Shown here: piece by piece, positions 1 through 48,134 of the stretch
Layout: each line of letters starts with the position of its first letter
How positions within the stretch are numbered: the stretch's first letter is position 1
IMG/VR virus record: IMGVR_UViG_2651869782_000034
Length of the DNA stretch: 48,134 nt
Origin: a virus
Lineage: Duplodnaviria > Heunggongvirae > Uroviricota > Caudoviricetes
Reading direction: 5' to 3' (one strand)
Translations under genes and position numbers: made by a program
The notes under the pieces: generated by a model
The model's database searches: none
Told to the model about the DNA's origin: nothing
Seen by the model: the letters and a program-made list of their open reading frames with translations, nothing else

Positions 1-192
1 TCAGGAGCATTTCTGATTAACGCCACCGTTAAGAATCCACCCTTCAACAGCTTCACGAAGGTATGATTTGGGGTGGGTTCTGACTGGCTTCGGAAATCCG
101 TGCCGTTTGGTATAGTTCCAGATTGTCTGACGTGATGAAACACCGAGCTTGTTCATCACTTCTTTCTCAGGAATCAGGCTGGTATCGGTCAT
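1..192 (-). CDS. AlpA/Xis-like excisionase-type DNA-binding protein
   Basis: 63-aa ORF MTDTSLIPEKEVMNKLGVSSRQTIWNYTKRHGFPKP; GGAGA RBS 7 nt upstream of ATG at 192; stop at 1-3. Confidence 0.65.
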   Translation of the reverse strand: MTDTSLIPEKEVMNKLGVSSRQTIWNYTKRHGFPKPVRTHPKSYLREAVEGWILNGGVNQKCS

Positions 193-205
193 CTTAATTC
201 TCCAG

Positions 206-229
206 GCAAAAAAAACCGCCATCAGGCGG
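206..229 (-). terminator. Rho-independent terminator (hairpin CCGCC-atca-GGCGG followed by T9 on minus strand)
   Basis: Plus-strand aaaaaaaaaccgccatcaggcgg read on minus strand gives GC hairpin plus U-run. Confidence 0.6.
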
Positions 230-389
230 CTTGGTGTTCTTTCAGTTCTTCAATTCGAATATTGGTTACGTCTGCATGTGCTATCTGCGCCCATATCATC
301 CAGTGGTTATAGCAGTCGTTGATGTCCTCTGCTTCGATAACTCTGTTGAATGGTTCTCCATTCCATTCACCTGTGACTCGGAAGTGCAT
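222..389 (-). CDS. Hypothetical phage protein
   Basis: ORF track 222..404; ATG at 389 with GGAGA upstream, TTG at 404 alternative. Confidence 0.4.
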   Translation of the reverse strand: MHFRVTGEWNGEPFNRVIEAEDINDCYNHWMIWAQIAHADVTNIRIEELKEHQAA

Positions 390-424
390 TTGTGATTTCT
401 CCAAAAGATGCTTGAGTGCGCTTC

Positions 425-724
425 TTATTCGATTCGCACACCTGGTATTTCGCCTTTTGAAATGGCTAAGTCATAAATTTGCGCAGCACTATACCCATCT
501 CGCATCCATGAATCTAAGGCGCGAATAGCCTCGCTACGCTTTTTATCTTCTCTTTCATTTTTGATATCAACGAGGACATCAACGCAATTAAGGCAAATGT
601 GGATTTTGTCCTTACATTCGATCATGGCGGCTTTGCCATGATTTCCGCCACACAGTGAGCATAAATCTTCATGGTCTGGCTGGTATTTCTGTAACGTTAG
701 AGGGTTGAATGTTGAACAGGCCAT
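425..724 (-). CDS. Hypothetical protein with Cys-rich zinc-finger-like motif
   Basis: CSLCGGNHGKAAMIECKDKIHICLNC; GGAG 9 nt upstream of ATG 724. Confidence 0.45.
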   Translation of the reverse strand: MACSTFNPLTLQKYQPDHEDLCSLCGGNHGKAAMIECKDKIHICLNCVDVLVDIKNEREDKKRSEAIRALDSWMRDGYSAAQIYDLAISKGEIPGVRIE

Positions 725-736
725 AATCATCTCCAT

Positions 737-760
737 AAAACAAAACTCGCCGTAGCGAGT
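737..760 (-). terminator. Candidate rho-independent terminator
   Basis: Minus-strand hairpin ACTCGC-tacg-GCGAGT followed by TTTGTTTT. Confidence 0.45.
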
Positions 761-795
761 TCAGATAAAAGAAATCCCCGCGAGTTCGAGGATTG

Positions 796-1078
796 TTATT
801 CATTGCCGATATTCACCTTTATCGCGAACACCTTTACCGGTTTATCGCCGAAGTGTGGATGTGTGATTGTCTTGATTTCATATCCTCCATACGGAACATC
901 AATTCTGCGACTGGAGTCGTCGCGCTTCGGATATCCCTTTGTGATAATCAGGCGGTCATACTCCCGGAACATAATTCGCTTATTCCAATAGTCATTACAC
1001 AGGCGATACTCTTCCGTTTTCTCTCCGCGAATCATGGCATCGAAGTATTCACCTTTAACGGCTAGTTGCAGGTTAGCC
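796..1078 (-). CDS. ASCH-like domain protein
   Basis: GTG start 6 nt after AGGAGG; GEKTEEYR motif resembling ASCH GxKxxExR; start overlaps upstream stop. Confidence 0.5.
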
Positions 1079-1867
1079 ACGGTTAACCTCCTGCGGCGGT
1101 TCTGGTAGCCGCATCCAGTGTGACGGTTTCCACGACGCACCAGGAATTATCCACCCATCATTAGCGTCAGGATGACCCGGGATGTAAGTCGCCCATTTCA
1201 TTCGCCAGTCACCTTTCCTGTCAAACTCCACGGCAACAAGAACGGCTGTTTTGGTATCCGGCATTCGCTCACTACAGCTTATCCAACCATCCGGAGTTAC
1301 CGGATAGTTGCGCATTGCGACCTTTAATGCCTCATAGAAGCACTCTTTCAAATTGTTGAACTGACACCCATTTAGAGGGCCGTGTTCAGTCAGCATGTTG
1401 TGTAATTTCCATGCCGCGTCGTTTACTTCTCTGGATGACAGGGGAGGCAACTTGTAAGTTTGGCTTACAGGTTCGGCACCATGAAGCATGGCAGCACGGC
1501 AGGCGTTCCAGCCAGCTGTTCGCCCAAGCGAGTAAACTTCAGATGGCTCAAGATAATCAATGTCATGCCCGTCCTCATCGTCGTTCTCAGGTAATGCAGC
1601 AGGTACTACTGGCACTGGAGGGGCGGCATAAACAGGAATAACGTCCGATTGCTCTTTATTGCTTTCATCCGTTAAAGCCCAGAATAATTTTCCAGCCGGA
1701 TGTTTGAAAATATAAGCAACTGGTTCTGCTTCCAGCGATGCCAGCGCCAACTTGAACGCCTGAAGCTCAATGGCACTGTTGGTATCCAGTCCAAACGGTA
1801 ATTCATCACGATTGGCTTCGTATTGAGCGATAGTTTGCTTCAGCCATTCTTTGGTTAGTTCAGCCAT
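1073..1867 (-). CDS. Phage protein with C-terminal DUF551-like domain
   Basis: C-terminal PDGWISCSERMPDT...WMRLPEPP resembles DUF551; ATG at 1867 (MAELTKEW). Confidence 0.55.
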   Translation of the reverse strand: MAELTKEWLKQTIAQYEANRDELPFGLDTNSAIELQAFKLALASLEAEPVAYIFKHPAGKLFWALTDESNKEQSDVIPVYAAPPVPVVPAALPENDDEDGHDIDYLEPSEVYSLGRTAGWNACRAAMLHGAEPVSQTYKLPPLSSREVNDAAWKLHNMLTEHGPLNGCQFNNLKECFYEALKVAMRNYPVTPDGWISCSERMPDTKTAVLVAVEFDRKGDWRMKWATYIPGHPDANDGWIIPGASWKPSHWMRLPEPPQEVNRG

Positions 1868-1871
1868 ATCC

Positions 1872-2258
1872 CTAATTCCCCTTGATGCTGACTTTGACGC
1901 CAACCTTGCGAATCTCATCGGCGCATCTGTTCACGATACTCCGGTGAAACTCACAAAAAATTTTCGCCGACTGCGGCCCTAATGGGTGAACATCGTGCGC
2001 ACGCGGCAGTACAACCTCCCGCGCATCCATGTCAGCAATCCGCTTGTCTTTGGCTTCCAGCTCATCCAGCAGCGCCAGCACGGTTTCTGGTCCGGCCAGA
2101 AATTTGAAGGCGTTGAGCGCATCAATATCCACACCGTAATCTTTAAGTTCCTGTTCACTTAACAAATCATCATCAGCTGGCAACATTAACAGGCGTTCCA
2201 TTGCTAGAATTGCACGTTCCGCCGCCTCACGCAGTGCCTGGTAATTAATTTCGCTCAC
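1872..2258 (-). CDS. Hypothetical early-left protein
   Basis: GTG start with AGGAGG 6 nt upstream; GTGA overlap with upstream stop. Confidence 0.5.
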   Translation of the reverse strand: MSEINYQALREAAERAILAMERLLMLPADDDLLSEQELKDYGVDIDALNAFKFLAGPETVLALLDELEAKDKRIADMDAREVVLPRAHDVHPLGPQSAKIFCEFHRSIVNRCADEIRKVGVKVSIKGN

Positions 2259-2704
2259 TGGTTGCCTCCTTTGCGAAGCTCAGCGGCGAAGGCTACTGCG
2301 TGATCATGATGTTCAAGTGTGTATGCACACTCCGCAAACATCTCCACGCCCTGCGCACGAATTTCAGCCAGGAAAGCATCGGTGGCTGGGGTTTCAGTAA
2401 CATCATCTTCCCATTCGCTAAACTCCTCACGACAAAAGTCATTAAATTCCTTCTCAGATTGCTTAAGCGAGGTATTTTCAGCAGCCATCTTCGCGCACTT
2501 GGCCTCAAGGTTATCAATCGTGATTCCAGCAGAACTACACTCCCGCAACGCCGTTTCTAGTTTTGATTCAAGTTCACCGAACTTACGCACAAGATATTCA
2601 GCGTTTGTTTCGTTAACCTTTAAATCACATGGGATGCATTTACCTTTCAGAAATCCATCCATCTCAATTAGTGTCATTTGTTTCATTTTTTCCCACTCCG
2701 CCAC
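2255..2704 (-). CDS. Ead/Ea22-like protein
   Basis: 149-aa acidic coiled-coil ORF in position and composition typical of Ea22 family; GTG start. Confidence 0.5.
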
Positions 2705-2865
2705 ATCGCATTCAGATATTTGTTTTGATTCACTGATGGAAAAGAATTTCTCTTAAGCAATCCCTCTCTCGATGGCATTGGCTTTACGCGTTGGCGAATA
2801 ATCATTTCTGCCGGAAGAATGCCGGGATTGTATGCAAGTCCTCTCATGGTAAATTCCTCAGTCAT
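2683..2865 (-). CDS. Hypothetical small protein
   Basis: ATG at 2865 overlaps upstream stop (ATGACTGA), translational coupling. Confidence 0.4.
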
Positions 2866-3154
2866 TACTGATAGCGCCATAGCGTGAGCGGTAATTACGC
2901 AGGCGCGGGTCGATATATTCAGGGAAGTGGGTATATGTGGCTTTGCGGAATGGTCGGATTGATGTCTGGTAAATTCGCTCGCGTTCTTCTTTCTCTGCAA
3001 GCCATATACAGTGGCGAAATTCCTTTTCCTCTTTCGTTTCCTGCGGTAGCGACATTATCCGATCGTAGTTTTTTCTGAATTTATCCAGCACCTCCGATAC
3101 GGAATTGCCGGAACAGCGGCGCGGGTCATCCACACCATACAGAGGCACTGGCAT
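2858..3154 (-). CDS. Hypothetical protein
   Basis: 98-aa ORF, AAGGA RBS 7 nt upstream of ATG 3154. Confidence 0.5.
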
Positions 3155-3177
3155 GATTAAATCCTTATGTTGCTAAT

Positions 3178-3561
3178 TTAGAAGGGAATTGAATCGTCGT
3201 GTTCAGGATGATTTTGATGATTGCTACTTTGTTGCTGTTGGCTGTTTCCTGAAGTTGCAAATCCAATCTTTGCATTCAGTAATTCAAGAGTGATTGATTG
3301 ACCATTTTGCCCCTGATAAACATCAACCCTGATGTTTTCTCCGGTAATTTCAGCAATGCCACCTTCAACAAGAACACTACGGTAGTAATCCGCTTGCGCT
3401 CCCGGCTTGGCAAATACAACGGCGCTGTAGTTTGTCCATTCTTTCTTTTTTGTCTGGCGATCGTAATACTGAACGCCAGCACGGATGTTGAATCCGATAT
3501 TTTCCCCGGCCTGAAACTCTCTTGCGGGCTTGTTTAGTCTTACAGTAATCGAATGTGCCAT
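3178..3561 (-). CDS. Single-stranded DNA-binding protein (phage SSB-like)
   Basis: OB-fold-like core, Q-rich linker and acidic C-terminal tail ending DDSIPF as in SSB; ATG overlaps erf stop (TAATG). Confidence 0.65.
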   Translation of the reverse strand: MAHSITVRLNKPAREFQAGENIGFNIRAGVQYYDRQTKKKEWTNYSAVVFAKPGAQADYYRSVLVEGGIAEITGENIRVDVYQGQNGQSITLELLNAKIGFATSGNSQQQQSSNHQNHPEHDDSIPF

Positions 3562-4166
3562 TAAGCAGCCGCTCCTTCTAATTCGTCTCGTCTGATGTTG
3601 TAAACGTCCTGCGCTTTGTGCTGCTCCGGTGTGCCTTCGAGCATCTTCCACGCTTTGGCGAACGCCTGTTTAAGCTCTTCTACGGTGTTTTTCTGCATTG
3701 CTGCGTCAGTGAATGCTTTTAGAACCTGTTCAGGTGTAGGTGATGGTTTTGATTGCTTTGCTGCTGCGTTCTGCTGATGTTTATGCTCGTCGGTATCTGC
3801 ATCTTTCGCATCATCAATGCCGAACAAACCATTGAGGCAATACTTGCGTGCATAAGAGCTTGTAGCTCCCGTAACTTGTGCAGAATCCATTCCTTTCTTG
3901 CTTTCTTCCTCTCGTGCAAGAGCGGTTGCCGTATGACTGTTTTCGCCATCGGTAATAGTTGCCGTGGCTTTCACATAATACCGATCACCAATCAACACAA
4001 CTTCATCGCTGATTGATAAAAACAGGCCATTCAGTAACGGCTTAACGCCTTCAAGAATGTCTTCGCAGCTTCTGTATTTATATTTACCGAATGAGTTGTA
4101 CTGATTCTTTGGCGCATTCAGATTCTCCTGAATAGCTGCCAGTCTTGCGTAAAATTCTTTGCTCAT
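3561..4166 (-). CDS. erf: ERF-family single-strand annealing recombinase
   Basis: MSKEFYARLAAIQENL... N-terminus and domain organisation of P22 Erf. Confidence 0.8.
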   Translation of the reverse strand: MSKEFYARLAAIQENLNAPKNQYNSFGKYKYRSCEDILEGVKPLLNGLFLSISDEVVLIGDRYYVKATATITDGENSHTATALAREEESKKGMDSAQVTGATSSYARKYCLNGLFGIDDAKDADTDEHKHQQNAAAKQSKPSPTPEQVLKAFTDAAMQKNTVEELKQAFAKAWKMLEGTPEQHKAQDVYNIRRDELEGAAA

Positions 4167-4176
4167 ATGATTGTTC

Positions 4177-4347
4177 TCAGAATGGACACGGCCCAAGGAA
4201 ATAACGCTGATTTAATACTTCAGTCTTTGCCGCATTTAAAAATACGCGAACACCTTCACGATCTCCCTTCTGGCGATACATTAACGCCTGCTGCGTGTAC
4301 ATGCGTCTCTGTAACTTGCTTTCCTTCACTGTGGTTGCAAGTGACAT
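4177..4347 (-). CDS. Small protein (56 aa) directly upstream of erf; Arf/Kil-position gene
   Basis: AAGGAG 7 nt upstream of ATG 4347; MSLATTVKESKLQRRMYTQQALMYRQKGD...; not in ORF track (<60 aa). Confidence 0.4.
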   Translation of the reverse strand: MSLATTVKESKLQRRMYTQQALMYRQKGDREGVRVFLNAAKTEVLNQRYFLGPCPF

Positions 4348-4426
4348 GAATATCTCCTTCGTTACCGATTAATTCTTTCATCTGACGAATGAATTCTTCG
4401 TCTGACCAGTTATCTGTGAAACTCAT
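4256..4426 (-). CDS. Alternative small ORF overlapping 4177..4347 in another frame
   Basis: ORF track 4256..4441; ATG 4426 MSFTDNWSDEEFIRQMKEL; only one of the two overlapping ORFs is likely real. Confidence 0.25.
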   Translation of the reverse strand: MSFTDNWSDEEFIRQMKELIGNEGDIHVTCNHSEGKQVTETHVHAAGVNVSPEGRS

Positions 4427-4560
4427 TTCCTGCGATACCACGGAAGGTTGATAGCTGATTTCATCGCTTTATTTGCTTCAAGCCACATTATTGGAATCAC
4501 CAATAAATCTGGCTATTACTGCTTTGTTTTGTGCCGCACGAAGCATCTGGTGATTAATGG

Positions 4561-4692
4561 CTATTTCATTGCGCATAATAAGACCTCAACTCTTTTCCAT
4601 CCGTCACGTAATTTACGGGTGATTCGTTCAAGTAAAGATTCATTTAATTGGAAGGCACCCATGCGAGCGCCTCCCGCGATTGCGTAAATCAT
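4561..4692 (-). CDS. cIII: CIII-like protease inhibitor (protects CII from FtsH)
   Basis: MIYAIAG...ESLLERITRKLRDGWKR matches lambda CIII core; AAGGAA RBS; 43 aa so absent from ORF track. Confidence 0.65.
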   Translation of the reverse strand: MIYAIAGGARMGAFQLNESLLERITRKLRDGWKRVEVLLCAMK

Positions 4693-4716
4693 GGGTGGTT
4701 CCTTATGTTGGTTTTA

Positions 4717-5685
4717 TTAGTAGGTTATTTTTGTTGCGAATACTTCGCCTTTTACGATGGCTGTTATGATATTTTTAGCAACATCTTCTGATGCACCAAC
4801 CTTGATAAGGTCAGCAAGTATTTTGTTATTTACTTCTTTCCGGTGAGCTTTATCCTTTGCTCTACGCTCTTCTTCTTCCTTGATTCTTTTTTCTTCTGCT
4901 ATTCTGGCTTGCTCTTTTGCTTCAGCCTCGCGCCTGATTCGTTCAGCCTCCTCCTGTGCTTTTCGGCGTTCTGCTTCAATTGCCGCCTGCTTTTCTCTTT
5001 CAGCTCGTTCTGCTGCCTCTTTTGCTTCGCGCTGTGCTCGTTGCTCGGCTTCAATGCGTTCACGCTCTGCACGTTCCGCTGCGGCCTTAGCTTCTGCTTC
5101 TCGCCTTGCTGCTGCTTCAATTTCGGCTTTTGCCTTTGCTTCGGCTTCTGCTCTGGCTTTCTCTTCAGCTTCTCTTTTTAAGCGTTCTTCATGCTCTCGC
5201 TTTTCCTGCTCCGCTTTGAGTCTTGCCTCTTCTCTTTGGCGGTCAAATTCGCGATCCATCAAAATCGCTATTTCATGGTCAGACTCAATTTGCTTTGCGA
5301 GAGCTTCAGCTGCTGCCTTAGCTTCTTCTTCGGCTTTAATCCGCGCCTGTTCTTCCTCATAATCAGTAAGAGGCTGGCGCGCCTTGGCTTTCAGTTCATC
5401 AAGGCGATCACGCACTGTCTTGCGGTTAGCATCAATTAGCTTTGGAATTTCCTTCAGTTCAGCAACAAGGTCTTTGCCAAGACCATCGAGATATGTTTTC
5501 GTCTGCGCAACTTTATACGCCAGAGAAGCGATCTCCTTTCTGCCCTTTGCCGTTGTGATATCAGGCACAAAGGACATAACTTCACGTTCAACCTTTTGAA
5601 GGATTTCTTCAATCTGGTCGGCAGACTGAAATACAGTCATTGCATTTGCTTTTTCAATAACAACTAAATCTGTTACTTCACTCAT
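4717..5685 (-). CDS. Coiled-coil protein with long E/A/K/R low-complexity repeat region
   Basis: GGAGGA RBS 6 nt upstream of ATG 5685; about 150 aa of AEAKAKAE/REAEEK repeats. Confidence 0.6.
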   Translation of the reverse strand: MSEVTDLVVIEKANAMTVFQSADQIEEILQKVEREVMSFVPDITTAKGRKEIASLAYKVAQTKTYLDGLGKDLVAELKEIPKLIDANRKTVRDRLDELKAKARQPLTDYEEEQARIKAEEEAKAAAEALAKQIESDHEIAILMDREFDRQREEARLKAEQEKREHEERLKREAEEKARAEAEAKAKAEIEAAARREAEAKAAAERAERERIEAEQRAQREAKEAAERAEREKQAAIEAERRKAQEEAERIRREAEAKEQARIAEEKRIKEEEERRAKDKAHRKEVNNKILADLIKVGASEDVAKNIITAIVKGEVFATKITY

Positions 5686-5696
5686 ATATCCTCCAT

Positions 5697-5724
5697 CAAA
5701 AAAAATTGCCCTCACACTGGAGGG
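5697..5724 (-). terminator. Rho-independent terminator inside early-left operon
   Basis: Minus-strand hairpin GCCCTC-cagtgt-GAGGGC followed by AATTTTTTTT. Confidence 0.55.
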
Positions 5725-5820
5725 CAAAGAAGATTTCCAATAATCAGAACAAGTCGGCTCCTGTTTAGTTACGAGCGACATTGCTCCGTGTATTCACTCG
5801 TTGGAATGAATACACAGTGC

Positions 5821-6009
5821 TTATTCGTCATGCATTTCAGGTAATTCTTCGTATTCGACGCCCCATACGTTTTCACACCAACTAACTCGCTCATATCTTT
5901 TACAGAAATCAGACCACATAACTTGTGTTTCATCATGGTTTGTTATTATTTCTGTAATATCACCAACACTAACAAAACTGGTATTAGAAGCAGTTATTTT
6001 TACTTTCAT
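5821..6009 (-). CDS. Hypothetical protein
   Basis: 62-aa ORF, start overlaps stop of upstream gene. Confidence 0.4.
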   Translation of the reverse strand: MKVKITASNTSFVSVGDITEIITNHDETQVMWSDFCKRYERVSWCENVWGVEYEELPEMHDE

Positions 6010-6299
6010 TACTCATCTCCAAGAGCTTTGCTAATTGCTGACTGTGCTTTCGATACTTCATCAGGATAATGGTCATTCCAGTTTTGCTTGTATGCCTTGT
6101 TTAGCATCGCTTTCAGGGCATTTAAAAGGTCAGGTGCTGCCGCTATTAGATTGGCATCTTCAATACATTGAACTTCCTCACAGATTGCAATATACGAACG
6201 CCAGCCTGCGCCATTTTCAAGTGAGTCTGCCTGGATGATTTTAATCTCATCGCCATCCATCATTATTTCCCACTTACCTTCAGTACCTTTAAATTCCAT
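6009..6299 (-). CDS. Hypothetical protein
   Basis: ATG 6299 with AGAGG RBS; ORF track 6009..6323. Confidence 0.45.
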   Translation of the reverse strand: MEFKGTEGKWEIMMDGDEIKIIQADSLENGAGWRSYIAICEEVQCIEDANLIAAAPDLLNALKAMLNKAYKQNWNDHYPDEVSKAQSAISKALGDE

Positions 6300-6336
6300 G
6301 TTAGCCTCTGTTGTTAGTGCCAAAAATAAAGGCCGA

Positions 6337-6660
6337 CTATGCGGCCTTATCTACATTTCTGAACCAAACGCAGATCGGACCGTCTTCTGTATCGTGAATC
6401 GAACCGACAAACCATCCTTCTCCATCTGGCATGCTTGGCTCCCATCCACTGATGTTTGGATTCCCATCTTCAAAATACGCGTCAATTACCGTTTGATTGT
6501 TGTCGTTTTCCATTTCAACAATTGATGATTCAATGCCATGCTGCTTGCAGAAAGATCTGAACTCATCAACTGAAATTACCTCTCTATCCCCAAACAGGTT
6601 GGCGTATTCTGGGTGCGTCCAGTAGCCATCCTCGCTTCGCTCTACTACTAATGCTTCCAT
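6337..6660 (-). CDS. Hypothetical protein
   Basis: GAGGTG RBS directly upstream of ATG 6660. Confidence 0.5.
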   Translation of the reverse strand: MEALVVERSEDGYWTHPEYANLFGDREVISVDEFRSFCKQHGIESSIVEMENDNNQTVIDAYFEDGNPNISGWEPSMPDGEGWFVGSIHDTEDGPICVWFRNVDKAA

Positions 6661-6668
6661 ATCTCACC

Positions 6669-6995
6669 TCAAATAAGTGGTTTGCTGCCTAATTTCATTT
6701 TCTGGCGACCAACACAAGTCACACCCATTTCACTGCGTGGCTTGCTGTACCTTGTGCGCTGATTCTTGCGCTCAATACGTTGCAGGTTGCTTTCAATCTG
6801 TTCGTGGTATTCAGCCAGCACCGTAAGGTCTATCGGATTCAGTGCGCTTTCTACTCGTGATTTCGGTTTGCGATTCAGCGAGAGAATAGGGCGGTTAACT
6901 GGTTTAGCGCTTACCCCAACCAACAGGGGATTTGCTGCTTTCCATTGAGCCTGTTTCTCTGCGCGACGTTCGCGGCGGCGTGTTTGTGCATCCAT
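6669..6995 (-). CDS. N: Antitermination protein N (lambda-type)
   Basis: MDAQTRRRERRAEKQAQWKAANPLLVGVSAKPVNRPILSLNRKPKSRVESALNPIDLTVLAEYH matches lambda N including arginine-rich motif. Confidence 0.9.
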   Translation of the reverse strand: MDAQTRRRERRAEKQAQWKAANPLLVGVSAKPVNRPILSLNRKPKSRVESALNPIDLTVLAEYHEQIESNLQRIERKNQRTRYSKPRSEMGVTCVGRQKMKLGSKPLI

Positions 6996-7105
6996 CTGGA
7001 TTCTCCTGTCAGTTAGCTTTGAGTAACGCGCCGTGATGCTTATCTCCACGGTTGCTGTCTTGCAGCTGCATTTCGCGCTACTCAAAGCTTTCTGCTTTGA
7101 ATGCT

Positions 7106-7137
7106 GCCCTTCTTCAGGGCTTAATTTTTAAGAGCCT
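7106..7137 (-). promoter_or_regulatory. nutL (boxA GGCTCTTAA, boxB GCCCTGAAGAAGGGC)
   Basis: Minus-strand read gctcttaaaaattaagccctgaagaagggcagca matches lambda nutL; boxB is a perfect hairpin. Confidence 0.85.
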
Positions 7138-7139
7138 CA

Positions 7140-7265
7140 CCTTCAATGGTGGTTAGTGCATCCTGCTGATGGCTAAATAGTACGATTTGTACTTTATCGA
7201 GTCAATACAAAATGTTCTAAATATAATTGGTTTTTTATAACGCTTTGTATTTAATGGGTTTATAT
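7140..7265 (-). promoter_or_regulatory. pL/OL region with palindromic operator candidates
   Basis: Palindrome AGTACgatttGTACT at 7179-7193 and ACAAAATGT at 7206-7214; unlike lambda OL. Confidence 0.5.
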
Positions 7266-7267
7266 TT

Positions 7268-7300
7268 TGGAAAAAGAAAACCCGACACTAAGGTCGGGTT
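7268..7300 (-). terminator. Terminator downstream of cI
   Basis: Minus-strand hairpin CCCGACCTTAGTGTCGGG followed by TTTTCTTTTT. Confidence 0.6.
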
Positions 7301-7330
7301 ATTGTTGTGTGCTTTAGAGTGGTGAGGCTG

Positions 7331-7990
7331 TTAACTAAATGTCTCTTCAGGCCACTGGCTGGCGATAACTTTCCCTACAACGGAACAGCTATCATTGCAT
7401 GGGATCATTGGATATTGCGGGTTTAGTGGCTGTAGGAACACCTGACCGCTATCCCTGATCAGTTTCTTGAAGGTAAACTCGTCACCACCAAGTCTGGCTA
7501 TGCAGAAATCACCTGGCTCAACAGCCTGCTCAGGGTCAACGAGAATTAACATCCCGTCAGGAAAGCTTGGCTTGGATCCTGTTGGCGCGGTCATGGAATT
7601 ACCTTCAACTTCAAGCCAGAACGCACAATCACTGGCTTTTTTGGTTGTGCTGACCCATCTCTCCGCATCACCTTTGGTAAAGGTTCTAAGCTCAGGCGAG
7701 AACATCCCGGCCTGAACATGAGAAAAAACAGGGTACTCATATTGTTTTTTAACGGGGGCAGATGAGTATTCGCCAACAGGTGAAAATGTACCGTCGTGGT
7801 TGAATGAGACGTTATCAATACCAAGGTATTTAAACACCACACCAATCTCGTCAAGAGATGGATGACGAGATCCGCGCAACCAGTGACCAATTCCACCCTG
7901 CGTCATACCAAGCTCTTCAGCTAACTTCTCTTGAGTTATGCCGAGCTCTTTCATTCTGGATCTAGCCAGTTCATACCATTTCATTTTCAT
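7331..7990 (-). CDS. cI: CI-type prophage repressor, hybrid: heterologous HTH N-domain plus lambda-type S24 C-terminal domain
   Basis: C-terminal [30 protein letters not shown]...[11 protein letters not shown] matches lambda cI; N-terminal [37 protein letters not shown] is a different XRE-type HTH. Confidence 0.9.
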
Positions 7991-8101
7991 ACCCTTATTA
8001 TTACGCTCTGTACTAAAACCATCCATGCACAAGATGTATTTTTTGTTTGCATTCTAAAAGTACATATCGTATTATTGTTTCATGGTTACTATGGAGGGCA
8101 T
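7991..8101. promoter_or_regulatory. OR / pRM / pR divergent control region
   Basis: Between divergent cI and cro; AGTACatatcGTATT and ACAAGATGT operator-like sequences; candidate pR -35 TTTGCA / -10 TATTAT. Confidence 0.55.
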
Positions 8102-8317
8102 ATGAGCAACCTACGAAAATATCGAGAGTCACTGAATATCTCTCAAACAACACTTGCTAAGGCAGTTGGATGCACACAGGGAGCTATCGGACATTGGGAA
8201 TCTGGTCGTCGCTTCCCAGACCTTAAAACATGCCGTGCTCTTGTTGAGTGCCTAAACAAGTTAGGCGCAAAAGTCAGTCTTGATGACGTGTTCCCGCCGG
8301 AACACAAAGCCGCTTAA
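8102..8317 (+). CDS. cro: Cro-like HTH repressor
   Basis: GGAGGG RBS; 71-aa HTH ORF divergent from cI, followed by nutR. Confidence 0.75.
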   Translation: MSNLRKYRESLNISQTTLAKAVGCTQGAIGHWESGRRFPDLKTCRALVECLNKLGAKVSLDDVFPPEHKAA

Positions 8318-8326
8318 GACATTCTA

Positions 8327-8357
8327 GCTCTTACACATCCCCGCCCTGGAAAAGGGC
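8327..8357 (+). promoter_or_regulatory. nutR (boxA GCTCTTACA, boxB GCCCTGGAAAAGGGC)
   Basis: agctcttacacatccccgccctggaaaagggc closely matches lambda nutR. Confidence 0.85.
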
Positions 8358-8433
8358 ATTACCAGAAACAAATCTCTATGGTTTTGCGTTTCTTTGCGAA
8401 GCCAACTCTATCTAATCATTAAGGAAATTATCT

Positions 8434-8715
8434 ATGGGTACTATTGCAACTAAAAGCAAGAAAGCGGCTCGCATCGAGTCAGCCTTGCTGAACAAACTGG
8501 CACTGATGGGGCAGAAGACATTCGCTCGAGCGATGGGGGTTCCTGAATATCAGGTAAGCCGATGGAAGAATGGTTTCTTCTCGCAGGTAAGCATGATGCT
8601 GGCTGTTCTGGAATACGGAATCGAAGACGATGAAATGGCTGAGCTGACTAAGCGGCTTGCCAATTACCTGACAAAAGAAAAAGCCCCGAAGAACGGCGAA
8701 TTCTTCGAGGCCTGA
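8434..8715 (+). CDS. cII: CII transcriptional activator
   Basis: ARIESALLNKLALMGQKT...SRWK...SMMLAVLEYGIEDDEMAEL matches lambda CII. Confidence 0.85.
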   Translation: MGTIATKSKKAARIESALLNKLALMGQKTFARAMGVPEYQVSRWKNGFFSQVSMMLAVLEYGIEDDEMAELTKRLANYLTKEKAPKNGEFFEA

Positions 8716-8749
8716 TGTAGAAAAACTGGATCAATCCACAGGAGTAATT

Positions 8750-8917
8750 ATGACAAAACGTCGTAAGAAATACCAGGAAAAAGAAGAGATTCGACACCCT
8801 GATTCACCTGAGGGATTAGTGGTAGCCGCAGCAAATAACAGGGCGTTCGCAGAGCGCCTTGTTGGTGTTTACAGACTAGCCAAAGCAGGAGTGAAACATG
8901 GGCGTCGTTAAGTTAGC
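8750..8917 (+). CDS. Small basic ORF (55 aa) between cII and replication gene
   Basis: AGGAG RBS 6 nt upstream of ATG 8750; MTKRRKKYQEKEEIRHPDSPEG...; overlaps the 8898 start option of the next gene. Confidence 0.3.
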
Positions 8918-9788
8918 TGATTACAGGCATAACCCTGTACAACATCAGGAGGCATCCAGTATGGGGTATGTCTCTATACACCGCCAGTTTATGGACAGCA
9001 GGCTCTATAAGGACTCTCAGGCAGTACATCTTTGGCTTCACTTAATCCTCAAGGCTAATCACGAATCTACTGTCGTCAATACGTATATCGGTCCGATAAC
9101 TGTTGATCGCGGTCAGATGATAACTGGACGCCCGTCGCTGGTCAGAGAAACATTCATCCCCGACAACAAAGTTCGGAGCTTATTACGGACTTTTGAGTCG
9201 AAAGGGATGCTTAATATTTGCTCGATGGGGAAGAAATTTAGCCTGTTTACAATCGTTAAATATGACGATTTTCAGGCAAAAAATTGTCCAACGGTTGTCC
9301 AACGGTTGTCCAACGCAAACACCAGTAATGGCGCGGCTCTCAGCGGAGATTGTCCAACTGTTGTCCAACGGTTGTCCATAAACAATAATATAAATAATAT
9401 CTCTAATACTGACGTATTAGAGAGTGCCACAGCAGACAAAAAGTCTGACAAGAAAAAACCTCCCGTCAGCTGTCAGGATGTTGTCGATGCTTACCACGAA
9501 ATCCTTCCTGAAGCGCCAAGAATCCGCGCACTGAATGACAAGCGTAAAAACCAGATCCGAACGTTCTGGCGCAAAGCCGGAGTGATAACCCGCCAGCTTG
9601 ACGGGCATGGGTTCACGATGCAGGACTGGAGAAATTATTTGAGCTACGTAGGCGAAAATTGCCGATGGATGTTCGAAGAGCGTCCAAACCATCAACGCGG
9701 AACCGTCTGGCACAAAAAGGGATTTGATTTCCTGCTTAACGACAATACCTACCTGAAAGTTCGTGAGGGTGAACACGATGACCGATAA
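8898..9788 (+). CDS. Replication initiator (O-like / P22 gp18-like) containing origin iterons
   Basis: Position after cII, internal iterons and AT-rich tract; alternative start ATG 8961 with AGGAGG RBS. Confidence 0.75.
   Translation: MGVVKLADYRHNPVQHQEASSMGYVSIHRQFMDSRLYKDSQAVHLWLHLILKANHESTVVNTYIGPITVDRGQMITGRPSLVRETFIPDNKVRSLLRTFESKGMLNICSMGKKFSLFTIVKYDDFQAKNCPTVVQRLSNANTSNGAALSGDCPTVVQRLSINNNINNISNTDVLESATADKKSDKKKPPVSCQDVVDAYHEILPEAPRIRALNDKRKNQIRTFWRKAGVITRQLDGHGFTMQDWRNYLSYVGENCRWMFEERPNHQRGTVWHKKGFDFLLNDNTYLKVREGEHDDR
9284..9420 (+). repeat. Replication origin: six 11-bp iterons TTGTCCAACGG in two clusters plus AT-rich tract
   Basis: ttgtccaacggttgtccaacggttgtccaacgc ... ttgtccaactgttgtccaacggttgtccata then aaacaataatataaataatat. 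Confidence 0.8.
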
Positions 9789-11214
9789 TTTTTATGCGCC
9801 GCCCCATAGCATCGAGGCAGAGCAGGCGGTGATTGGTGGATTACTTCTGGATGATGACAGCAGTGAGCGCGTCCAGAAAGTTCTGGCGATGCTGAAGCCT
9901 GATTCATTTTACAGCCGACCACACAAAATCATTTTCGAAGAAATAACCAGAATGCACCGGGAGCAAAAGCCAGTAGATGGCCTGACGCTTTTCGATGAAC
10001 TGGAGCGCAAATCGTTAACGGCGTCTGTTGGCGGTTTTGCTTATATCGCTGAGATCGCAAAGAACACGCCAAGCGCAGCAAACATCGTTGCCTATGCAAT
10101 GCAGGTTCGTGAAACCGCAATGGAACGCTACGCCATCAACCGCATGACTGAAGCGACGGAATTGCTCTATTCCCGCAACGGAATGACTGCAACGCAGAAG
10201 TACGAAGCTATTCAGGCGATTTTCACGCAACTGACAGACCATGCAAAAACCGGATCGCGTCGCGGCCTTCGCTCATTTGGTGAGGTCATGGAAGACTGGG
10301 TTAGCGACCTTGAGAAGCGATTTGACCCGTCAGGCGAACAACGAGGAATGAGCACAGGGATCCCATCTCTGGACAGGATGCTGTCACCGAAAGGTCTGGT
10401 GAAAGGCTCTCTGTTCGTCATTGGCGCTCGCCCTAAGATGGGGAAAACGACGCTATACAGCCAGATGGCAATCAACTGCGCAGTGCATGAGAAAAAGCCC
10501 GCTCTGATGTTCAGTCTTGAAATGCCAGGCGACCAGATACTGGAAAAGCTGGTAGGGCAGAAGTCTGGTGTTAACCCGAATATTTTTTACCTTCCGGCGA
10601 CAAATGACGCCGATGACGGCTATCAGGGTGATTACGATGGTGACTTCAACATGGCGATCGAAACAGCCAATCGCTTGAGTGAAATCGACCTGCTTTACAT
10701 CGACGACACGCCTGGATTATCTCTGGCTCAAATCTTCAGCGAAAGCCGTCGAATCAAGCGAGAAAAAGGATGTGTTGGGATGATTCTGGTCGATTACCTG
10801 ACACTAATGACCGCTGAGAAAGCCGATCGTAACGACCTTGCTTACGGCATGATCACCAAAGGACTGAAGAACCTTGCCAAAGAGCTTGATTGCGTTGTTG
10901 TGCTTCTGACGCAGCTTAACCGCGCACTGGAAAGCCGAACCAATAAACGCCCATTACCAAGTGACTCGCGCGATACAGGGCAGATTGAACAGGATTGCGA
11001 TTATTGGGTGGGGATCCATCGTGAAGGTGCTTTTGATGACAGTGTTCCGCCTGGTGAAACCGAACTAATCCTTCGTCTCAATCGTCATGGAAATACCGGC
11101 ACGGTGTATTGCATTCAGGCAAATGGCGCTATTTATGACACAGACCAACAGTCTGCTGAAATGCGCCGCCGTGAACGCGAGGAACCGCAGTCCAAGAAGA
11201 AAGGAGGATTCTGA
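9778..11214 (+). CDS. Replicative DNA helicase (DnaB family, P22 gene 12-like)
   Basis: Walker A GARPKMGKTT, DnaB N- and C-domains; ATG 9778 overlaps upstream stop. Confidence 0.9.
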   Translation: MTDNFYAPPHSIEAEQAVIGGLLLDDDSSERVQKVLAMLKPDSFYSRPHKIIFEEITRMHREQKPVDGLTLFDELERKSLTASVGGFAYIAEIAKNTPSAANIVAYAMQVRETAMERYAINRMTEATELLYSRNGMTATQKYEAIQAIFTQLTDHAKTGSRRGLRSFGEVMEDWVSDLEKRFDPSGEQRGMSTGIPSLDRMLSPKGLVKGSLFVIGARPKMGKTTLYSQMAINCAVHEKKPALMFSLEMPGDQILEKLVGQKSGVNPNIFYLPATNDADDGYQGDYDGDFNMAIETANRLSEIDLLYIDDTPGLSLAQIFSESRRIKREKGCVGMILVDYLTLMTAEKADRNDLAYGMITKGLKNLAKELDCVVVLLTQLNRALESRTNKRPLPSDSRDTGQIEQDCDYWVGIHREGAFDDSVPPGETELILRLNRHGNTGTVYCIQANGAIYDTDQQSAEMRRREREEPQSKKKGGF

Positions 11215-11244
11215 TGACCATCTACATCACTGAGCTAATAACAG

Positions 11245-11271
11245 GGGCTATTTACACAGTAGCCCTTTTTT
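11245..11271 (+). terminator. tR2-like rho-independent terminator
   Basis: Hairpin GGGCTA-tttacacag-TAGCCC followed by TTTTTT. Confidence 0.65.
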
Positions 11272-11298
11272 ATTGGATTAAGAACTAGGGGGATCCTA

Positions 11299-11511
11299 AT
11301 GGACACCGTTAACGGAATGTGTTCAGACGCACCGCGTGCCAAAAAATGTAAATGCGGAAAATCACCGACAATATTCGACATGGAGAACGGGTGCCAAATC
11401 TACTGCGCTAACCACGCTGCTGTGGCGGCCGCGAATTATCGCAGTGCGGTAACGGAGTGGAATAACCTGAAATCTGTTAGAGAGGGAAGTCATGAAAAAA
11501 CTAACCTTTGA
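11299..11511 (+). CDS. Hypothetical Cys-rich protein
   Basis: 70-aa ORF with CKCG...CANH motif; overlaps ninB start. Confidence 0.5.
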   Translation: MDTVNGMCSDAPRAKKCKCGKSPTIFDMENGCQIYCANHAAVAAANYRSAVTEWNNLKSVREGSHEKTNL

Positions 11512-11932
11512 AATTCGATCTCCAGCACATCAGCAAAACGCTATTCACGCAGTACAGCAAATCCTTCCAGACCCAACCAAACCAATCGTAGTAACCATTC
11601 AGGAACGCAACCGCAGCTTAGACCAGAATCGGAAGCTTTGGGCTTGCCTTGGTGACGTTTCGCGTCAGGTTGAATGGCATGGTCGCTGGCTGGATGCAGA
11701 AAGCTGGAAGTGTGTGTTTACCGCAGCATTAAAGCAGCAGGATGTTGTTCCTAACCTTGCCGGGAATGGCTTTGTGGTAATAGGCCAGCCAACCAGCAGG
11801 ATGCGTGTAAGCGAATTTGCGGAGCTATTAGAGCTTATACAGGCATTCGGTACAGAGCGTGGCGTTAAGTGGTCAGACGAAGCGCGACTGGCTCTCGAAT
11901 GGAAAGCGCGATGGGGAGATCGGGCAGCATGA
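11492..11932 (+). CDS. ninB: NinB (Orf-family recombination mediator)
   Basis: MKKLTFEIRSPAHQQNAIHAVQQILPDPTKPIVVTIQERNRSLDQNRKLWACLGDV matches lambda NinB. Confidence 0.9.
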   Translation: MKKLTFEIRSPAHQQNAIHAVQQILPDPTKPIVVTIQERNRSLDQNRKLWACLGDVSRQVEWHGRWLDAESWKCVFTAALKQQDVVPNLAGNGFVVIGQPTSRMRVSEFAELLELIQAFGTERGVKWSDEARLALEWKARWGDRAA

Positions 11933-12456
11933 CTATCAAATCAAATACGGCAGCACACGACAAGGACTGCTGGAGAACGCCGCTTTGGCTTTTTGATGCA
12001 CTGGATATTGAGTTTGGATTCTGGCTGGATTCGGCAGCGAGCGACAAAAATGCTCTGTGTGCTCACTGGCTAACTGAGGCCGACGACGCGCTCAATTCTG
12101 AGTGGGTAAGCCACGGTGCAATCTGGAATAACCCACCGTACAGCAATATCAGGCCGTGGGTGGAAAAAGCCGCTGAGCAGTGCATACAACAGCGACAGAC
12201 GGTAGTGATGCTTGTGCCAGAGGATATGTCTGTCGGATGGTTCAGCAAGGCTCTGGAGAGTGTTGACGAAGTTCGCATTATCACTGATGGACGGATTAAT
12301 TTTATCGAACCATCGACAGGGATAGAGAAGAAGGGAAACAGCAAAGGTTCCATGCTGCTGATTTGGCGACCGTTCATCAGTCCTCGACGGATGTTTACTA
12401 CCGTATCCAAAGCGGCATTGATGGCGATCGGGCAGGGCGTCAGGAGGTCGGCATGA
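11929..12456 (+). CDS. DNA N6-adenine methyltransferase (phage Dam-like)
   Basis: [13 protein letters not shown] and NPPY catalytic motif; ATGA overlap with ninB stop. Confidence 0.8.
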
Positions 12457-12629
12457 GACGACAGCGACGAAGTATCACCGACATCATCTGCGAAAACTGC
12501 AAATACCTTCCAACGAAACGCTCCAGAAATAAACGCAAGCCAATCCCAAAAGAATCTGACGTAAAAACCTTCAACTACACGGCTCACCTGTGGGATATCC
12601 GGTGGCTAAGAAATCGTGCGAGGAAATGA
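12453..12629 (+). CDS. ninE: NinE
   Basis: [53 protein letters not shown] matches lambda NinE; CAGGAGG RBS. Confidence 0.8.
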
Positions 12630-12802
12630 CAATGCTTTTAATTCAACCAGGATTTGGCCTTAGCATCAAAAAAATGGCACATGTTTGGCGAGAAAGAGTC
12701 TCAACGAAAAATGGTGCTTATCAAGTTGCCATGTATCAGTATTTGTTGGCTAAACAGGGAGGCAGCAAATTATTTGTCTACATGCGCCAGAGCAGCATTT
12801 AA
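12626..12802 (+). CDS. Hypothetical protein (overlaps alternative ORF 12654..13034)
   Basis: ATG 12626 overlaps ninE stop with GAGGAA RBS. Confidence 0.35.
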
Positions 12803-13034
12803 CGACCCTGAGTGGTTTGTAGAAAACCATCACGCTGTTCGTCAGGCAAAGAGAAAGGCCAAAACGACATACATGAAGGCGTATCGAAAAGCATGGAAAG
12901 AACACCGCGATCGATACCAGCAAGACATGGAAAAGCTTGAATCAGAAAACATGGAATTAAGACGAAAGCTTGGTGAAGCAAAACGAGATATTGATGCTTA
13001 CAAGCGACTTTTTAATGGTGAAAGTCATGCTTAG
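12654..13034 (+). CDS. Hypothetical basic coiled-coil protein (start uncertain; possible ATG 12873)
   Basis: C-terminal KAYRKAWKEHRDRYQQDMEKLESENMELRRKLGEAKRDIDAYKRL is strongly protein-like; stop overlaps ninF start. Confidence 0.35.
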   Translation: MALASKKWHMFGEKESQRKMVLIKLPCISICWLNREAANYLSTCARAAFNDPEWFVENHHAVRQAKRKAKTTYMKAYRKAWKEHRDRYQQDMEKLESENMELRRKLGEAKRDIDAYKRLFNGESHA

Positions 13035-13140
13035 TCCATCCCAATCCCTTCAATACCAGAAAGAAAGCGTCGAGCGGGCTTTAACGTGCGCTAACTGCGG
13101 TCAGAAGCTGCATGTGCTGGAAGTTCACGTGTGTGAGCGT

Positions 13141-13682
13141 TGTATATATGAATGCTTAAATATGGTGGAACATAATGAGAAATATAAGCAACATAGACGA
13201 ATTAAGAAATAAATTATCATATGATGATGTTTTAGGTGCACTTAGATGGAAAGTGTCTCCTTCTAATAATGTTAAGGTTGGCAGTGTTGCTGGTTACATT
13301 AGGAGTGATGGTTATAGGATGTTAACTATCGATGGTGTAATTACTTATGCTCACCACGTTATATGGATGATAAATAATGGTGAGATTCCATTAGGGTATA
13401 AAATTGATCATATAAATGGAGTAAGGTCAGATAATAGGCTATCTAATCTTCGATTGGTTACACACCAACAGAATGCACAGAACCAAAAGAGAAAAATAAC
13501 CAATTCGTCAGGAGTGACTGGAGTGTATTTCAATAAAGAGAGATGCAAGTGGATTGCGAATATATGCGTAGATGGGCGCACCAAATATCTTGGAATATTT
13601 GCTAGCATCATTGACGCTATTGCAGAAAGGAAGAGGGCAGAAAAAGAACTGGGTTTTCATGAAAACCATGGCAGACCATAAC
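13141..13682 (+). mobile_element. Free-standing homing endonuclease gene insertion (AT-rich)
   Basis: Insert sits between two in-register halves of ninF and is visibly more AT-rich than flanks. Confidence 0.65.
13175..13681 (+). CDS. HNH homing endonuclease with AP2 DNA-binding domain
   Basis: HNH motif IDHINGVRSDNRLSNLRLVTHQQN; AP2-like GVTGVYFNKERCKWIANICVDGRTKYLGIFASIIDAIAER. Confidence 0.8.
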   Translation: MRNISNIDELRNKLSYDDVLGALRWKVSPSNNVKVGSVAGYIRSDGYRMLTIDGVITYAHHVIWMINNGEIPLGYKIDHINGVRSDNRLSNLRLVTHQQNAQNQKRKITNSSGVTGVYFNKERCKWIANICVDGRTKYLGIFASIIDAIAERKRAEKELGFHENHGRP

Positions 13683-13734
13683 TGCGCAGAGCTGATGAGC
13701 GATCCGAATAGCTCAATGTACGAGGAAGAAGACG

Positions 13735-14340
13735 ATGGCTAAACCAGCGCGAAGGAAATGCAAAATATGCAAGGAATGGTTTCACCCGGCATTCTCAAAT
13801 CAGTGGTGGTGCTGCCCGGAACACGGAACTCAGTTAGCACTCAAACTACAAAGTAAACAGCGAAAAAAAGCGGAAAAAGCAGCAGAGAAGAAACGGCGAC
13901 GAGAGGAGCAGAAACAGAAAGATAAACTTAAGATTCGAAAACTCGCCTTAAAGCCCCGCAGTTACTGGATTAAACAAGCCCAACAAGCCGTAAACGCCTT
14001 CATCAGAGAAAGAGACCGCGACTTACCATGTATCTCGTGCGGAACGCTCACGTCTGCTCAGTGGGATGCCGGACATTACCGGACAACTGCTGCGGCACCT
14101 CAACTCCGATTTGATGAACGCAATATTCACAAGCAATGCGTGGTGTGCAACCAGCACAAAAGCGGAAATCTCGTTCCGTATCGCGTCGAACTGATTAATC
14201 GCATCGGGCAGGAAGCAGTAGACGAAATCGAATCAAACCATAACCGCCATCGCTGGGCTATCGAAGAGTGCAAGGCGATCAAGGCAGAGTACCAACAGAA
14301 ACTCAAAGACCTGCGAAATAGCAGAAGTGAGGCCGCATGA
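13735..14340 (+). CDS. ninG: NinG (Rap-like recombination endonuclease)
   Basis: Near-identical to lambda NinG over most of its length. Confidence 0.9.
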
Positions 14341-14543
14341 CGTTCTCAGTAAAAACCATTCCAGACATGCTCGTTGAAGCATACGGAAACCAGACAGAAG
14401 TAGCACGCAGACTGAAATGTAGTCGCGGTACGGTCAGAAAATACGTTGATGATAAAGACGGGAAAATGCACGCCATCGTCAACGACGTTCTTATGGTTCA
14501 TCGCGGATGGAGTGAAAGAGATGCGCTATTACGAAAGAATTGA
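14337..14543 (+). CDS. ninH: NinH
   Basis: [42 protein letters not shown] matches lambda NinH. Confidence 0.85.
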
Positions 14544-15192
14544 TGGCAGCAAATACCGAAATATTTGGGTAGTTGGCGATCTGCACGGATGCTACACGAA
14601 CCTGATGAAAAAACTGGAGACGATAGGATTCGACACCAAAAAAGACCTGCTTATCTCGGTTGGCGATTTGGTCGATCGCGGTACAGAGAACGTCGAATGT
14701 CTGGAATTAATCACATTCCCCTGGTTCCGAGCTGTACGTGGAAACCATGAGCAAATGATGATTGATGGCTTATCAGAGCGTGGAAACGTCAATCACTGGC
14801 TGTTTAATGGCGGTGGCTGGTTCTTTAATCTCGATTACGACAAAGAAATTCTGGCTAAAGCTCTTGCCCATAAAGCAGGTGAACTTCCGTTAATCATCGA
14901 ACTGGTGAGCAAAGGTAAAAAATATGTCATCTGCCACGCCGATTATCCTTGTGATAAATACGAGTTTGGAAAGCCAGTTGATCATCAGCAGGTAATCTGG
15001 AACCGCGAACGAATCAGCAACTCACAAGACGGGATCGTGAAAGAAATCAAAGGCGCGGACACGTTCATCTTTGGTCATACGCCAGCAGTGAAACCACTCA
15101 AGTTTTCCAACCAGATGTATATCGATACCGGCGCAGTGTTCTGCGGAAACCTCACATTGATTCAGGTACAGGGAGAAGGCGCGTGGGCATAA
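14521..15192 (+). CDS. ninI: NinI serine/threonine protein phosphatase
   Basis: Metallophosphatase motifs GDLHG, GDLVDRG, GNHE; ATG 14521. Confidence 0.85.
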
Positions 15193-15701
15193 GAGAACTA
15201 AACCTCACCAAAGAGCAGCACGAGTGGCTGAATGGCTGGCTTGAACTGTGGGGCGCATGGGTTTATTCAGGTCGTCTGGAAAAGCGCATGAGCAGCGTAA
15301 TAGCGAAGTTCATGGAGAGCGTAGAGCCGGGAAGAGTTATGACAAGGCCAATGTGCAATGATGATGATGGAATGTTGATTTCTCAGGTCGTCGATTCCGT
15401 CATGTACATTGACAAAAAAGCCTTTGGCATCCTCCTCAGCTACTACGCTCATGGTTCATCTAAGCGAGCAATTGCATCCTACTATCACGCGACTGCAAAG
15501 CCACGCAAGATGTGTGGACGTGGTGGCGATGGATGGAGAAAACCTTCACTGGCAACCTGTAGAAACGAAATTGACGACATCCTGAAAGCGTCATTATTTG
15601 TTTTGTACCAACCAATGCAAAATGCTTTCAAAATGCGTAAACGTGTTGAGAAAGTTAAGCATGTTGCTGTTAAAAACCTTGACATGCAATTAGCCATTTA
15701 G
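15183..15701 (+). CDS. Late-gene antiterminator Q-like protein
   Basis: Position between ninI and pR'/terminator/lysis genes; GTG start; Cys-containing basic protein. Confidence 0.6.
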
Positions 15702-15708
15702 CCATAAT
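15679..15708 (+). promoter_or_regulatory. Candidate late promoter pR' (-35 TTGACA, -10 CATAAT, 18-bp spacer)
   Basis: TTGACA at 15679-15684 and CATAAT at 15703-15708 overlapping the Q gene 3' end. Confidence 0.45.
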
Positions 15709-15717
15709 TAGAGGGTA

Positions 15718-15760
15718 AGCTGCCGTTAGTGACTCTTAAGTTGCAACGGTGGCTTTTTTT
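15718..15760 (+). terminator. Candidate tR' terminator
   Basis: Imperfect hairpin (ccgtt...aacgg) followed by GGCTTTTTTT. Confidence 0.4.
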
Positions 15761-15764
15761 ATTT

Positions 15765-15839
15765 GGGTCAGTCGTATAAAGGTCATTACGGAAGGCTGTT
15801 AACCTTCTTATCGTGGTTCGAGTCCACGCTGTCCCGCCA
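15765..15839 (+). tRNA. tRNA-Asn-like (anticodon GUU), slightly degenerate stems
   Basis: Anticodon arm GAAGG-CTGTTAA-CCTTC, T arm CGTGG-TTCGAGT-CCACG, 3' CCA; one mismatch each in acceptor and D stems. Confidence 0.5.
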
Positions 15840-15844
15840 AATAT

Positions 15845-15920
15845 GCTGGTTTAGCTCCAATGGTAGAGCAGTCGCCTTGTAAGCGAATGGGTAGCGGTTC
15901 AAGTCCGTTAACCAGCACCA
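15845..15920 (+). tRNA. tRNA-Thr (anticodon UGU)
   Basis: Perfect 7-bp acceptor stem GCTGGTT/AACCAGC, D arm GCTC..GAGC with GG, anticodon loop CTTGTAA, T loop TTCAAGT, discriminator A plus CCA. Confidence 0.75.
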
Positions 15921-16008
15921 TAACTGAGCCGTAGCCACTGGCTATCCTGAATTCATCAGTGATAGTTACGCTGCGGCCTTCTACACATGACCTTCGTGAA
16001 AGCGGGTG

Positions 16009-16043
16009 GCAAGAGGTTGCGCTAACAACCTCCTGCCGTTTTG
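16009..16043 (+). terminator. Candidate hairpin terminator downstream of tRNAs
   Basis: GCAAGAGGTTG-cgctaa-CAACCTCCTGC followed by CGTTTT. Confidence 0.35.
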
Positions 16044-16162
16044 CCCGTGCACATCGGTCACGAACAAATCTGATTACTAAACACAGTAGCCTGGATTTGT
16101 TCTATCAGTAATCGACCTTATTCCTAATTAAATAGAGCAAATCCCCTTATTGGGGGTAAGAC

Positions 16163-16486
16163 ATGAAGATGCCAGAAAAACATGACCTGTTAGCCGCCAT
16201 TCTCGCGGCAAAGGAACAAGGCATCGGGGCAATCCTTGCGTTTGCAATGGCGTACCTTCGCGGCAGATATAATGGCGGTGCGTTTACAAAAACAGTAATC
16301 GACGCAACGATGTGCGCCATTATCGCCTGGTTCATTCGTGACCTTCTCGACTTCGCCGGACTAAGTAGCAATCTCGCTTATATAACGAGCGTGTTCATCG
16401 GCTACATCGGCACTGACTCGATTGGTTCGCTTATCAAACGCTTCGCTGCTAAAAAAGCCGGAGTAGAAGATGGTGGAAATCAATAA
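16163..16486 (+). CDS. S: Holin S (class I, dual-start MKM)
   Basis: [66 protein letters not shown] matches lambda S. Confidence 0.9.
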
Positions 16487-16946
16487 TCAACGTAAGGCGT
16501 TCCTCGATATGCTGGCGTGGTCAGAGGGAACAGATAACGGACGTCAGAAAACCAGAAATCATGGTTATGACGTCATTGTAGGAGGAGAGCTATTCACTGA
16601 TTACTCCGATCACCCTCGCAAACTTGTCACGCTAAACCCAAAACTCAAATCAACAGCAGCCGGGCGCTATCAGCTTCTTTCCCGTTGGTGGGATGCCTAT
16701 CGTAAGCAGCTTGGCCTGAAAGACTTCTCTCCGAAAAGCCAGGACACTGTGGCATTGCAGCAGATTAAAGAGCGTGGCGCTTTACCGATGATTGATCGCG
16801 GTGATATCCGTCAGGCTATCGACCGTTGCAGCAATATATGGGCTTCACTTCCGGGCGCTGGTTATGGTCAGTTCGAGCATAAGGCTGACAGTCTGATTGC
16901 AAAATTCAAAGAAGCAGGCGGAACGGTCAGAGAGATTGAGGTATGA
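16470..16946 (+). CDS. R: Endolysin R (lytic transglycosylase)
   Basis: [49 protein letters not shown] matches lambda R. Confidence 0.9.
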
Positions 16947-17380
16947 GCAGAGTAACCGCGATTATTTCCGCTCTGGTTATCTGCATCATCGTCTGCCTGT
17001 CATGGGCTGTTAATCATTACCGTGATAACGCCATCGCCTACAAAGCCCAGCGCGACAAAGCCACATCCATCATCGCTGACATGCAGAAGCGTCAACGTGA
17101 CGTAGCAGAACTCGACGCCAGATACACAAAGGAGCTTGCTGATGCTAACGCGACTATCGAAAGTCTCCGTGCTGATGTTTCTTCTGGTCGTAAGCGCCTG
17201 CAAGTCGCCGCCACCTGTGCAAAGTCAACGACCGGAGCCAGCGGCATGGGCAATGGAGAAACCCCAGGACTTACAGCAGATGCTGAACTCAATTATTACC
17301 GTCTCCGAAGTGGAATCGACAAGATAACCGCGCAGGTTAACTACCTGCAGGAGTACATCAGGACGCAATGCCTGAAATAA
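16943..17380 (+). CDS. Rz: Rz i-spanin
   Basis: N-terminal TM anchor then coiled coil; start overlaps R stop. Confidence 0.85.
17136..17327 (+). CDS. Rz1: Rz1 o-spanin lipoprotein embedded in the +1 frame of Rz
   Basis: Lipobox LVVSAC then Pro-rich [16 protein letters not shown]; entirely inside Rz. Confidence 0.7.
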
Positions 17381-17411
17381 TTTTTTTGCAAATCACAAAG
17401 TCAATTTAATG

Positions 17412-17436
17412 AGCCTCGCGATGCGGGGCTTTTTTA
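17412..17436 (+). terminator. Rho-independent terminator after lysis cassette
   Basis: Hairpin CCTCGC-gat-GCGGGG followed by CTTTTTT. Confidence 0.55.
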
Positions 17437-17578
17437 TGTCCGCAGTAAACGCGCATCTCACGCGCATATTAACGAGAGCCTTTCAGTAAGCGAGCCTGAG
17501 AAATGCCGTTATAGGTGGCGACCTCTCTCGGGCGGCTTTTCTGTGAGACAGGCTCACTTTCTAAAAGGTAAAGACGCT

Positions 17579-18103
17579 ATGAATAATCATTCAGTTATTC
17601 CAGCCTTCGACTTCCGAGAAATGGTGCAAGCCAAAAACGGAGAGGTCGTTACCACATCCAGAAAAATTGCCAAGTACTTCGGCAAGCGACACGGTGATGT
17701 TCTCAGGAAAATCGAGCAGGTTAAGGCTGATTGCTCGCGTGAGTTTAGCCAACGCAATTTTGCGTCGGCTGATTATATCGATGAGCAGGGCAAGGTTCGC
17801 CCGATGTACAGCCTGACGAAAGATGGCTGGATCATGGTTGTGATGGGGTTCACCGGGAAAGCTGCTGCGGCAATCAAGGAGAGCTATATCGCAGCATTCA
17901 ACTGGATGGCAGAGCAACTGAGCCGCCGCATGGCAATTGGCGAAGAAATGCAGCACCGCTACGCCATCAAAGAAACACGCTCAAAGCTGAAAGGTACGAT
18001 CGGCAGTCGGTTAATGAACGAACGGAAGAAAGAGAAGCGTGTCCTGGCTGTCGAGCATGAATACATTTTGCAGGTGACACAGCCTGAACTGCTGATTAAT
18101 TGA
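17579..18103 (+). CDS. Rha-family phage regulatory protein
   Basis: Position between lysis and terminase genes as in P22; ATG 17579 (MNNHSVIPAFDF). Confidence 0.65.
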   Translation: MNNHSVIPAFDFREMVQAKNGEVVTTSRKIAKYFGKRHGDVLRKIEQVKADCSREFSQRNFASADYIDEQGKVRPMYSLTKDGWIMVVMGFTGKAAAAIKESYIAAFNWMAEQLSRRMAIGEEMQHRYAIKETRSKLKGTIGSRLMNERKKEKRVLAVEHEYILQVTQPELLIN

Positions 18104-18207
18104 AGATGTCATTACAAAGCCTATCTACGGGTGGGCTTGATAATGGCTTATACCCTACACGGGATAACTTAACTGATATCCCTTTTAACGGATAAACGGA
18201 GCCAACA

Positions 18208-18450
18208 ATGGCAGAGATTATTCCCATGACTGAAGAACAGAAATTCCAGTTAGAGATTTACAAACTGGTCATGAACCAGAACGCAGCCGCAGAAGAAGCA
18301 TTTCAGTTCATTGGTACTGACGAGTTGAAGCTTGAGCTATTCAAAATTCACTTCCAGTCAGGCGGCGCTAATTCAGATATCACGATCCGCACATTTGAAG
18401 CGGTGCGTAAATCGAAGGAAGCGTTAGACCTGTTCACCACCGGAGCATAA
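18208..18450 (+). CDS. Hypothetical protein
   Basis: GGAG RBS; 80-aa ORF. Confidence 0.5.
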   Translation: MAEIIPMTEEQKFQLEIYKLVMNQNAAAEEAFQFIGTDELKLELFKIHFQSGGANSDITIRTFEAVRKSKEALDLFTTGA

Positions 18451-18529
18451 ACATGGCAACTCAAGGTTTCGACAACCCATCCAAATTCCGCGATGAATGG
18501 GATAAGCAAGCAGAAGGGAAATAATCAAT

Positions 18530-18955
18530 ATGGCGACTGAGAAAAAGAAAGGTGGTCGCCCCTCTGATTATATGCCGGAGGTGGCTAATGACATTTGCGC
18601 ATTGCTTTCCTCCGGTGAGAGTCTGCGCAAAGTTTGCGAACGCCCAGGAATGCCGAGCAAAACATCAGTTTTTCGCTGGCTGGCTGAACATCAGGAGTTT
18701 CGTGACCAGTACGCGAAGGCAACAGAGACTCGGGCCGACTCTATTTTCGAAGAGATATTCGAAATTGCTGACGACGTAATCCCTGATGCCGCTGAGGTGG
18801 CAAAGGCAAGACTTCGCGTTGATACCCGCAAATGGGCGCTGGCCAGAATGAATCCCCGTAAGTATGGCGACAAGGTAACTAACGAGCTTGTCGGTAAGGA
18901 CGGCGGCGCAATTCAGATTGAAACATCACCGATGAGCACTCTATTCGGAAAATGA
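18530..18955 (+). CDS. Terminase small subunit
   Basis: HTH-containing 141-aa protein directly upstream of and overlapping TerL. Confidence 0.65.
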   Translation: MATEKKKGGRPSDYMPEVANDICALLSSGESLRKVCERPGMPSKTSVFRWLAEHQEFRDQYAKATETRADSIFEEIFEIADDVIPDAAEVAKARLRVDTRKWALARMNPRKYGDKVTNELVGKDGGAIQIETSPMSTLFGK

Positions 18956-20367
18956 CCTCGATTAATCCTATCTTTGAACCGTTCATTGAGGCGCATCGCT
19001 ACAAAGTCGCCAAAGGCGGTCGAGGTAGCGGTAAGTCATGGGCAATTGCGAGGCTGCTTGTTGAAGCGGCGCGTCGTCAGCCTGTGCGTATTCTCTGCGC
19101 TCGTGAACTGCAAAACAGTATCAGCGATTCGGTAATCCGGTTGCTTGAAGATACCATCGAGCGTGAAGGGTATTCGGCTGAGTTTGAAATTCAGCGTTCA
19201 ATGATTCGTCATCTCGGAACGAATGCTGAGTTCATGTTCTACGGCATCAAAAACAACCCGACGAAGATTAAATCGCTCGAAGGCATTGATATATGCTGGG
19301 TGGAAGAAGCGGAAGCGGTAACGAAGGAATCATGGGATATCCTGATTCCAACCATCCGTAAGCCGTTCTCTGAAATATGGGTGAGCTTTAACCCGAAGAA
19401 CATCCTCGACGATACCTATCAGCGATTCGTCGTAAATCCTCCCGATGATATTTGCCTGCTGACGGTGAACTACACCGACAACCCGCACTTTCCTGAAGTT
19501 CTCCGTCTGGAGATGGAAGAGTGCAAACGCAGAAATCCGACACTGTATCGTCACATCTGGCTTGGTGAGCCGGTAAGCGCAAGTGATATGGCAATCATCA
19601 AACGAGAATGGCTTGAAGCTGCAACCGATGCGCACAAGAAACTCGGATGGAAAGCGAAAGGCGCTGTTGTCTCTGCGCATGACCCATCAGATACAGGGCC
19701 AGATGCTAAAGGTTATGCATCGCGTCATGGTTCGGTAGTTAAGCGCATTGCCGAAGGTCTGCTGATGGACATCAACGAGGGTGCTGACTGGGCTACTTCG
19801 CTGGCGATTGAAGACGGCGCTGACCATTACCTGTGGGATGGTGATGGTGTTGGTGCAGGTCTACGCAGACAGACAACGGAAGCGTTCTCCGGTAAGAAAA
19901 TCACCGCCACGATGTTCAAGGGCAGCGAATCGCCATTCGATGAAGATGCACCATATCAGGCCGGAGCATGGGCTGATGAAGTCGTGCAGGGCGACAACGT
20001 TCGCACTATTGGCGATGTGTTCCGCAATAAGCGAGCACAATTCTATTACGCGCTGGCTGACAGGCTGTATCTGACATATCGGGCGGTTGTTCACGGTGAG
20101 TATGCAGACCCAGACGACATGCTGAGTTTCGACAAAGAAGCGATAGGCGAGAAGATGCTGGAGAAGCTGTTTGCAGAACTGACGCAGATTCAGCGCAAAT
20201 TCAATAACAACGGGAAGCTGGAGCTTATGACTAAGGTCGAAATGAAGCAGAAGCTCGGTATTCCATCTCCTAACCTGGCTGATGCGTTGATGATGTGTAT
20301 GCATTGTCCGGAGTCGGCTGCGCAACCCGACTATTCCAGTTACTCAATTCCTTGTGGTGTAGGTTGA
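18952..20367 (+). CDS. Terminase large subunit
   Basis: Walker A KGGRGSGKS; nuclease domain; ATGA overlap with TerS. Confidence 0.9.
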   Translation: MTSINPIFEPFIEAHRYKVAKGGRGSGKSWAIARLLVEAARRQPVRILCARELQNSISDSVIRLLEDTIEREGYSAEFEIQRSMIRHLGTNAEFMFYGIKNNPTKIKSLEGIDICWVEEAEAVTKESWDILIPTIRKPFSEIWVSFNPKNILDDTYQRFVVNPPDDICLLTVNYTDNPHFPEVLRLEMEECKRRNPTLYRHIWLGEPVSASDMAIIKREWLEAATDAHKKLGWKAKGAVVSAHDPSDTGPDAKGYASRHGSVVKRIAEGLLMDINEGADWATSLAIEDGADHYLWDGDGVGAGLRRQTTEAFSGKKITATMFKGSESPFDEDAPYQAGAWADEVVQGDNVRTIGDVFRNKRAQFYYALADRLYLTYRAVVHGEYADPDDMLSFDKEAIGEKMLEKLFAELTQIQRKFNNNGKLELMTKVEMKQKLGIPSPNLADALMMCMHCPESAAQPDYSSYSIPCGVG

Positions 20368-20368
20368 T

Positions 20369-22567
20369 ATGGCAGAAAAAAAGATGACTGACTGGCATCG
20401 CAAGGTGCTGTGCAACTTTGATAATGCCTGGTCAGCAACGCAGGATATGCGTGAGCAGATTATTGAGGCTCAACGTTTCGTCCGGGTGTCCGGCGCACAG
20501 TGGGAAGGCAGCACAAACGCTGGTTACTCATTTGATGAAGGCAGGTTTGAGCATTACCCGCGCTTTGAACTGAATAAGATTGCCCGTGAATGTGATCGCA
20601 TCATTGGCGAGTATCGACAGAATCGCATCAGCGTTAAATTCAGGCCGAAGGATGACAAGGCATCGGAAGCGTTAGCCGAAAAGATGAACGGCAAATTCCG
20701 CGCTGATTATCAGGAAACATCCGGTGGCGAAGCGTGTGATAACGCATTTGATGATGCTGTAACGGGCGGATTCGGTTGTTTCCGCATGTGTGCTGATTAC
20801 GAAGATGAAATGGATCCGAGTAACGAGCAGCGACGCATCAGCCTTCTTCCTGTTTACGACCCGGCGACATGCGTCTTCTTCGATCAGGACAGCAAGCAAT
20901 ATGACCGCTCTGATGCTATGTGGGCTATGGAAATGTTCTCCATGACGCCTAAAGCGTTCGAGGCTGAATACCCTGATTCCATCGCGGCAAGCCTTTCTCG
21001 TGATGACACTGGTACTCAGTATGACTGGTCAACGCCTGACGCCATCTATGTTGGACGCTACTACGAAGTCCGCATAGAGAAGGTGAAGCTCACAGCATGG
21101 CGTAACCCTGTCAGCGGAGAAACGGCAATCTATGATGAAGAGCAAATCAAAGATATTGTCGACGAGCTGACCGATGGTGCATTCGAACTGATTGGCGAGC
21201 GAACGGTGAAGAAACGCCGAGTTTATTGCGGTCTTCTGTCTGGCGCTGAATGGCTGGAAGAACCGAAGCGTATTCCGGGCGAACATATTCCTCTCATCCC
21301 GGTATATGGGCGTCGTTCATTTGTTGATAATCAGGAGCGAATCGAAGGCCACGCAGCAAAAGCGATGGATGCACAGCGTCTTGAGAACCTGATGGTTTCC
21401 ATGATTGCAGATAACGCCACTCAGGCTGGCGGTGATGGCATTCCTATCGTGGATGTTGATTTCATTCCCGGCCCATTAATGAACCACTGGGCAGAGAGGA
21501 ATAAGAAAAGACCTGCAGTTCTTCCTATGACCAGCAAGAAGGACAAAAACGGAACGGTCATTTCAGAGGCTCAGGTTGCTGGCTGGACACCTCCGACACA
21601 AATGCCTCCAGCTCTTGCAGGGCTATTGCAGTACACCGGAACGGCTATTCAGCAAATTACAGGTGCGTCGCAGCTTGAGAACATGCCGAGCAACGTCGCT
21701 ACCGATACCGTTGATAGCATCTTTAACCGGATGGACACGCAGTCCTATATCTACATGGACAACATGGCTAAATCCATGCGCCGTGCTGGCGTCGTGTGGC
21801 TTTCTATGGCTCGTGAAGTCTATGGCAGCGATACGCCAATGCGCATCGTTAATGAGGATGACAGCGATGACGTGGCGCTGATGACTGGTGAAGTGGTTGA
21901 CCGTCAGACAGGGCAGGTTATCGCGCTTAACGACCTTTCGCAGGGTAACTATGAAGTGACTGTCGATGTCGGTCAGTCGTTCGCTACTCGCCGTGATGCA
22001 ACGGTTAAGTCGTTACTTTCCATGCTGGCACTTATCCCGCCAGGAACGCCGAAGCATGACCTTGTATCGTCGATGATTCTCGACAATATGGACGGCGAAG
22101 GGATGGACGACCTGAAAGAATACAACCGCAATCAGTTGCTTCTGTCTGGCGTTATCAAGCCGAGAACGCCTGAAGAACAGCAAATGGTTGAGCAGGCGAA
22201 ACAACAACAGGCCAGTCAGCCAGATCCGGCTATGGTTGCAGCGCAAGGTCAGCTTCTGGCTGGTCAGGCTGAATTGCAGAAAGCGCAGAACGAACAGGCA
22301 GCCATTCAGGTTAAAGCATTCCAGGCACAGACTGATGCTCAGGTTGCAGCGGCAAATGTTGTGAAAATCCTCGCATCTGCCGATAGCCAGCAGAAATCTG
22401 ATATCCGCGAGGCTCTGAAACTGCTCGGACAGTTCCAGCAACAGCAAGGAGACAATGCCCGTGCTGATGCAGAGCTTGTCCTGAAAAGTCAGGCACAGGG
22501 CCATGCGCAGCGCATGGACATCAGCAGCATCCTGCAAAAATCAACTCAGCAACAACCACAGCAGTAA
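20369..22567 (+). CDS. Portal protein (P22 gp1-like)
   Basis: 732 aa; blocks such as KRRRVY, GEHIP.IPV and Q-rich C-terminal barrel parallel P22 portal. Confidence 0.9.
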   Translation: MAEKKMTDWHRKVLCNFDNAWSATQDMREQIIEAQRFVRVSGAQWEGSTNAGYSFDEGRFEHYPRFELNKIARECDRIIGEYRQNRISVKFRPKDDKASEALAEKMNGKFRADYQETSGGEACDNAFDDAVTGGFGCFRMCADYEDEMDPSNEQRRISLLPVYDPATCVFFDQDSKQYDRSDAMWAMEMFSMTPKAFEAEYPDSIAASLSRDDTGTQYDWSTPDAIYVGRYYEVRIEKVKLTAWRNPVSGETAIYDEEQIKDIVDELTDGAFELIGERTVKKRRVYCGLLSGAEWLEEPKRIPGEHIPLIPVYGRRSFVDNQERIEGHAAKAMDAQRLENLMVSMIADNATQAGGDGIPIVDVDFIPGPLMNHWAERNKKRPAVLPMTSKKDKNGTVISEAQVAGWTPPTQMPPALAGLLQYTGTAIQQITGASQLENMPSNVATDTVDSIFNRMDTQSYIYMDNMAKSMRRAGVVWLSMAREVYGSDTPMRIVNEDDSDDVALMTGEVVDRQTGQVIALNDLSQGNYEVTVDVGQSFATRRDATVKSLLSMLALIPPGTPKHDLVSSMILDNMDGEGMDDLKEYNRNQLLLSGVIKPRTPEEQQMVEQAKQQQASQPDPAMVAAQGQLLAGQAELQKAQNEQAAIQVKAFQAQTDAQVAAANVVKILASADSQQKSDIREALKLLGQFQQQQGDNARADAELVLKSQAQGHAQRMDISSILQKSTQQQPQQ

Positions 22568-22657
22568 TTAACCCATAACGTGCAATGGCTGTCTTTATGA
22601 GGCCTGGCACCCTATTGCCTTCCGATGGGCTGAACATCGAGTAAACAGGGGTAACAA

Positions 22658-23551
22658 ATGGACCAGATGGCAGAAAACACACCAGAAGTTGAAATCGAAA
22701 CCGACGCGTCAGAGCAGATTCCTGATGATGTCGAACTGGCTGAAGAAGTCGAAACAGCAGATGGCAGTGAGTCCTCAGGAAATGATGCAGAGGAAGCTAC
22801 TGACACTGATGACGACGAATCAGAACAGGAATTCTACTTTGGTGACGAAAAGCTGGATTCGCCAACCAGCGAAGATGGCGCAGAGCATGGACTGGTAAAA
22901 CACCTGCGCAAGACGATTAAAGAGAAAGACCGTGAGCTGAAAGAGCTGATGCGTCAGTCTCAGAAACCCGTCGAGCAGCAGCCGGTAATCACTCAACCAC
23001 CGCGAATGCCAAAACTGGATGATGAGGACATCGGTTTCGATGAAGAAATCTATCAGCAACGCATGGCTAAGTGGGCAGAGGATAACGGCAAATACCAGGA
23101 GCAAGTACGAGAGCGGAAACGAGAGGAAGAGGCGCGTACCGCAACGCTTCAGCAGAAAGCAGCCAATTACATGCATAGAGTAAAAGCACTGAAAGTGGCT
23201 GGTTACCAGGATGCAGAGCAGGCTGTACGCGAAGATGTTCCTGTTCACATTCAGGACATGATCCTTCTTGAGTCAGAGAAGCCGGAAATCGTTGTTCTGG
23301 CACTCGGTCGCAACGCTGAACTGCGCAAGCAACTGGCAGAAGCTACCAACTCCGTAGCAATTGGTCGTCTGCTGGAACGTATCGAATCGAAGGCCAGAAT
23401 CATGCCAAAAGCAAAAACCACGGCAGCCACAACCCCGACAGTTAAGGGGAGCAACGGCGCAGTAATCAATAACCTCGACAAATTGAAAGCCAAGGCGCTG
23501 GAAACTGGTGACTGGACGCCGTATTTCGCCGCTAAAAAGGCAAAAAAATAA
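22658..23551 (+). CDS. Scaffolding protein
   Basis: Acidic N-terminus, coiled coil, basic C-terminus; between portal and coat. Confidence 0.8.
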   Translation: MDQMAENTPEVEIETDASEQIPDDVELAEEVETADGSESSGNDAEEATDTDDDESEQEFYFGDEKLDSPTSEDGAEHGLVKHLRKTIKEKDRELKELMRQSQKPVEQQPVITQPPRMPKLDDEDIGFDEEIYQQRMAKWAEDNGKYQEQVRERKREEEARTATLQQKAANYMHRVKALKVAGYQDAEQAVREDVPVHIQDMILLESEKPEIVVLALGRNAELRKQLAEATNSVAIGRLLERIESKARIMPKAKTTAATTPTVKGSNGAVINNLDKLKAKALETGDWTPYFAAKKAKK

Positions 23552-23569
23552 CCTATCGGAGCATTAAGC

Positions 23570-24823
23570 ATGGCTAACCAATTAGCAAAAGACCTTGAAA
23601 TCATGTTCGAAAACTACGTTGAAGGCTTTGAGGCCGCCTGCGTAGTTTCCCGTAACGCTAAAAAATTCCGTCCCGGTGATACAGCAATGCAGCGAGCAGG
23701 TGATGTTCTGTATCGTCCGCAGCATTACCACATGAATATTGAGGAAGGCCTCGACCTCAGCAGCAAAACGCCAACAGCACTGGTTCAGCGCCTTGTTCCT
23801 TCTGTGTTCAAGGAGCCGAAAAACATTCTGTACACTCTGGATGCGCGTGAAATGCGTGACCCGGAACATAAAACTGAAGCTGGTCGCGCCGCAGGTATGC
23901 GCCTTGCTGCACAGATTGACTCTGACCTGATTTCCATGGTCACGCAGCGTGCTACTAACGTGATCACAATGGCTGACTCAACCACTGGTTCACAGGGCCG
24001 TGATTTGTGGAACTGTGCGGCAGGTATTGATGCCACCATGACGGCGATTGGTGTACCACAGGGTATCAACCGCCGCTCTTTCTGGAACCCCTTCAACTAC
24101 AAAGACCTTGCTGGCGAGCTTGGTCACCGTGCCTATGCTCAGGGCGCAACCCTGACAGCATACGAAAAAGCGCAGATCCCTCCGGTTGCGTCCTTCGATA
24201 GCTACAAGACCGATATTTCTGGTCGTGTTCCGAAGGGTACAGCAACTTCCCTGACGCTGGCGGCTGAACCTGCGCACAAGGTTGAAGCGAAAGATGCCAA
24301 CGATATGCCAGTGGATAACCGACAGGGGACTATTACGGTATCTGCATCTGGGTTGCAGGTTGGTGATGCGTTCACCATTGCTGGCGTGAATTCTGTACAC
24401 CAGATCACCAAAGACACCACCGGGCAGCCGCAGGTATTCCGCGTTCTGGCAGTAAGCGGAACGACAGTGACTATCTCCCCGAAAATTCTGCCGCCTGACA
24501 ACGCAGATGTCGCCAGCCGTCCATATGCAAACGTTGATGCTAACGCGGCAAATGGTGCAGCAATCACCATTCTCAACAAAAATGCCGCACCGGCTAACCT
24601 GTTCTGGGCCGATGGTTCTGTTGAGCTGATGTACGGCAAACTGGCGTTCCCGACTGGTCAGGGTCCACAGGTAATGACAGCAACCACCGAGCAGGGCGCT
24701 ACGCTGATCATGTCTTACGCCTTCGACCACATCAAAGGCGTAACCACTGCTCGTTTCACCACTCTGTACGGTTGCTCTGTACTTGTTCCTGAATATACGG
24801 GCATCGTTATTGCCGGGCAGTAA
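23570..24823 (+). CDS. Major coat protein (P22 gp5-like)
   Basis: 417 aa; GGAG RBS; C-terminal blocks including NLFWAD align with P22 coat. Confidence 0.85.
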   Translation: MANQLAKDLEIMFENYVEGFEAACVVSRNAKKFRPGDTAMQRAGDVLYRPQHYHMNIEEGLDLSSKTPTALVQRLVPSVFKEPKNILYTLDAREMRDPEHKTEAGRAAGMRLAAQIDSDLISMVTQRATNVITMADSTTGSQGRDLWNCAAGIDATMTAIGVPQGINRRSFWNPFNYKDLAGELGHRAYAQGATLTAYEKAQIPPVASFDSYKTDISGRVPKGTATSLTLAAEPAHKVEAKDANDMPVDNRQGTITVSASGLQVGDAFTIAGVNSVHQITKDTTGQPQVFRVLAVSGTTVTISPKILPPDNADVASRPYANVDANAANGAAITILNKNAAPANLFWADGSVELMYGKLAFPTGQGPQVMTATTEQGATLIMSYAFDHIKGVTTARFTTLYGCSVLVPEYTGIVIAGQ

Positions 24824-24830
24824 TTTTGGT

Positions 24831-24851
24831 GGGGCTTCGGCCCCATTTTTA
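24831..24851 (+). terminator. Rho-independent terminator after coat gene
   Basis: GGGGC-ttcg-GCCCC followed by ATTTTTA. Confidence 0.65.
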
Positions 24852-24864
24852 TTGGGAGAAGACA

Positions 24865-25053
24865 ATGGCACGAACAATGCTCTATAAGCCTGGAAACATG
24901 ATCACCTGTGGTCAGTTTGCTGTCGATTACATCATTGTTGATGACGAAGAAGTTAAATCTCACCTGAAAAAAGGCTGGGTAAAAACCCCTGAAGAAACCG
25001 CAACGAAGCAAAAAGTGGCTAAGGCGGAAGAAGATGGCGAAAACGAAGGGTGA
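24865..25053 (+). CDS. Hypothetical small protein
   Basis: GGGAGA RBS, ATG 24865; position equals the small ORF after coat in P22-like phages. Confidence 0.5.
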   Translation: MARTMLYKPGNMITCGQFAVDYIIVDDEEVKSHLKKGWVKTPEETATKQKVAKAEEDGENEG

Positions 25054-25495
25054 TCTCGTTCTTAAGGCTTTACGAAAAGCCGGGCTGTATTCCAATGCCA
25101 CGTTGACAGATGCCGACCCTCAGGCAATAGAAGATGCCATTAATGACCTCGAAGACATGATGGCAGCATGGCAGGCGAAAGGTATCGAGCTTGGATATCA
25201 GTTTGCGGATACAGAAAACGGCATCATGCCGTTACCTGACGATGATTCAGGTATCCCTGCATGGGCAAATGATGGCGTCGCTTTGAAACTCGCTGTGCAA
25301 GTGTGCATGGATAACGTCATTCAGCCGTCAGACGCTCTCCTTACCGCTGCTGACAGTGCATATCAGACAATCTGTATCGCTTTAACCAAAATACCACCAC
25401 TTGAGCGACGAAATGACATGCCTCGCGGGGCGGGGTTAAAAAGCGCGTTTACGTGGAATCGGTTTTACATCGAGAAAGATGATCCGAGTACGTGA
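25034..25495 (+). CDS. Head completion protein (P22 gp4-like)
   Basis: N-terminal KTKGDLVLKALRKAG parallels P22 gp4. Confidence 0.7.
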   Translation: MAKTKGDLVLKALRKAGLYSNATLTDADPQAIEDAINDLEDMMAAWQAKGIELGYQFADTENGIMPLPDDDSGIPAWANDGVALKLAVQVCMDNVIQPSDALLTAADSAYQTICIALTKIPPLERRNDMPRGAGLKSAFTWNRFYIEKDDPST

Positions 25496-25504
25496 GGTGA
25501 ATAA

Positions 25505-26923
25505 ATGCCGATTCAGCAACTTCCGCTTATGAAAGGTGTCGGCAAAGACTTTCGAAACGCCGACTATATCGACTATCTGCCAGTGAATATGCTGGCTACG
25601 CCCAAAGAAATACTCAACAGCAGCGGATATCTTCGCTCATTCCCGGGCATTGCCAAACGTTCTGATGTGAATGGTGTATCGCGCGGTGTCGAGTACAACA
25701 TGGCGCAGAATGCTGTTTATCGCGTTTGCGGTGGCAAGCTGTACAAAGGAGAAAGTGAAGTCGGTGACATTGACGGAAGTGGTCGTGTATCAATGGCGCA
25801 TGGTCGGACATCACAGGCGATAGGCGTTAATGGTCAACTGGTCGAGTATCGCTATGATGGCACGGTTAAAACCGTCTCAAACTGGCCTACAGACAGCGGA
25901 TTCACACAGTACGAGTTAGGTTCAGTTCGCGACATTACGCGCTTACGTGGGCGCTATGCGTGGTCAAAAGACGGAACTGATTCATGGTTTATCACTGACC
26001 TTGAAGACGAATCGCATCCTGACCGCTACAGCGCACAATATCGCGCAGAGTCTCAGCCTGACGGCATCATCGGCATCGGAACATGGCGAGATTTCATCGT
26101 CTGCTTTGGTTCATCGACGATTGAATATTTCTCCCTGACTGGTGCAACCACCGTTGGTGCCGCTTTGTATGTTGCACAACCATCGCTGATGGTGCAGAAA
26201 GGTATTGCCGGAACCTACTGTAAAACGCCATTCGCTGATTCCTATGCGTTCATCAGCAATCCGGCAACAGGTGCGCCATCTGTATACATCATCGGATCCG
26301 GTCAGGTTTCACCAATCGCCAGCGCGAGCATTGAGAAAATTCTCCGCTCCTACACTGCTGATGAACTGGCTGATGGTGTGATGGAATCGCTGCGATTTGA
26401 TGCTCATGAGTTGCTGATTATCCACCTTCCGCGCCATGTTCTCGTGTACGACGCATCTTCAAGCGCCAATGGTCCGCAATGGTGTGTGTTGAAAACTGGC
26501 TTGTATGACGATGTGTACCGCGCTATCGACTTCATTTACGAAGGCAATCAGATAACGTGCGGCGATAAGCTGGAATCCGTGACCGGGAAATTGCAGTTCG
26601 ATATCAGCAGCCAGTACGACAAGCAGCAGGAACACCTGCTGTTTACTCCGTTGTTCAAAGCGGATAACGCCCGGGTGTTCGACCTTGAGGTTGAATCTTC
26701 AACTGGCGTTGCGCAGTACGCTGACCGCCTGTTCCTCTCTGCAACCACTGACGGCATCAATTACGGGCGTGAGCAGATGATTGAGCAGAATGAACCGTTC
26801 GTTTACGACAAACGCGTTTTGTGGACGCGAGTAGGGCGCATCAGGAAAAATGTTGGCTTCAAATTGCGCGTTATCACGAAGTCACCTGTAACTCTGTCTG
26901 GCGCTCAGATAAGGATCGAGTAA
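25505..26923 (+). CDS. Head completion protein (P22 gp10-like)
   Basis: [49 protein letters not shown] matches P22 gp10 N-terminus. Confidence 0.85.
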
Positions 26924-27624
26924 TGGCTGATTCGAATCTCAACACACCGGTTATTGTTCAGGCGACGCGGCTCGATACATCAATCCTTCCACGCAATATC
27001 TTCAGCCAGTCTTACCTGCTGTATGTCATTAATCAGGGGGCTGATGTCGGCGCAATTGCCGGGAAGGCAAATCAGGCTGGTCAGGGCGCTTACGATGCCC
27101 AGGTAAAAAACGATGAACAGGACGTCGAACTGGCAGATCACGATTCAAGAATCACCGCAAACACAAAAGCGATAAATCTCCTTGAGGTCAGGTTAACAAC
27201 CGCCGAAGGGAAGATAGTCGTACTGCGTAGCGATGTTGATTACTTGCTGGATGAGGTTATCGATATTCAGGCGCATCTGGTCACTGTTGACAAAAGACTG
27301 GATGGCGTAGAAAGCGATGTATCTGACATTAAGAGTGATTACGTATCGAAAACCGTAACCGAATTGCAGTCTCTTGAGTCACCGCTGGATGTAAAAACAT
27401 CATATTCAGTTGATGGAATTCAGGTTGTTGGAGCAAGAAATACCGGATGGACTGCAGCCACGGGTACGCCACTTCTTGGCTCATTCAACGCTAACCAGTC
27501 ATACGCTGTCGGCAATACGTACACACAATCCGAAGTCGCAGCACTCGCTACAGGTTTGCAGCAGGCGCGGCAGCGTATTCTGGCGCTTGAAACGGCACTT
27601 AGATTACATGGGCTGATTGACTGA
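26923..27624 (+). CDS. Tail needle (P22 gp26-like)
   Basis: [36 protein letters not shown] and C-terminal [16 protein letters not shown] match P22 gp26. Confidence 0.85.
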
Positions 27625-28079
27625 TGATTACATTCAAACCAACGCGAAACATCGACCTGATAGAAGCTGTCGGAAATCACCCTGACATTATTGCCGGGAG
27701 CAACAACGGTGATGGATACGACTACAAGCCTGAATGCCGTTACTTTGAGGTTAACGTGCACGGTCAGTTCGGCGGCATTGTTTACTATCAGGAGATTCAG
27801 CCGCTGACATTCGATTGCCACGCCATGTACCTGCCAGAGATTCGGGGATTCAGCAAGGAAATCGGGCTGGCGTTTTGGCGATACATTCTGACTAACACCA
27901 CCGTTCAGTGCGTCACATCGTTCGCTGCACGCAAATTCCGCCACGGGCAGATGTACTGCGCAATGATTGGCCTTAAGCGTGTAGGAACCATCAAGAAATA
28001 CTTCAAAGGCGTGGATGACGTGACTTTTTACAGCGCCACACGCGAAGAACTAATCGACTTCCTGAATCACGGGAGATAG
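27624..28079 (+). CDS. P22 gp14-like protein
   Basis: Gene order between gp26-like and ejection genes. Confidence 0.55.
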   Translation: MITFKPTRNIDLIEAVGNHPDIIAGSNNGDGYDYKPECRYFEVNVHGQFGGIVYYQEIQPLTFDCHAMYLPEIRGFSKEIGLAFWRYILTNTTVQCVTSFAARKFRHGQMYCAMIGLKRVGTIKKYFKGVDDVTFYSATREELIDFLNHGR

Positions 28080-28081
28080 CC

Positions 28082-28774
28082 ATGTTATATGCATTTAAGC
28101 TGGGCAGAAAACTGCGCGGCGAGGAACCGTATTGCCCTGAAAAAGGCGGGAAAGGTGGCAGTTCTGATAAAAGTGCAAAGTATGCCGCAGAAGCTCAGAA
28201 GTATGCCGCAGACCTGCAAAATCAGCAGTTCAACACCATCATGAACAACCTGAAGCCGTTTACTCCTCTGGCTGGGAAGTATGTCGGCAGCCTTGAGAAC
28301 TTATCGTCTCTGGAAGGGCAAGGTCAGGCACTTAACCAGTATTACAACTCTCAGCAGTATAAAGACCTTGCAGGTCAGGCTCGCTATCAGAGTCTGGCGG
28401 CAGCGGAAGCAACAGGTGGATTGGGTTCCACCGCAACCAGTAATCAGTTAGCAACAATCGCACCAACGCTTGGTCAGCAATGGCTATCTGGACAAATGAA
28501 CAATTACAACAACCTGGCAAATATCGGTCTTGGCGCTCTTCAGGGGCAGGCAAACGCCGGGCAAACATATGCCAACAACATGAGTCAGATTTCACAGCAA
28601 AGCGCGGCTCTTGCAGCGGCAAACGCCAACCGACCGTCAGCATTGCGGCAGGGTGTTAGTGGTGCTGCATCCGGTGCGCTTTTGGGTGGTGGCATAGCCA
28701 GTGCTCTCGAGCTATCAACTCCGTGGGGTGCTGGTATCGGTGCTGGTCTTGGTCTGCTTGGCTCGTTGTTTTAA
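28082..28774 (+). CDS. Ejection (DNA transfer) protein gp7-like
   Basis: 230 aa, Gly/Ala-rich C-terminus; gene order. Confidence 0.7.
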   Translation: MLYAFKLGRKLRGEEPYCPEKGGKGGSSDKSAKYAAEAQKYAADLQNQQFNTIMNNLKPFTPLAGKYVGSLENLSSLEGQGQALNQYYNSQQYKDLAGQARYQSLAAAEATGGLGSTATSNQLATIAPTLGQQWLSGQMNNYNNLANIGLGALQGQANAGQTYANNMSQISQQSAALAAANANRPSALRQGVSGAASGALLGGGIASALELSTPWGAGIGAGLGLLGSLF

Positions 28775-28784
28775 GGGGTAATCA

Positions 28785-30134
28785 ATGGCTACGTGGCAAC
28801 AGGGTATTAATTCTGGTGGTTTTCTGGCTGGCATCGGTACGCAAAATGAGAATGCGCCAAAGGCAAGCGACATTAACGCAGCGCTTGGTCTGATCCGCGA
28901 AAACAATGAATTGGCTCGCTCAGGTGCAAATAACGTTGGTCTGACCGCGTTACGTGGTCTGGCTGGAGTTGCTGATATTTATAAGCAGGAACAGCAACAG
29001 AAAGCGATTAGTGCGTTCAATAAGGTTCACGCTGATGCATGGGCTTCTGGTGATCCATCGGGACTATTTAAGTTTGCCCAGGAAAATCCAGCGTTTGTTG
29101 CACAGGCACAACAGGCGTTTTCCGGTCTTAATGAGCAGCAACGCAACGATATGGGCGATTTAGCCATGAGGGCTAACGTCGCTCTTTCTCAGGGACCGGA
29201 AGCCTACAGTAAATTCATTACTGACAACAAGGACAGGTTAAATCGCGTTGGTGCTAATGCTGACTGGATGATTCAGACAGGTATCCAGAATCCAGAGCAG
29301 CTATCACACATGCTGACTACGATGTCTCTCGGTGCGCTTGGGCCAGAAAAGGCGTTTGCTGTTCAGGACAAGATGGTTGGTCGCCAGCAGGAGCAGCAAA
29401 GAATTAACGAAACCATTCGCAATAATGACATGACGAATGCGAGGGCTATTAGGGGGCAGGATCTTTCCTATAAGGCTCAAATGGCAAGACTGAATCACGA
29501 CAAGTATGTGTTTAAGCAGTCACAGGCGGCCCTTGAAAGAGCAGGGCAACTTCAGGATATGGATGTTTTGTCTCTTAACTCACAGATAGCAGCGACGGGA
29601 ATTGATCCTCTAACCGGTAAAGCTGCAACGTCAGCCAGAATGTCTCAGGCTAAGAGATGGCTTGATGGCAACAATAATTACAACAATGCGTTGATTACTG
29701 GTGAGCGAGGGATAGAGAAAATAGATTCTTTGCTTGGTAAGAAGGAGCTTGAAGGTATCGGTCGCTTCGAAGGAAGAAATATAGATGGCTTCACAAGTGC
29801 TGAAGGGCTTGCAAACCGTAATGCGATAGAAGAATTAAAGTCGGGTGCGTTTGTCCAGAACGTGCAGACTATGCGAGGTATGGGTAGCCTCTCCAATGCT
29901 GAAGGCCAAAAACTGGAAAACCTGATCGCGAAACTCGATATAACACAGCCTGAAGAGGTCGTCAGAAAACAGTTATCTGAAATCCGATCGCAATATTCTG
30001 TATTTCAAAAGGTTGCAGCAAGGGAGGCTGAATCAATGGGATATAGTTCATCAGGTTATGACACATATGTTAGTGAGCGAAAATCAGGAAGCGACAGCAA
30101 TAAGTCCGGTTTCTCGTCTTTATGGGGTGATTAA
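28785..30134 (+). CDS. Ejection protein gp20-like
   Basis: 449 aa; gene order. Confidence 0.65.
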
Positions 30135-32302
30135 TGGCTAAAGCATGGAAAGATGTTATCGCTTCTCCACAGTATCAGGCGTTAACTGAAGAACAGAAAG
30201 CACAGGCTCAAGCGCAATATTTTGATGAGGTTGTTGCCCCTAAGGCTGGTGACAAATGGGCTGAAGCAAGAGATCAGTTTTATGCAGCATACCCTCCACC
30301 TCAGCAGCAGAAAGAAGAACCATCATTGATGCAACAAGCTGGTGATTGGCTCACAGGTGGTCAAAGTGCAGGGCAAATTGCAGAACAGGCTGGTCGTGGT
30401 CTGGTAAACATACCATTTGACGTATTACAGGGTGGCGCAAGTCTGATTAATGCAATCAGTCAGGGGCTTGGTGGGCCAAAAGTATTGGATGATGTCTATC
30501 GTCCAGTCGATCGACCGACAGACCATTACGCGCAAGCCGGTGAAACAATTGGCGGGTATCTCCTGCCAATTGGTACAGCGGCAAAAGCTGCTGGAGCGCC
30601 AGCAAAGCTCGCTGGAGATATCGGTTCCGCAGGAAACATGATTGCAGGTTCTCTTGCTGATGCTGCAAATCAGGAGGGCGACTTTGCACAAAATGCTGCC
30701 ATTAACGGTGGTATAAATATTGGTGCTCAGGGGATACTTTCTGGGGCTGGAAGGATCTTAACCTCTAAATCACCTCAAGTTCTTGGTGGCGGGGCAATAA
30801 ATTCCGCTGCTGATGTTTCGAAAATGGCAAAGTCTGGTACAGGAAGAGAGATTATTGCCAGACAGTCAGCTAATGTGTCAGACGAAATAGCAAAAGCAGC
30901 AGATACTGCTGGAATAGATATCAACGCATTAACTCCTGGCATGAGATCAGGTAGTCGTGGTCTTGCTCAGGCGGAGGGGATTCTGGCGTCAAAGCCCGGA
31001 ATTACACAGGATGCACACACCAAAGCATTCAGTGAAATAGAGTCGAAATTTAACTCAGCATTGGATGAGTTTGGGGCTGAAGCAGGAACTGCATCAGAAA
31101 AAAGTGCAGCCATAAAACAAAGGGTTTTGGCAAGTATTGATAAAATGAAAAATTCAGAAAAGGCCGCATGGGATAGCGTCCGCTCCACGATGCCTGACGC
31201 AAAGGCCAGAATGTCAAACCTGAACGCTACAATTCAGGGTGATATTTTGGCCGGCATGCCGCTAACTCCTGAGATGAAACAATTCGCATCTGCTTATGCT
31301 AAAACTAGTAAAAAAGGAATCACGTTTGATGCCATGAAGGCATGGCGAAGTAAACTTGCTGACGCAGAGCAGAAGTATATAAGGTCTGGTGAGGCAAATA
31401 CGGCAAGGCGCATGGCTGAGCTTCGTGATGCAGCAACGGAAGATATGCGCATAATGGCTCAAAATGGCGGTTTTCTTGATGACTGGCAAAAAGCTAATGA
31501 TCTGTCAAAAGCAAGATTTACAGCACAAGAACAGGCTGAAGCAGCGTTTGGTAGAGACCTTGCAACTGATCAGTTGGTAACTAATGGCTCTAAGGCGTTG
31601 CAGGGTTCAGCAAAAAGTGGAACAGGTCAGTTCCATAAAATAATAAGCGCCCTACCTGAGTCGGAACGCGCGCCAGCAATTGCATCAATATTACAAGATG
31701 CGGTATCGCAAGGGGTACGCGGAGGTAAGTCTGAAGAGGCTGGAATTAAGCATATCGCGACTATTCTTACCCCACAAAACGTGAAGGCAATTAGTCGATA
31801 TTCTCCAGAGCTTGGTAGGATTGCCAGGGGGTTTGGAGAACTTGCAAGAGCAGCAACAAAGCCACTTCGATATGTTGAACAAACAGGGCGCTCTATGCCA
31901 GCCATTAGCACTCTTGAGAATGGCCTTCATCCAGTTTTAGAGAGCGTATTGTCTGGCGCTTTTCCAACCGCTGGCGCTATCGCAGGGTTCTCTGGAGGAG
32001 GTGTTATTGGAGCAATAGTGGGTGGCGCTGCAGGTGGAGCAATTGATGCAATAGCAAAAGGATCGATAGCGAAATTATCCGCAACCAGAAGTGGTCGTTA
32101 CGCTATTGAAAAGGCTGTTCAAGAGGCGACAAAGGCAGTTAAAGTTGGGGCAAGTGATGGCGCATTAGCGGCGGCGGAACGCAGATTTATGGCAAATAAG
32201 GCCGCCGTAAAAGCAATTCGCGATGCACTAGGAAACGAAGAGTTCCAGCGTTTGTCGAGGGCTGGGATTGTGGCATCGCTAAGCGGAATGGCACAGGATT
32301 GA
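30134..32302 (+). CDS. Ejection protein gp16-like
   Basis: 722 aa; start overlaps upstream stop; gene order. Confidence 0.65.
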
Positions 32303-32319
32303 GGTGACGCCATGGATGG

Positions 32320-32769
32320 CTATTTTTTAAGGTAATAATCATCAAAATCGCAAGAAGCGGATATCACAGAACTTGAATCCATAGAAAAAGACAGGGTTTC
32401 GCATGCCTTTCCGGCCTGATGATATGCATGGATATCACCGGATACATATCCTCCTGTAGAAAACAACGATTTTTCACCGTTTTTTTCTACAAGAATGTGC
32501 TTATCTGAATCATTAATAAACCAAATGGAAATAGAGTGACTTTCGCCAAGGTCTGTTCTATTGAACACCTTAGGTTGGGTACCCTTGACAGCATTTTCGG
32601 CTCGCATAATCAGTTCAGCGCTTTTTTTGCTATTTTTTTGTTCTGTATAGATTTTGTCTGCCACAAAATAAACAATGGCAATGGCTAACAAAGATAGGGA
32701 AATCAGCAATGCCTTTTTAATCAATTTTTTGGCATCCCTGTAAATCTCAACTGATAATTTTTCACTCAC
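32320..32769 (-). CDS. Single-pass membrane protein (moron; sieA-position superinfection-exclusion candidate)
   Basis: GTG start 5 nt after AAGGAGG; TM helix LLISLSLLAIAIVYFV then about 110-aa extracytoplasmic domain; opposite strand to late operon. Confidence 0.55.
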   Translation of the reverse strand: MSEKLSVEIYRDAKKLIKKALLISLSLLAIAIVYFVADKIYTEQKNSKKSAELIMRAENAVKGTQPKVFNRTDLGESHSISIWFINDSDKHILVEKNGEKSLFSTGGYVSGDIHAYHQAGKACETLSFSMDSSSVISASCDFDDYYLKK

Positions 32770-32832
32770 ACCAACCTCCTTAGTTTTGTGCAGGATACCA
32801 GATGATAATGTGTAGTTGGAGTAGCGCGGTTG

Positions 32833-32928
32833 TAATGCAAGCATTTTGTTTTGGTTTTATGCTTGCTTGTATGTGTGTACAGTGCATATAATGCAAGCAT
32901 ACATCACAATAAAGGTGCTTGCATTATG
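32833..32928. promoter_or_regulatory. Four copies of near-palindromic motif ATGCAAGCAT / ATGCTTGCAT in a divergent promoter region
   Basis: taATGCAAGCATt (32833-44), ATGCTTGC (32859-66), taATGCAAGCATa (32889-900), GCTTGCATta (32916-26) overlapping ATG 32926. Confidence 0.55.
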
Positions 32929-33918
32929 ACTGAAAAGAAAAGTGGCGAAGGGAAAGCTAAGGGCGGTATCGCTCGCGCAAAGTCGCTGACTAAAGAGCAG
33001 CGTTCTGAAATAGCAAAGAAAGCAGCGGCTGCAAGATGGAAGGATAAACCATTAATTGCTACGCATAAGGGATCGTTCCAGCATGAATTCGGGATTGATG
33101 TTGAGTGCTATGTGTTAAATGATGATAACAAAACTGCCGTTATTAGCCAGAGAGGCATGGGAGAAGCGATTGGTCTTGGCGAAGGTGGCAGCAGGTTGCC
33201 AAAGTTTATTCAGGGGAAAACTATTTCTCAGTATATCGGGCATGAATTAAGGGCAAAACTTGAAAATCCTCTTATTTTTCAATACAAACAGGCGGGCACG
33301 AACACTCCAGCTAATCCTGTAATACATGGCTACGATGTAACAATATTAATTGATTTATGTCGAGCAATCTCTAATGCTAAAGCTGAAGGTAAGTTGCTTT
33401 CCAGTCAGGAAGGGATTGCTAAGCAAGCCAGAATCATTATTGATGCATCAGCCAAGGCGGGCATTCAGGGGCTTGTTTATGCTTTGGCAGGGTATGACAG
33501 AACAAAAGAAGAGGTAATTCAAGCATATAAGCGATATGTTGCTGAAGAGGCTCGTGAGTATGAAAGAGAGTTCACCCCTGAACTTTATGAGCATTGGTAT
33601 CGTCTGTATGGTATAGACAAACCAGTTAGAGGGCGACCATGGGCGTTTAAATATCTTACGATAGATCACATTTATTACCCATTAGCCAGAAGTGAAGGAA
33701 AGGTATTTAATTTAGCAAAAACGTCAAAAGAAGAAAAAGGCAGCAAAAACGATAAAATACACCAGTTTTTATCAGAGGTTGGAGTTAAGGCTCTTAGAAC
33801 CCAAATAGGTAAGGTTACTGGTATTGCAATGGTTTCTGATACTCGAGAAGAGTATGAGAAATACATAGATGAAAAGGTTATTGGACAAAGAACCATAGAC
33901 TTAAAAGATAAAGAATAA
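32926..33918 (+). CDS. Hypothetical 330-aa protein with basic N-terminal segment (possible DNA-binding)
   Basis: MTEKKSGEGKAKGGIARAKSLTKEQRSEIAKKAAAARW; start codon lies inside an operator-like repeat. Confidence 0.55.
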   Translation: MTEKKSGEGKAKGGIARAKSLTKEQRSEIAKKAAAARWKDKPLIATHKGSFQHEFGIDVECYVLNDDNKTAVISQRGMGEAIGLGEGGSRLPKFIQGKTISQYIGHELRAKLENPLIFQYKQAGTNTPANPVIHGYDVTILIDLCRAISNAKAEGKLLSSQEGIAKQARIIIDASAKAGIQGLVYALAGYDRTKEEVIQAYKRYVAEEAREYEREFTPELYEHWYRLYGIDKPVRGRPWAFKYLTIDHIYYPLARSEGKVFNLAKTSKEEKGSKNDKIHQFLSEVGVKALRTQIGKVTGIAMVSDTREEYEKYIDEKVIGQRTIDLKDKE

Positions 33919-33924
33919 GAAAAT

Positions 33925-33946
33925 CCCACCGTCAGGTGGGTTTTTT
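33925..33946. terminator. Bidirectional rho-independent terminator
   Basis: CCCACC-gtca-GGTGGG followed by TTTTTT, preceded by AAAA on the other strand. Confidence 0.65.
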
Positions 33947-33971
33947 ATAAGGAGTAATCATGATTTACCCA

Positions 33972-34508
33972 TCAAACAACCCACCAGTTTGCCTGATTGG
34001 ATGCCAGCCTTGCAGTTTTTATGGAATTAATTATGCCATGCTCAAGAGCCTTGTTAGCATCCAAAATGGTCGAGTCTGCTATCAGGGATGCCCACCTAAT
34101 ATGGGTTCCGATGTCGATATTGAACGTCTCAACGAAGCGATCAAGATCGTTATCGAGGCATTTCCCGTACTCTCTCAATCTGGCATGGTCGGCGGCTGGG
34201 GAGGCAAAGCACCATAATAGAGGATGTAACAGGAATCTTGATAATGGGTTTGCGAAACGTTCTGAGCCAGCCAGGAAAACGATATTAGCTATGGATTCAA
34301 CATTGCTTATGTTGTGAGTTCTAACGGTAACAGGGAGTGACTTAAGAAAGTTATACGCAGTAAAGCCAGCGGCAGTTTCCCCTCCCTGACTTGATATATG
34401 GATATTTAATTCAGTTGCGCCTTGAGATAATGCGGTGAGACAGTGGTTCTGAAGTTGCCCAACAGTGGCAGTGTTAACGGGGCATAAGAAATGAATTGTG
34501 TGCAGCAT
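33972..34508 (-). CDS. Clp-fold serine protease (ClpP-like, short form)
   Basis: HISSQGG vs ClpP INSPGG; ES-IANIVFLAG aligns to the ClpP active-site Ser; LLHPL aligns to MIHQP His; ATG overlaps mnt stop (TAATG). Confidence 0.7.
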   Translation of the reverse strand: MLHTIHFLCPVNTATVGQLQNHCLTALSQGATELNIHISSQGGETAAGFTAYNFLKSLPVTVRTHNISNVESIANIVFLAGSERFANPLSRFLLHPLLWCFASPAADHARLREYGKCLDNDLDRFVETFNIDIGTHIRWASLIADSTILDANKALEHGIINSIKTARLASNQANWWVV

Positions 34509-34756
34509 TATTTTTCATCCTTAGCATACATGGTCTTTAGCGTCTCAAGCAGCGCCTCTTTGAATTTGTCAGCTTCTTGCTGAGCAAATGACTCAACTGA
34601 CTTTGGCGACCTATCTTCATCAATCGCGGCTTGCAAAATCATGACGATCTCGGAGTTAACAGAGCGACCATTTTTTGATGCTCTGACAGCAAGAGCCTCG
34701 CGTAAAGATTCAGGGATTCTTACCGTAGTTGGAGAAATTGACACACCCTTTGCCAT
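34508..34756 (-). CDS. mnt: Mnt-like ribbon-helix-helix repressor
   Basis: RIPESLREALAVRASKNGRSVNSEIVMILQAAI and C-terminal coiled coil parallel P22 Mnt; divergent from arc. Confidence 0.8.
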   Translation of the reverse strand: MAKGVSISPTTVRIPESLREALAVRASKNGRSVNSEIVMILQAAIDEDRSPKSVESFAQQEADKFKEALLETLKTMYAKDEK

Positions 34757-34779
34757 ATCACACCTTTGGTATTCAATTT

Positions 34780-34834
34780 GATAGCAAAGTGTATGCAAAA
34801 AAATTTTGACTAGATATACTCACTTTGCTATCTT
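34780..34834. promoter_or_regulatory. immI control region: inverted 12-bp repeats GATAGCAAAGTG / CACTTTGCTATC flanking candidate Pant
   Basis: Repeats at 34780-34791 and 34821-34832; -35 TTGACT 34806-11 and -10 TATCTT 34829-34. Confidence 0.55.
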
Positions 34835-34870
34835 TTGTATTCGAAAAGAGTTGTTTGTGTGGAGGGTAAC

Positions 34871-35023
34871 ATGGAGAAAGAAATAAGTAAGATTTTGGTA
34901 AGGATGCCGCAGTCGTTAAAGGATGCTATAGGTAGCAGGGCAAAGGAAGAGTGCAGGTCGTTTAACTCAGAGGTTATCAAGCGCCTGATAGACAGCTTGA
35001 AGAGAGAGGGGGTAATGGTATGA
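34871..35023 (+). CDS. arc: Arc-like ribbon-helix-helix repressor
   Basis: MEKEISKILVRMPQSLKDAIGSRAKEECRSFNSEVIKRLIDSLKREG parallels P22 Arc. Confidence 0.75.
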   Translation: MEKEISKILVRMPQSLKDAIGSRAKEECRSFNSEVIKRLIDSLKREGVMV

Positions 35024-35223
35024 GTAAAGAATGTTGTTTCTGCGGCATTAGCGAATCAGACGCTGATCAAACATACATTTACTCTAAAGAAACAGGTCGG
35101 ATGCTGTGTAGTGACTGCGTGTTGGACATCATAAGATACAAGCATCTTGGATGTTCTGCCAGCATTAGCAATATAGGTGAAGTATATGAAGGGAAAGATA
35201 TAACTGATAGAGCAGAAAGTTGA
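35020..35223 (+). CDS. Small zinc-ribbon-like protein between arc and ant
   Basis: Two Cys pairs (CCFCG ... CSDC); ATG overlaps arc stop. Confidence 0.45.
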   Translation: MSKECCFCGISESDADQTYIYSKETGRMLCSDCVLDIIRYKHLGCSASISNIGEVYEGKDITDRAES

Positions 35224-35285
35224 AGCCCCAACTGCGGTAACAGTCAGGGCTTCGGTATCAACAAATCGTCTTAGGAAATATTGAC

Positions 35286-36164
35286 ATGAAAAGTATAGCA
35301 AAGGCACAAAACGATTTCACCATCTTCAAATTCGGCGACAGTGAAATCCGCGTCATCAACAAGTGCGGTGAGCCGTGGTTTGTAGCTAAAGATGTTTGTG
35401 ATGCTTTAGCTTTGACTAACTCACGCAAGGCGCTTACTGCACTTGATGACGATGAAAAGGGAGTAACTTTAAGTTACACCCTTGGTGGTGAGCAGAATCT
35501 AAGCATTGTGAGCGAATCAGGTATGTATACATTGGTTCTGCGCTGCCGCGATGCAGTCAATAAAGGTTCAGTCCCGCACAAATTCCGCAAGTGGGTAACA
35601 GCAGAAGTTCTGCCTTCAATTCGCAAACATGGCGAGTATGTTAAAGGAAAGAAAACCACTGTTGAGGAAAGAACACCGCTACGCGATGCAGTAAACATGC
35701 TGGTAGGAAAGAAAGGACTTCGCTATGACGATGCATACAATATGGTTCATCAGCGTTTTGGTATTGACAGCATTGATGAACTTTCAATTGAACAAATCCC
35801 GCAAGCTGTAGAGTACATCCACAGGGTAGTGCTTGAAGGTGAGTTCATCGGCAAACAAGAGAAGAAAACCAACGAGCTTTCTGCAAAAGAAGCAAACAGC
35901 CTTGTATGGTTATGGGATTATGCCAACCGCTCACAGGCATTATTCCGCGAACTGTATCCGGCGCTAAAACAAATTCAATCGAACTATTCCGGCAGATGTC
36001 ATGACTGCGGTTATGAGTTCTCCCGTATTATCGATATGGCGAGAGATGTTTTAATCAACCATACACGAGATGTTGATATTAATGAGCCAGACGGACCAAC
36101 GAATCTTTCCGCATGGATGAGACTTAAGAATAAAGAATTACCTCCTTCAGTACATAACTACTGA
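35286..36164 (+). CDS. ant: Antirepressor Ant (Bro-N domain)
   Basis: Bro-N motif [30 protein letters not shown]; follows arc as in P22 immI. Confidence 0.85.
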
Positions 36165-36182
36165 CAGATAACCAACGCAACG

Positions 36183-36207
36183 ACCCAGCTTCGGCTGGGT
36201 TTTTTTA
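36183..36207 (+). terminator. Rho-independent terminator after ant
   Basis: ACCCAGC-ttcg-GCTGGGT followed by TTTTTTT. Confidence 0.65.
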
Positions 36208-36264
36208 TGCCCAAAATTCACCGTAGCCATGCTGCGGCGATTCCTTGTATCTGGAGCAAATTAA

Positions 36265-38427
36265 ATGACAGACATTACAGCCAATGTTGTAGTGAGTATG
36301 CCTTCGCAACTCTTCACTATGGCGCGCTCTTTTAAAGCCGTAGCCAATGGCAAAATTTATATCGGAAAAATTGACACTGACCCGGTAAATCCAGAAAACC
36401 AGATCCAGGTTTATGTGGAGAACGAAGATGGCTCTCATGTTCCTGTTTCGCAACCAATCATCATTAACGCTGCTGGTTACCCGGTATATAACGGACAAAT
36501 TGCCAAATTCGTTACTGTACAGGGCCATTCTATGGCTGTTTATGATGCATACGGTGCGCAGCAGTTTTATTTCCCTAATGTGTTGAAGTATGAGCCGGAT
36601 CAATTAAGGTTGGAGCTTGAATCATCTGGTGGAGCAGGATTGATAGGTGGTGTTTCGAAGCCTATTACTTTTTTTGGTGCTATTGGTGATGGATTAACAA
36701 ACAATACGCAGGCATTTAACGATGCAGAGATATTAGAATTCAATGACATCTACATTCCTGATGGTGTTTATAATGTAAATAATATTAACTTAAATAAGAG
36801 ATATTGGGGGCCTGGCATAGTAGTGATTAATTACCAGACTGAATATTCTGGCTCTGGTGTTAACGACATGACCGTGTCAGGAATATACAATGGACAGCAA
36901 GATCTAAATGCAATTGTAAGAATAAAAGAAGCTTCAAATCCTGATAAGCTTGAATTCAGTACAGATAATGGAGTTACATGGCATGACACGATAGACGTGT
37001 ACAATCCAATCGATGACAGTGTATCTCCGCAACCAATCGTAATACTTGCAGGCGGGGTGGATTTTTTCGTGAGTGGATTGAAGATAAACTTTTCTTCAAC
37101 CACTGGACATACAGTAAATGACTCATGGTCATTTTTCATTCCTTCCAATCCATCAGTAATAAACACGGGAAGTGGCAGCATCGTTAAATCAGGAAGCGTT
37201 ATTTTTAATGTTAGCGGAAACAATGATACTAATACTTCCGCTGGAAAAGACTCATTAGGCGGTGGAAACGTAGGAGCTAACAATACCGCATATGGGTGGA
37301 AGAGTTTGCACTCAAACACTACAGGATACGCAAATACCGCGTCTGGGATTCAGTCTATGGAAAACAATAAGACTGGTAAAAACAATTGTGCATACGGTGC
37401 TGATTCTCTAAGAGCTAACGTATCTGGTTCTGATAACGTAGCGGTTGGGGTCTTTGCGTCCGGAGCAAACACAACCGGGTACGGTAACACTGGACTTGGT
37501 AACGATGCCAATAGGTACAATGAAACAGGATTCGGAAATACCGCAGCGGGTGTGCAGGCACTGTACCACAACAAGGCCGGTAATGAGAACACAGCTTTCG
37601 GTGAATACGCATTACGCGGAGGAAATTCCAGCCTACCTACGGGAACATCCATTCAGTATTCCGTCGCTGTAGGAGCTAAAGCCGGTTTCAACGCGTTAGG
37701 TAATAATAATACAGCTATAGGTTACGAGGCGCTATATTCTGCATCAGGATCTGATAATGTTGGTATTGGATTCGATGCAGGGTTTAAAGTAACGGCTGGT
37801 GCTTTCAATGTATTTTTAGGTTCTAATTCTGGTAACGGGTCAGAGCAGGCTACAGATGTGACAAACTGCGTCCTTATCGGAGATAATACAAAATCAACCG
37901 GAAGTAACGCAGTAGCTATCGGTAGTGGGGTAATTGCCGCTCAGAATACTGTAGCTATAGGTAATAGTGAGCATGAATTATTCTTGCATTATGGGAAATT
38001 TATACCACAAATTGATAATGCTTTTGATATTGGTGGGCCGGATGCGAGATATAAAACAATATATGCAACTACAGGAATGATAAATACATCAAATGAAATG
38101 TTGAAAACAAAACTAACAGACATTGATGTTGCTGAAAAAAAAGCTGCACTAGAAATAAAAGATAATATTAAAAAGTTTAAGATGCTGGATTCTGTTGAGG
38201 TAAAGGGATTTGATGGTGCTAGGTGGCATTTTGGTGTTGGAGCTCAAACTGTTGGTAATATAATGAGGAAGCACGGACTTGATCCTAGTAAGTATGGGTT
38301 TTGGTGTCACGATAAAACGCATCGCGAACACATGACTGGAAATATAGATATCTTTTGTGAAAGTTATGGTATAAGATATGACGAACTTGCAATGTTTATA
38401 TTGGCATCAATATCTTTATGTGAATAA
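36265..38427 (+). CDS. Tailspike: P22-type head-binding N-domain, repeat-rich beta-helix, C-terminal S74-like chaperone domain
   Basis: [11 protein letters not shown]...[19 protein letters not shown]...VTVQGHSMA matches P22 gp9 N-domain; NTAxGxxAL repeats; SNEMLKTK near C-terminus. Confidence 0.9.
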
Positions 38428-38499
38428 ACTTTGTAAATGAAGTGAATTGCAAATCCTTGTACTTGATTGCAAGGCTTTGTGCTCTTCGATAATGGTTAA

Positions 38500-38519
38500 G
38501 GTGGATCACTCCACCTTTT
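38500..38519 (+). terminator. Candidate terminator ending the late operon
   Basis: GGTGGA-tcac-TCCACC followed by TTTT. Confidence 0.5.
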
Positions 38520-39150
38520 CATCAATCCAGTCCGCCCACCACTGCATCATTTCTCTGCGCTTAACGTAGCGGATGCCTCACTATCACACGGTGATAGTCC
38601 ATTGCTGCTTTGAAGAATGGATAGAGAACTGAGGATAAAAAGATATCCCAAAACCCAAAATCTCATCTTTAGGATTTGCAGAAAGGTAGGCGTGAACAAA
38701 TACCTGCGCATGAAAACGGAACTAGTCCAGATGTGATGTTTGTGGTGATCACATACATCATTAACGATGCTCGTTATGGTGAGTTTGATGACTACCCGCT
38801 GAAGTGAAAATTGTGTTGTGTACCAAATTGCGTACCAAACTAAAATCACAAATCATGAAACCCTTGTTCATGGCGGTTCTTAGGGGTGTTGCGCGTAATC
38901 GTGAAACAAAAAGGTAGATTGTTGCTTACCGTCATTCATCATTAGGTTAAATCCGTTATTTCTGCTGTCTGCCAGAGTATCAAATATCACCGTGCTAATC
39001 AGCTTTAGCGCGACAATTTGGCAGCGAGTGGCAACAGATCATGTCAGATAAAAATGAGGTAGTAGTCACATTTTCTTGCACTTTATTCCAGCCAGTTCAT
39101 AAGTATTTCCGTAAAAAGAACAGCTATTTGAAACACCTGAGGGTTTGCTG

Positions 39151-40317
39151 TTGAAACGCCGTCTTATTATTGCTGCTTCTTTGTTCGTTTTTAATTTATC
39201 GTCTGGTTTTGCGGCGGAAAACATTCCTTTTTCACCTCAGCCTCCAGAGATTCATGCCGGGTCCTGGGTATTGATGGATTACACCACCGGTCAGATTCTC
39301 ACCGCGGGTAATGAGCATCAACAGCGCAATCCCGCCAGCCTGACAAAGCTGATGACGGGCTATGTCGTGGATCGTGCTATCGATAGTCATCGCATTACGC
39401 CAGACGATATTGTCACCGTGGGGCGCGATGCGTGGGCGAAAGATAATCCGGTGTTTGTCGGTTCTTCACTGATGTTTCTGAAAGAGGGCGATCGCGTATC
39501 GGTACGTGATTTAAGCCGTGGTTTAATTGTGGATTCCGGAAATGACGCTTGTGTTGCTCTGGCTGACTATATTGCCGGTGGGCAACGGCAGTTTGTTGAA
39601 ATGATGAACAACTATGCCGAGAAGCTGCATCTCAAGGATACGCATTTTGAAACAGTGCATGGTCTGGATGCACCTGGCCAGCATAGCTCGGCTTATGATT
39701 TAGCTGTGCTTTCTCGCGCTATCATCCACGGCGAGCCCGAGTTTTATCATATGTACAGTGAGAAAAGCCTCACCTGGAACGGTATCACTCAGCAAAACCG
39801 TAACGGGTTATTGTGGGATAAAACCATGAATGTTGACGGCCTGAAAACGGGTCATACTTCTGGTGCCGGGTTTAATCTCATTGCTTCGGCTGTGGATGGG
39901 CAGCGTCGTCTCATTGCAGTGGTAATGGGGGCTGACAGTGCAAAAGGTCGTGAGGAAGAGGCAAGAAAATTACTGCGTTGGGGGCAACAAAACTTTACTA
40001 CGGTGCAAATTTTGCACCGTGGGAAAAAGGTCGGAACGGAACGCATCTGGTATGGCGATAAAGAAAATATCGCCCTGGGAACGGAACAAGAGTTCTGGAT
40101 GGTGCTACCGAAAGCCGAAATTCCACATATCAAAGCCAAATATACCCTTGATGGTAAAGAACTCACCGCGCCAATTAGCGCCCATCAGCGGGTAGGGGAA
40201 ATTGAACTTTATGACCGTGATAAACAGGTGGCGCACTGGCCGCTGGTTACCCTGGAATCTGTCGGGGAAGGCAGCATGTTTTCCCGGCTGAGTGATTATT
40301 TCCACCATAAGGCCTGA
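39151..40317 (+). CDS. dacD: D-alanyl-D-alanine carboxypeptidase DacD (PBP6b)
   Basis: Signal peptide and SxxK, SGN, KTG penicillin-binding motifs; sequence recognised as E. coli DacD; TTG start. Confidence 0.9.
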   Translation: MKRRLIIAASLFVFNLSSGFAAENIPFSPQPPEIHAGSWVLMDYTTGQILTAGNEHQQRNPASLTKLMTGYVVDRAIDSHRITPDDIVTVGRDAWAKDNPVFVGSSLMFLKEGDRVSVRDLSRGLIVDSGNDACVALADYIAGGQRQFVEMMNNYAEKLHLKDTHFETVHGLDAPGQHSSAYDLAVLSRAIIHGEPEFYHMYSEKSLTWNGITQQNRNGLLWDKTMNVDGLKTGHTSGAGFNLIASAVDGQRRLIAVVMGADSAKGREEEARKLLRWGQQNFTTVQILHRGKKVGTERIWYGDKENIALGTEQEFWMVLPKAEIPHIKAKYTLDGKELTAPISAHQRVGEIELYDRDKQVAHWPLVTLESVGEGSMFSRLSDYFHHKA

Positions 40318-40435
40318 CCTTTCTTTTGCAGCAGACTGGCAGGAGTGCGAGTCTGCTCGCATAATCAACACTCATTCCTTGTGGTTTTAATATTGCAACT
40401 ATACTGTATATAAAAACAGTGTTAGTGGAGGCGTT

Positions 40436-40909
40436 ATGAACTACGAGATTAAGCAGGAAGATAAACGTACCGTTGCAGGTTTCCATCTTGTTGGCCCGTG
40501 GGAGCAGACGGTAAAGAAAGGTTTTGAGCAGTTGATGATGTGGATAGATAGCAAAAATATTGTGCCGAAGGAGTGGGTTGCTGTCTATTACGACAATCCG
40601 GATGAAACACCCGCCGAAAAATTACGCTGCGACACCGTCGTGACGGTACCGAATAACTTTACGCTCCCCGAAAACAGTGAGGGCGTCATTCTGACAGAAA
40701 TTTCAGGTGGTCAGTATGCGGTGGCGGTGGCTCGTGTAGTCGGTGATGATTTTGCTAAACCCTGGTATCAGTTCTTTAATAGCCTCTTGCAGGACAGTGC
40801 CTATGAAATGTTACCAAAGCCCTGCTTCGAGGTTTACTTGAACAATGGCGCGGAAGATGGGTACTGGGATATCGAAATGTATGTTGCGGTGCAGCCAAAA
40901 CATCACTAA
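40436..40909 (+). CDS. sbmC: DNA gyrase inhibitor SbmC (GyrI)
   Basis: [39 protein letters not shown] recognised as SbmC. Confidence 0.9.
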
Positions 40910-41106
40910 TTCATCTCAGGGCGGTGTGTTGACGCGAAGACCACTCTTTTTTTGAAAGTGAAAAGAGTAAGATGCGCCTTTCAATTTTTTCGCTCCTGCC
41001 GGGAAATTACACTGTTCCCGGTTTGTCCGTCGGATAATTCAGAGGCGCGCCTTCTGGCCGACAGATGAGTTATGAGCGCTTTTAATCTTCATTACGGAGT
41101 TTCTGT

Positions 41107-42165
41107 GTGCGTGCCGATAAGTCATTAAGCCCGTTTGAAATCTGGGTATACCGCCATTACCGCATTGTGCATGGTACTCGGGTCGCGCTGGCATTCCTGC
41201 TCACTTTTCTCATTATCCGCCTGTTTACTATCCCGGAAAGCACCTGGCCGCTGGTCACCATGGTGGTGATTATGGGGCCAATCTCGTTCTGGGGGAACGT
41301 TGTCCCTCGTGCCTTCGAACGTATTGGCGGTACGGTGTTGGGTTCGATTTTAGGTCTTATCGCTCTGCAACTGGAGTTAATTTCGTTACCGCTGATGTTA
41401 GTCTGGTGCGCGGCGGCGATGTTTCTTTGCGGTTGGCTGGCGCTGGGCAAGAAACCGTATCAAGGATTATTGATTGGGGTGACGCTGGCAATTGTTGTGG
41501 GTTCCCCGACAGGTGAAATTGATACGGCGTTATGGCGAAGCGGCGATGTGATCCTCGGCTCTTTACTGGCAATGTTGTTTACCGGTATCTGGCCACAACG
41601 CGCGTTCATCCACTGGCGCATTCAACTGGCGAAAAGTCTGACCGAGTATAATCGGGTCTATCAATCGGCATTCTCACCGAACTTACTCGAACGCCCACGT
41701 CTGGAAAGCCATCTACAAAAACTGCTGACCGATGCCGTGAAAATGCGTGGGCTGATTGCGCCCGCCAGCAAAGAAACCCGTATTCCAAAATCGATATATG
41801 AAGGTATCCAGACCATTAATCGCAATCTGGTTTGTATGCTGGAGTTGCAAATCAATGCATACTGGGCCACGCGCCCCAGCCATTTCGTGTTATTGAACGC
41901 GCAAAAACTTCGTGATACCCAGCACATGATGCAGCAAATACTGCTGAGCCTTGTTCATGCGCTGTACGAAGGTAATCCGCAGCCGGTTTTTGCCAATACG
42001 GAAAAATTGAACGATGCTGTGGAAGAGCTGCGTCAGTTGCTGAATAACCACCATGACCTGAAGGTTGTGGAAACACCAATCTATGGTTATGTGTGGCTGA
42101 ACATGGAAACGGCACATCAGCTTGAGTTGCTATCGAGTCTGATTTGCCGGGCCTTGCGCAAATAA
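41107..42165 (+). CDS. yeeA: Inner membrane protein YeeA
   Basis: GTG start; multi-TM N-terminus; recognised as E. coli YeeA. Confidence 0.85.
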   Translation: MRADKSLSPFEIWVYRHYRIVHGTRVALAFLLTFLIIRLFTIPESTWPLVTMVVIMGPISFWGNVVPRAFERIGGTVLGSILGLIALQLELISLPLMLVWCAAAMFLCGWLALGKKPYQGLLIGVTLAIVVGSPTGEIDTALWRSGDVILGSLLAMLFTGIWPQRAFIHWRIQLAKSLTEYNRVYQSAFSPNLLERPRLESHLQKLLTDAVKMRGLIAPASKETRIPKSIYEGIQTINRNLVCMLELQINAYWATRPSHFVLLNAQKLRDTQHMMQQILLSLVHALYEGNPQPVFANTEKLNDAVEELRQLLNNHHDLKVVETPIYGYVWLNMETAHQLELLSSLICRALRK

Positions 42166-42336
42166 TTCCTGAACTTCAGAATCATCTTGCTGCTGCTTCG
42201 ATTCAGCAAGGATAAAGGGTATGATAGTGAAAAGGGATAAAAGCATTGTCATCTGCGGCAGCTATGAGTAATGTTGGCCCTAACGAATAGCGGTTGCTTA
42301 AACGAATCCGACTCTCACATTATCAGGGGTATAAAA

Positions 42337-42666
42337 ATGGAAACTACCAAGCCTTCATTCCAGGACGTACTGGAATTTGTTCGTCTGTTCCGTCGTAAGA
42401 ACAAACTGCAACGTGAAATTCAGGACGTTGAGAAAAAGATCCGTGACAACCAGAAGCGCGTCCTGTTGCTGGACAACCTGAGCGATTACATCAAGCCAGG
42501 GATGAGCGTTGAAGCAATCCAGGGCATCATCGCCAGCATGAAAGGTGACTATGAAGATCGCGTTGACGATTACATCATCAAAAATGCCGAGCTCTCCAAA
42601 GAACGCCGCGATATCTCCAAAAAGCTGAAAGCTATGGGCGAAATGAAAAACGGCGAAGCGAAGTAA
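42337..42666 (+). CDS. yeeX: YeeX (DUF496)
   Basis: [41 protein letters not shown] recognised as YeeX. Confidence 0.8.
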
Positions 42667-42766
42667 TTCCTGTTTTATTCAATGAGGGTTGCCCGGCAAC
42701 CCTCAGTGCTCATTGATTCTTATCTGTGTATCACCGTCATCATTCTCATCTGAGAACCTATCGAAA

Positions 42767-42960
42767 TTAGCGACAGCCTTCTTCTGTATGCAGCAAGGCA
42801 AAAAGTTCTGTAACTCCATTGTTATTAACCGCACTGGTTACTAACACGTTGTGCGCTCCAGCTTCCCGTAACCAACATTTCACCAAAGATGTTTGTTCCA
42901 TACTGGCTAAATCTGCTTTGGTTACTACTCCAATGACCGGGTGATTCATGGCCCGGTAGG
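42767..42960 (-). pseudogene. C-terminal fragment of YeeP/YfjP-like GTPase
   Basis: PVIGVVTKADLA...AGAHNVLVTSAVNNNGVTELFALLHTE resembles GTPase C-terminus; no N-terminus; abuts IS66 remnant. Confidence 0.35.
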
Positions 42961-43019
42961 GCGTTTTTACCTCTAATTCCTGCTTCAGCGCTGAGATTCC
43001 TGCTTGTTGCCGGAAAAGC

Positions 43020-43187
43020 AGGCACCTGCCGTCTGAACGGTATCGATCCGGAAGCGTATCTGCGCCATATTCTGAGCATACTGCCGGAATGGCCCTCCAA
43101 CCGTGTTGACGAACTCCTGCCATGGAACGTAGTTCTCACCAATAAATAAGCGTCAATACGGTGCTCCGTTGACGCTTACTTTAATCC
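43020..43187 (+). mobile_element. IS66-family remnant: transposase 3' end plus terminal inverted repeat
   Basis: Encodes CRLNGIDPEAYLRHILSILPEWPSNRVDELLPWN; followed by GCGTCAATACGGTGCTCCGTTGACGCTTAC (reverse complement starts GTAAGCG). Confidence 0.55.
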
Positions 43188-43563
43188 GTTTTCTGAGCTT
43201 AGATTTTTCTGTTCCTACCCAGACCGTGGATTTGGAATTCATTTTTTGTCAGGTCAATGCTAATCGTTAAAACGGCCATAACGCACCTCCACTGGAAGGT
43301 TTATCAGTAATATCCTACCGTTGCTTCATGGTCGGGGCGTCCATTCCATTATTATCGGTTTTCCTTTCTGTTTATAAATGAAAACGCCAGCTGTATTCAG
43401 GCTGGCGTCAGGGGAAATGAAGCCTGTTGAGTGAGATTCACCGGTTCTGGTGCAGAAGCTGCAGATGGCGCAGGGTAAGGACATCTTCTCTTGCCTGCTT
43501 AATACAGGACAACAGTGCTGTTTCTGTGGTTAATGGCACTATACCCTGCATCACTGCATTGTC

Positions 43564-43758
43564 TTACAGCAACTGGTGAGGGCTGGCATAAGTTGCCGGT
43601 GTTTCGGTAGAGTCACGGTCATCCACCACGCGGAGTGAATAACCGTTTTCAGCGGCCTTATTAATCAGTTCAGTGATATTAACACCATCAATGTCAACGA
43701 CAATGTGCCCCATATCCAGCGCCTGTACGTTAACGCTGTCGGCTTCCAGTGTCATCAT
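43564..43758 (-). CDS. yeeW: YeeW
   Basis: 64-aa ORF recognised as CP4-44 YeeW; immediately downstream of cbtA. Confidence 0.65.
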   Translation of the reverse strand: MMTLEADSVNVQALDMGHIVVDIDGVNITELINKAAENGYSLRVVDDRDSTETPATYASPHQLL

Positions 43759-44128
43759 TTCGCCTCCGGATACTTACCCAGGGTAATGTTATTTACCGTT
43801 CTGTAATTGTCGCGGGTCATCAGGCCGGTCGCCCTGCGAGCCCGGAGGATATCGATGCTGTTTATTAACTGAGAGCGGGTACAGGCGCTGAATCCCGGCT
43901 GGTCGGTAGCACCAGCGCGTATTTTTCCACGAGAAAGTTCACCGCATCACACAGTGAAATGCCTGCCTCAATATGCTGCTCAATCACACGTTCATCGGCA
44001 AAAGGTGTGTCATTCTGTGTGAGGCCATAGTGCTGGTCCAGCAGTCGGGACAGCAGTATCTGCCAGATTTCAACAGGAGACGGGCGAGAACTGGCCGCCT
44101 GCCCGGGTAATACAGGTAATGTTTTCAT
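43759..44128 (-). pseudogene. cbtA: cbtA (yeeV) toxin gene with frameshift
   Basis: N-terminal 73 aa match CbtA then frame is lost ([11 protein letters not shown]); C-terminal TRDNYRTVNNITLGKYPEAK is present in another frame at 43759-43815. Confidence 0.6.
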
Positions 44129-44216
44129 ACTGAAGATTTTCCTGATATGCAGATATAAAAATGGAAAAGTGGCGTGGTGAAAACACCAGGCCGTAGCAGA
44201 AGGCTATTCTGGAGAG

Positions 44217-44585
44217 TTAATTTTTCATTTCGGGCGTCGGATAAACAGCCAGATAAACGTAACCACAACTGCTGAGGGTATCGGCTTTGCAGGTCAGCCC
44301 TTTTGCATACAGCGTGACGGTATGCTGATGGCGGGGATTCAGTTCACCGCTGGTGAGCATGAGTTCCAGTTGTTTCATCAGCAGCGGAAAGGCCTGGTCC
44401 AGGTGGTACGCATCTGCATCGCTGAACAGGCCTCTGATACCGGCGCGGTCGGCAAGGTAATGCAACCGGTTACCCTCCTGCACCAGACGTGCCCCGAAAC
44501 AGGGCGTCACGGTGCAGGGCAGCCCCCACCAGGGGCGGTCGTGATTGTCGTCGGGAAGTGTTGTCCCGGGGAGTGTGTCTGACAC
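44217..44585 (-). CDS. cbeA: CbeA (YeeU) antitoxin
   Basis: 122-aa ORF recognised as CbeA. Confidence 0.85.
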   Translation of the reverse strand: MSDTLPGTTLPDDNHDRPWWGLPCTVTPCFGARLVQEGNRLHYLADRAGIRGLFSDADAYHLDQAFPLLMKQLELMLTSGELNPRHQHTVTLYAKGLTCKADTLSSCGYVYLAVYPTPEMKN

Positions 44586-44658
44586 GATAAAATCCTTACA
44601 GAAAATCGGCTAAGAATGGTCCGGTAGTGGCGATAATTCTGCTCATCAGAATTCCCAC

Positions 44659-44880
44659 TCAGTTCAGGGTGACGCTCATCAGCCGGACATACGGACCAAA
44701 ACTGTCCTTACGGCGTTCAGCAAACACGGCCAGCACACCGGGAATATCCTGCACTTCACGACCGGTATACGCTTCAGCACTGCCGTGCCAGCGGTATTTA
44801 CCGGTACAGAACGGAAAAAGACGGGATGTCGGATGTTGTTGGTGAATACGCATGGCTTCACCACGGGTGATAATTTTCAT
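44659..44880 (-). CDS. yeeT: YeeT (DUF987)
   Basis: 73-aa ORF recognised as YeeT. Confidence 0.8.
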   Translation of the reverse strand: MKIITRGEAMRIHQQHPTSRLFPFCTGKYRWHGSAEAYTGREVQDIPGVLAVFAERRKDSFGPYVRLMSVTLN

Positions 44881-44942
44881 AATGGGATACCTCTGAAGAC
44901 AGAAGATAAAAGTGAAAACAGGTGTGATGTGGTTGTGAAGGG

Positions 44943-45419
44943 TTAAAGCAGACCATGTTCGGCAAAGGAGAAAACCTGGTTGCCACCGACTATCAGATGG
45001 TCCGGCACCCGGATATCCACCAGGCCCAGTGCCTGTACCAGACGTTCGGTGATAAGCCGGTCTGCCTTACTGGGTGTGACTTCACCGGACGGGTGATTGT
45101 GTGCCAGTACCACGGCAGCGGCATTGTGGTACAGGGCGCGTTTAATCACTTCCCGGGGATGGACTTCCGTGCGGTTGATGGTGCCGGTGAAGAGGGTTTC
45201 ACCGGCAATCAGCTGATTCTGGTTGTTCAGATACAGCACCCGGAATTCTTCACGCTCCAGTCCCGCCATGTTCAGAATCAGCCATTCCCGTGCTGCACGG
45301 GTGGAGGTGAAGGCCACGCCGGGTTCATGAAGATGGCGGTCCAGGGTTTTCAGGGCCCGTTGAATGAGGCTGCGCTCGCCGGGCGTCATCTCTCCGGGCA
45401 GAAAGGAAAGTTGTTGCAT
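44943..45419 (-). CDS. yeeS: YeeS, RadC-like JAB-domain protein
   Basis: JAMM-like motif HNHPSGEVTPSKAD; start MQQLSFLPGE. Confidence 0.8.
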   Translation of the reverse strand: MQQLSFLPGEMTPGERSLIQRALKTLDRHLHEPGVAFTSTRAAREWLILNMAGLEREEFRVLYLNNQNQLIAGETLFTGTINRTEVHPREVIKRALYHNAAAVVLAHNHPSGEVTPSKADRLITERLVQALGLVDIRVPDHLIVGGNQVFSFAEHGLL

Positions 45420-45434
45420 TGTGCTTCTCTCCAT

Positions 45435-45914
45435 TCAGTCGATGATGCGCATAATGGCGCTGCATTCCGGATGCTGCAGGGCGTAATCCCGCAACCGGTA
45501 ATAATGAACCGTCATGGCATAATTCTCCGTACGACAGGCATGATGACTGTACGTCATCAGACAGGCGGTAATACCGGCGGCTTCCGGGCTCATTTCTGCG
45601 CGGTTACCGTTCATGGCATTGAACAGTACCCATGTTTCGTCATCATCATCATCCGGTTCGGGTGCCATAAATGCCCCGCCGTTGTTCAGGGTGTACAGAT
45701 TCCAGATACCACCGCAGTAGTCTTCGCACAGACGGTCCATCCAGCCGAAGACACGGGGCTCCAGGGTCACCCACTGTGGAATGAGGCCAAAATGCTGCGG
45801 CCAGAAGCTGATGCGCTGTTCATCAGGGACGAGGCTGGCAACCAACTGAGGCGGATTATTCTCTGGTGTTGTAGCTGAATAAATTGTGGGGGTATTCTGA
45901 GAAACGGTTTTCAT
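45435..45914 (-). CDS. Antirestriction protein (ArdB/KlcA-like)
   Basis: 159-aa acidic protein in the usual position upstream of radC-like gene in CP4 elements. Confidence 0.65.
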   Translation of the reverse strand: MKTVSQNTPTIYSATTPENNPPQLVASLVPDEQRISFWPQHFGLIPQWVTLEPRVFGWMDRLCEDYCGGIWNLYTLNNGGAFMAPEPDDDDDETWVLFNAMNGNRAEMSPEAAGITACLMTYSHHACRTENYAMTVHYYRLRDYALQHPECSAIMRIID

Positions 45915-45995
45915 GAGATAACTCCTTAAATAACAAATAAATGTGTGTTTTTCAGGAACGAAAGCTGAATGATTCCCTCACTCAGGGAAACGGCA

Positions 45996-46814
45996 TCAGC
46001 GCAGGCTCTCCAGCATCGTTTCTGCCATCACCCACAATGCGCGATTGAGCTTAATGTCGGTATCAATGCTGTGAATGGCCCGGGTATGGATACGTTTTCC
46101 TTTTGCACTGCGACCGGAAATCCCGCCTTTCAGCATATTCTCCTGGATGGTCTGATATGCGCTCCACAGGTCCTTACCGTAATCCTCCCGGCGTCGCGGC
46201 GTCAGAATGTCGGCGGTGGTGACGGGCTGATGTTCGTCACCATAACGGTAAGTCAGTGCCGCCTGTGCCAGCGCCTGGCGTGCCGGTGGCGGCAGGACCA
46301 GCGACTGCATGGCATCACGCTTCTCCTCTATCCGGTCAAACACGCCCACCACCTCGTAAGCCCCTTCGATAACTTTCTCCACTACATTTCCCCGGTGTGG
46401 AACACGCACTTCCCCCAGAGACTGGCCACAGACGCCCCCGTTCTGGCAGACGAACCTGAAGTAACCCGGCAGCATCTGGTAGCTGGAGGTACCGTCATGA
46501 GAGTTGAGCAGAATAATTTCAGGGACATGTTCTCCGTTTATCTCTCCGGCCCGCCGCAGACGCAGCATGTGTTTTGTGTATCCCCGGCGGCCCGGGTCGC
46601 GCACACGGGTCTGGCAGGCGAAGAACGGCTGAAAGCCTTCCCGCTGCAGATTTTCCAGGACGGTAATGGTGGGAATGTACGCATACCGTTCACTGCGGGA
46701 GGTATGCCGGTCTTCCCCAAAAATACTGGGTACATAGTGCATCAGTTCTTCGTGTGTCAGCGGACGGTCACGGCGTATCTGGTTTACATGACCAAAACGA
46801 CTTGCTAATCGCAT
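45996..46814 (-). CDS. DUF932-family protein
   Basis: 272-aa ORF in the position of DUF932 genes of CP4-type elements. Confidence 0.6.
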   Translation of the reverse strand: MRLASRFGHVNQIRRDRPLTHEELMHYVPSIFGEDRHTSRSERYAYIPTITVLENLQREGFQPFFACQTRVRDPGRRGYTKHMLRLRRAGEINGEHVPEIILLNSHDGTSSYQMLPGYFRFVCQNGGVCGQSLGEVRVPHRGNVVEKVIEGAYEVVGVFDRIEEKRDAMQSLVLPPPARQALAQAALTYRYGDEHQPVTTADILTPRRREDYGKDLWSAYQTIQENMLKGGISGRSAKGKRIHTRAIHSIDTDIKLNRALWVMAETMLESLR

Positions 46815-47024
46815 GATTTGCTCCTTATGAATGAGTTAGCGGTATAAATGAAAAAGCTGCGTCTCCCGGAGAAGACGCGGCCTGACGGGTGAAATGAATA
46901 AGGTTTATTGTCTGAGAGGCCTTTCACTGGCGAGCCACGCATTAAGCGGCTTTCCGGTAACAATGGCTGGGGCTGTATTTACCTTTGATATTAATAATGT
47001 GCAGAGAAACGCATGGTTTACTCC

Positions 47025-47435
47025 TTAGATTTTAAGTTTGTCCTGGGCTACAACGACAGGTTTTCCGGATGTGTCGATGACTCCTACCGTCGGTACGCCA
47101 TTTTTGATTTCGAAGAACGGTTTGTTGCTACCTGAGCACAGTTGATTGTCCCCGTATTCAATCATTTGTGCTTTCCCGGTTTTCAGGTTAACTACCGAGA
47201 CAGTGTAGTCGTAGCACCAGGCACCACCACGTTCAAGCACGAAAACATAGCTGTTATCTTTATAGTTGAACTGATTCTTTGTCTGGCAATTCATACCGTC
47301 AATTTCGGTACAGGAAAACGCTTCTGTAGTATTAACGTATTTGATGTTATTTGGCAGTTTTACTTGTTTCGCAGTAGCGAAGACAGAGAACAGAATAGTT
47401 ACAGCAACGAGTAAAGTTTTGATAAAAGTTTTCAT
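47025..47435 (-). CDS. Secreted hypothetical protein
   Basis: Signal peptide MKTFIKTLLVAVTILFSVFATA; four Cys. Confidence 0.5.
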   Translation of the reverse strand: MKTFIKTLLVAVTILFSVFATAKQVKLPNNIKYVNTTEAFSCTEIDGMNCQTKNQFNYKDNSYVFVLERGGAWCYDYTVSVVNLKTGKAQMIEYGDNQLCSGSNKPFFEIKNGVPTVGVIDTSGKPVVVAQDKLKI

Positions 47436-47450
47436 GATAGACTCCTTAAA

Positions 47451-48134
47451 TTAGTTAACCGCAGCTACGTAGTTTTTCACCAGATACGCGAATTCATGCA
47501 CGCCAATTTCACCGAACCAAACCAGGTAGGCCGGGTCATCTAAACCAAAGTAACGGTAGCCAACAACTTCATGGGTTTTTGGGTTATAGAGTGTTACGAT
47601 AAAGTCCCAGCCGCAGGTATTGGCTTTGCAACCGTCGCCCTGGAACCAGACTGTACCGTTAATGTTTACTGGCGTGATACCTCCACCAGGGCCATCCATA
47701 TAGCCGCCTTTACCGAACATGCCGCTCAGTCCGACCGGTTTTAATGCTTTGTCGATAGCGGCTTTGTAGGTAGCGTCACCTTCGTACAACTCGTACGTTG
47801 ATGGACACGCTCCAGGTTGTTCAGCCCAGGCTTCTGGGTTACAACTAAGAGCTTGTTTTACGGTAGCCGCTTCTGCGTTAAAGTTAAAGCCCGTGAACAG
47901 AACCGCCAGAAATAACATAAGGGTATGTAAACGTTTCATTGTAAATATTCTTCCGTTGTAAATGGCGCTGGAAAATTTCTCATCAGTGAAACCTTCCGGA
48001 AGTTTCCCCCCCTTGTATGATGTATATCGCCAGTATTTTATTTCATCCCGGCTGTAATTTTTATATTCCCCGGCACGTGCAATAACGCTGACCAGAGATA
48101 TAAGGCTCATTAATAACTTTACAGGTAATTTCAT
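47451..48134 (-). CDS. Secreted hypothetical protein (start uncertain: ATG 48134 at window edge or internal ATG 47936)
   Basis: ORF begins at the last base of the window; internal MKRLHTLMLFLAVLFTGFNFNAEA is a second signal-peptide-like segment. Confidence 0.4.
   Translation of the reverse strand: MKLPVKLLMSLISLVSVIARAGEYKNYSRDEIKYWRYTSYKGGKLPEGFTDEKFSSAIYNGRIFTMKRLHTLMLFLAVLFTGFNFNAEAATVKQALSCNPEAWAEQPGACPSTYELYEGDATYKAAIDKALKPVGLSGMFGKGGYMDGPGGGITPVNINGTVWFQGDGCKANTCGWDFIVTLYNPKTHEVVGYRYFGLDDPAYLVWFGEIGVHEFAYLVKNYVAAVN

Follow-up and report, generated by a model that had tools for sequence, protein, structure and literature searches.

Does this lambdoid immunity region carry a new specificity, made by joining a foreign DNA-binding domain to the lambda repressor, or one that is already known? 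The window (the whole 48,134-nt stretch of DNA analysed) contains a repressor gene, cI, whose two halves relate differently to lambda, and an earlier note had read it as a distinct immunity created by domain swapping. The non-lambda specificity and the sharp junction inside cI were both recovered here, but the specificity is of the VT2-Sakai/Stx1-phage/Nil2 type, which had already been sequenced and annotated. The locus matches one known immunity region, yet a junction relative to lambda exists. The immunity is already known, and the mosaic is real but not new. Very probably the region is a lysis/lysogeny switch (immC, primary immunity) with VT2-Sakai-type immunity; it looks ordinary, intact and functional, and belongs to a P22-like E. 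coli prophage. What was computed here is how the sequences are related, how far the sites are conserved, which domains are present and how the elements are spaced; binding, activation, cooperativity, cleavage and immunity are what we infer.

Mosaic structure and the junction inside cI

The features of the region are listed in Table 1. The N-terminal domain of cI is an HTH DNA-binding domain (residues 11-58 match Pfam HTH_3, E=8.3e-11). The C-terminal domain matches Peptidase_S24 (PF00717, E=8.9e-29) and PDB 3bdn (E=2e-96) and carries the S24 Ser/Lys dyad and the Ala-Gly cleavage site, with A94-G95, S132 and K175 aligning with A111-G112, S149 and K192 of lambda. As the earlier note had proposed, the C-terminal half is lambda-like (133 of 136 residues shared, 94.3% nt identity). 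In pairwise alignment with lambda, the homology stops sharply at 7741/7742, within the 7730-7750 interval suggested for the junction and ten residues ahead of the self-cleavage site. Beyond this point, the next 249 nt, which encode the N-terminal domain, have no nucleotide similarity to lambda. The N-terminal domain, described as a different HTH, is indeed different in DNA; in protein comparisons, in contrast, a distant homology to the lambda HTH is still seen (E about 7e-4 to 5e-3), and the domain also matches the lambda repressor N-terminal domain in PDB.

Table 1. Annotated and predicted elements of the immunity region (window coordinates)
Feature	Position	Strand	Details
N antiterminator gene	6669..6995	-	108 aa, lambda type; Pfam N36 E=1.5e-26
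Lambda-like PL transcript start	7083..7171	-	94.4% nt vs lambda 35496-35583
nutL	7106..7136	-	boxB 7106-7120 GCCCTGAAGAAGGGC; boxA 7129-7136 GGCTCTTA; lambda alignment
PL promoter (predicted)	7177..7205	-	-35 TTGACT 7205-7200, 17 nt spacer, -10 TACTAT 7182-7177; promoter scan
OL1 (putative)	7179..7193		AGTACGATTTGTACT, perfect palindrome; overlaps PL -10 and spacer
OL2 (putative)	7204..7218		AATACAAAATGTTCT
OL3 (putative)	7237..7251		ATAACGCTTTGTATT
Intrinsic terminator after cI	7279..7300	-	terminator scan
cI repressor	7331..7990	-	219 aa; HTH aa 1-83, S24 self-cleaving C-terminal domain aa 84-219
Lambda-type C-terminal domain module	7337..7741	-	94.3% nt vs lambda 37233-37637, gap-free
Mosaic junction with lambda	7741..7742		codon Tyr84 (= lambda Tyr101), nucleotide alignment
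Specificity module, VT2-Sakai type	7742..8317		cI N-terminal domain, OR and cro; 93.0% nt vs VT2-Sakai over 7331-8317
PRM (predicted)	7997..8025	-	-35 TGGATG 8025-8020, 17 nt spacer, -10 AATAAT 8002-7997
OR3 (putative)	8000..8014		ATTACGCTCTGTACT; centre at -17 of predicted PRM
OR2 (putative)	8026..8040		TGCACAAGATGTATT; -43 of predicted PRM
PR promoter (predicted)	8047..8075	+	-35 TTGCAT, 17 nt spacer, -10 TATTAT; promoter scan
OR1 (putative)	8059..8073		AGTACATATCGTATT; overlaps PR spacer and -10
cro	8102..8317	+	71 aa, all-helical HTH_3 type; Pfam HTH_3 E=1.4e-12
nutR	8326..8357	+	boxA AGCTCTTA 8326-8333; boxB GCCCTGGAAAAGGGC 8343-8357
TTGC-N6-TTGC repeat	8384..8397	-	position of lambda PRE cII-binding site; inference from sequence and lambda alignment
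cII	8434..8715	+	93 aa; Pfam Phage_CII E=7.6e-30

The contrast between the two halves might also arise without recombination, if diversifying selection had acted on the DNA-binding domain and the C-terminal domain had been conserved, so that the halves of cI evolved at unequal rates. The distant HTH homology, with about half of the helix-2/helix-3 residues shared with lambda, is compatible with this, and diversification is expected of specificity determinants. The C-terminal domain, however, is 94% identical in nucleotides including synonymous sites, whereas the adjacent N-terminal codons have no detectable similarity. The N-terminal length differs by about 17 codons, and the switch occurs within a few nucleotides, as a step and not as a gradient. 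The same step is seen again at OL, with lambda-like DNA on both sides. Three-way site comparison within the C-terminal domain gives a patchy pattern, the 5' two-thirds matching lambda and the 3' third holding lineage-specific sites; it suggests, from the site pattern, further exchange. Unequal rates of evolution are thus an extremely improbable explanation, and recombination is preferred. The direction of the swap is not inferable: in pairwise comparison of the C-terminal domains, window, VT2-Sakai and lambda lie at about equal distances from one another (91.9-93.9% nt).

Compared with lambda, the region from N and nutL to the PL start is lambda-like, OL is of the VT2-Sakai type, and a lambda-like terminator remnant follows with no rexAB. 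Next come the lambda-like C-terminal domain and then the N-terminal domain, OR and cro of the VT2-Sakai type. The lambda-like segments (N, nutL, PL transcript start, post-rexB terminator stretch and cI C-terminal domain) have 86-94% DNA identity to lambda. The claimed likeness of N was confirmed, with 97 of 108 residues identical (residues 1-64 without exception) and 93.3% nt identity to lambda 35062-35386. The same is true of nutL, whose boxB is identical and whose boxA matches at 7 of 8 positions (GGCTCTTA vs lambda CGCTCTTA). For nutR, called near-identical as well, this holds for the core (boxA 7/8, boxB 14/15), but the boxB loop is GGAAA and not GAAAA, and the flanks are only about 65% identical. 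Since N has the arginine-rich motif and both the PL and the PR transcript contain a boxA-boxB nut site, the phage would be expected to use lambda N/nut antitermination.

Lambda homology ends at the predicted PL +1 (about 7170), divergence beginning upstream of the ATCAGCAGG transcript start; in lambda, PL +1 lies at 35582. It resumes in the 36 nt at 7273-7308, which hold the terminator and are 86% identical to lambda 35799-35834, just downstream of rexB. Both rexA and rexB, present in lambda, are absent from the region. The cI N-terminal domain, the operators and Cro also differ from those of lambda, and 7172-7272 and 7742-8317 have no nucleotide similarity to lambda. The layout is nevertheless that of lambda, with three operators each at OL and OR, PRM and PR diverging, an apparently leaderless cI start and a TTGC repeat at the PRE position.

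In the imm434 and imm21 hybrids and in the modular theory, an immunity cassette (operators, DNA-binding part of the repressor, cro) lies between shared homologous sequences, as it does here. In contrast to these hybrids, one cassette boundary in the window is inside the repressor gene, at the domain linker, and the non-lambda DNA is in two patches (OL, and N-terminal domain-OR-cro) with lambda-like DNA between them. A conserved 33-bp oop-promoter linker has been described in lambdoid modular evolution (PMC3349717) and is found at 8725-8757. The pattern reflects exchange among lambdoid phages at module borders, in which the C-terminal domain serves as a shared homologous segment.

Operators, Cro and promoters

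All six operators, three each in OL and OR, belong to one family, A(G/A)TAC-N5-GTA(C/T)T. The four palindromes quoted in the earlier note (AGTACGATTTGTACT, AGTACATATCGTATT, ACAAAATGT and ACAAGATGT) exist, but they are four of the six members of this family and do not fall into two classes; ACAAAATGT forms the centre of OL2 and ACAAGATGT that of OR2. The motif ACA-N3-TGT was rejected as a second kind of site (e.g., Cro specific), both copies being these centres, whose central bases vary among relatives. The operators were rightly called non-lambda, the family being AGTAC-N5-GTACT and not the 17-bp TATCACCGC-type of lambda.

Matches to AGTAC-N5-GTACT with ≤3 mismatches were not enriched in the whole 48 kb window (114 found, 110.7 expected). 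Six of them are located between genes, at 7172-7272 and 7991-8102, against about 0.5 predicted by chance for these roughly 212 bp, and the three matches with 0-1 mismatch in the 48 kb window are all within these two stretches. The informative evidence is the clustering and the low-mismatch sites, not the whole-window count. Among the 12 half-sites, the A and the C of TAC never vary. The order and spacing of the six sites (OL 25 and 33 bp; OR 26 and 32-33 bp) are kept in the window, VT2-Sakai, the Stx1 phage, ev207, Nil2 and Louie. Compared with the VT2-Sakai group, the half-sites are identical except for one OL3 base, so that the operator set is the same; the OL1 site also occurs in VT2-Sakai, ev207, Nil2 and Louie. 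In a phylogenetic footprint of two OR variants, none of the 30 half-site positions changed, whereas 3 of 15 central and at least 14 of 73 other positions differed. The six sites agree with the putative operators annotated in AP005153 and with the VT2-Sa operator list (PMC10742460, Table S1), in which OL1 is published as TAGTACGATATGTACTT (PMC10742460). Lambda cI binds VT2-Sa operators weakly in vitro, with an apparent Kd of 3.7-6.4 µM, compared with 0.2-0.35 µM for its own OL1/OR1 (PMC10742460).

The centre-to-centre distance of OR1 and OR2 is 33 bp in the window, 9 bp longer than in lambda (24 bp) and about one helical turn more. The closer pair is OR2-OR3 (26 bp), and OR3 fits the palindrome better than OR2 does. 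Owing to this spacing and the better OR3 match, lambda-style OR1-OR2 cooperativity and filling order may not carry over. An alternative OR2 nearer to OR1 (8035-8049, TGTATTTTTTGTTTG) was rejected: no more than 5 of the 10 positions in its half-sites match, and the VT2-Sakai variant does not conserve this stretch. A lambda-type C-terminal domain would have to work here with OR1 and OR2 one helical turn further apart.

The cI N-terminal domain is 95-96% identical to those of the VT2-Sakai group and has the same recognition helix. It differs from that of the Stx1 phage only at residues 47, 48 and 61, all outside the HTH, whose residues are identical. Cro is the same as in known phages (98.6-100% identity); for the Stx1 phage, 2851 and ev207 the value is 98.6%. 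Its identity to the cI N-terminal domain is 35%, with a common TQGxIGHW recognition helix, and judged by these residues Cro is a paralogue of that domain. Lambda Cro is of a different fold class from this HTH_3-type Cro.

The predicted +1 of PRM is apparently the A of the cI ATG at 7990, which would give a leaderless mRNA as in lambda. In AP005153, the Stx1 phage record, the same PRM elements carry the annotation of a putative maintenance promoter, and the positions of OR2 and OR3 (-43 and -17) compare with -42 and -19 in lambda. A leftward TAGAAT (about 8051-8056) was also considered as the cI promoter. It has no usable -35, and OR1 and OR2 would both block it, indicating that it is not the maintenance promoter. 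Many annotations use an upstream in-frame start giving a cI of 231 aa, with which OR3 and PRM would become coding. The 231- or 233-aa products are less likely, since the extension would include OR3 and the PRM -10; its few differences from the Stx1 phage are non-synonymous. This argues for the 219-aa start over the common 231-aa annotation, with the start codon still uncertain.

Known relatives and the origin of the chimera

The Stx2 (Shiga-toxin) phage VT2-Sakai (Sp5) has a number of homo-immune relatives: the Stx1-converting phage AP005153, Stx2 II, Nil2, 2851, YYZ-2008, 1717, ev207 and the PA-series phages. This group carries the same lambda-like C-terminal domain as the window, its cI has 97% protein identity in both domains, and in each case PR, PRM and OR are arranged within the same 111 bp. 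A cI of 97.2% identity occurs in more than 50 Stx-phage records. Positions 7331-8317 are 93.0% identical in nucleotides to VT2-Sakai 10900-11886. The differences from VT2-Sakai are a divergence of about 7% in cI-cro and 22% in OL, an OR1-OR2 distance of 32 bp vs 33 bp in the window, and PR hexamers TTGTAT/TATTTT vs TTGCAT/TATTAT. With OL only 78% identical, full homo-immunity with VT2-Sakai is likely but not certain. On the left side, the N gene of the Stx phages is a different one and additional ORFs separate their OL from cI, whereas the window has lambda-type N/nutL and only the terminator. The virion is P22-like in the window and of the Stx-phage type in the VT2-Sakai group. The deposited VT2-Sakai record has a stop codon in cI.

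Closer relatives are Dewey, Louie, vB_EcoP-683R2, vB_EcoP-720R6 and phi458, in which the block from lambda-type N through OL, cI and OR to cro has 97.6-98.9% nt identity to the window and cI has 98.6-100% protein identity. The whole cI is 100% identical in four of these deposited phages (Dewey, 683R2, 720R6 and phi458), and in Louie all six operators are identical. The five phages differ from the window in flanking modules only (cII and replication genes, left-arm genes). Among 5426 complete E. coli genomes, the N-cI-cro block was found in 127 and the VT2-Sakai-type specificity module in 776.

The formation of a new immunity by a recent swap of a foreign DNA-binding domain onto lambda cI, a form of the earlier note's reading, would account for the sharp junction at 7741/7742. 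N, nutL and the terminator remnant around OL are lambda-like as well, so that the locus resembles lambda with two specificity patches replaced. However, the same N-terminal domain, operators and Cro are joined to a lambda-type C-terminal domain in more than 60 deposited phage records and in the 776 genomes; VT2-Sakai, sequenced in 1999, is among these records, and novelty is already refuted. The C-terminal domain is 6% diverged from lambda in DNA, almost entirely at synonymous sites, indicating that the event was not recent. The search for a donor with this N-terminal domain on another C-terminal domain gave nothing beyond about 55% identity; the closest of the other N-terminal domains are about 54% identical. 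Such a recent creation of a new immunity is highly unlikely. The swap did not create the specificity but brought a pre-existing module (N-terminal domain, operators, cro) together with a C-terminal module that is shared. No explicit published statement that the VT2-Sa-type cI is a chimera with the lambda C-terminal domain was found in literature searches.

There is next to no probability that the arrangement was produced by chimeric assembly or belongs to a prophage remnant that has decayed and lost function. Nothing specific favors this apart from the stop codon in the deposited VT2-Sakai cI. The identical N-cI-cro arrangement occurs in independent plaque-forming isolates (the five phages above) and in the 127 complete genomes. 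The ORFs are all intact, with catalytic residues retained and promoters and terminators in place. Elsewhere, the window holds a complete P22-like virion and lysis gene set, with Sf6, CUS-3 and HK620 as relatives.

Predicted switch and the shared C-terminal module

In the VT2-Sakai-type switch proposed here, cI would bind as a dimer to the six operators, dyad-symmetric sites of 15-17 bp. Since OL1 overlaps the -10 and spacer of PL, and OR1 those of PR, occupancy of these two sites would repress N and cro. From OR2, cI may activate its own synthesis at the lambda-like, probably leaderless PRM; the acidic helix-2 residues Glu34 and Asp38 of lambda are kept as Glu21 and Glu25. The overlap of OR3 with PRM would provide negative autoregulation, and Cro, with a recognition helix nearly that of cI, would bind the same sites. 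Because all but three of its residues are those of lambda, the C-terminal domain is expected to provide dimerisation, pairwise cooperativity and RecA-stimulated self-cleavage (Ala94-Gly95, Ser132, Lys175) as in lambda, and prophage induction would probably follow the same route.

As a module, the lambda-type C-terminal domain is widely shared: at least five N-terminal classes are joined to it, and its 405-nt segment is present in 1207 of the 5426 complete E. coli genomes, at ≤3 copies per genome. Because this near-identical domain is common to different immunities, mixed dimers or complexes of heteroimmune repressors are conceivable. It is a speculative and rather unlikely prospect that co-resident heteroimmune prophages could form mixed repressor dimers or cooperative complexes, coupling their stability and induction, with the shared segment as a possible recombination hotspot for immunity switching. 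Part of this cross-talk and hotspot idea may already be in the literature.

As a discovery the locus carries little weight, the type having been in databases since VT2-Sakai and the block being present in several isolated phages and >100 complete genomes. For annotation, it offers a precise map of predicted operators and promoters. It is a clean textbook case of lambdoid immunity cassettes that recombine at functional borders, namely the PL start, the linker joining the repressor domains and the end of cro, in which one C-terminal dimerisation and cleavage module serves several DNA-binding specificities.

Mosaic relationship to lambda

The window was aligned against lambda 34000-40500 and its annotation. 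The N segment (6694-7021) is 93.3% identical to lambda at the nucleotide level, the segment with the PL transcript start and nutL (7083-7171) 94.4%, and the 3' part of cI (7337-7741) 94.3% without gaps; 7273-7308 shows 86% identity to the lambda stretch immediately past rexB and contains a terminator hairpin. No nucleotide similarity to lambda was found in 7172-7272 (OL) or in 7742-8317 (cI N-terminal domain, OR and cro), and from 8327 onward the similarity is weak (65%). The mosaic against lambda is interleaved: the DNA is lambda-like as far as the PL start and replaced at OL, lambda-like again in a remnant with the terminator, where rexAB is missing, and in the cI C-terminal domain, and replaced once more in the N-terminal domain, OR and cro through the cro stop codon.

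The earlier note described N, nutL and nutR as near-identical to lambda, which holds for N and nutL and fails for nutR. The N protein shares 97 of 108 residues with lambda N, including all of residues 1-64, and at nutL boxB is that of lambda and boxA differs by one change. At nutR only the core is conserved, and the loop of boxB (8343-8357) is GGAAA in place of GAAAA. The first base of boxA differs from that of lambda CGCTCTTA, being G at nutL (7129-7136) and A at nutR (8326-8333).

In a codon-level alignment with lambda cI, identity begins at TATGAGTACCC, Tyr84 of the 219-residue protein (lambda Tyr101), ten residues ahead of the Ala-Gly cleavage site. The abrupt change in identity at 7741/7742 confirms the junction placed earlier at 7730-7750. 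Rate differences as the cause of this step were ruled out, since synonymous sites are kept on one side and nothing is alignable on the other. The C-terminal 136 residues, which contain Ala94-Gly95, Ser132 and Lys175, differ from lambda at three positions, and the 23 nucleotide differences in this part are mostly synonymous. Lambda-like dimerisation, cooperativity and RecA-dependent cleavage would be expected of a domain that is lambda's but for three residues.

What lies between OL and the end of cI (7273-7336) varies: only the terminator in the window, rexAB in lambda, a pair of unrelated ORFs (one of them DUF1828) in ev207 (867-2173), and orf22 in VT2-Sakai and Nil2. This interval looks like an insertion site for cargo (moron) genes.

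Membership in the VT2-Sakai immunity group

In a tblastn search of 50,697 phage records, cI was 100% identical in Dewey, vB_EcoP-683R2, vB_EcoP-720R6 and phi458, 98.6% in Louie and 97.2% in more than 50 records, including the Stx1-converting phage AP005153, Stx2 II, Nil2, 2851, YYZ-2008, 1717, ev207 and the PA series. VT2-Sakai cI has the same N-terminal domain, and wherever this domain occurred at ≥95% identity (63 records) the lambda-type C-terminal domain was also present. Cro is 98.6-100% identical across the same phages. Nucleotide identity to VT2-Sakai is 93.0% for 7331-8317 (VT2-Sakai 10900-11886) and 78% for OL (7158-7268) against its OL. Of 5426 complete E. coli genomes, 127 contain the entire N-cI-cro block (6660-8330; ≥80% coverage), at up to 99.8% identity, and a search with the specificity module alone (7742-8317) found it in 776, at 802 places.

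The matches in sequenced phages indicate that the locus belongs to a sequenced, annotated immunity group and has no new specificity. The observation made earlier was real and mostly accurate; its reading as a distinct, swap-created specificity was only partly right, and the immunity type was already known. The region is an ordinary, apparently functional member of this group in a P22-like prophage with lambda-type N and nutL. Among the papers searched, none gave an explicit account of the chimeric domain structure of VT2-Sa-type cI, which is known through the sequences and annotations themselves; the VT2-Sakai record annotates cI as 'similar to CI repressor of bacteriophage lambda'. In this deposited record (AP000363), cI has a TAG stop at codon 31, the lambda Gln44 position, where the Stx1 phage has CAG, and because of this stop the annotated gene is a shortened ORF of 510 nt.

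Predicted operators, promoters and switch

In AP005153, three 17-bp sites at OR are marked as putative operators; their window counterparts are TATTACGCTCTGTACTA, ATGCACAAGATGTATTT and AAGTACATATCGTATTA. A scan with AGTAC-N5-GTACT gave six sites across two intergenic regions; the only matches with no more than one mismatch in the whole 48 kb are three of these predicted operators (OL1, OR1 and OR3). All six recur in VT2-Sakai, ev207, Nil2 and Louie, and the three at OR in the Stx1 phage, with order and spacing unchanged across these phages. The six sites are the VT2-Sa operators in Table S1 of PMC10742460. Both this paper, which reports weak binding of lambda cI to them, and PMC9803871 use VT2-Sa operators and cite Fattah et al. 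2000, the primary comparative study. The half-sites give the consensus W-W-A-R-T-A-C-R, in which the A and C of TAC are the same in 12 of 12; between the two OR variants, the 30 half-site positions are constant and central and non-operator positions vary. Of the palindromes listed earlier, AGTAC...GTACT corresponds to OL1 and OR1, but ACAAAATGT and ACAAGATGT are merely the centres of OL2 and OR2.

Predicted features of the window
Feature	Coordinates	Strand	Remarks
Primary immunity region	~6.7-8.7 kb		
PL			TTGACT-17-TACTAT; promoter scan, predicted
OL1	7179-7193		0 mismatches to AGTAC-N5-GTACT
OL2	7204-7218		2 mismatches
OL3	7237-7251		3 mismatches
PRM	+1 at 7990 (A of cI ATG)	opposite PR	TGGATG-17-AATAAT; predicted
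OR3	8000-8014		1 mismatch
OR2	8026-8040		3 mismatches
OR1	8059-8073		1 mismatch
PR			TTGCAT-17-TATTAT; promoter scan, predicted
P63C-domain ORF	32851-33918		between DNA-injection genes and immI
ClpP-like protease ORF	33972-34508	minus	between DNA-injection genes and immI
Second immunity region	34508-36164		P22 immI-like; mnt/arc-like genes and ant
Arc/Mnt-like ORF	34508-34798	minus	ribbon-helix-helix; second immunity region
Arc-like ORF	34835-35023		second immunity region
Antirepressor	35286-36164		Bro-N and P22_AR_C domains
Tailspike	36265-38427		P22 head-binding domain, then endosialidase catalytic and chaperone domains
Host DNA	from ~39.1 kb		begins with D-Ala-D-Ala carboxypeptidase gene

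Geometry and homology suggest how the switch most likely works. The centres of OL1 and OR1 lie at -16 of PL and PR (-17 in lambda), and those of OR2 and OR3 at -43 and -17 of the predicted PRM start (-42 and -19 as computed from the lambda annotation). A cI transcript from this PRM, the elements of which AP005153 labels a putative maintenance promoter, would be leaderless, as at lambda PRM. The distance between OR1 and OR2 is 33 bp (32 in VT2-Sakai, 24 in lambda), which places the PR -35 element between them and not beneath OR2 as in lambda. The close operator pair is OR2-OR3 (26 bp) at OR, but OL1-OL2 (25 bp) at OL. Pairwise cooperativity of the lambda kind may not extend across OR1-OR2 here.

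In the HMMER alignment, lambda Gln33, Glu34, Asp38 and Gln44 correspond to Gln20, Glu21, Glu25 and Gln31 of the window cI, and lambda Ser45, Ala49 and Asn52 to Gly32, His36 and Arg39. Judged from these residues, the base-contacting helix has changed, and the activation patch has plausibly been kept. Cro and the cI N-terminal domain are paralogues (35% identity, TQGxIGHW in both), as in 434 and P22, and Cro presumably binds the same operators. A TTGC-N6-TTGC repeat at 8384-8397 is in the position of lambda's PRE cII site.

Prophage setting and domain exchange

Most of the window is a P22-like E. coli prophage (Sf6/CUS-3/HK620/phiv205-1-like) with lambdoid early genes and a P22-type virion module. 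With a primary and a second, immI-like region, its immunity is bipartite. The tailspike resembles that of the K1-capsule-specific phage CUS-3, and the ORFs at 32851-34508 may have a cargo or defence role. At 8725-8757, the conserved 33-bp oop-promoter linker ACTGGATCAATCCACAGGAGTAATTATGACAAA, a high-homology region according to PMC3349717, matches VT2-Sakai at 100% and lambda at 91% identity. Repeated GTTGTCCAAC-type iterons at 9284-9380, within the O-like replication gene (8898-9788), are presumably the phage origin. Genes for tRNA-Asn(gtt) and tRNA-Thr(tgt) lie side by side within the prophage at 15765-15920, downstream of the nin/Q-like region.

The cI C-terminal domains of the window and lambda are 93.9% identical, those of the window and VT2-Sakai 91.9%, and those of VT2-Sakai and lambda 93.1%; because the three are about equidistant, they give no direction of exchange. 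The patchy distribution of their shared sites suggests repeated exchange within this domain. Among 5.8 billion proteins searched, at least five N-terminal classes were found attached to a lambda-type C-terminal domain (60-100% identity), all joined at a conserved Y-x-Y-P motif, and in three of these classes the C-terminal domain is ≥88% identical to that of the window. Of the complete E. coli genomes, 1207 contain the lambda-type C-terminal segment, at 1428 places in all and no more than 3 in any one genome. Set against the 776 genomes with the N-terminal domain-OR-cro module, this indicates that many E. coli genomes must have two repressor genes whose C-terminal domains are nearly identical.

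Follow-up and report, generated by a model that had tools for sequence, protein, structure and literature searches.

An HNH-AP2 endonuclease gene inserted in ninF of lambdoid prophages, a probable case of homing

Among phage endonuclease genes that stand free of an intron are mobE, in nrdA of Aeromonas phage Aeh1, and the seg and mob genes of T4. I-HmuI, from Bacillus phage SPO1 (PDB 1U3E), is a strand-specific nickase. To our knowledge, work on homing endonuclease genes is extensive for lytic phages (T4, SPO1, ICP1) and very scant for temperate lambdoid phages, the textbook model of mosaic evolution. The lambdoid gene that concerns us here, ninF, belongs to the early (nin) operon and encodes a small zinc-ribbon protein to which no function has been assigned.

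A gene split of this general kind is described in FelixO1-like phages, where nrdD is divided by a free-standing endonuclease gene (PMC4837284). PMC10448857 treats an HNH domain with a C-terminal AP2 domain as a recognised phage homing-endonuclease architecture (citing Magnani et al. 2004), places such homing endonucleases in phages, cyanobacteria and protists, and gives the 'IPA-HNH' genes of Vibrio phage ICP1 as examples. Our literature search on ninF together with HNH or homing endonuclease found nothing relevant and no paper on the protein described below.

The window, by which we mean the whole 48,134-nucleotide stretch of DNA that was analysed, carries a ninF-bearing element that is a P22/CUS-3-like E. 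coli prophage.

The interruption of ninF

The region is arranged as follows.

13027..13142, + strand: 5' part of ninF (nt 1-116 of the 177-nt gene, that is codons 1-38 and the TG of Cys39), from column-for-column alignment with intact ninF and a Pfam NinF match (E=6e-12)
13143..13681, + strand: insert, a candidate homing endonuclease gene cassette, free-standing, 539 bp, 35% GC
13682..13742, + strand: 3' remnant of ninF (C of Cys39, codons 40-58 and stop), 61 nt
13735..14340, + strand: ninG (rap), the downstream neighbour, whose start overlaps the ninF stop (Pfam NinG, E=1.5e-89)

The alignment to intact ninF that an earlier note on this DNA had proposed set the insertion point at nt 116|117, within the Cys39 codon (TG|C). 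When aligned to five intact 177-nt alleles from phages and prophages, the pieces of 116 and 61 nt made up exactly 177 nt with no gap or overlap. The target was neither duplicated nor deleted (0 nt lost), and cutting the insert out in silico gave back the 177-nt ninF ORF. The earlier note had placed the insert and the split correctly, but it counted 37 codons in the left part, which has 38 codons and 2 nt. Its 19 codons on the right (13683..13739) are indeed ninF codons, to which the C of Cys39 and the stop codon have to be added.

What had been described as about 540 bp of AT-rich DNA is 539 bp with a GC content of 35.4%, against 51.4% in the ninF pieces and 47.3% in the whole window, so the suggested comparison of insert and flanks came out as expected and the insert is compositionally foreign to ninF. 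It consists of a 32-nt leader and then the ORF, and it ends exactly at the TAA of that ORF. Because 539 is not divisible by 3, the 3' remnant and the 5' part are in different frames; within the remnant are the GAGGA ribosome-binding site of ninG and the overlapping ninG start. As these alignments indicate, the 539-bp insert interrupts a once-contiguous ninF.

The endonuclease and the split NinF products

The reading frames and motifs at the interrupted locus are these.

13164..13169, + strand: Shine-Dalgarno-like GGTGGA in the insert leader, 5 nt before the endonuclease ATG, read from the sequence
13175..13681, + strand: HNH-AP2 endonuclease ORF, 168 aa, intact (Pfam, PHROG, AF2 model, fold search)
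13406..13474, + strand: HNH (beta-beta-alpha-metal) motif, residues 78-100, DHINGVRSDNRLSNLRLVTHQQN (alignment with I-HmuI)
13496..13654, + strand: predicted AP2-fold DNA-binding domain, residues about 108-160, three-stranded sheet plus helix (family profile, fold match)
13027..13212, + strand: chimeric NinF' ORF, 61 aa, made of NinF residues 1-38 and 23 insert-encoded residues ending in HVCERCIYECLNMVEHNEKYKQHRRIKK and a stop codon
13659..13742, + strand: putative 27-aa ORF (open reading frame) that begins within the endonuclease gene and runs through the ninF remnant

The HNH motif previously read in the 168-aa ORF is borne out by a match to Pfam HNH_3 (PF13392) at E=1.2e-19 (70.1 bits against a cutoff of 24.8, 45/46 model positions), and the protein also matches PHROG 99 at E=2e-69. 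Its catalytic residues D78-H79 and N100, together with N91, align respectively to D74-H75, N96 and N87 of I-HmuI; across 63 homologues D78 and N91 never vary, and H79 and N100 are kept in at least 90%. The AF2 model (pLDDT 91) has a strand-strand-helix at residues 75-102 and its top PDB fold match is I-HmuI, which is also the best sequence-profile match of the family profile (E=2e-9).

For the AP2-type domain, the single sequence scored under the Pfam AP2 cutoff (E=0.023, 15.4 bits, cutoff 33.3), and confirmation came from the family and from the fold. Pfam AP2 is matched by 34/63 of the endonuclease's relatives, the family profile matches the AP2 domains of WRI1 (E=8.6e-5) and TEM1 (E=1.7e-3), and Foldseek superimposed about 55 residues on the AP2/ERF domains of TEM1, ERF1 and WRI1 (prob 0.99-1.0, rmsd 2-3 A). 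Judged by these profile matches and the predicted fold, the ORF is an I-HmuI-like HNH nuclease domain with a C-terminal AP2-fold DNA-binding domain. Its nearest phage homologues are in Klebsiella phages and are only about 50% identical, and there are no further HNH-AP2 genes within the window.

NinF' keeps its second CxxC because the first T of the insert completes the Cys39 codon, and all four zinc-ligand cysteines (C21, C24, C36, C39) are retained. The protein still matches Pfam NinF (PF05810) over model positions 1-25 of 25 with 45.6 bits (cutoff 27.5), and a basic, insert-encoded tail takes the place of NinF's acidic C-terminal tail. RefSeq labels it 'protein NinF' (WP_032192604.1) and also names the equivalent of the putative 27-aa ORF a second 'protein NinF' (WP_072146135.1). 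The current annotation of the locus is then two 'NinF' proteins and an HNH protein, at times wrongly called a pseudogene. None of the three ORFs matched an NCBIfam model (0 models).

The cassette has its own ribosome-binding site and no promoter. A scan for sigma-70-like promoters over 12500..14400 found none, so expression of the endonuclease is probably by read-through from the early operon. A terminator-like hairpin at 13123..13138 was at chance level and we did not keep it.

Spread of the cassette, its target site and possible explanations

Identical junctions and the same insert, always within ninF, are present in 45/5,426 complete E. coli genomes, EPEC E2348/69 among them. The same insert with these junctions is also in about 30 IMG/VR contigs among the matches listed and in 4 metagenome contigs. 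As the junctions recur in genomes, IMG/VR contigs and metagenome contigs, the insert is not there by chance; the INPHARED phage records had it in none. Identity of the insert is at least 97.8% across 44 complete E. coli genomes, and its junctions are identical in 33/33 loci examined (including IMG/VR loci L008-L036). About 1,440 E. coli genomes have an uninterrupted ninF, against the 45 with the insert, which puts the insert at about 3% of ninF-bearing E. coli genomes and agrees with the proposed insertion into a contiguous gene.

The neighbourhoods of the insert vary, with at least 7 upstream and at least 7 downstream gene contexts. One identical 539-bp haplotype spans lambda-type and P22-type ninF N-termini, 3 upstream contexts and 4 downstream contexts, and in most loci homology to the window stops 60-95 nt before the insert and 30-55 nt after it. 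An identical cassette is found, in other words, at an identical site in many lambdoid prophages with differing neighbours. Genomes with up to 6 copies of the ninF region had one insert each among the matches listed; the enzyme may be silent in lysogens, or else the remaining alleles may resist it.

A single recent event in this phage, as had been suggested, does not fit, given that the allele is widespread and that a relative is present at this very site in a divergent ninF. This relative, on a 909-bp Logan contig, has 80% nt and 84% aa identity to the window endonuclease, with a dN/dS of 0.07 at a dS of about 1.3, which argues for an old association and an enzyme under selection. It is the only diverged same-site relative that we found overall. 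A GTDB species-representative scan gave no more-diverged relatives at the same ninF site, a metagenome scan gave only near-identical copies or distant (<=51%) ones, and a junction-pattern scan gave back the same IMG/VR contigs only. Among the close copies, pN/pS is 0.22 (P=5e-4) and the ORF is intact in 31/32 complete copies, the exception (L036) being frameshifted. By these ratios, the endonuclease is under purifying selection.

One more feature is needed to describe the target site.

13134..13140, + strand: hypervariable patch, ninF nt 108-114 (third base of the Cys36 codon and codons 37-38), from nucleotide diversity

The site that had been reconstructed for the intact gene, GTGTGTGAGCACTGCTGCGCAGA, is the most frequent intact haplotype and is also in phage lambda, where the insertion point corresponds to 42378|42379. 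It is not the window's own allele, which reads GAGCGTTG|CTGCGCAGAG around the junction and has CGT as codon 38 (the patch here is T GAG CGT). In intact alleles the 7-nt patch lies 2-8 nt upstream of the insertion point, and its mean nucleotide diversity is 0.46 vs 0.04 over the rest of nt 75-135 (130 intact alleles). The variation includes synonymous changes, whereas the two xx positions of the first CxxC do not vary. Codon 38 is CGT in 33/33 insert-bearing alleles and in 0 of about 250 intact alleles sampled; an IMG/VR pattern scan for an unoccupied parent, meaning an intact ninF with this codon, also gave 0 matches. Among intact E. coli alleles the best match, at 98.3% identity, has CAC. Two endonuclease lineages are linked to different codons, CGT and AAA. 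There are other rearrangement breakpoints in ninF at nt 115|116 and nt 104|105, and prophage deletions or fusions break 1, 12 and 35 nt from the insertion site.

We think it likely, from these sequence comparisons, that the insert is a free-standing HNH-AP2 homing endonuclease gene at ninF nt 116|117, and that it cleaves and homes. The gene would be transcribed with the nin operon upon induction or infection, and the enzyme would recognise the GC-rich intact ninF around GTGTGTGAGCACTG|CTGCGCAGA in a co-resident or co-infecting insert-free phage. A nick or cut there, followed by recombinational repair from the insert-bearing copy, would copy the cassette in. The occupied allele would be protected because its recognition site is split, perhaps with help from the CAC>CGT change that is linked to the insert and lies 2-3 nt away from the junction. 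Disruption of ninF would be tolerated because the gene is dispensable; the insert would leave the 61-aa NinF' with its zinc ligands, and the 3' remnant would preserve the translation signals of ninG.

Since ninF lies at a mosaic-module junction, ordinary homologous recombination could also spread one old insertion, and sequence data alone do not separate that from endonuclease-driven homing. The insertion could then be a single old one that is now a passenger, shuffled by ordinary recombination at the conserved ninF core, with the nuclease retained not for its own propagation but for a different role, for instance to exclude competing phages through cuts in their ninF or to stimulate nin-region recombination. 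We regard this as unlikely, although several observations suit it: the diverged relative at the same site points to an old association, mosaic breakpoints flank ninF in insert-free alleles too, the frequency of about 3% is low, and purifying selection is compatible with any useful function. However, an identical 539-bp haplotype in many kinds of flank, with crossovers less than 100 nt away on both sides, is what homing with short co-conversion tracts predicts, and it agrees with, though it does not prove, a nuclease-dependent, super-Mendelian spread to insert-free genomes. In addition, cutting a competitor's ninF and copying into the competitor are one molecular event, so the passenger explanation differs from homing mainly in who benefits.

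It is considerably less probable that the endonuclease is dead and the split ninF a tolerated insertion scar in defective prophages. The frameshifted L036 would fit a relic, as would one copy marked as a pseudogene in RefSeq and the possibility that insert-free ninF copies coexist in the same genomes. Yet the remaining 31 of the 32 copies are intact, the catalytic residues are conserved, and the selection ratios hold both within the close copies and across the deep divergence. The RefSeq 'pseudogene' has 100% DNA identity to the window's intact ORF, and its label is therefore an annotation artefact.

We give almost no credence to an ancestral two-gene arrangement, which had been named as the case that would tell against an insertion, or to an intron- or intein-borne endonuclease with a whole NinF after splicing: RefSeq does show two 'NinF' proteins around an HNH gene, but in about 97% of the genomes with ninF the 177-nt gene is uninterrupted and the pieces restore exactly that length around a compositionally foreign insert, which rules out the two-gene arrangement, while a group I or II intron had no Rfam match at E<=1 over 12500..14300 and would lack space for a ribozyme (only 32 nt of insert precede the ORF and nothing follows it), and an intein is excluded by a length that is not a multiple of 3 and by in-frame stop codons.

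There may also be an ongoing arms race between the endonuclease and ninF in which cuts help to shape lambdoid mosaicism, a suggestion that we make only tentatively and think doubtful. The hypervariable patch would then be made up of cleavage-resistant target variants, the CGT and AAA codons of the two endonuclease lineages would be self-immunity changes, and the prophage deletions and fusions near the site would be scars of mis-repaired cuts. Were this true, a selfish nuclease would drive allele diversification and the formation of module boundaries in the nin region of temperate phages; and if the patch and the nearby deletion breakpoints stem from cleavage, such a nuclease would be linked directly to mosaic junctions and to prophage decay.

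Comparison with known endonuclease genes

The ninF cassette is genuine, but as a mobile gene it is a rather unremarkable new instance of a type already known. Like the ninF endonuclease, I-HmuI has an N-terminal beta-sheet DNA-binding region and then the HNH motif, and the two are of similar size (174 vs 168 aa) with only about 20% sequence identity. I-HmuI lies within a group I intron of a DNA polymerase gene, whereas the ninF endonuclease is free-standing with no intron, and the C-terminal domain is a helix-turn-helix in the former and AP2-fold in the latter.

HNH-AP2 homing endonucleases share with the ninF cassette the N-terminal HNH, the C-terminal AP2 and a phage-borne, mostly free-standing gene. 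Their genes are often at boundaries of genetic exchange, and the ninF cassette has mosaic breakpoints on both sides. Most of the examples described come from lytic phages and adjoin essential genes, while the gene that this one interrupts is an early, dispensable one carried by temperate lambdoid prophages.

The splits of the nrdD and mobE type resemble that of ninF: a coding sequence is broken by a free-standing endonuclease ORF that reads in the same direction, two pieces that can be translated separately remain, and the 5' one gains a tail and a stop codon from the insert. There, the two halves of an essential enzyme both stay functional, whereas ninF is tiny (58 codons) and non-essential and the product of its 3' piece is putative. 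With the element in the reference strain EPEC E2348/69 and an intact target in lambda, homing at ninF can be tested by standard lambda genetics.

The insertion in ninF and its predicted products

The interrupted gene is located in the early 'nin' region of the window, which is a P22/CUS-3/Sf6-like E. coli prophage and not a lambda-like siphovirus. The best phage matches of the window are phiv205-1, CUS-3 and Sf6, with 96–97% identity over roughly half of the first 24 kb. The element is a free-standing HNH-AP2 homing endonuclease gene precisely inserted in ninF, in this arrangement:

Features of the region around the split ninF (window coordinates)
11869..12456: ORF for a Dam-type methyltransferase, in the nin region
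12654..13034: ORF of unknown function (PHROG 1511), immediately upstream of ninF
13027..13142: left piece of ninF, 116 nt
13143..13681: insert, 539 bp, within the Cys39 codon (TG|C)
13175..13681: 168-aa endonuclease ORF, behind 32 nt of leader sequence in which GGTGGA is the ribosome-binding site
13682..13742: right piece of ninF, 61 nt, with its stop codon at 13740-13742
13735: start of ninG, overlapped by the ninF stop codon

The earlier note had proposed an alignment to intact ninF, for which we used five intact 177-nt alleles (Stx1 phage, PA28, ST160 and two E. coli prophages). The two pieces align to these with zero gap and zero overlap, so this is a clean 539-bp insertion, with the insertion point fixed between nt 116 and 117. 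No target bases were duplicated or lost, and excising the insert in silico regains a 58-codon ORF. The coordinates in the note were correct to within 2–3 nt; the left piece, which it gave as 37 codons, has 38 plus 2 nt. The GC comparison that the note also called for put the insert at 35.4%, ninF at 51.4% and the window at 47.3%. The endonuclease ORF runs to the very end of the insert, whose final three bases are its TAA.

Three other arrangements were considered and rejected. The note had raised an ancestral two-gene arrangement with no contiguous ninF, and we found contiguous ninF in ~1,440 of 5,426 complete E. coli genomes versus the insert in 45. An Rfam scan of 12500..14300 (E<=1) had zero matches and the non-ORF part of the insert is only 32 nt, which disposes of an intron. 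As for an intein, the insert length of 539 is not divisible by three and leaves the 3' piece of ninF out of frame.

The 5' piece of ninF continues into the insert to give NinF', a chimeric 61-aa ORF (13027..13212) that ends in ...HVCERCIYECLNMVEHNEKYKQHRRIKK and a stop. Because the first insert base completes the Cys39 codon, all of the zinc ligands (C21, C24, C36 and C39) are kept. NinF' still matches the Pfam NinF model along its entire length, and the acidic tail of NinF is swapped for a basic one. The 61-nt remnant holds the ninG ribosome-binding site and the overlapping ninG start codon. RefSeq also has a putative 27-aa 'NinF' that starts within the endonuclease gene, equivalent to 13659..13742.

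No sigma-70-type promoter was predicted across 12500..14400. There is an inverted repeat (GTTCAC-GTGT-GTGAGC) at 13123-13138 that ends 4 nt short of the insertion point; its terminator-like score depends entirely on a T-rich tail that the insert provides. Terminator-like sites in the region are at chance level (3 found versus 2.2 expected).

Distribution, signs of mobility and age

The insert was absent from 50,697 INPHARED phage records, in which the flanks match with coverage of at most 46%; the closest phage proteins to the endonuclease are from Klebsiella phages and are ~50% identical. Those 45 complete E. coli genomes, which include EPEC E2348/69, carry the cassette at 97.8–100% identity and always under or beside 'NinF' annotations, and it is also present in ~30 IMG/VR contigs and 4 metagenome contigs. 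Both junctions are identical across every locus examined. The locus can already be seen in RefSeq, annotated as an HNH gene flanked by two 'NinF' fragments, and our literature search found no paper describing a ninF-borne HNH endonuclease.

The endonuclease ORF is intact in 31 of 32 complete copies. The sole frameshifted copy (L036, an IMG/VR metagenome contig, 3001-3505) has a 1-bp insertion near codon 85, which could be true decay or could come from misassembly. In E. coli AST240 (NZ_AP043633.1, L001) RefSeq treats the copy in ninF as an incomplete pseudogene, although at the DNA level it shares 100% identity with the intact ORF of the window. The same nin/Q region of AST240 has two more annotated HNH endonuclease genes, one upstream of ninB and the other downstream of Q (features noted in L001 at 1458-2069, 3420-3569 and 6003-6515).

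In most loci, ungapped homology to the window reaches only 60–95 nt leftward and 30–55 nt rightward from the insert. The cassette sits in ninF genes of either N-terminal type, lambda-type (MIDQNRSYEQ) or P22-type (MLSPSQSLQYQK), and occurs in seven upstream and seven downstream contexts; among the genes that follow it are two ninG types, a KilAC antirepressor and several more. The commonest haplotype, identical over 539/539 bp, is found with both N-terminal types in three upstream and four downstream contexts. Varied flanks around an identical cassette are what homing with short co-conversion tracts would predict. Ordinary recombination could in principle also place the cassette in many contexts, and could give the same pattern because ninF itself is a conserved linker between mosaic modules. 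Separately, in L017 (~1540-1600) and L029, an ORF 3' of the ninF remnant overlaps the ninF stop and begins MSDVKEKDIPGFEGIYKVTENGDIISCRK. It resembles the N-terminal end of a further HNH/NUMOD-type endonuclease and, at under 80 aa, is probably a fragment.

A diverged relative is found on a 909-bp Logan contig (L039, from SRR25288770, 1-620). It encodes a protein (P0002, 176 aa) that is 84% identical, with DNA identity of 80%, and whose gene interrupts a divergent ninF at the left junction seen in the window, reading ..IHVCEKC up to the junction and IYVLLNAGDDHEDNN and a stop beyond it. After the endonuclease come a shortened ninF remnant (ending ..DPNGQMLEKDDG and a stop) and then ybcO (DUF1364), not ninG. 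Compared to the window, ~27 nt are missing, so the endonuclease ORF has no stop codon and continues into the remnant. The two endonuclease genes differ by a dS of ~1.3, with a dN/dS of 0.07. Polymorphism among the near-identical copies is synonymous at 12 sites and non-synonymous at 10 (pN/pS = 0.22, binomial P=5e-4 against neutrality). Hence the cassette has long been associated with ninF, and its protein has stayed functional. The earlier note's "recent homing event" does not describe this adequately, although the E. coli haplotype has spread among contexts recently when measured against its mutation rate. We came to the conclusion that the insert is an established, selected, mosaic-hopping allele of lambdoid prophages and not a private recent event.

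The target site and nearby breakpoints

All of the insert-bearing alleles read GAG CGT TG before the insertion point, which makes codon 38 Arg, and the diverged relative on L039 reads GAG AAA TG. CGT at codon 38 was never seen in samples of 120 and 130 intact alleles from IMG/VR. The first sample had GAG CAC in 73, TCC GAT, TCA GAT or GCC GAT in 34, GAA GCG in 7, GAG TAC in 5 and GGG CAC in 1, and the second gave the same picture. Phage lambda has the commonest intact site, with GTGTGTGAGCACTG to the left and CTGCGCAGA to the right, so the predicted insertion point is between lambda positions 42378 and 42379.

The insertion site adjoins the only hypervariable spot in an otherwise almost invariant gene, a 7-nt patch just 5' of it at ninF nt 108-114 (window 13134-13140; intact alleles L120-L239 and L286-L302). 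For a sample anchored only distantly (nt 58-74 and 136-149) and scored over nt 75-135, nucleotide diversity was 0.46 in the patch versus 0.04 elsewhere (maximum 0.21); an independent sample gave 0.32 versus 0.03. The haplotypes are block-like (GAGCAC, CTCCGAT, GAAGCG, GAGTAC). The patch takes in the third base of the Cys36 codon, where the change is synonymous, whereas the Ala-Asn pair inside the first CxxC does not vary. It may reflect escape from cleavage, or it may be merely a tolerant loop.

We also looked at truncated or fused NinF proteins drawn from a protein search with NinF'. A P22-like prophage (L279, ~3115) has a large deletion with its left end between ninF nt 115 and 116, 1 nt off the insertion point, that brings ninF directly up against P22-type injection-protein genes. 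An in-frame ninF-ybcO fusion (L280/L281, ~2104) breaks between nt 104 and 105 on at least 24 contigs, another deletion (L282/L283, ~3114) breaks between nt 81 and 82, and in the protein P0100 a duplication follows codon 37. Three of these four rearrangements are within 12 nt of the insertion site, which is only suggestive of DNA breakage there since the cases are few and were selected in part by the search itself. The target in lambda makes the system readily testable and, along with the hints of target-site diversification and of breakage, sets this element above the routine.

The endonuclease and its known relatives

The 168-aa ORF matches Pfam HNH_3 (E=1.2e-19, 70 bits, cutoff 24.8) and PHROG 99 'HNH endonuclease' (E=2e-69). 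As a single sequence it matches Pfam AP2 weakly and under the cutoff (E=0.023), and 34 of 63 homologues match that model at E<=0.01. With a family profile built from the 63, the N-terminal two-thirds match I-HmuI (1U3E), a solved HNH homing endonuclease, at E=2e-9, and residues ~108-160 match solved AP2/ERF domains (WRI1, E=8.6e-5; TEM1, E=1.7e-3; apicomplexan AP2). The AlphaFold2 model is confident (mean pLDDT 91.3). I-HmuI is also its top Foldseek match in the PDB (E=8e-4, prob 1.0), and the C-terminal sheet-plus-helix superposes on the AP2 domains of TEM1, AtERF1 and WRI1 (prob 0.99–1.0, rmsd 2–3 Å, ~55 residues).

These profile and fold matches bear out the 'HNH-AP2' label, and we infer that the protein cleaves and homes. 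HNH plus AP2 is described as a recognised homing-endonuclease architecture in PMC10448857, citing Magnani et al. 2004. Loss of the conserved HNH residues, which would have counted against the earlier note, is not what we see: D78-H79, N91 and N100 are invariant or nearly invariant across the family, and in the alignment they correspond to D74-H75, N87 and N96 of I-HmuI.

Follow-up and report, generated by a model that had tools for sequence, protein, structure and literature searches.

Two tRNA genes in the late leader of a P22-like Escherichia coli prophage and their possible role as nuclease-resistant replacements

Two tRNA genes lie in the leader of the late operon of an Escherichia coli prophage, ahead of the lysis genes, and the locus raises the question of whether both of them work and what they do for the phage. 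The whole stretch of DNA analysed here (the window, 48,134 bp) is a P22-like prophage whose nearest relatives are phiv205-1, CUS-3 and Sf6, and it lies in the E. coli chromosome beside dacD and a CP4-44-like island. An ORF at 39145-40317 was considered as an integrase gene and rejected, because it is host dacD (PF00768). In the window ARAGORN found exactly two tRNA genes, one for Asn and one for Thr, both on the + strand, and Rfam called the same two. A sequence-only reading of this DNA had placed two tRNA genes at this site, between a late promoter with its terminator and the lysis genes, and had proposed tRNA-prediction software as a check. Both elements are scored as tRNAs by ARAGORN, and the neighbouring features have the arrangement that was described, and position 15679, the leftmost given in that reading, opens the -35 hexamer of what scores as a strong promoter. 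The features to which the text refers are as follows.

2858-3154, - strand: Abc2, anti-RecBCD protein (Pfam PF11043, E = 7.8e-61)
15183..15701, + strand: antiterminator Q of the phage 21 type (Pfam PF06530, Phage_antitermQ, E = 1.4e-25)
15679..15708, + strand: late promoter pR' (-35 TTGACA at 15679-15684, -10 CATAAT at 15703-15708)
15717..15762, + strand: intrinsic terminator tR', hairpin and U7 run, in the short late leader
15765-15839, + strand: tRNA-Asn(GUU), 75 nt (ARAGORN; Rfam RF00005, 55.3 bits, E = 2.5e-9)
15845-15920, + strand: tRNA-Thr(UGU), 76 nt (ARAGORN; Rfam RF00005, 61.5 bits, E = 5.2e-11)
15921..16162, + strand: structured non-coding stretch of the late leader, up to the ribosome-binding site of S
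16163..17380, + strand: lambda-type lysis cassette S, R and Rz, with which the protein genes of the late operon begin
16163-16486, + strand: holin S (Pfam PF05106; Sf6 and lambda annotations agree)
16470-16946, + strand: endolysin R (Sf6 and lambda annotations agree)
16943-17380, + strand: Rz (Pfam PF03245; Sf6 and lambda annotations agree)

The two genes and their leader

The promoter scan gave 11 of 12 hexamer matches and an 18-nt spacer for pR', which overlaps the 3' end of Q. The Q protein itself is 86% identical to that of phage 21 over 162 aa. A direct repeat, ATTAGCCA/TTTAGCCA, can be read from the sequence at 15689-15704, where phage 21 has its Q-binding element (QBE), annotated between -35 and -10 (OL657228.1). 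The same promoter sequence is annotated as pR' in the Sf6 and HK75 records too, and the register with phage 21 would put the transcription start near 15715. The best fold of tR' has a free energy of -21.1 kcal/mol (z = -4.5), which none of 200 shuffled sequences equalled, and phage 21, Sf6 and HK75 have the identical sequence annotated as terminator. tR' is the presumed target of Q antitermination. The 5' end of tRNA-Asn lies only 2-3 nt past the U-run of tR', and the tRNAs can therefore be transcribed only by read-through of this terminator. Since there is no space for a promoter between tR' and tRNA-Asn, the source must be either pR', with Q-dependent read-through, or N-antiterminated transcription from upstream.

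Both genes score well above the gathering score of 29 of the Rfam tRNA covariance model (RF00005). The anticodon loops are CUGUUAA in tRNA-Asn and CUUGUAA in tRNA-Thr, in agreement with the anticodons GUU and UGU assigned in the sequence-only reading, and both contain U33 and a purine at position 37. CCA is encoded at the 3' end of each tRNA, with G73 as the discriminator in tRNA-Asn and A73 in tRNA-Thr. The T-loops are UUCGAGU (Asn) and UUCAAGU (Thr), and the D-loop GG is present in both. One mismatch each in the acceptor and D stems of tRNA-Asn had been described previously, and the Rfam alignment identifies them as U4·U69 and U13·U22; the variable loop of this tRNA has 4 nt. tRNA-Thr had been described as having a perfect acceptor stem and canonical D and T arms. 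It does score as a tRNA, but G27·A43 do not pair at the foot of its anticodon stem, and C14 stands where A14 is usual, an exception to the features expected of an elongator tRNA. Its further features include the acceptor pairs G1-C72 and C2-G71 and the pair U28-A42. Both are bacterial elongator tRNA genes, and we read both as functional. An Rfam E-value scan of 15600-16200 found no other RNA family besides the two tRNAs. Elsewhere in the window, the P22 sar RNA at 35218-35284 is the only other Rfam match at the gathering threshold.

The stretch between tRNA-Thr and the holin gene (242 nt) is strongly structured, with one hairpin at 15928-15977, a second at 16008-16037 after which comes GUUUUG, and a fold of 15921-16040 with z = -5.0. 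No Rfam family matched 15921-16162. This stretch is near-identical in lambda and HK75, both of which are without the tRNAs, and it is therefore a generic part of the leader that lies outside the tRNA insert.

A cassette shared with phage 21, Sf6 and other phages

The Asn/Thr cassette of the late leader is already known and has long been annotated in phage 21 and Sf6. The arrangement pointed out in the sequence-only reading is not unusual; it is this same cassette. Both tRNAs are 100% identical to the phage 21 and Sf6 genes, and the 551 bp around the cassette are 97.6-99.5% identical to HF4s, Sf6, BTP1, SPN9CC and others. In the phage 21 genome (OL657228.1) tRNA-Asn is annotated at 39591-39665 and tRNA-Thr at 39671-39746, together with the -35 and -10 hexamers, QBE, transcription start, a sigma-dependent pause element and the terminator. 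The Sf6 record, from the Casjens laboratory, lists pR', qut, tR', tRNA-Asn and tRNA-Thr and describes them as "similar to phage 21". Some P22-like phages have tRNA genes at this place according to the phage L genome paper, which cites the Asn and Thr genes of Sf6 (PMC8022706). The same cassette is found in Sf6, BTP1, SPN9CC, SfI, Kapi1 and HF4s, and at least 80% of a 176-bp cassette query was matched in 361 of 5,426 complete E. coli genomes (about 7%). As a sequence feature it is therefore routine, the same two genes being annotated in phage 21, Sf6, BTP1 and many others.

The likeness to phage 21 covers the tRNAs, their order and 5-nt spacer, the tR' hairpin, the junction between them and the Q family (86%). 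The tRNAs and the terminator are 100% identical between the window and phage 21, and there is a single mismatch in the spacer. The segment with pR' and QBE, in contrast, is the Sf6/HK75 variant and is unlike that of phage 21, and the lysis genes are of the lambda type (S, R and Rz), whereas phage 21 has a pinholin and a SAR endolysin. Among the IMG/VR loci the cassette always follows directly after the U-run of tR', behind at least three types of leader, terminator and Q, which indicates that it moves as a unit between Q modules.

ARAGORN found no tRNA in the Q-S region of lambda or in the whole P22 genome, which confirms the earlier statement that neither phage has one at this position. In lambda and HK75 precisely the slot of the cassette is taken up by about 200 nt of non-tRNA filler. 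HK75 shares Q, pR', tR' and the downstream leader with the window, and its slot is filled by about 205 nt of lambda-like sequence in which nothing could be called; there is only a T-arm-like relic that scores 10 bits against the tmRNA model.

Other phages also carry small tRNA sets. Stx phages of the 933W type resemble the window in having tRNA genes, ileZ-argN-argO, in a Q-controlled lambdoid late leader, and we take these to occupy the same slot, downstream of Q and pR'. They differ in that their anticodons serve rare Ile and Arg codons and that the stx genes follow, and to our knowledge no role in nuclease resistance has been reported for them. The Stx2 phages that match the cassette have only about 34 nt in common with it, at its upstream (tR') end, and the tRNA genes of 933W-type phages number three (PMC4631060). 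P1, with trnA (Asn) and trnT (Thr), and SSU5-like elements with Asn-Thr(-Ser) clusters have adjacent Asn(GUU) and Thr(UGU) genes in the same order as the window. Their Thr tRNAs are about 80% identical to that of the window, and the anticodon stem of the window gene, GUCGC/GCGAA, recurs in one P1-like plasmid, whereas the P1 and SSU5-like Thr tRNAs retain CUG/CAG. In their Asn tRNAs the 5' half (acceptor and D arm) is unrelated, and blastn similarity is confined to the 3' part. These pairs lie outside a Q-controlled leader, that of P1 in the ban/tci region.

Conservation of the two tRNAs

Within the cassette, tRNA-Asn is conserved best: phage 21, Sf6, BTP1, JLK-2012 and ST-32 have the identical sequence, as do 84 of the 110 IMG/VR loci that contain the Asn anticodon arm. 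Most variation falls at D-loop position 20 and T-loop position 59, sites at which the structure tolerates change. U4·U69 is kept in nearly all copies, and single loci have G·U or U·G, which restores a wobble pair. The copies of the Asn gene vary too little for a covariation test. In variant cassettes the second slot varies and Asn is constant; JLK-2012 has a chimera of phage Thr and thrU plus a tRNA-Gly in the second slot, and ST-32, phage L and ST64T have a Leu(UAA)-like element. tRNA-Thr shows a compensatory change from G5-C68 to U5-A68 in five loci. In an alignment of the Thr family that took in P1 and phage-plasmid relatives, both partners have changed in 9 of the 21 pairs and pairing holds in 95% of cells; none of 500 shuffles reached this, and the covariation supports the cloverleaf. 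Positions 27 and 43 are unpaired in 15 of 18 sequences, and the short anticodon stem of tRNA-Thr is thus a conserved trait. As judged from these sequences, both tRNAs are under selection.

The sequence-only reading regarded the Asn element as degenerate and possibly a pseudogene, which would mean that it is a decaying tRNA and that only Thr works. Two mismatched stems, a variable loop of 4 nt and a single-sequence fold that is unexceptional (z = -1.7) can be cited for decay, but the element scores 55.3 bits against a threshold of 29 and its sequence is unchanged between phages of E. coli, Shigella and Salmonella with differing flanks; it stays constant among cassette variants whose second slot differs (Thr, a Thr/thrU chimera or a Leu-like element). 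One of the mismatches, U13·U22, also occurs at the same place in the functional glyT of E. coli. The known identity elements of tRNA-Asn, G34-U35-U36 and G73, are all present here. Decay of the Asn gene is, on this evidence, hardly credible, and we continue with two working tRNAs, while U4·U69 might impair charging of tRNA-Asn. The D arm resembles that of glyT at 16 of 18 positions by our own count. An origin of the Asn gene from a tRNA-Gly was considered and rejected, since the two tRNAs are unlike in the acceptor and anticodon stems and in the discriminator, and we treat the likeness as resemblance only.

Anticodon stems, tRNA nucleases and the role of the cassette

P2 Old is the effector of classic P2-lambda interference and is activated by inhibition of RecBCD (PMC12445682). 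By cutting host tRNA-Thr(UGU) at paired CNG motifs it severs the anticodon arm and kills the cell, and host asnT is also cleaved, more slowly than thrU (PMC12445682). Phage tRNA-Thr(UGU) species rescue cells from P2 Old by resisting cleavage (Govande et al. 2025, PMC12445682). The tRNA-Thr of phage 21 ("tRNAThr21") resists P2 Old and protects, whereas additional host thrU protects little or not at all (PMC12445682). The UGU anticodon is needed, as changing the anticodon in relatives of the window Thr abolishes rescue (PMC12445682). Protection by the phage Thr tRNAs is partial, with small colonies, and was obtained by expression from plasmids and not from a late leader (PMC12445682).

The window tRNA-Thr is, by the phage 21 genome record, the tRNAThr21 sequence. 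The two share the UGU anticodon, the short anticodon stem and U28-A42 in place of the CNG motif (Govande et al. 2025). At positions 28-30/40-42 the window has UCG/CGA and host thrU has CUG/CAG, so that both CNG motifs are lost, and the stem is shortened by the unpaired G27·A43 ahead of U28-A42. In the Asn tRNAs, the paired CNG motifs of host asnT, CGG/CCG, are replaced by AAG/CUU in the window. The setting differs from that of the nuclease-resistant tRNAThr21 and tRNAThr6, in that the window gene lies in the late leader of a prophage whose RecBCD inhibitor is Abc2 and not Gam. P22-like phages use Abc1/Abc2 rather than Gam. From the anti-RecBCD class of its activity, Abc2 is a likely trigger of Old-type guardians. 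A further nuclease, HepS, cuts Thr tRNAs, mainly those with GGU, and is triggered by a siphovirus tail tip (PMC13043305); it is therefore not invoked for this podovirus-type prophage.

[quoted passage not shown] 2025, PMC12409363). The cut falls at 40|41, next to U36-A-A-U39, where the resistant T5 variants are changed, and PARIS is neutralised when T5 variants of the three tRNAs are combined (PMC12409363). At positions 36-41 the Thr tRNAs have UAAGCG in the window, UAAUCA in the host and UAAGCA in T5, and the Asn tRNAs have UAACCU, UAAUCC and UAAGUU, respectively. U39 is absent from the window Thr, the window Asn and the T5 variants. The AriB determinant in the D-loop, U16, was placed with position numbering by eye. 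The window pair thus resembles the T5 set in two of its three anticodons and in the loss of U39, and differs from it in having no tRNA-Lys(UUU) and in being unrelated in sequence in the rest of the molecule. ARAGORN found no tRNA-Lys(UUU) in the window, and none is present among the cassette variants examined. Escape from PARIS required a resistant tRNA-Lys(UUU) (PMC12409363), and the cassette alone could therefore not defeat the characterised B185 PARIS system. The absence of U39 and of CNG motifs suggests that the phage tRNA-Asn, too, may be a nuclease-resistant replacement.

Codon usage was compared between 18 late and 22 early ORFs of the prophage and 34 ordinary E. coli genes. ACA occurs 16.3 times per 1000 codons in the late genes, 12.5 times in the early genes and 7.0 times in the host sample, which is a 2.3-fold enrichment in the late genes, and it makes up 29% of late Thr codons compared with 14% in the host sample. 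Asn codons occur 49.8, 46.1 and 36.7 times per 1000 in late, early and host genes, respectively, and are 1.36-fold more frequent in the late genes than in the host. For ACA the codon comparison proposed in the sequence-only reading thus bears out compensation of codon usage, but this rationale misses the function that experiments give the identical tRNA-Thr, resistance to P2 Old (PMC12445682).

These values fit a role in codon supply without any part in defence, in which the tRNAs would merely raise the number of decoders for over-used codons, and the phage L genome paper proposes such a role for the homologous Asn tRNA (PMC8022706). AGG, AGA and AUA, however, are more over-used than ACA, and the cassette supplies none of them. 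Asn codons are common in the host, which has four asn tRNA genes. In a published comparison, lambdoid phages with tRNAs proved no better adapted in codon usage than those without (PMC4631060). Supply by itself also leaves unexplained why, in both anticodon stems, the changes fall precisely on the determinants of Old and AriB, and why the identical tRNA-Thr resists P2 Old when additional host thrU hardly helps (PMC12445682). We therefore consider it rather unlikely that codon supply is the whole explanation. The tRNAs might instead serve as processing punctuation, with cuts by RNase P and RNase E detaching the Q-loading leader and determining where the late mRNA begins and how stable it is, while decoding would be incidental. 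A location within the leader of an mRNA of about 20 kb, with a very stable structured stretch directly after the tRNAs, would suit such a function, yet lambda and HK75 have that stretch just as well, with non-tRNA filler in the slot. The anticodons are strictly conserved, and the function of tRNA-Thr depends on decoding, as rescue is lost when the anticodon of its relatives is changed (PMC12445682). We regard punctuation as very improbable.

Our analysis favours a role in counter-defence. The cassette probably consists of two functional tRNAs in the untranslated late-operon leader of a P22-like (CUS-3/Sf6-like) E. coli prophage, which would be expressed by Q read-through and act as nuclease-resistant replacements against P2 Old and PARIS AriB, with a supply of ACA decoders in addition. 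In this scheme polymerase from pR' would normally halt at tR' after about 45 nt, until the phage-21-type Q modifies it and tR' is read through. Host RNase P and 3'-end nucleases would then release both tRNAs, and addition of CCA would be unneeded because CCA is encoded in both. While late proteins are made, the tRNAs would decode Asn codons and ACA even if their host counterparts are being cleaved, and would also add to the supply for ACA, a codon over-used by the phage. Both have rewritten anticodon stems and are not mere duplicates of host tRNAs. Dependence on Q and processing are predicted for this prophage. In an RNA-seq study of the BTP1 lysogen the identical tRNAs are named with the loci of TPM > 100 and set aside from that count, and the lytic operon starts right after the two tRNAs (PMC7067206). 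In our reading of that study the BTP1 tRNAs are highly expressed (PMC7067206); spontaneous induction of BTP1 is frequent, however, and this says little about their regulation.

A more specific version of this role, which we put forward tentatively, is that the cassette is a two-component counter-defence module. tRNA-Asn would then be a replacement resistant to Toprim tRNases as well, and between them the two would cover the secondary targets common to P2 Old and PARIS AriB, in lambdoid prophages whose anti-RecBCD proteins set off systems of this kind. U4·U69 and C14 could be further determinants against nucleases, and the changing second slot (Thr, Leu-like, or Thr plus Gly) might track the defence repertoire of the host species.

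The cassette may serve as an example of a small phage tRNA set that acts in counter-defence rather than as a correction of codon bias. What is new here is the prediction that the invariant tRNA-Asn resists Old and AriB as tRNA-Thr does. If this is true, resistance of the Asn tRNA would explain why the pair of Asn-GUU and Thr-UGU recurs in lambdoid phages, in P1 and in SSU5-like phage-plasmids.

Prophage context of the tRNA cassette

Outside the cassette, the features of the prophage and its host flank were as follows (window coordinates).

13175-13681, + strand: HNH_3 endonuclease ORF (PF13392, E = 1.2e-19)
35218-35284, - strand: sar antisense RNA, full-length (74.5 bits)
35286-36164, + strand: antirepressor ORF with Bro-N and P22_AR_C domains
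36265-38427, + strand: tailspike with P22-type head-binding, endosialidase catalytic and chaperone domains
39145-48134: host flank, including dacD (PF00768) and a CP4-44-like island
within 40400-48134: CP4-44-like island with yeeS, an antirestriction gene and DUF932

The full-length sar RNA adjoins the antirepressor ORF, and the prophage therefore has a P22-type immI region. The domain set of the tailspike is consistent with a CUS-3-like prophage that has specificity for the K1 capsule. The HNH_3 ORF is inserted in the nin region, with ninE-like genes on one side and ninG on the other, and probably encodes a homing endonuclease. No integrase was identified among the window ORFs scanned; 39145-40317 was considered as a candidate and rejected, as it is dacD. 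The prophage integrase gene may be located outside the window, past its left end.

The downstream leader and the tRNA slot without tRNAs

The leader that follows the tRNAs is highly structured, and the tRNA slot of lambda and HK75 is occupied by other sequence.

15928-15977 (window): very stable hairpin
16008-16037 (window): very stable hairpin
1160-1365 of L002 (phage HK75): non-coding filler in the tRNA slot
about 985-1190 of L133 (lambda): non-coding filler in the tRNA slot

Both hairpins lie within 15921-16045, a region with a fold z of -5.0 that is kept in lambda and HK75. The hairpin at 16008-16037 is terminator-like because GUUUUG follows it. No Rfam family matched this region. The filler is about 200 nt long in each of the two phages. 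The T-arm at the end of the HK75 filler, GCCGGTTCGATTCCGGC, is perfect and may be a relic of a tRNA.

Variant second slots

Related cassettes carry other elements after tRNA-Asn.

1591-1744 of L009 (phage JLK-2012): variant cassette, also found in about nine IMG/VR loci
about 1591-1665 of L010 (Salmonella phage ST-32): Leu(UAA)-like element in the second slot

The second tRNA of the JLK-2012-type cassette is a chimera, in which the 5' half of the phage tRNA-Thr is joined to thrU-like anticodon and T arms; its acceptor stem pairing is lost and ARAGORN made no call for it. Downstream of the chimera come first tRNA-Gly(UCC) and next tciA/tciB, as in P1. This layout suggests recombination between a phage tRNA operon and a host-type tRNA operon. 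The Leu(UAA)-like element of ST-32 has the anticodon loop CCUAAGA, with C33 instead of U33, and it also received no ARAGORN call. Phage L/ST64T has a second slot of the same type, and tRNAscan-SE identified such an element as tRNA-Leu in the phage L paper (PMC8022706).

Position 14 of tRNA-Thr and the Asn-Thr pair in phage-plasmids

The adjacent Asn(GUU)-Thr(UGU) pair was also found in phage-plasmids.

1425-1578 of L011 (P1): adjacent pair
comparison sequence L008: adjacent pair
2973-3125 of L005 (SSU5-like plasmid): adjacent pair

A14, whose partner is U8, is near-universal in tRNAs. The window tRNA-Thr has C14 (15858). U14 occurs at four IMG/VR loci, whereas A14 is present in the relatives from P1 and SSU5-like elements. 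Because the AriB model touches the D-loop, C14 could be a further putative anti-nuclease feature.

The P1-like and SSU5-like pairs have the same order as the window, with a spacer of 2 nt. Their tRNA-Thr is about 80% identical to that of the window. The 5' half of their tRNA-Asn is unrelated, and blastn similarity for tRNA-Asn is confined to the 3' part of the gene. Recurrence of the Asn(GUU)-Thr(UGU) pair in unrelated temperate elements is consistent with a common selective pressure.

Follow-up and report, generated by a model that had tools for sequence, protein, structure and literature searches.

Transposons of the Tn3 family are arranged as tnpA-res-tnpR: the two genes diverge from the res sites between them, and TnpR, bound at these sites, represses both. 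In IS1, the repressor of the transposase promoter is InsA, a zinc-finger/HTH protein whose gene lies in the sense of the transposase and which binds the terminal repeats. The C proteins of restriction-modification systems and the repressors of phages autoregulate on mobile DNA through multipartite palindromic operators placed over their own promoter.

The Pfam domain P63C occurs in thousands of proteins, encoded by phages, prophages and bacterial chromosomes. Neither PF10546 (P63C; Mx8 p63) nor PHROG 2384, both of which are matched by the 330-residue protein studied here, has an assigned function, and the N-terminal module, the operator array and the transposon link described below are all absent from the annotations of these families and from the literature searched. 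The window, which is the whole 48,134-nt stretch of DNA analysed, holds a P63C gene, a divergent membrane-protein gene and an array of four repeats in the setting of a P22-like E. coli prophage. The region probably consists of two independent modules. One (32801-33946) is a solo P63C cassette, composed of a putative sigma-70 promoter set in four operators, the P63C gene and a terminator. The other (32320-32800, minus strand) is a swappable membrane-protein gene, carried as cargo in the P22 sieA slot.

Results

The two genes are located between the gene 16 homologue and immI (Mnt/Arc/sar/Ant), at the position of sieA in P22. The leftward gene (32320..32769, minus strand) starts with GTG at 32769, five bases after AAGGAGG (32781-32775), and encodes a 149-residue single-pass membrane protein with one hydrophobic segment at about residues 15-41; it lies outside the P63C cassette, as orphan cargo. 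The rightward gene (32926..33918, plus strand) runs from the ATG at 32926 to the stop at 33918 and encodes 330 residues, with a Lys/Ala-rich N-terminus that ends AAAARW. The intergenic gap is 156 bp (32770-32925). The first-pass annotation had described the pair in the same terms, and the four operator-like repeats of alternating orientation, two exact and two with one mismatch, were found where it had placed them.

Operator O1 (32835..32844, plus strand) is an exact copy of ATGCAAGCAT, and homologous cassettes keep it some 23-24 bp before O2. O2 (32859..32868, minus strand) reads ATGCTTGCTT, with one mismatch, and its 3' part, TTGCTT at 32863-32868, is a candidate -35. O3 (32891..32900, plus strand) is again an exact ATGCAAGCAT and spans the -10/+1 region. 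O4 (32915..32924, minus strand), which is GTGCTTGCAT with one mismatch, lies just after the SD of the 330-residue gene (AAAGG, 32911-32915) and abuts the ATG. This fourth repeat had been said to overlap the ATG; the 10-mer itself stops one base short, at 32924, and it is the extended 12-nt arm that covers the A and the T. The array consists of two inverted-repeat units 56 bp apart, with arms 24 bp apart from start to start, and the second unit contains a perfect 12-nt inverted repeat (32888-32899 and 32916-32927).

The operator core is the 8-mer TGCAAGCA. With one mismatch allowed, the motif has eight matches in the window, against about seven per 48 kb in shuffled sequences, and four of the eight fall within 90 bp; a chance origin of the clustered repeats is excluded. 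The core 8-mer has a single isolated copy elsewhere in the window, at 6542, which is within chance. As for other targets of the 330-residue protein in the prophage, no further motif cluster and no downstream regulated gene are evident in the window.

A candidate -10, TATAAT, read from the sequence, is located at 32887..32892 on the plus strand. It overlaps the beginning of O3 by two bases, so that the gene's own transcript should begin within or past O3; the predicted start is near 32899. O2 would supply the -35, the -10 adjoins or overlaps O3, and the start codon is covered by O4 or lies directly next to it. A strict promoter scan returned no promoter here, because TTGCTT fits just three of the six positions of TTGACA, and this -35 is a weak candidate. 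In homologues O2 gives TTGCAT or TTGCTT, followed after 17-18 bp by tA.aAT ending in O3. The -10 consensus tA.aAT recurs before or overlapping O3 across loci, with A2 and T6 present in 65 of 72 cassettes. Of 94 arrays, 86 set O2 and O3 31-32 bp apart. The first base of the start codon falls 8 nt into O4 in 49 of the 94, and 0-8 nt into it in most, and in most homologues the ATG is built from the last bases of the fourth site. A bidirectional intrinsic terminator, CCCACCGTCAGGTGGG with a T-run (33925..33946), closes the monocistronic cassette.

The same + - + - sites lie upstream of the Azotobacter, Ralstonia, Enterobacter, Serratia and Morganella homologues, while the remaining intergenic DNA is unrelated. 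Across 80 genomic loci from at least eight phyla, the windows upstream of P63C genes (15.8 kb) contain 218 motif matches, compared with 34 in 596.5 kb elsewhere, an enrichment of about 240-fold. All four sites are present in 39 of the 80 loci, at about -85, -62, -31 and -8, and are spaced 23-24, 31-32 and 23-24 bp apart; in some lineages the sites stand in - - + + order or as adjacent palindromes. The version in phage 611R6, 54% identical, agrees with the one in the window in architecture and regulatory DNA. Among the IMG/VR contigs with an exact ATGCAAGCAT-N10-20-ATGCTTGCAT, a P63C homologue is directly adjacent in 36 of 42, including homologues of 24-34% identity. The other six exact pairs are not beside a P63C gene, and the pair in L120 precedes an unrelated ORF with the same layout, the SD in the loop and the ATG overlapped. 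The four-site array is best read as the built-in promoter/operator set of the P63C gene alone.

The first-pass annotation had left both proteins without a family. Profile searches now place the 330-residue protein in PF10546 (residues 202-289; 35.9 bits against a gathering cutoff of 26.1, E=1.2e-8) and, as a full-length match, in phrog_2384 (residues 6-328 against profile positions 4-331 of 338; E=4.5e-103). PF10546 is matched by all 33 aligned homologues, and RefSeq labels the protein 'P63C domain-containing protein'. The homology search with this protein returned 2766 homologous clusters, and the identical 330-residue protein is carried by 51 member sequences. The membrane protein matched no Pfam, PHROG, NCBIfam or PADLOC family.

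The P63C Pfam domain (residues 202-289; 33529..33792, plus strand) is all-helical and has many invariant charged and aromatic residues. The central alpha/beta domain before it (residues 39-201; 33040..33528, plus strand) may have a weakly Bro-N-like or winged-helix-like fold. Bro-N proteins dominate the viral structure matches (BFVD), and Myxococcus phage Mx8 p63 is among the best BFVD structural matches of the whole protein. No Bro-N (PF02498) or KilA-N profile was matched in Pfam, either by the central region to E=10 or by 33 family members to E=1. A PDB sequence search with the P63C profile gave only spurious designed Kelch repeats, and literature searches on P63C function or the motif returned nothing relevant. 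PADLOC-DB v2.0 has no match for the 330- or the 149-residue protein; among six distant P63C homologues, PADLOC matched only the XRE HTH of one. A recombinase by analogy with Tn3 TnpR was rejected, the candidate Arg, His and Tyr positions not being conserved in distant homologues. In one E. coli genome the P63C gene is interrupted by IS5.

Residues encoded at 32962..33039 (plus strand) form a 26-residue N-terminal module, GGIARAKSLTKEQRSEIAKKAAAARW, with the consensus GGxARAxxLxxxxRxxIAxxAAxxRW. Among homologues that are 24-34% identical and retain exact operators, no segment is better conserved. AlphaFold gives it two helices, residues 11-20 and 23-39, at modest confidence (pLDDT about 44-71), and curated DNA-binding families gave no match to it. 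Every locus with canonical operators encodes the module, a co-occurrence which is confounded by the common ancestry of each cassette and for which the clean module-less cases number three. Homologues lacking the module, in Pseudomonas L073 and the Streptococcus satellite Javan441, also lack the motif. The P63C protein of a gut phage has an XRE HTH (PF01381) in place of the module, and the motif is absent there. An Acidobacteria group and the DC1/L072 group have an altered module together with altered sites. The module is most likely the operator-binding element of the P63C protein. It also forms the C-terminal half of small unannotated proteins of 70-90 residues, one of them encoded in the complete transposons described below. 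Small proteins with the module make up 2573 clusters, a very large family at present mislabelled "histone H1" or "YciG".

An IS1-like DDE transposase gene is divergent to the P63C gene in 45 of the 80 genomic loci. The complete element comprises, in order, an inverted repeat, the transposase gene (leftward), O1-O4, the P63C gene (rightward), the gene for a small module protein (leftward) and the other inverted repeat. The terminal inverted repeats are GGTAGTGnnTCAnTTTGAA and are flanked by 8-bp target duplications, perfect in 21 of 22 elements; GGTAGTG... is reported as an IS1-family terminal repeat (PMC7674623). The small module-protein gene accompanies 26 transposase-bearing loci and none of 75 solos. 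In complete elements the leftward mirror promoter of the array serves the transposase gene, and its -10 shows both A2 and T6 in 23 of 27 arrays with a transposase gene, against 14 of 45 solos; in the window it reads ATACAA. The operators were also considered as the transposon ends and rejected in that role: the far end of the transposase gene has no motif copies, and the true inverted repeats are unrelated.

The window shares the four sites, their spacing and the module with the transposon-borne copies, and the proteins are 51-68% identical. The P63C cassette can be identified as the accessory half of a widespread IS1-family transposon, which is apparently active. The copy in the window is a transposase-less solo cassette. 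A tblastn search with the transposase found nothing in the window, the inverted repeats had no match there at up to two substitutions, and no small module-bearing protein is encoded; the 330-residue protein carries the single copy of the module in the window and is the sole candidate binder there. In phages the solo form prevails (41 of 42 viral contigs), and P63C genes of temperate phages lie in the sieA slot or else next to cI or integrase.

The inserted cassette is bounded on the left by a 34-bp joint (32767..32800, minus strand) identical to the 5' end of P22 sieA, including the GTG, the AAGGAGG and the 5'UTR; identity to the P22 records is 100%, and the joint was compared also with 611R6 and L092. 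As a SieA protein the membrane protein was rejected, BLASTP giving no alignment at E<=100. Its homologues form three clusters only, all enterobacterial, versus 2766 for P63C. In other P22-like prophages, which have no P63C gene, homologues of 64-85% identity fill the sieA slot. In phage 611R6 and E. coli MS 21-1 the leftward neighbour of the same P63C cassette is an unrelated gene, and P63C genes, found in many contexts, have no conserved partner of the membrane-gene type. By this distribution the membrane gene is not a conserved partner of P63C. A sigma-70 promoter for it inside the array was considered and dropped, the mirror -10 (ATACAA) being dead. A weak candidate promoter, TCCAAC-N17-TATCCT, lies outside the operators and partly in the joint shared with P22. 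The membrane gene probably takes no promoter from the operator array and would be expressed from the conserved sieA-type 5'UTR and SD.

Discussion

We propose that the P63C protein binds the four sites through its basic two-helix N-terminal module, where the DNA-reading residues would lie. Protein bound at O2 would block the -35, at O3 the -10/+1 region, and at O4 the ribosome-binding site and the start codon, with O1 flanking them upstream. Given these positions over promoter and start, occupancy should shut off the gene's own transcription, and such negative autoregulation would keep P63C low and steady in the lysogen. We infer negative autoregulation with good support, because the array follows P63C genes and tracks the N-terminal module; the repeated sites overlap the gene's own -35, -10 and start and are conserved with it. 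The first-pass annotation had taken the repeats as operator-like and the 330-residue protein as its own regulator. Both proposals gain from the wider comparison and the second is now very probable: the array travels with P63C genes across phyla whatever their neighbours, embeds the -35 and -10 of the P63C gene, and co-occurs with one N-terminal protein module.

The remaining residues, about 290, which make up the possibly Bro-N/winged-helix-like domain and the P63C domain, would be the payload. From the gene positions in temperate phages, our guess is that the payload is expressed in the lysogen and acts on other mobile DNA. Position alone makes superinfection exclusion or defence a candidate role.

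Several other readings of the locus deserve weighing. The repeats might act chiefly as RNA or single-stranded DNA hairpins, the O3/O4 stem masking the SD and AUG and silencing, for instance, read-through late transcripts, and O1/O2 serving as a terminator or insulator, with no dedicated repressor necessary. A transcribed O3 would form a 14-bp stem that places the SD in its loop and the AUG at its base (-16.4 kcal/mol, z = -4.8), the spacer between the arms varies over 12-19 nt as a loop would, and the region is downstream of the rightward late operon. However, the arms are conserved as sequences, beyond their complementarity, and compensatory covariation is absent: 26 of 78 deviating positions still pair in O3/O4, versus 25.2 +/- 1.5 with shuffled partners, and 13 of 54 in O1/O2, versus 11.5. 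This lack of covariation makes the sites look like DNA operators, not hairpins. One sequence is common to all four sites despite two separate hairpins, same-orientation or abutting sites in some lineages cannot make the O3/O4 stem, and the fixed 31-32 bp between O2 and O3 points to a promoter or protein constraint rather than to RNA. The P63C gene's own transcript, starting inside or after O3, is unstructured (z = +1.1). An Rfam scan of the neighbourhood returned the sar RNA as its sole real match, the others being spurious sub-threshold matches to miRNA precursors (24-30 bits against cutoffs of 101-119). The hairpin account, its two parts taken jointly, looks quite improbable; transcripts from upstream, such as late-operon read-through, would have SD and AUG hidden by the hairpin, so an RNA-level contribution is possible. 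It is unlikely, too, that P63C is mere cargo while the operators are read by another protein, be it the small module protein, a host-encoded IS1-like transposase or a host factor. Complete elements do encode two more DNA-binding candidates, the transposase with its HTH and the small protein, the latter with an identical module; such small proteins are very common (the 2573 clusters), and the L120 operator pair stands before an unrelated ORF. Against this, both the transposase and any small module-bearing protein are missing from the window, and 75 solo cassettes retain the sites with both genes absent nearby. It is implausible for one host factor to be shared by Proteobacteria, Acidobacteriota, Firmicutes, Verrucomicrobiota and Actinobacteria phages, and homologues that lose the N-terminal module lose the sites along with it.

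The first-pass annotation had joined the membrane protein and the 330-residue protein into one divergent moron, for example an exclusion or defence pair, under joint operator control. The genes are indeed neighbours that diverge from the array, and they lie in the sieA slot; in complete transposons the array controls a divergent gene pair, and is thus able to serve two promoters. The pairing finds no support in the comparison of loci, where the membrane gene and the P63C cassette each occur without the other: identical cassettes in 611R6 and MS 21-1 have a different leftward gene, and the membrane-protein homologues at 64-85% identity occur without P63C. The three membrane-protein clusters are far outnumbered by those of P63C, the mirror -10 for leftward transcription reads ATACAA here, A2 and T6 being present in most transposase-bearing arrays, and the membrane gene retains the P22 sieA 5'UTR, with its only promoter-like element outside the operators. 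A joint two-gene unit is very doubtful on these grounds. Extremely unlikely is the reading of the cassette as an inert, decaying remnant of the IS1-family transposon, functionless in the prophage. The copy lacks a transposase, the small gene and inverted repeats, its leftward promoter has decayed, and an IS5 copy sits in one E. coli P63C gene; yet the ORF is intact, and the promoter, SD, four sites and terminator are all kept. The 51 identical proteins, the architecture and regulatory DNA preserved in 611R6 at 54% identity, and the solo form in 41 of 42 viral contigs, at lysogeny-expressed positions, also speak against decay.

A solo, self-regulated P63C cassette beside an independent cargo gene is the reading we keep. 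A broader scheme is possible and is put forward tentatively. The module may be a new autonomous sequence-specific DNA-binding mini-domain that reads TGCAAGCA and, with P63C, may define a three-gene type of IS1-family transposon in which the transposase is regulated through an internal four-site operator. In this scheme, temperate phages would have acquired the P63C half on repeated occasions, to serve as a self-limiting lysogen effector against competing mobile DNA, acting in exclusion, in defence or as a trans-repressor of transposons.

The P63C family gains a putative cognate DNA motif, with a four-site operator/promoter architecture conserved across phyla, and a candidate DNA-reading module, present in no database annotation and common to a huge family of tiny proteins. 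A home in an apparently active IS1-family transposon would explain why P63C proteins exceed 50% identity across phyla. The natural variants, in which the module is lost, replaced by an HTH or altered together with the sites, ease experiments on binding specificity. For P22-like phages, the gene 16-immI interval emerges as a slot for cargo, where the 34-bp expression joint stays fixed and unrelated membrane genes and whole cassettes are exchanged. If the payload acts on incoming phages or transposons, it would represent a new class of lysogen-encoded protection.

The membrane gene resembles P22 sieA in its slot after gene 16 and in the identical 34-bp joint of SD, 5'UTR and GTG; its product differs from SieA in having no sequence similarity to it and one transmembrane segment instead of several. 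The P63C protein, in which a central alpha/beta domain precedes a helical C-terminal one, is similar in this layout, and in its place in phage accessory or immunity regions, to the Bro/Ant/Rha/KilA regulators. Several palindromic sites over its own promoter liken it to C proteins and phage repressors; unlike these, it has no HTH, and its four sites have a fixed spacing, with one over the start codon. Like IS1 with InsA, the IS1-family P63C element has a dedicated small, putative DNA-binding regulator of the transposase, while its module is different and its sites are internal and unrelated to the GGTAGTG... repeats. Unlike Tn3, the element has an IS1-like transposase, P63C bears no serine- or tyrosine-recombinase signature, and the window holds the accessory half only. 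The complete P63C elements share with Tn3 a transposase gene and an accessory, putatively DNA-binding gene that diverge from a multi-site inverted-repeat array lying over both promoters.

Operator-like sites upstream of P63C genes

In this P22-like (Lederbergvirus-type) prophage of E. coli, a leftward membrane-protein ORF (32320–32769, minus strand) and a rightward P63C ORF (32926–33918, plus strand) lie between the gene 16 homologue (30134–32302) and the P22-type immI region. The 156-bp spacer dividing them holds four ATGCAAGCAT sites, O1 to O4, at 32835 (+), 32859 (−), 32891 (+) and 32915 (−), which are exact at 32835 and 32891 and carry one mismatch each at 32859 and 32915. They form two inverted-repeat units, 56 bp apart. 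About 7 one-mismatch matches are expected by chance per 48 kb; therefore, four in 90 bp are not due to chance, and no other cluster of the motif was found anywhere in this prophage. The four operator-like repeats that the first-pass annotation had placed between the divergent genes are confirmed in position, except that the fourth 10-mer reaches up to the ATG of the rightward gene without overlapping it.

The 330-residue product of the rightward gene is a P63C-domain protein, matching PF10546 at residues 202–289 (35.9 bits; cutoff 26.1) and phrog_2384 over its full length (E = 4.5e-103). Neither entry assigns a function, and searches of NCBIfam, PADLOC and PDB sequences gave no match or relative. 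The family comprises 2766 clusters in a homology search. Its conservation is unusually high, with 60–70% identity between the copies of enterobacteria, Burkholderia, Ralstonia, Azotobacter and Laribacter. In the AlphaFold model, confidence is low to moderate for two N-terminal helices (residues 11–39) and good for an alpha/beta domain at residues ~43–190; the C-terminal half is helical. In E. coli GPEC1405 (NZ_CM142774.1, 4775086–4777777; hit H33) the same gene is annotated as two pieces; because these flank an IS5-family transposase, that copy appears insertionally disrupted.

The motif travels with P63C genes. An alignment by eye of the 220-bp regions upstream of five distant homologues showed the motif four times in each, in the same + − + − order, while the remaining DNA was unrelated and very different in G+C. 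A genomic survey limited to one genome per species yielded 80 loci with homologues of 51–68% identity, from Alpha-, Beta-, Gamma- and Deltaproteobacteria as well as Acidobacteriota, Firmicutes, Verrucomicrobiota, Abditibacteriota, Myxococcota and Chloroflexota. With one mismatch allowed, the motif occurs 218 times in the 15.8 kb of upstream windows versus 34 times in the other 596.5 kb, an enrichment of about 240-fold, and all four sites are present in 39 of the 80 loci, at about −85, −62, −31 and −8. The reverse search of a viral collection found exact ATGCAAGCAT-N10-20-ATGCTTGCAT pairs in 42 contigs. A P63C homologue, in some cases only 24–34% identical to the query, directly adjoins the pair in 36 of them, and six pairs have no adjacent P63C gene. 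At L120:8155–8187 an exact pair precedes an unrelated ORF (MRNRQGQVKATFYFDDG...) in a P63C-like layout, with an SD between the two sites and an overlap with the ATG; no gene with the P63C N-terminal module was found nearby in the L120 DNA examined. At L105:3924–3956, 1.3 kb separates the pair from a P63C core without this module.

Where the canonical motif is missing, variants take its place. In a group of Acidobacteria these are TATACTTGCyCGGGCA / yCGGGCAAGTATA, set around a TTGAC −35; other lineages show ATGCGTGCAT or GTCAAGCAT, one shows triplets of ATGCTTGC-N3-GCAAGCAT, and in one the site order is − − + +. Positions 1 and 10 of the 10-mer are variable, and TGCAAGCA is the invariant core.

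Promoter geometry and regulation

The spacing of the array is constrained. O1–O2 and O3–O4 are each separated by 22–25 bp, and O2–O3 by 31–32 bp in 86 of 94 arrays. O2 supplies a candidate −35 (TTGCAT in homologues, TTGCTT in the window), and 17–18 bp after it stands a tA.aAT hexamer whose A2 and T6 are kept in 65 of 72 cassettes. In the window the hexamer is TATAAT (32887–32892), and its last two bases begin O3. From this placement of the two elements, transcription is therefore predicted to start at about 32899, which would give a 27-nt leader carrying the SD, with O4 over the initiation region. A protein bound at O2 and O3 would occlude RNA polymerase, and O1 and O4 might add cooperativity or act as a roadblock. 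Self-regulation of the 330-residue gene, as the first-pass annotation had put forward, is strongly supported by such comparative evidence.

Inverted repeats could also act as hairpins in the RNA, and a strong stem (−16.4 kcal/mol) is indeed predicted, but only if O3 is transcribed from upstream; a leader that begins at the predicted start has no structure (z = +1.1). Nor do the arms compensate for each other's changes. At O3/O4, 26 of 78 deviating positions pair, versus 25.2 ± 1.5 with shuffled partners, and at O1/O2 13 of 54 do so, versus 11.5. The site arrangements of some lineages are moreover incapable of forming stems. Hairpins are accordingly disfavoured, and a role of the sites as protein-binding operators is the preferred reading.

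A candidate operator reader

Among homologues of 24–34% identity that keep exact operators, the best conserved part is an N-terminal segment, (R/K)AKGGxARAxxLxxxxRxxIAxxAAxxRW. Where this module is lost, so is the motif. The Pseudomonas protein of L073 (56% overall identity) differs in its N-terminus, that of the Streptococcus satellite Javan441 begins directly at the central domain, and in a gut phage protein an XRE HTH (PF01381) replaces the module; the motif is absent in all three. Four further cases, ST104 orf23, Gordonia phage Barco gp34, Burkholderia DC1 gp5 and Pseudomonas phage Lodos, carry the module or a variant of it, and their sites are canonical, variant or partial. In a census of 121 loci, arrays of canonical sites were always accompanied by the module, three apparent exceptions being regex misses, and this co-occurrence is a correlation within co-inherited cassettes. 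The module is the prime candidate for the operator reader, and its replacement by a classical HTH suggests that it occupies a DNA-binding slot. The annotated start of ST104 orf23 (L135, AB102868; 2417–3496) falls inside operator O3; the true start probably lies 36 nt further downstream, immediately past the fourth site.

Association with IS1-family-type transposons

Orienting the arrays shows that many genomic loci have a second long ORF, which reads away from the opposite side of the array. It encodes a DDE transposase of 275–295 residues with an N-terminal HTH, for which IS1-family models are the best profiles: Pfam DDE_Tnp_IS1 scores 25.5 bits, just over the gathering score of 24.1, and NCBIfam transpos_IS1 62 bits, under the equivalog cutoff. 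The transposase stands beside P63C in 45 of 80 genomic loci versus only 1 of 42 viral contigs. Terminal inverted repeats GGTAGTGnnTCAnTTTGAA bound the transposase-P63C unit, and perfect 8-bp target duplications flank 21 of the 22 elements with both ends, whose sizes are 2.3–4.7 kb (for example L034:2990–5276 and L082:1452–3916, among L014–L088). The IS1-family end GGTAGTG..., as in these elements, has been reported for ISDge2 (PMC7674623).

Just inside the right end, and convergent with P63C, lies a small gene of 72–91 codons, the C-terminal half of whose product is the GGxARA...RW module. All 26 loci with this gene also bear the transposase, and none of 75 solos, the P63C cassettes without transposase, has it. 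The protein has the form RPRDxNQLAKxIVDxATGE...GGxKGGKARAxKLTxExRxEIAKKAAxxRW (e.g. L034:4980–5201, minus strand; proteins P0124–P0243). It matched no Pfam family and falls in a set of 2573 clusters, with proteins of 70–90 residues, whose automatic names are 'histone H1' or 'general stress protein YciG'. Complete three-gene elements are found in Proteobacteria, Acidobacteriota, Firmicutes, Verrucomicrobiota and other phyla. A mirror −10 abutting O2 keeps A2 and T6 in 23 of 27 arrays with a transposase versus 14 of 45 solos, a pattern that points to symmetrical use of the array in complete elements. In the window the mirror −10 is ATACAA, and no transposase, inverted repeats or small module gene was found. 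This copy is a solo cassette, as is usual in phages.

The sieA slot and its cargo

The leftward ORF starts with GTG after AAGGAGG-N5 and encodes 149 residues with one hydrophobic segment at ~15–41. Pfam and PHROG searches found no family, and only three homologous clusters exist, all from E. coli or Salmonella. Kinship with P22 SieA was rejected, the two being unrelated by sequence. Identity of P22 to the region is limited to 34 bp (32767–32800), which comprise the GTG, the AAGGAGG SD and the 5′UTR of sieA. The sole promoter candidate for the membrane gene, a weak TCCAAC-N17-TATCCT, lies outside the operators and partly inside this shared joint.

Phage vB_EcoP-611R6 and E. coli MS 21-1 have the same intergenic DNA plus a P63C gene; the 611R6 protein is 54% identical to that of the window as a whole, with the first 39 codons identical. 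Their leftward gene is a different one, whose 110-residue product combines a hydrophobic segment at the N-terminus with a coiled coil after it. Homologues of the membrane protein (64–85% identical) fill the sieA slot of other P22-like prophages without P63C, and one of these has exactly the P22 upstream sequence. The joint thus serves at least three unrelated genes, namely P22 sieA, the 149-residue gene and the 110-residue gene. P63C itself is found in a lambdoid Azotobacter prophage, where cI is its neighbour, in a Ralstonia island, close to tail genes of P2-like and Mu-like type, and adjoining a P22-type portal gene. The swapped leftward genes, the P63C-less homologues and these varied settings argue that the sieA position is a cargo position, and it looks like a slot for the exchange of cassettes under a fixed expression signal. 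The P63C gene is a unit separate from the membrane gene, and the two-gene module first envisaged is not supported, as the leftward partner is exchanged in 611R6 and MS 21-1 and the membrane gene occurs elsewhere without P63C.

Beyond the P63C gene, a bidirectional terminator (33925–33946) directly follows. The ClpP-like gene (33972–34508, minus strand) encodes a 178-residue protease (PF00574, E = 2e-11; head-maturation-protease-like PHROGs) and abuts the upstream Mnt/Arc-family repressor gene (34508–34756, minus strand) exactly; because the end of one is the start of the other, the two look co-transcribed. The immI maintenance repressor gene thereby lies upstream of a protease gene that shares its strand, and the ClpP-like and Arc pair is present in ~300 complete E. 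coli genomes. The Arc gene (34835–35023) is followed by a Cys-rich 67-residue ORF (35020–35223, plus strand; phrog_7150) between arc and ant, the sar antisense RNA (35218–35284, minus strand; Rfam RF00262, 74.5 bits), the Ant gene (35286–36164) and the tailspike gene (from 36265).

Nature of the cassette

Solo P63C cassettes are intact. In cultured temperate phages they lie directly after cI in ST104 and adjoin integrase in Gordonia phages, Burkholderia DC1 and Javan satellites, and in the window they occupy the sieA slot, all positions typical of lysogen-expressed accessory genes. Such positions suggest that the payload, the central and P63C domains, acts towards competing mobile DNA; the payload matched none of the PADLOC defence models. 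The element in the window is best described as a solo P63C cassette, putatively autoregulated, that either derives from an IS1-family transposon or is shared with one, and that sits in the sieA slot as an insertion next to an independent cargo gene. As a kind of thing, an accessory gene on mobile DNA that regulates itself is familiar; the operator, the putative DNA-binding module and the transposon association appear new relative to the annotation and literature searched.

Follow-up and report, generated by a model that had tools for sequence, protein, structure and literature searches.

The mnt-clpP-t operon of a P22-like prophage

The window analysed here is the whole 48,134-nt stretch of DNA in IMG/VR virus record IMGVR_UViG_2651869782_000034 (Caudoviricetes). 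Its immI region carries a two-gene operon on the minus strand, in which the gene for a homologue of the P22 maintenance repressor Mnt is followed by a gene for a truncated ClpP paralogue, referred to here as clpP-t (Table 1). The TAA stop codon of mnt occupies positions 34510-34508, and the ATG of clpP-t begins on the same base, 34508. This 1-nt overlap is present in all mnt-linked copies analysed. Divergent from the operon, across a regulatory region common to both sides, lie arc, a small open reading frame (ORF) and the antirepressor gene ant, while a predicted terminator downstream of clpP-t separates the operon from a convergent P63C gene and closes both. Within the mnt/arc intergenic region, the arms of a perfect inverted repeat (34780-34791 and 34821-34832) are separated by 29 bp, and the right arm overlaps the -10 element of a Pant-like promoter. 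A simple promoter scan did not call Pmnt, and the GC content of clpP-t carries no foreign signature.

Table 1. Coordinates of genes and predicted sites in the immI region of the window
Feature	Position	Strand	Basis or detail
GC-rich hairpin, each strand with a T-run, predicted two-way terminator	33925..33940	.	
clpP-t, 178-aa N-terminally truncated ClpP paralogue	33972..34508	-	Ser72, His95; Ser146 at the Asp position
TAATG, overlap of mnt stop and clpP-t start, common base 34508	34506..34510	-	sequence reading
mnt, 82-aa ribbon-helix-helix Mnt homologue, operon gene 1	34508..34756	-	Pfam Arc, P22 Mnt alignment
AAGGA, Shine-Dalgarno-like, 9 nt 5' of the clpP-t ATG, within the mnt 3' end	34518..34522	-	sequence
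Perfect 12-bp inverted repeat GATAGCAAAGTG / CACTTTGCTATC, mnt/arc intergenic, candidate operators	34780..34832	.	
Pant-like sigma-70 promoter TTGACT-17-TATCTT, into arc	34806..34834	+	consensus match only
arc, 50 aa	34871..35023	+	Pfam Arc 4.4e-12
67-aa mini-protein with CxxC...CxxC layout, in the arc-ant interval	35020..35223	+	
ant, antirepressor	35286..36164	+	Bro-N + P22_AR_C

The product of the first gene contains NGRSVNSEIV and matches Pfam Arc (E 9.5e-11) as well as Pfam FitA-like_RHH (2.1e-8). Over residues 11-79 its identity to P22 Mnt is 36% (E 7e-14), and the alignment extends into the C-terminal part of P22 Mnt, which is the tetramerisation domain. For the Pectobacterium counterpart of this gene, Pfam Repressor_Mnt is listed. 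An earlier note, made from the DNA alone, had read this region as a GRSVNSEI-containing ribbon-helix-helix ORF of 82 aa, identified as Mnt in a P22-type immI layout, divergent from arc-ant, coupled through TAATG to a 178-aa ORF and followed by a bidirectional terminator; each of these points is borne out by the present analysis. In P22, Mnt represses Pant and is made in lysogens. The order and orientation of mnt relative to arc-ant are identical in P22 and the present phage. However, in P22 the 59-codon orf59a follows mnt after a 100-nt gap and precedes the mnt terminator, whereas clpP-t takes this place here, and in the present phage an additional zinc-ribbon ORF separates arc from ant.

The remainder of the window belongs to a P22-like E. 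coli prophage with an S24/HTH repressor, a DnaB-type helicase and injection proteins. Its structural genes include a P22 portal, a P22 coat, a separate scaffold gene and a head-binding tailspike whose C-terminal domains are of the endosialidase type. P22 capsids mature without a protease. Where P22 has sieA, this prophage has a 174-aa ORF for a membrane protein that shows no similarity to P22 SieA. Beyond the prophage, host genes encode an S11 peptidase, a GyrI-like protein and a FUSC-family protein.

A truncated ClpP paralogue related to PpClpP1

The second gene of the operon encodes a genuine ClpP-fold protein. It matches Pfam CLP_protease at 44.4 bits (cut-off 20.2, E 2.2e-11), with the match beginning at profile position 37, and an AlphaFold2 model built on 31 homologues reaches a pLDDT of 91.9. 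Superposition with Foldseek gives TM scores of 0.83-0.85 against ClpP from E. coli, S. aureus and T. thermophilus, the value of 0.83 being that for E. coli, and the family profile matches canonical ClpPs at about 1e-11 to 1e-13. Among NCBIfam models, only sub-threshold ClpP and head-protease scores were obtained, far under their cut-offs, and no SDH-family or SppA match was found. Compared with an 80%-identical Pectobacterium orthologue, clpP-t has a dN/dS of 0.08 at near-saturated synonymous sites, which points to strong purifying selection.

For a site-by-site comparison, E. coli K-12 ClpP was aligned to the clpP-t family of 31 sequences. The catalytic Ser97 and His122 of ClpP correspond to Ser72 and His95 of clpP-t, and both are kept in 31/31 family sequences. 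The column of ClpP Asp171 is occupied by Ser146 in clpP-t and, across the family, by Ala (16 sequences), Ser (11), Thr (2) and Gly (2), with Asp in none of the 31. The ClpP fold proposed in the earlier note for the 178-aa ORF is thus supported by the Pfam match and the model, as is its by-eye alignment of ISSQGG, a Ser and LLHPL, which correspond to INSPGG, Ser97 and His122 of ClpP. Its conserved Asp near EHGIINSI and its intact Ser-His-Asp triad did not hold up: the adjoining D145 occurs in 2/31 sequences, D150 is variable, and conservation is limited to Ser and His.

Two further departures from canonical ClpP concern the surfaces involved in gating and unfoldase docking. Relative to mature E. 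coli ClpP, clpP-t starts at about residue 27, leaving about the first 26 residues without a counterpart, and it is thus without the pore-gating, ATPase-contacting axial loops and without the first helix. Additionally, the sites of E. coli ClpP that receive the IGF/IGL loops of ClpX/ClpA are extensively altered (Y60N, Y62H, F82S, I90H, L114N, L189K, L48T and F49A), six of the changed residues being N35, H37, S57, H65, N87 and K164 in clpP-t numbering; the only positions kept are M92I and F112F. As read from the alignment, the hydrophobic unfoldase-docking pocket is missing, with mostly polar or small residues in its place. In summary, clpP-t shares with E. coli ClpP (peptidase S14) the fold, the Ser97/His122 equivalents and the handle region, but it is only about 20% identical to it and differs in Asp171, the first ~26 mature residues and the hydrophobic pocket.

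By sequence and model, the closest known relative of clpP-t is PpClpP1, the ClpP1 of Pseudomonas plecoglossicida (PDB 9UXT; PMC12900304, PLoS Pathog 2026). The clpP-t family profile matches chain A of 9UXT at E 1e-50, clpP-t itself is 40% identical to it across its full length (E 3e-45), and the AlphaFold2 model superposes on it with a TM score of 0.93 and an rmsd of 1.6 A. PpClpP1 is an N-terminally truncated homotetradecamer with an axial pore of 42.7 A; only the first two residues of its active site, Ser73-His96-Pro, are essential, the third being dispensable (PMC12900304). Its peptidase activity is 13-fold under that of the canonical paralogue and was termed latent, and it does not bind ClpX (PMC12900304). 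PpClpP1 and the canonical ClpP assemble into a stable heterotetradecamer in which peptidase and ClpX-dependent activity are raised (PMC12900304). More generally, two-paralogue ClpP systems contain a second subunit, with an atypical active site or unable to dock, in mixed tetradecamers (PMC12900304, together with general background).

Like clpP-t, PpClpP1 is about 180 aa long, is without the N-terminal axial region and combines Ser and His with a third residue other than Asp. The two differ in that third residue, which is Pro in PpClpP1 and Ser in clpP-t, and in their genomic context, because PpClpP1 is chromosomal whereas clpP-t is carried by a phage as cargo and is coupled to mnt. The possibility that PpClpP1 is itself prophage-borne was considered and rejected, as the Pseudomonas and Azotobacter homologues, PpClpP1 included, stand alone among ordinary cell genes in ordinary chromosomal neighbourhoods. 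Since the Pseudomonas relatives are chromosomal and not phage-borne, their role may differ from that of clpP-t. The ClpP1P2 systems of P. aeruginosa, Listeria and mycobacteria likewise consist of core cellular genes, whereas here the paralogue would be supplied by a prophage to a single-clpP host.

Distribution of clpP-t and Clp-related genes in immI

The positions of clpP-t relatives were compared across 80 IMG/VR loci and additional genome loci, with homologues of 50-80% identity found across Enterobacterales. All intact copies of at least 80% identity, from E. coli and Pectobacterium, lie directly 3' of mnt with the 1-nt overlap; the exceptions at this level are phage E212, which has an mnt remnant, and some copies damaged by IS elements or frameshifts. 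The Mnt proteins encoded upstream fall into at least six types by their N-terminal DNA-binding strand, the P22 type among them, and have only the C-terminal tail in common. E. coli genomes show a DNA match that ends at several different points inside mnt, and the same mnt is also found without clpP-t. The PhiR12 lambda-like siphophages carry the entire mnt-clpP-t/arc/ant module as an insertion between tail genes L and K.

Copies with 50-75% identity have no upstream ribbon-helix-helix gene, stand alone and are antisense to their neighbours; more than 40 relatives are of this stand-alone kind. They occupy four or more kinds of prophage site, of which the commonest is between Rz/Rz1 and the terminase region. 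Other copies adjoin the N antiterminator gene, lie, in myovirus-type prophages, between the genes for tape measure and baseplate hub, or separate a DNA invertase gene from one for tail-fibre assembly. No constant partner gene, such as one for an AAA+ unfoldase, was found beside stand-alone copies in the loci examined. A 182-aa ORF recurs beside such copies in one E. coli group only. In sister prophages of the present phage, genes for a YafO toxin and a Panacea-domain protein adjoin clpP-t.

Among complete E. coli genomes, the mnt-protease segment was matched in 146 of 5,426, always on the chromosome, and in 78 of the 146 at least 80% of the segment was covered. Carriage of the module amounts to approximately 2-3% of complete E. 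coli genomes, in prophages of clinical lineages. As mobile accessory cargo, clpP-t occupies several positions in prophages. The prophage phiv205-1 contains the mnt-clpP-t module at 98.5% identity. Comparison of the whole prophage with its deletion indicated that phiv205-1 increases biofilm formation and virulence of its avian pathogenic E. coli (APEC) host (PMC10052878); this effect is not attributed to clpP-t.

A second Clp-related protein was encountered in the immI region of a sister prophage. This prophage, in E. coli 14EC017, has in the arc-ant slot a gene for a stand-alone ClpX zinc-finger domain (WP_047668240.1), which matches Pfam zf-C4_ClpX above the cut-off (7.6e-11) and the E. coli ClpX N-domain 1OVX (1.7e-7). 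The 67-aa ORF of the present phage occupies the same slot and has the same CxxC...CxxC layout. Its BLASTP similarity to the 14EC017 protein is weak (E 0.024); it has no Pfam match, and its PDB matches are weak RING fingers. A homologue search with the 67-aa ORF returned near-identical proteins only, and its matches in a search of 1.8 billion proteins were mostly long, multi-stretch and apparently spurious. clpP-t and the ClpX zinc-finger gene do not always occur together. Because two different pieces of ClpXP occur in immI regions, these observations suggest that Clp proteolysis matters for the immI switch.

Proposed function of clpP-t and its implications

We cautiously favour the reading that clpP-t is co-made with Mnt in lysogens, assembles into a PpClpP1-like barrel and acts via mixed tetradecamers with the host ClpP. 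As cargo of the mnt operon, its product would be made alongside Mnt, an expectation that follows from the expression of P22 mnt in lysogens and from the overlap of the two genes. By analogy with the 40%-identical PpClpP1, clpP-t may form a wide-pored, weakly active tetradecamer with no recruitment of ClpX or ClpA of its own. It would probably act through the host ClpP, because it is predicted to be unable to recruit ClpX/ClpA itself and brings no partner. Pairing with host ClpP, as between PpClpP1 and its own partner, would yield a mixed core with one ClpX-competent face. Such a core could change which proteins the ClpXP and ClpAP of the lysogen degrade, or how quickly. Candidate substrates include leaky Ant or Arc, incoming-phage proteins and host regulators. 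The earlier note had proposed possible roles in superinfection exclusion, abortive infection or proteolytic control of Ant. Control of Ant cannot serve as a general role of the family, since many relatives are stand-alone cargo genes with none of mnt, arc and ant within the 5-12 kb retrieved at their loci.

This reading may be extended to a two-sided control of host ClpXP by immI, in which the extra ClpP ring of the lysogen is set beside the ClpX zinc finger encoded in the Pant operon of the sister prophage. In the lysogen, the ClpP ring from the Mnt operon would re-tune Clp proteolysis, erasing leaky Ant or Arc or destroying the proteins of superinfecting phages, while after infection or derepression the free ClpX zinc finger would block substrate and adaptor recognition by ClpX. 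We put this scheme forward tentatively and consider it unlikely as a whole. If it were true, the prophage would turn a single-ClpP host into a ClpP1P2-type host.

The main rival to the mixed-tetradecamer reading is that clpP-t works as an autonomous, gate-less peptidase, in which an open-pore homotetradecamer degrades unfolded or unstructured polypeptides without an ATPase. Its targets could possibly be ejection or early proteins of superinfecting phages, resulting in exclusion or defence. The PpClpP1 homotetradecamer, with its 42.7 A pore, has measurable peptidase activity alone (PMC12900304). The genomic setting is also consistent with such a role: clpP-t relatives lie antisense to late genes, at sites that classically carry cargo and defence genes in prophages, P22 has sieA in the same region, and the YafO-toxin and Panacea-domain genes adjoin clpP-t in sister prophages. 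However, PpClpP1 alone is latent, at a 13-fold lower activity than canonical ClpP (PMC12900304), and a PADLOC-DB 2.0 scan of clpP-t, Mnt and neighbouring proteins retrieved no defence family at E values up to 1, so that no PADLOC defence model is matched by clpP-t. We regard autonomous action as rather doubtful.

Alternatively, clpP-t could be a poison subunit that enters host ClpP complexes, lowers ClpXP/ClpAP activity and stabilises substrates of Clp, for instance antitoxins or phage regulators; lambda RexB, which reportedly stabilises Clp substrates, offers an analogue. A weakly active, non-ClpX-binding subunit that mixes with canonical ClpP, as described for PpClpP1 (PMC12900304), would suit this role, as would the mostly polar or small residues at the docking-pocket positions of the phage family. 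The stand-alone ClpX zinc finger of the sister-prophage immI is an expected competitor of substrate and adaptor binding by ClpX and points in the same direction. Nevertheless, the PpClpP1P2 data show that peptidase activity and ClpX-dependent degradation are enhanced rather than reduced (PMC12900304), and a damping role is improbable in our estimation.

Two further readings are effectively excluded by the sequence comparisons. The order of genes, with a ribbon-helix-helix gene first and a second gene overlapping it, and the FitA-like_RHH match of the first product recall a toxin-antitoxin pair of type II or an abortive-infection pair, in which clpP-t would be the toxin and the ribbon-helix-helix protein the antitoxin. 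However, that protein is a full-length Mnt homologue within a complete mnt/arc/ant layout, PpClpP1 was overexpressed in and purified from E. coli (PMC12900304), and the toxin-antitoxin reading was rejected as the antitoxin partner is absent from the more than 40 stand-alone relatives; it is very improbable.

Least probable of all, clpP-t would be a ClpP-type prohead, or head maturation, protease, as PHROG_94 "head maturation protease" (7e-21) and the label in GenBank MN340231 (phage phiv205-1) suggest; this label was taken over from a Streptococcus phage. ClpP-related head proteases (NF045542; PHROG_94) resemble clpP-t in being phage-encoded and having a Pfam CLP_protease domain, but clpP-t scores only 49.3 bits against a cut-off of 120 with NCBIfam Clp_rel_HeadMat (NF045542), is located in immI, outside the head module and on the opposite strand, and belongs to a phage with P22 coat and portal and a separate scaffold gene, a type needing no such protease. 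Its nearest relative is, moreover, a cellular ClpP paralogue from non-phage Pseudomonas loci. The head-protease reading was rejected on the sub-threshold NF045542 score, the P22 coat and portal and the position outside the head module. These P22 features, together with the placement of the gene in an mnt operon closed by a terminator, agree with the absence of a morphogenetic role anticipated in the earlier note.

clpP-t is a new phage-borne branch of the newly described truncated ClpP paralogues. In the literature searched, no description was found of the phage gene, of how it is coupled to a maintenance repressor or of how it has spread among prophages as cargo, and the PpClpP1 paper makes no mention of phages (PMC12900304). 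The earlier statement that no function had been described thus stands for the phage arrangement but not for the protein family, which has a characterised member in PpClpP1 (PMC12900304). Phage genes with ClpP domains are routinely labelled head maturation proteases, and our findings indicate that some of them are accessory cargo akin to the second ClpP of cells. If clpP-t pairs with host ClpP in the way that PpClpP1 does with its partner, temperate phages would reprogram a central host protease from within, with possible effects on the stability of lysogeny, on ClpXP-dependent toxin-antitoxin and defence systems, on superinfection and on host fitness.

Transfer and decay of the immI-like module

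The siphophage Escherichia phage PhiR12_1 (PV340549) has an immI-like module inserted in full between its lambda-type tail genes L and K; the module comprises mnt, clpP-t (the gene for an N-terminally truncated ClpP paralogue), arc and an antirepressor gene. This insertion shows that the module travels as one unit between phage morphotypes. Decay and rearrangement variants of the mnt-clpP-t region were also observed: in E. coli NCTC11151, an IS3 element separates mnt from a 5'-truncated clpP-t, and in phage E212, clpP-t is intact, mnt is reduced to its last codons and arc is absent. Furthermore, in one E. coli prophage group (L016, L079-L086), a 182-aa ORF of unassigned function always lies 5' of stand-alone clpP-t, the copy without an upstream mnt, with a gap of 78 nt. 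This ORF, which has no Pfam match, is a possible partner gene of stand-alone clpP-t.

Features of the window and the comparison loci
Feature	Location	Strand	Setting
tRNA-Asn(GTT) and tRNA-Thr(TGT) genes	window 15765-15920	+	prophage-borne
174-aa ORF, one predicted hydrophobic segment	window 32320-32844	-	adjoins gene-16 homologue
P63C-domain protein	window 32926-33918	+	variable cargo site, gene-16 homologue to mnt operon
Perfect 12-bp inverted repeat, GATAGCAAAGTG / CACTTTGCTATC	window 34780-34832		mnt/arc control region
67-aa CxxC...CxxC mini-protein ORF	window 35020-35223	+	arc/ant slot; PHROG_7150
Tailspike	window 36265-38427	+	
Host genes beyond the prophage end	window 39145-42165		
Stand-alone ClpX N-terminal zinc-finger domain ORF	L017:3992-4174		sister E. 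coli prophage, arc/ant slot
182-aa ORF	L016:2219-2767	same as stand-alone clpP-t	PHROG_5483
Complete immI-like module	PhiR12_1 (L002):5048-7060		
IS3-interrupted mnt-clpP-t	NCTC11151 (L018):3501-5598		
Intact clpP-t	phage E212 (L003):5066-5602		

Variable surroundings of the module

A variable cargo site separates the mnt operon from the gene-16 homologue. Its contents differ among the window and the equivalent slots of three comparison loci (L018, L019, L103). A YafO-family toxin occupies this slot in NCTC11151, and another strain has a Panacea-domain protein and one hypothetical protein there. In AR_0017 and CE10, the slot contains three small hypothetical genes. The neighboring 174-aa ORF matches P22 sieA in position and orientation; its sequence is not similar to that of SieA (E 6.6), and it belongs to no family in Pfam, PHROG or PADLOC.

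The tailspike joins a P22 head-binding domain to endosialidase-type and S74 chaperone domains, and K1 and APEC strains host many near-identical prophages. Past the prophage end lie host genes for an S11 D-Ala-D-Ala carboxypeptidase, a GyrI-like protein and a FUSC-family protein. The two tRNA genes are located upstream of the prophage lysis and late region.

The mnt/arc control region and the arc/ant slot

The arms of the inverted repeat are 29 bp apart, a layout different from that of P22, whose O-arc and O-mnt operators are annotated as adjacent. Between arc and ant, the window carries a mini-protein of a narrowly distributed family. The ORF in the same slot of the sister prophage matches Pfam zf-C4_ClpX (7.6e-11) and PDB 1OVX (1.7e-7) and encodes a bona fide ClpX N-terminal zinc-finger domain standing alone. 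Such a protein may serve the phage as a decoy for substrate or adaptor recognition by ClpX.

Follow-up and report, generated by a model that had tools for sequence, protein, structure and literature searches.

A P22-type immI module with candidate Mnt operator arms and a ClpX-type zinc-finger cassette gene, a possible decoy of ClpX docking

The immI region of phage P22 is a textbook case of how repressors (Arc, Mnt) recognise their operators and of antisense control by sar. A related region in the 48,134-nt stretch of viral DNA analysed here as a whole (hereafter the window) raises the question of which repressor reads an exact inverted repeat between its divergent repressor genes, and of what a 67-codon frame (ORF67), inserted between arc and ant, may do. 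The overall reading towards which the evidence tips, by a little, is that of an immI module with Mnt-operator arms in which ORF67, a cassette gene for a ClpX-type zinc-binding domain, acts as a decoy.

With mnt, a divergent control region, arc, sar and ant, the region forms a P22-type immI module; in the P22-like E. coli prophage to which it belongs, this is the switch of secondary immunity. The genes of the module and their neighbours are the following.

33972-34508, minus strand: gene of a ClpP-like serine protease, 178 aa (Pfam CLP_protease, 2e-11)
34508-34756, minus strand: mnt-like ribbon-helix-helix repressor gene, 82 aa (Pfam Arc, 9.5e-11; FitA-like_RHH, 2e-8)
34871-35023, plus strand: arc-like ribbon-helix-helix repressor gene, 50 aa (Pfam Arc, 4.4e-12)
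35006-35012, plus strand: Shine-Dalgarno GAGGGGG, 7 nt upstream of the ORF67 ATG (read from the sequence; kept in relatives)
35020-35223, plus strand: ORF67, 67 aa, C5/C8/C30/C33, stand-alone diverged ClpX-type zinc-binding-domain protein in the arc-sar slot
35218-35284, minus strand: sar antisense RNA gene (Rfam RF00262, 74.5 bits, E = 6e-15)
35286-36164, plus strand: ant antirepressor gene, 292 aa (Pfam Bro-N, 7e-20; P22_AR_C, 3e-28)
35292-35320, minus strand: candidate Psar, GTGAAA, 17 nt, TATACT, with TG (promoter scan)
36182-36201: terminator after ant (terminator scan)

The gene content is of the P22 type, the ribbon-helix-helix genes mnt and arc diverging and both matching Pfam Arc, and the window Mnt aligns with P22 Mnt over the full length, C-terminal part included, at 34% identity. 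The sar match covers model positions 1-68 of 68 with a score well beyond the gathering score of 43, and reveals a gene absent from the first-pass annotation of this DNA. It lies across the ant ribosome binding site, up to 2 nt before the ant ATG, and its 3' end overlaps the ORF67 stop codon; the candidate Psar falls within the first ant codons, at a position in agreement with the sar 5' end at 35284. Besides, gene order, orientation, protein families, the full-length sar RNA, the place of Pant and the location, with the DNA-injection genes on one side and the tailspike gene on the other, are all as in P22 immI, and the arc-ant junction is homologous, with AGTTGAAGCCCCAACTGCGGTAACAGTCAGGGCTTCGG in common. 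In P22, 6 nt lead from the arc stop codon to the TGA of the sar flank, which bears out the earlier statement that ant follows arc directly there, whereas the window carries at this point a 200-nt insertion encoding ORF67. The two modules also differ in their mnt-arc intergenic region, of 114 bp in the window versus 90 bp in P22, and beyond mnt, which in the window is followed by the ClpP-like gene.

Within the intergenic region, the elements relevant to control are as listed here.

34759-34774: CACACCTTTGGTATTC, a possible third and weaker copy of the repeat element, in the stretch that separates the left arm from the mnt start codon (repeat families D2, D3 and I1)
34780-34791: GATAGCAAAGTG, left arm of the inverted repeat; candidate operator of the Mnt type, upstream of the Pant -35
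34806-34834, plus strand: candidate Pant, with -35 TTGACT at 34806-34811, a 17-nt spacer, TG at 34826-34827 and -10 TATCTT at 34829-34834 (consensus promoter scan)
34821-34832: right arm of the inverted repeat, CACTTTGCTATC, candidate operator over the Pant TG extension and -10
34832-34842: possible related copy, CTTTTGTATTC (same repeat families)

The right arm is the exact reverse complement of the left arm, with 29 nt between them, confirming the 12-bp inverted repeat that had been claimed. A perfect inverted repeat of at least 12 bp was obtained in 1 of 5,000 dinucleotide-preserving shuffles of the 114-bp intergenic region, and the whole 48-kb window holds just two such repeats with a spacer of at most 60 nt. 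The promoter scan also upheld the candidate ant promoter, a strong rightward one, whose position is the same as in P22 and whose GCAAAAAAATTTTGACT is kept across five diverged module types. The repeats do not, however, simply flank this promoter as had been described: 14 nt separate the left arm from the -35 downstream of it, but the right arm reaches from the spacer across the TG extension to the fourth base of the -10. The control region is a mirror around 34806, with the arms 41 bp apart, centre to centre. On the plus strand, no promoter-like or terminator-like site was found by the scan between 34835 and 35223. This layout differs from that of P22, which has one 21-bp Arc operator between the -35 and the -10 and one 17-bp Mnt palindrome at +1. 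Unlike P22 and the Salmonella module L007, the window has no palindrome downstream of the -10 and carries the two 12-bp arms instead; its -35/-10 spacer is identical to that of P22 at 11 of 17 positions by manual alignment, without the dyad symmetry of the latter.

The arms are most likely Mnt-type operators, as suggested by the comparison with diverged modules of the same type. In all of these modules, 13-bp CAC-N-GTG elements with the appearance of operators stand at both arm positions, and the CAC-N-GTG core is that of the P22 Mnt operator, GGTCCACgGTGGACC. The O157, L048, L049 and L050-53 modules have the same arm geometry as the window (-26 to -15 and +15 to +26, counted from the -35's first base); both arms read TATCAC, TATCAC/TATCAT and CTACAC there, against TAGCAA in the window. 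The two arms co-vary, tracking across modules the beta-strand with which Mnt reads DNA. The assignment to Mnt or Arc is based on two informative comparisons: O157 (PYSV) and L048 (PYGV) have their arms in common and unrelated Arc strands, and between the window (PTTV) and O157 the arms differ, although the Arc strands are nearly identical. This pattern points to Mnt rather than Arc as the arm-binding repressor. Hence, of the earlier proposal that the repeats are Mnt/Arc operator components, the Mnt part gains from the conserved positions and the co-varying arms, and the Arc part is less favoured. The right arm, CACTCTACTAT, is similar in sequence to the Arc operator of P22 in its right half, CACTTTGCTAT, and Arc is therefore also a possible binder there. 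An Arc operator as such was left unassigned: nothing common to the window and O157 yet different in L048 was found, except a short GATATA in the promoter spacer. Counting against the operator reading are the lack of internal CAC/GTG symmetry in the window arms (CAA...GTG) and their 41-bp spacing, unlike the single 17-bp and 21-bp operators of P22. If the arms do serve Mnt, its binding at the right arm would shut off arc-ORF67-ant in the lysogen and its binding at the left arm would allow autoregulation of mnt, with Arc probably acting at or beside the same control region.

The symmetry of the repeat could also arise with no operator at all, the arms being mirrored extended -10 elements of back-to-back promoters (TGcTATCTT and TGcTATCAA) or the two strands of an RNA or DNA hairpin. 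Indeed, TGCTATC is present in each arm, the arms are symmetric at the -10 positions of a mirrored promoter pair, and on the minus strand the left arm contains TGcTATCAA (34786 to 34778), which may be read as an extended -10 of Pmnt. This proposed -10 (TATCAA) is weak, and a second weak candidate for the Pmnt -10 exists in TGaGTATAT (34822 to 34814); the promoter scan reported neither of them, and the sequence does not fix the position of Pmnt. However, about 9 of the 12 arm bases would suffice for promoter function, the arm positions of the diverged modules hold palindromic CAC-N-GTG elements that are poor as -10 hexamers, and a third copy of the element lies downstream of +1 in those modules, where no -10 is expected. 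As for an RNA hairpin, it is unlikely because both arms are upstream of the predicted Pant start (about 34841), so that no predicted transcript spans both. Taken together, an inverted repeat without operator function appears improbable, and Mnt-type operators remain the preferred reading.

Turning to the insertion, ORF67 is, as judged from its sequence and that of its relatives, a real gene. It matches its first description as a 67-aa frame with two Cys pairs (C5/C8 and C30/C33) that starts at the arc stop codon, the ATG and the stop codon overlapping as ATGA, and the final codons of arc (KREG) double as its Shine-Dalgarno. With such a strong Shine-Dalgarno and the ATGA overlap, ORF67 should therefore be made in step with Arc when Pant fires. 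An identical protein is encoded in phage CUS-3 and on at least 1,000 contigs. In Salmonella and E. coli prophages, the same slot is taken by relatives at 25-38% identity, those of the Salmonella prophages being about 35% identical, with the C, F, C, G, C and C residues invariant. The end-to-end match of ORF67 to phrog_7150 (3e-50) means that its protein family is already catalogued; it also matches phrog_5259 (7e-5), and both are PHROGs families without assigned function, domain or context. In databases, the only names attached to ORF67 are 'hypothetical protein' and phrog_7150. A word-indexed search returned near-identical proteins only, and a single-sequence Pfam search gave nothing relevant. 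In an exhaustive phmmer search, one true distant relative was retained; the other matches, eukaryotic Ig-repeat proteins with many matched stretches, were rejected as spurious. In open-access text, a literature search retrieved no paper on a gene between arc and ant, nor on stand-alone ClpX-type zinc fingers in phages.

The opposite reading, that of an untranslated frame left by chance or decay in spacer DNA, could draw on the fact that RefSeq PGAP leaves ORF67 uncalled in the genomes examined, on the O157:H7 frameshift and on a Ka/Ks of about 1. Against it, six subfamilies at 20-38% identity each keep an open frame of 59-74 codons, bounded exactly by the arc stop and the sar TGA, and the four Cys, the F and the G are invariant across them, whereas by our own estimate an unconstrained 66-codon frame would stay open with a probability of about 0.04. 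The strong Shine-Dalgarno is also kept, and the AF2 model predicts a confident zinc-knuckle fold. An untranslated frame is thus extremely improbable, and ORF67 is treated below as a gene.

Profile and synteny evidence, together with the best matches of a predicted fold, identify ORF67 as a stand-alone, diverged ClpX-type zinc-binding domain, which sharpens the earlier and correct description of a 'zinc ribbon'. Its residues C5, F7, C8, G9, C30 and C33 align with the C, F, C, G, C and C of ClpX and are invariant in all cassette zinc fingers. As in the ClpX zinc-binding domain (PF06689; 2DS5, 2DS8), the ligand pattern is C-x-F-C-G...C-x-x-C; unlike in ClpX, the Cys pairs are separated by a loop with 3 residues more, and the folded core (residues 1-42) is followed by an unrelated, variable tail of 25 residues (43-67). 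No AAA+ module was found in the 67 aa of ORF67. The link through synteny is provided by a 59-aa cassette of the same slot, which matches Pfam zf-C4_ClpX (PF06689) at 4e-11 (43 bits, for a cut-off of 27) and shares 45% identity with E. coli ClpX 1-61. ORF67 itself has no PF06689 match at E up to 10, and the other sister cassettes reach E values of 0.0015-0.75, under the cut-off, the 59-aa cassette alone passing it. With hhalign, the ORF67 subfamily aligned with this Pfam-confirmed cassette at a probability of 90.7% (E = 1.2e-6) and with E. coli ClpX 1-61 at P = 8e-4. Besides, phrog_5259 is matched by both ORF67 and the 59-aa cassette, and the UniRef name of a Salmonella relative is 'ClpX-type ZB domain-containing protein'. 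Searched against the PDB, the profile gave as best match ClpX 6vfs_E, residues 5-42 (the zinc-binding domain), with an E value of 0.035 that is not significant alone; a profile built from only 4 sequences gave no ClpX match in the PDB.

The predicted structure may be that of the ClpX domain fold, a zinc knuckle with a beta-hairpin and a C-terminal helix. In the AF2 model, pLDDT is 82-87 over residues 1-40 and a helix is predicted to begin at the second CxxC. The best two Foldseek matches of the model were the E. coli ClpX zinc-binding domains 2ds5_A and 2ds8_B (prob 0.93 and 0.85, with E values of 0.18-0.27 that are not significant alone), superposed on the modelled fold with a target TM-score of 0.62 and an RMSD of 2.2-2.3 Å over 42 columns. 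A first AF2 model, from a 4-sequence alignment (pLDDT 55), had been discarded, Foldseek giving for it generic RING and treble-clef matches only. F7 of ORF67 is the equivalent of ClpX F16 and is clearly conserved; the equivalent of I46 varies with the alignment. In ClpX, the zinc-binding domain docks SspB, RssB, trigger factor, lambda O and MuA via a hydrophobic patch that includes F16 (PMC7804408).

The place that ORF67 occupies is itself variable. The insertion point of ORF67 is exact, with the arc stop codon on one side and the TGA of the sar flank on the other. The arc 3' end, GAAGAGAGAGGGGGT, is kept in every cassette-bearing relative and, on the right, the sar terminator hairpin forms the conserved boundary of the slot, the TGA at 35221-35223 serving as the cassette stop. 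About 10 alternative contents were found in this slot: six are ClpX-type zinc fingers, and the unrelated ones include 57-aa, 89-aa membrane, 73-aa and 79-aa cassettes. The slot is empty in P22 and in about 46 of the 120 sar-bearing contigs surveyed, with about 10 alternative genes elsewhere. The distribution of ORF67 is patchy and at strain level (373 of 5,426 E. coli genomes), and ORF67 is absent from the species-representative genome collection. It is frameshifted in the O55:H7/O157:H7 lineage, and one allele of the 59-aa cassette contains a stop codon; together with the empty slots, these inactivations imply that the cassette gene is not needed for immI function. For two Salmonella alleles, Ka/Ks was about 1.2 overall, versus 0.17 for arc in the same pair, and about 0.6 in the zinc core and 3 in the tail, values that derive from few substitutions. 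Purifying selection is therefore not demonstrated by this ratio, which argues against strong constraint. ORF67 is thus a small, fast-evolving, dispensable cassette gene.

A moron is an independently expressed insertion, and the first-pass annotation had offered 'an independent moron' as one description of the small gene. Like a moron, the ORF67 cassette is present in some related phages and missing in others. Unlike one, it lacks a promoter and a terminator of its own, shares bases with the arc stop codon, takes its stop codon from the sar flank and has fixed boundaries; in the strict sense the term does not hold for a gene coupled to arc in an exchangeable, bounded slot. Variability of this region has been described before, the ant region of P22-like phages changing rapidly, to the point of ten types among sixteen genomes (PMC2629481), and the slot represents a finer level of the same variability as the 'ant moron' of P22-like phages (Villafane et al., 2008). 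The well-studied CUS-3 (CP000711) has the gene as well: between its mnt and ant, a 'bsq2 boundary sequence' holds a 100% identical ORF67 after an arc-like ORF, and sar and ant are 92.5% identical to those of the window at the DNA level. In contrast to the window, mnt is present twice in CUS-3, the control region is a different one and the ClpP-like gene is missing. It is apparently without arc according to the literature (PMC2629481), and in its record arc and ORF67 are both unannotated; the identical gene of this relative thus comes with no known role, only with the misc_feature bsq2.

Our best guess for the function of ORF67 is that of a putative decoy for docking at the ClpX N-domain, whose synthesis would coincide with that of Arc and Ant. 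As a competitor or decoy of this domain, ORF67 would either capture adaptors or substrates of the docking site or associate with the N-domain itself, so that ClpXP degradation of a phage or host protein would be transiently altered during Ant production, with a specificity that the variable C-terminal tail may set. Zinc treble-clef domains make other protein and nucleic-acid contacts too, a point against a tie to ClpX activity in particular. A wider claim covers the slot as a whole: the ClpX-docking-domain mimics in it would block the delivery by adaptors and N-domain to ClpXP, and the arc-sar slot would be a dedicated cassette-exchange site. In this scheme, the mimics, coupled to arc translation and carried by P22-like and some lambdoid prophages, would act when the antirepressor operon fires, the stabilised phage or host protein biasing a lysis-lysogeny or anti-immunity decision; an arms race would account for the hypervariable tails of the mimics, and homology in the arc 3' end and the sar hairpin would let small effector genes be swapped with immI regulation undisturbed. 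This wider claim is tentative and, on balance, doubtful.

The position of ORF67, directly before ant in the same operon and with its translation coupled to that of arc, would also suit a dedicated partner of Ant or Arc, whose zinc finger would stabilise, inhibit or time Ant with no role for ClpX. Zinc fingers make up six of the roughly 10 slot types, and in E. coli an identical ORF67 accompanies near-identical sar and ant even where mnt, arc and operators have diverged (O157, CUS-3). However, the same Arc and a closely similar Ant occur with the unrelated 57-, 73- and 79-aa and 89-aa membrane cassettes or with none, which implies that Ant does not need ORF67, and the Salmonella relatives adjoin a different Ant N-terminal domain, P22_AR_N rather than Bro-N. 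Such a partnership is unlikely, although the broader proposal made earlier, of a small protein that may modulate Ant, is neither favoured nor dismissed by these observations. Quite unlikely, too, is that ORF67 is cargo unrelated to immI or ClpX (anti-defence, host-takeover or exclusion) in a permissive, early-expressed slot. Unrelated small genes do share identical slot boundaries, and a Ka/Ks near or above 1, a hypervariable tail, frequent loss or inactivation and a patchy distribution are typical of conflict genes; but the slot is repeatedly filled by ClpX-type zinc fingers, one of them 45% identical to the host ClpX N-terminus, which suggests a common ClpX-related activity rather than arbitrary cargo. 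The decoy of ClpX docking is accordingly kept as the best guess.

If the operator reading is true, natural immI modules use another operator layout, of two or three dispersed 13-bp sites in place of a single operator each for Mnt and Arc, and provide several co-varying pairs of repressor strand and operator as material for studies of ribbon-helix-helix specificity. Likewise, the classic arc-ant junction would be a precisely bounded site for interchangeable small genes, a mosaicism that is unannotated in RefSeq and in the CUS-3 record. If a ClpX mimic does block ClpXP docking, it would represent a simple way for a phage to counter a central host protease, and one amenable to genetics; it could also be a tool for dissecting N-domain-dependent substrate selection. 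If there is no interference with ClpXP, ORF67 would be one more small, dispensable prophage accessory gene.

The ClpP-like gene, whose best PDB relative is 9uxt_A, a 'Clp protease' (E = 1.6e-35), was considered as the second half of a phage ClpX/ClpP-like pair with ORF67. An obligate pair was rejected, each gene occurring without the other: the ClpP-like gene is seen both with and without a zinc-finger cassette and belongs to the context of the module. Its ATG and the mnt stop codon have one base in common (TAATG), and both genes are therefore probably co-transcribed.

The window carries a complete secondary-immunity (immI) module of the P22 type, flanked by DNA-injection genes and a P22-type tailspike gene. 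The module and its components are already known, and their layout is as follows:

33972-34508, minus strand: ClpP-like gene, 178 aa, whose start codon and the mnt stop have one base in common (TAATG)
34508-34756, minus strand: Mnt-like ribbon-helix-helix gene, 82 aa (Pfam Arc, 9.5e-11)
between the Mnt-like and Arc-like genes: mnt-arc control region, 114 bp
34871-35023, plus strand: Arc-like gene, 50 aa (Pfam Arc, 4.4e-12)
35020-35223, plus strand: ORF67, 67 codons
35218-35284, minus strand: sar antisense RNA, full length (Rfam, 74.5 bits, gathering score 43; E 6e-15)
35286-36164, plus strand: antirepressor gene ant, 292 aa (Bro-N 7e-20, P22_AR_C 3e-28)
36182-36201: terminator, 3' of ant

A promoter scan placed a promoter-like site for sar within the initial ant codons, and sar, which the first-pass annotation does not mention, matters for the extra gene since ORF67 is bounded on the right by the sar terminator hairpin. 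Owing to the one-base overlap with the mnt stop, the ClpP-like gene is probably expressed together with mnt in the lysogen. The closest solved structure to its product is 9uxt_A, a 'Clp protease' (E 1.6e-35), with canonical ClpP at just ~1e-7; the label 'head maturation protease', given to this gene in phage phiv205-1, is implausible at this location. Because the ClpP-like gene adjoins mnt in E. coli and Salmonella modules whatever lies between arc and sar, it was rejected as an obligate partner of ORF67.

ORF67, which the first-pass annotation had placed between arc and ant, is a real gene. Its ATG overlaps the arc stop codon (ATGA) and is preceded, at a distance of 7 nt, by a Shine-Dalgarno sequence (GAGGGGG) that falls in the conserved arc codons for KREG; its stop is the TGA opening the conserved sar flank TGAAGCCCCAACTGC. 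An identical protein is encoded in a well-studied relative, phage CUS-3 (L001, CP000711), but is unannotated there: at ~2350-2704 both arc and the 67-aa gene lie under the misc_feature 'bsq2 boundary sequence'. Whereas arc was reported as apparently missing from CUS-3 (Villafane et al., 2008; PMC2629481), an intact Arc-like ORF (...EECRSFSAEVIKRVLDSLKREGVMV) was found here. Of 5,426 complete E. coli genomes, 373 carry the ORF67 DNA; contigs encoding the exact protein number at least 1,000, and all of them label it 'hypothetical protein'. RefSeq PGAP made no ORF67 call in the three genomes examined, and the corresponding family, phrog_7150, has no assigned function. In P22-like prophages of Salmonella and in other E. 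coli prophages, this very slot is taken by relatives with 25-38% identity, the residues C, F, C, G, C and C being invariant in every one of them.

Slot content was compared by aligning four phages and then surveying 53 and 120 loci, the latter set being recovered by an unbiased search for sar hairpins. Judging from these sequences, the arc-sar interval is a cassette site. All sequence from the arc stop to the sar TGA is exchangeable; every cassette shares its first 4 nt with the arc end (ATGA or GTGA) and stops on the same TGA. Besides ORF67, itself a zinc finger, the slot holds five further zinc-finger types (59, 60, 62, 68 and 74 aa), unrelated small proteins of 57 aa, 89 aa (with a membrane helix), 73 aa (MRFIEVDEIGY...) and 79 aa (MSFITLTKTKF...), or deletion derivatives. 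The 73-aa and 79-aa cassettes, found at L095, L112, L120, L135, L148 and L176, give weak, sub-threshold matches to the FlbD family (PF06289; E 0.025 and 1.7e-4, respectively) and may be related to one another. The slot is empty in ~46 of the 120 contigs; empty forms include modules whose arc ends on the sar TGA and P22 itself (6 nt), in agreement with the earlier remark that ant follows arc directly in that phage. At two loci (L092, L133), the 57-aa cassette has decayed, an internal deletion leaving a 12-codon ORF (VIRLDAAKKSKQ).

ORF67 alone had no significant Pfam match. Among its slot-mates, the 59-aa protein (L033, L041-44) can be assigned with confidence to the ClpX C4-type zinc fingers (PF06689, 4e-11; 43 bits, cut-off 27) and has 45% identity to residues 1-61 of E. 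coli ClpX. A profile combining ORF67 with its four closest subfamilies, from which the 59-aa protein was left out, matches that protein (90.7% probability, E 1.2e-6), and its top match among 177,635 PDB sequences is ClpX at the zinc-binding domain (E 0.035). Both ORF67 and the 59-aa protein match phrog_5259, and UniRef names a Salmonella relative 'ClpX-type ZB domain-containing protein'. A first AF2 model of ORF67 was poor (pLDDT 55) and was set aside. The model obtained from a 9-sequence alignment reached a pLDDT of 82-87 over residues 1-40, and its top two fold matches among 350,542 PDB chains were 2ds5_A, the E. coli ClpX zinc-binding domain, and 2ds8_B, the same domain complexed with the SspB tail (prob 0.93 and 0.85; RMSD 2.2 A across the whole domain; E 0.18-0.27). 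Each line alone is not decisive; together they support the reading of ORF67 as a diverged ClpX-type zinc-binding domain that stands alone and carries a variable tail of 25 residues. The initial zinc-ribbon call stands and can be sharpened to this domain. Besides, the best BFVD fold matches to the model were several 57-65-aa proteins of unrelated phages, all with non-significant E (0.03-0.12), including one from Pseudomonas phage PP9W2 that bears the name 'Clp protease', and the 59-aa cassette matches five different PHROG families. Hence, stand-alone ClpX-type zinc fingers may be widespread in phages.

What is shown for ORF67 is its position, coupling signals, family relationship and behavior as a cassette; beyond that, we infer that the ORF67 protein would be made with Arc and Ant once Pant is derepressed, which in P22 happens early after infection or on Mnt loss. 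It might be a partner specific to Ant or Arc, although we consider this unlikely. The ClpX zinc-binding domain docks SspB, RssB, trigger factor, lambda O and MuA through a hydrophobic patch including F16 (PMC7804408). The equivalent of F16 is invariant across cassette proteins and, therefore, a free copy could either compete for such partners or pair with the ClpX N-domain, and in both cases ClpXP-dependent turnover of some phage or host protein would be altered. Such a role for ORF67 is put forward tentatively, as the reading we favor.

In the O55:H7/O157:H7 lineage, the entire immI module lies between the lambdoid tail genes L and K (K being a C40 peptidase), and the O157 module adjoins nleL. 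In E. coli O157:H7 86-24 and O55:H7 (L005 and L006, 2488-4146), it consists of mnt, arc, a frameshifted ORF67, sar and ant. The frameshift falls within codons 6-8 of ORF67, and a stop codon created by a 3-bp deletion leaves the O157 arc 36 codons long if its start is taken as the ATG homologous with that of the window arc. Therefore, the module moves between P22-like and lambda-like prophages and is decaying in this lineage. For two Salmonella alleles, which differ by few substitutions, Ka/Ks was ~1.2 overall (zinc core ~0.6, tail ~3), and arc of the same pair gave 0.17. Given these values and a stop at codon 13 in one allele of the 59-aa ClpX-type cassette (L059), the data do not demonstrate purifying selection. 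This pattern fits a dispensable, fast-evolving accessory gene; that ORF67 is unrelated conflict cargo seems slightly less probable than a partnership with Ant or Arc. The case for a function comes from the intact frames and zinc ligands repeatedly kept in six subfamilies.

The 12-bp inverted repeat of the control region is exact, as first reported: GATAGCAAAGTG lies at 34780-91 and its perfect complement at 34821-32. When the intergenic region was shuffled 5,000 times with dinucleotides preserved, a single shuffle reached a perfect 12-bp repeat, and the entire 48-kb window contains only two, this pair included. The promoter scan recovered the candidate Pant (TTGACT, 17 nt, TATCTT, with a TG extension). 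The arms had been described as flanking it; the left one indeed lies 14 nt upstream of the -35, but the right one, given this promoter position, overlaps the TG extension and the -10. Both are mirror-symmetric around the first -35 base, and direct reading of the left arm on the minus strand gives TGcTATCAA, which may be an extended -10 of mnt in mirror-image location; the promoter scan did not list it. Weaker additional copies of the arm element were detected by repeat search at 34743-56, 34759-74 and 34832-42.

The mnt-arc control region was then taken from 126 related loci. Arm position 5 is polymorphic (G or T) in close relatives, and therefore most of them match at 11 of 12 positions. In diverged modules, arm geometry is constant, GCAAAAAAATTTTGACT is conserved, and 13-bp elements with a CAC-N-GTG core stand at both arm positions: TATCACaGTGTAT and TAGTCACaGTGATAC in O157/O55, TATCACaGTGTAA and TATCACgATGATA in L048, CTACACaGTGTAG and AAACACgGTGTAG in L049-53, with a third site, TATCACgGTGTAG, downstream of the -10, and three sites resembling CTACATgATGTAG in L156. 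The same core is found in the P22 Mnt operator GGTCCACgGTGGACC and, likewise, in the Salmonella variant operator TGAACCACcGTGGTTCA. Type-specific bases co-vary, being identical in both arms of each type (TAGCAA in the window, TATCAC or CTACAC elsewhere), and arm type tracks the DNA-reading beta-strand of Mnt, not that of Arc. O157 (Mnt PYSV) and L048 (Mnt PYGV) have arms in common and unrelated Arc strands, whereas the arms differ between the window (Mnt PTTV) and O157, whose Arc strands are almost identical (SKILVRMP and SRILVRMP, respectively). On these two informative comparisons only, the arms, earlier attributed to Mnt and Arc jointly, are most likely Mnt-type operators. There are three caveats: the P22 Arc operator has a right half to which the right arm is similar too, internal dyad symmetry is lost in the window arms, and +1 lacks a 17-bp palindrome of the kind present in P22. 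Mnt bound to the right arm would occlude Pant, and bound to the left arm would autoregulate mnt. The layout is thus a variant of the P22 design and does not copy it. Elsewhere (L049-L053, L075, L108, L156), the DNA-reading strands of the Mnt-like and Arc-like proteins are almost the same (e.g., ISPLGIRIP and IAPLGIRIP) and the control regions contain one palindrome in three copies. This suggests one operator read by both repressors, a simpler design than that of P22.

The literature searched contained no description of the dispersed two-/three-site operator layout, of a cassette slot with fixed bounds where arc meets sar, or of a stand-alone ClpX-domain mimic family within it. Outside the immI module, four copies of a TAATGCAAGCAT-like element occur at 32833-32927 (forward at 32833 and 32889, inverted at ~32859 and 32916), in a stretch that lies immediately 5' of, and reaches into, the ATG (32926) of a gene for a 330-aa P63C-domain protein (phrog_2384, no assigned function). 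The 32888/32916 pair is the sole other perfect 12-bp inverted repeat of the window, and the four copies look like an operator array of another regulator.
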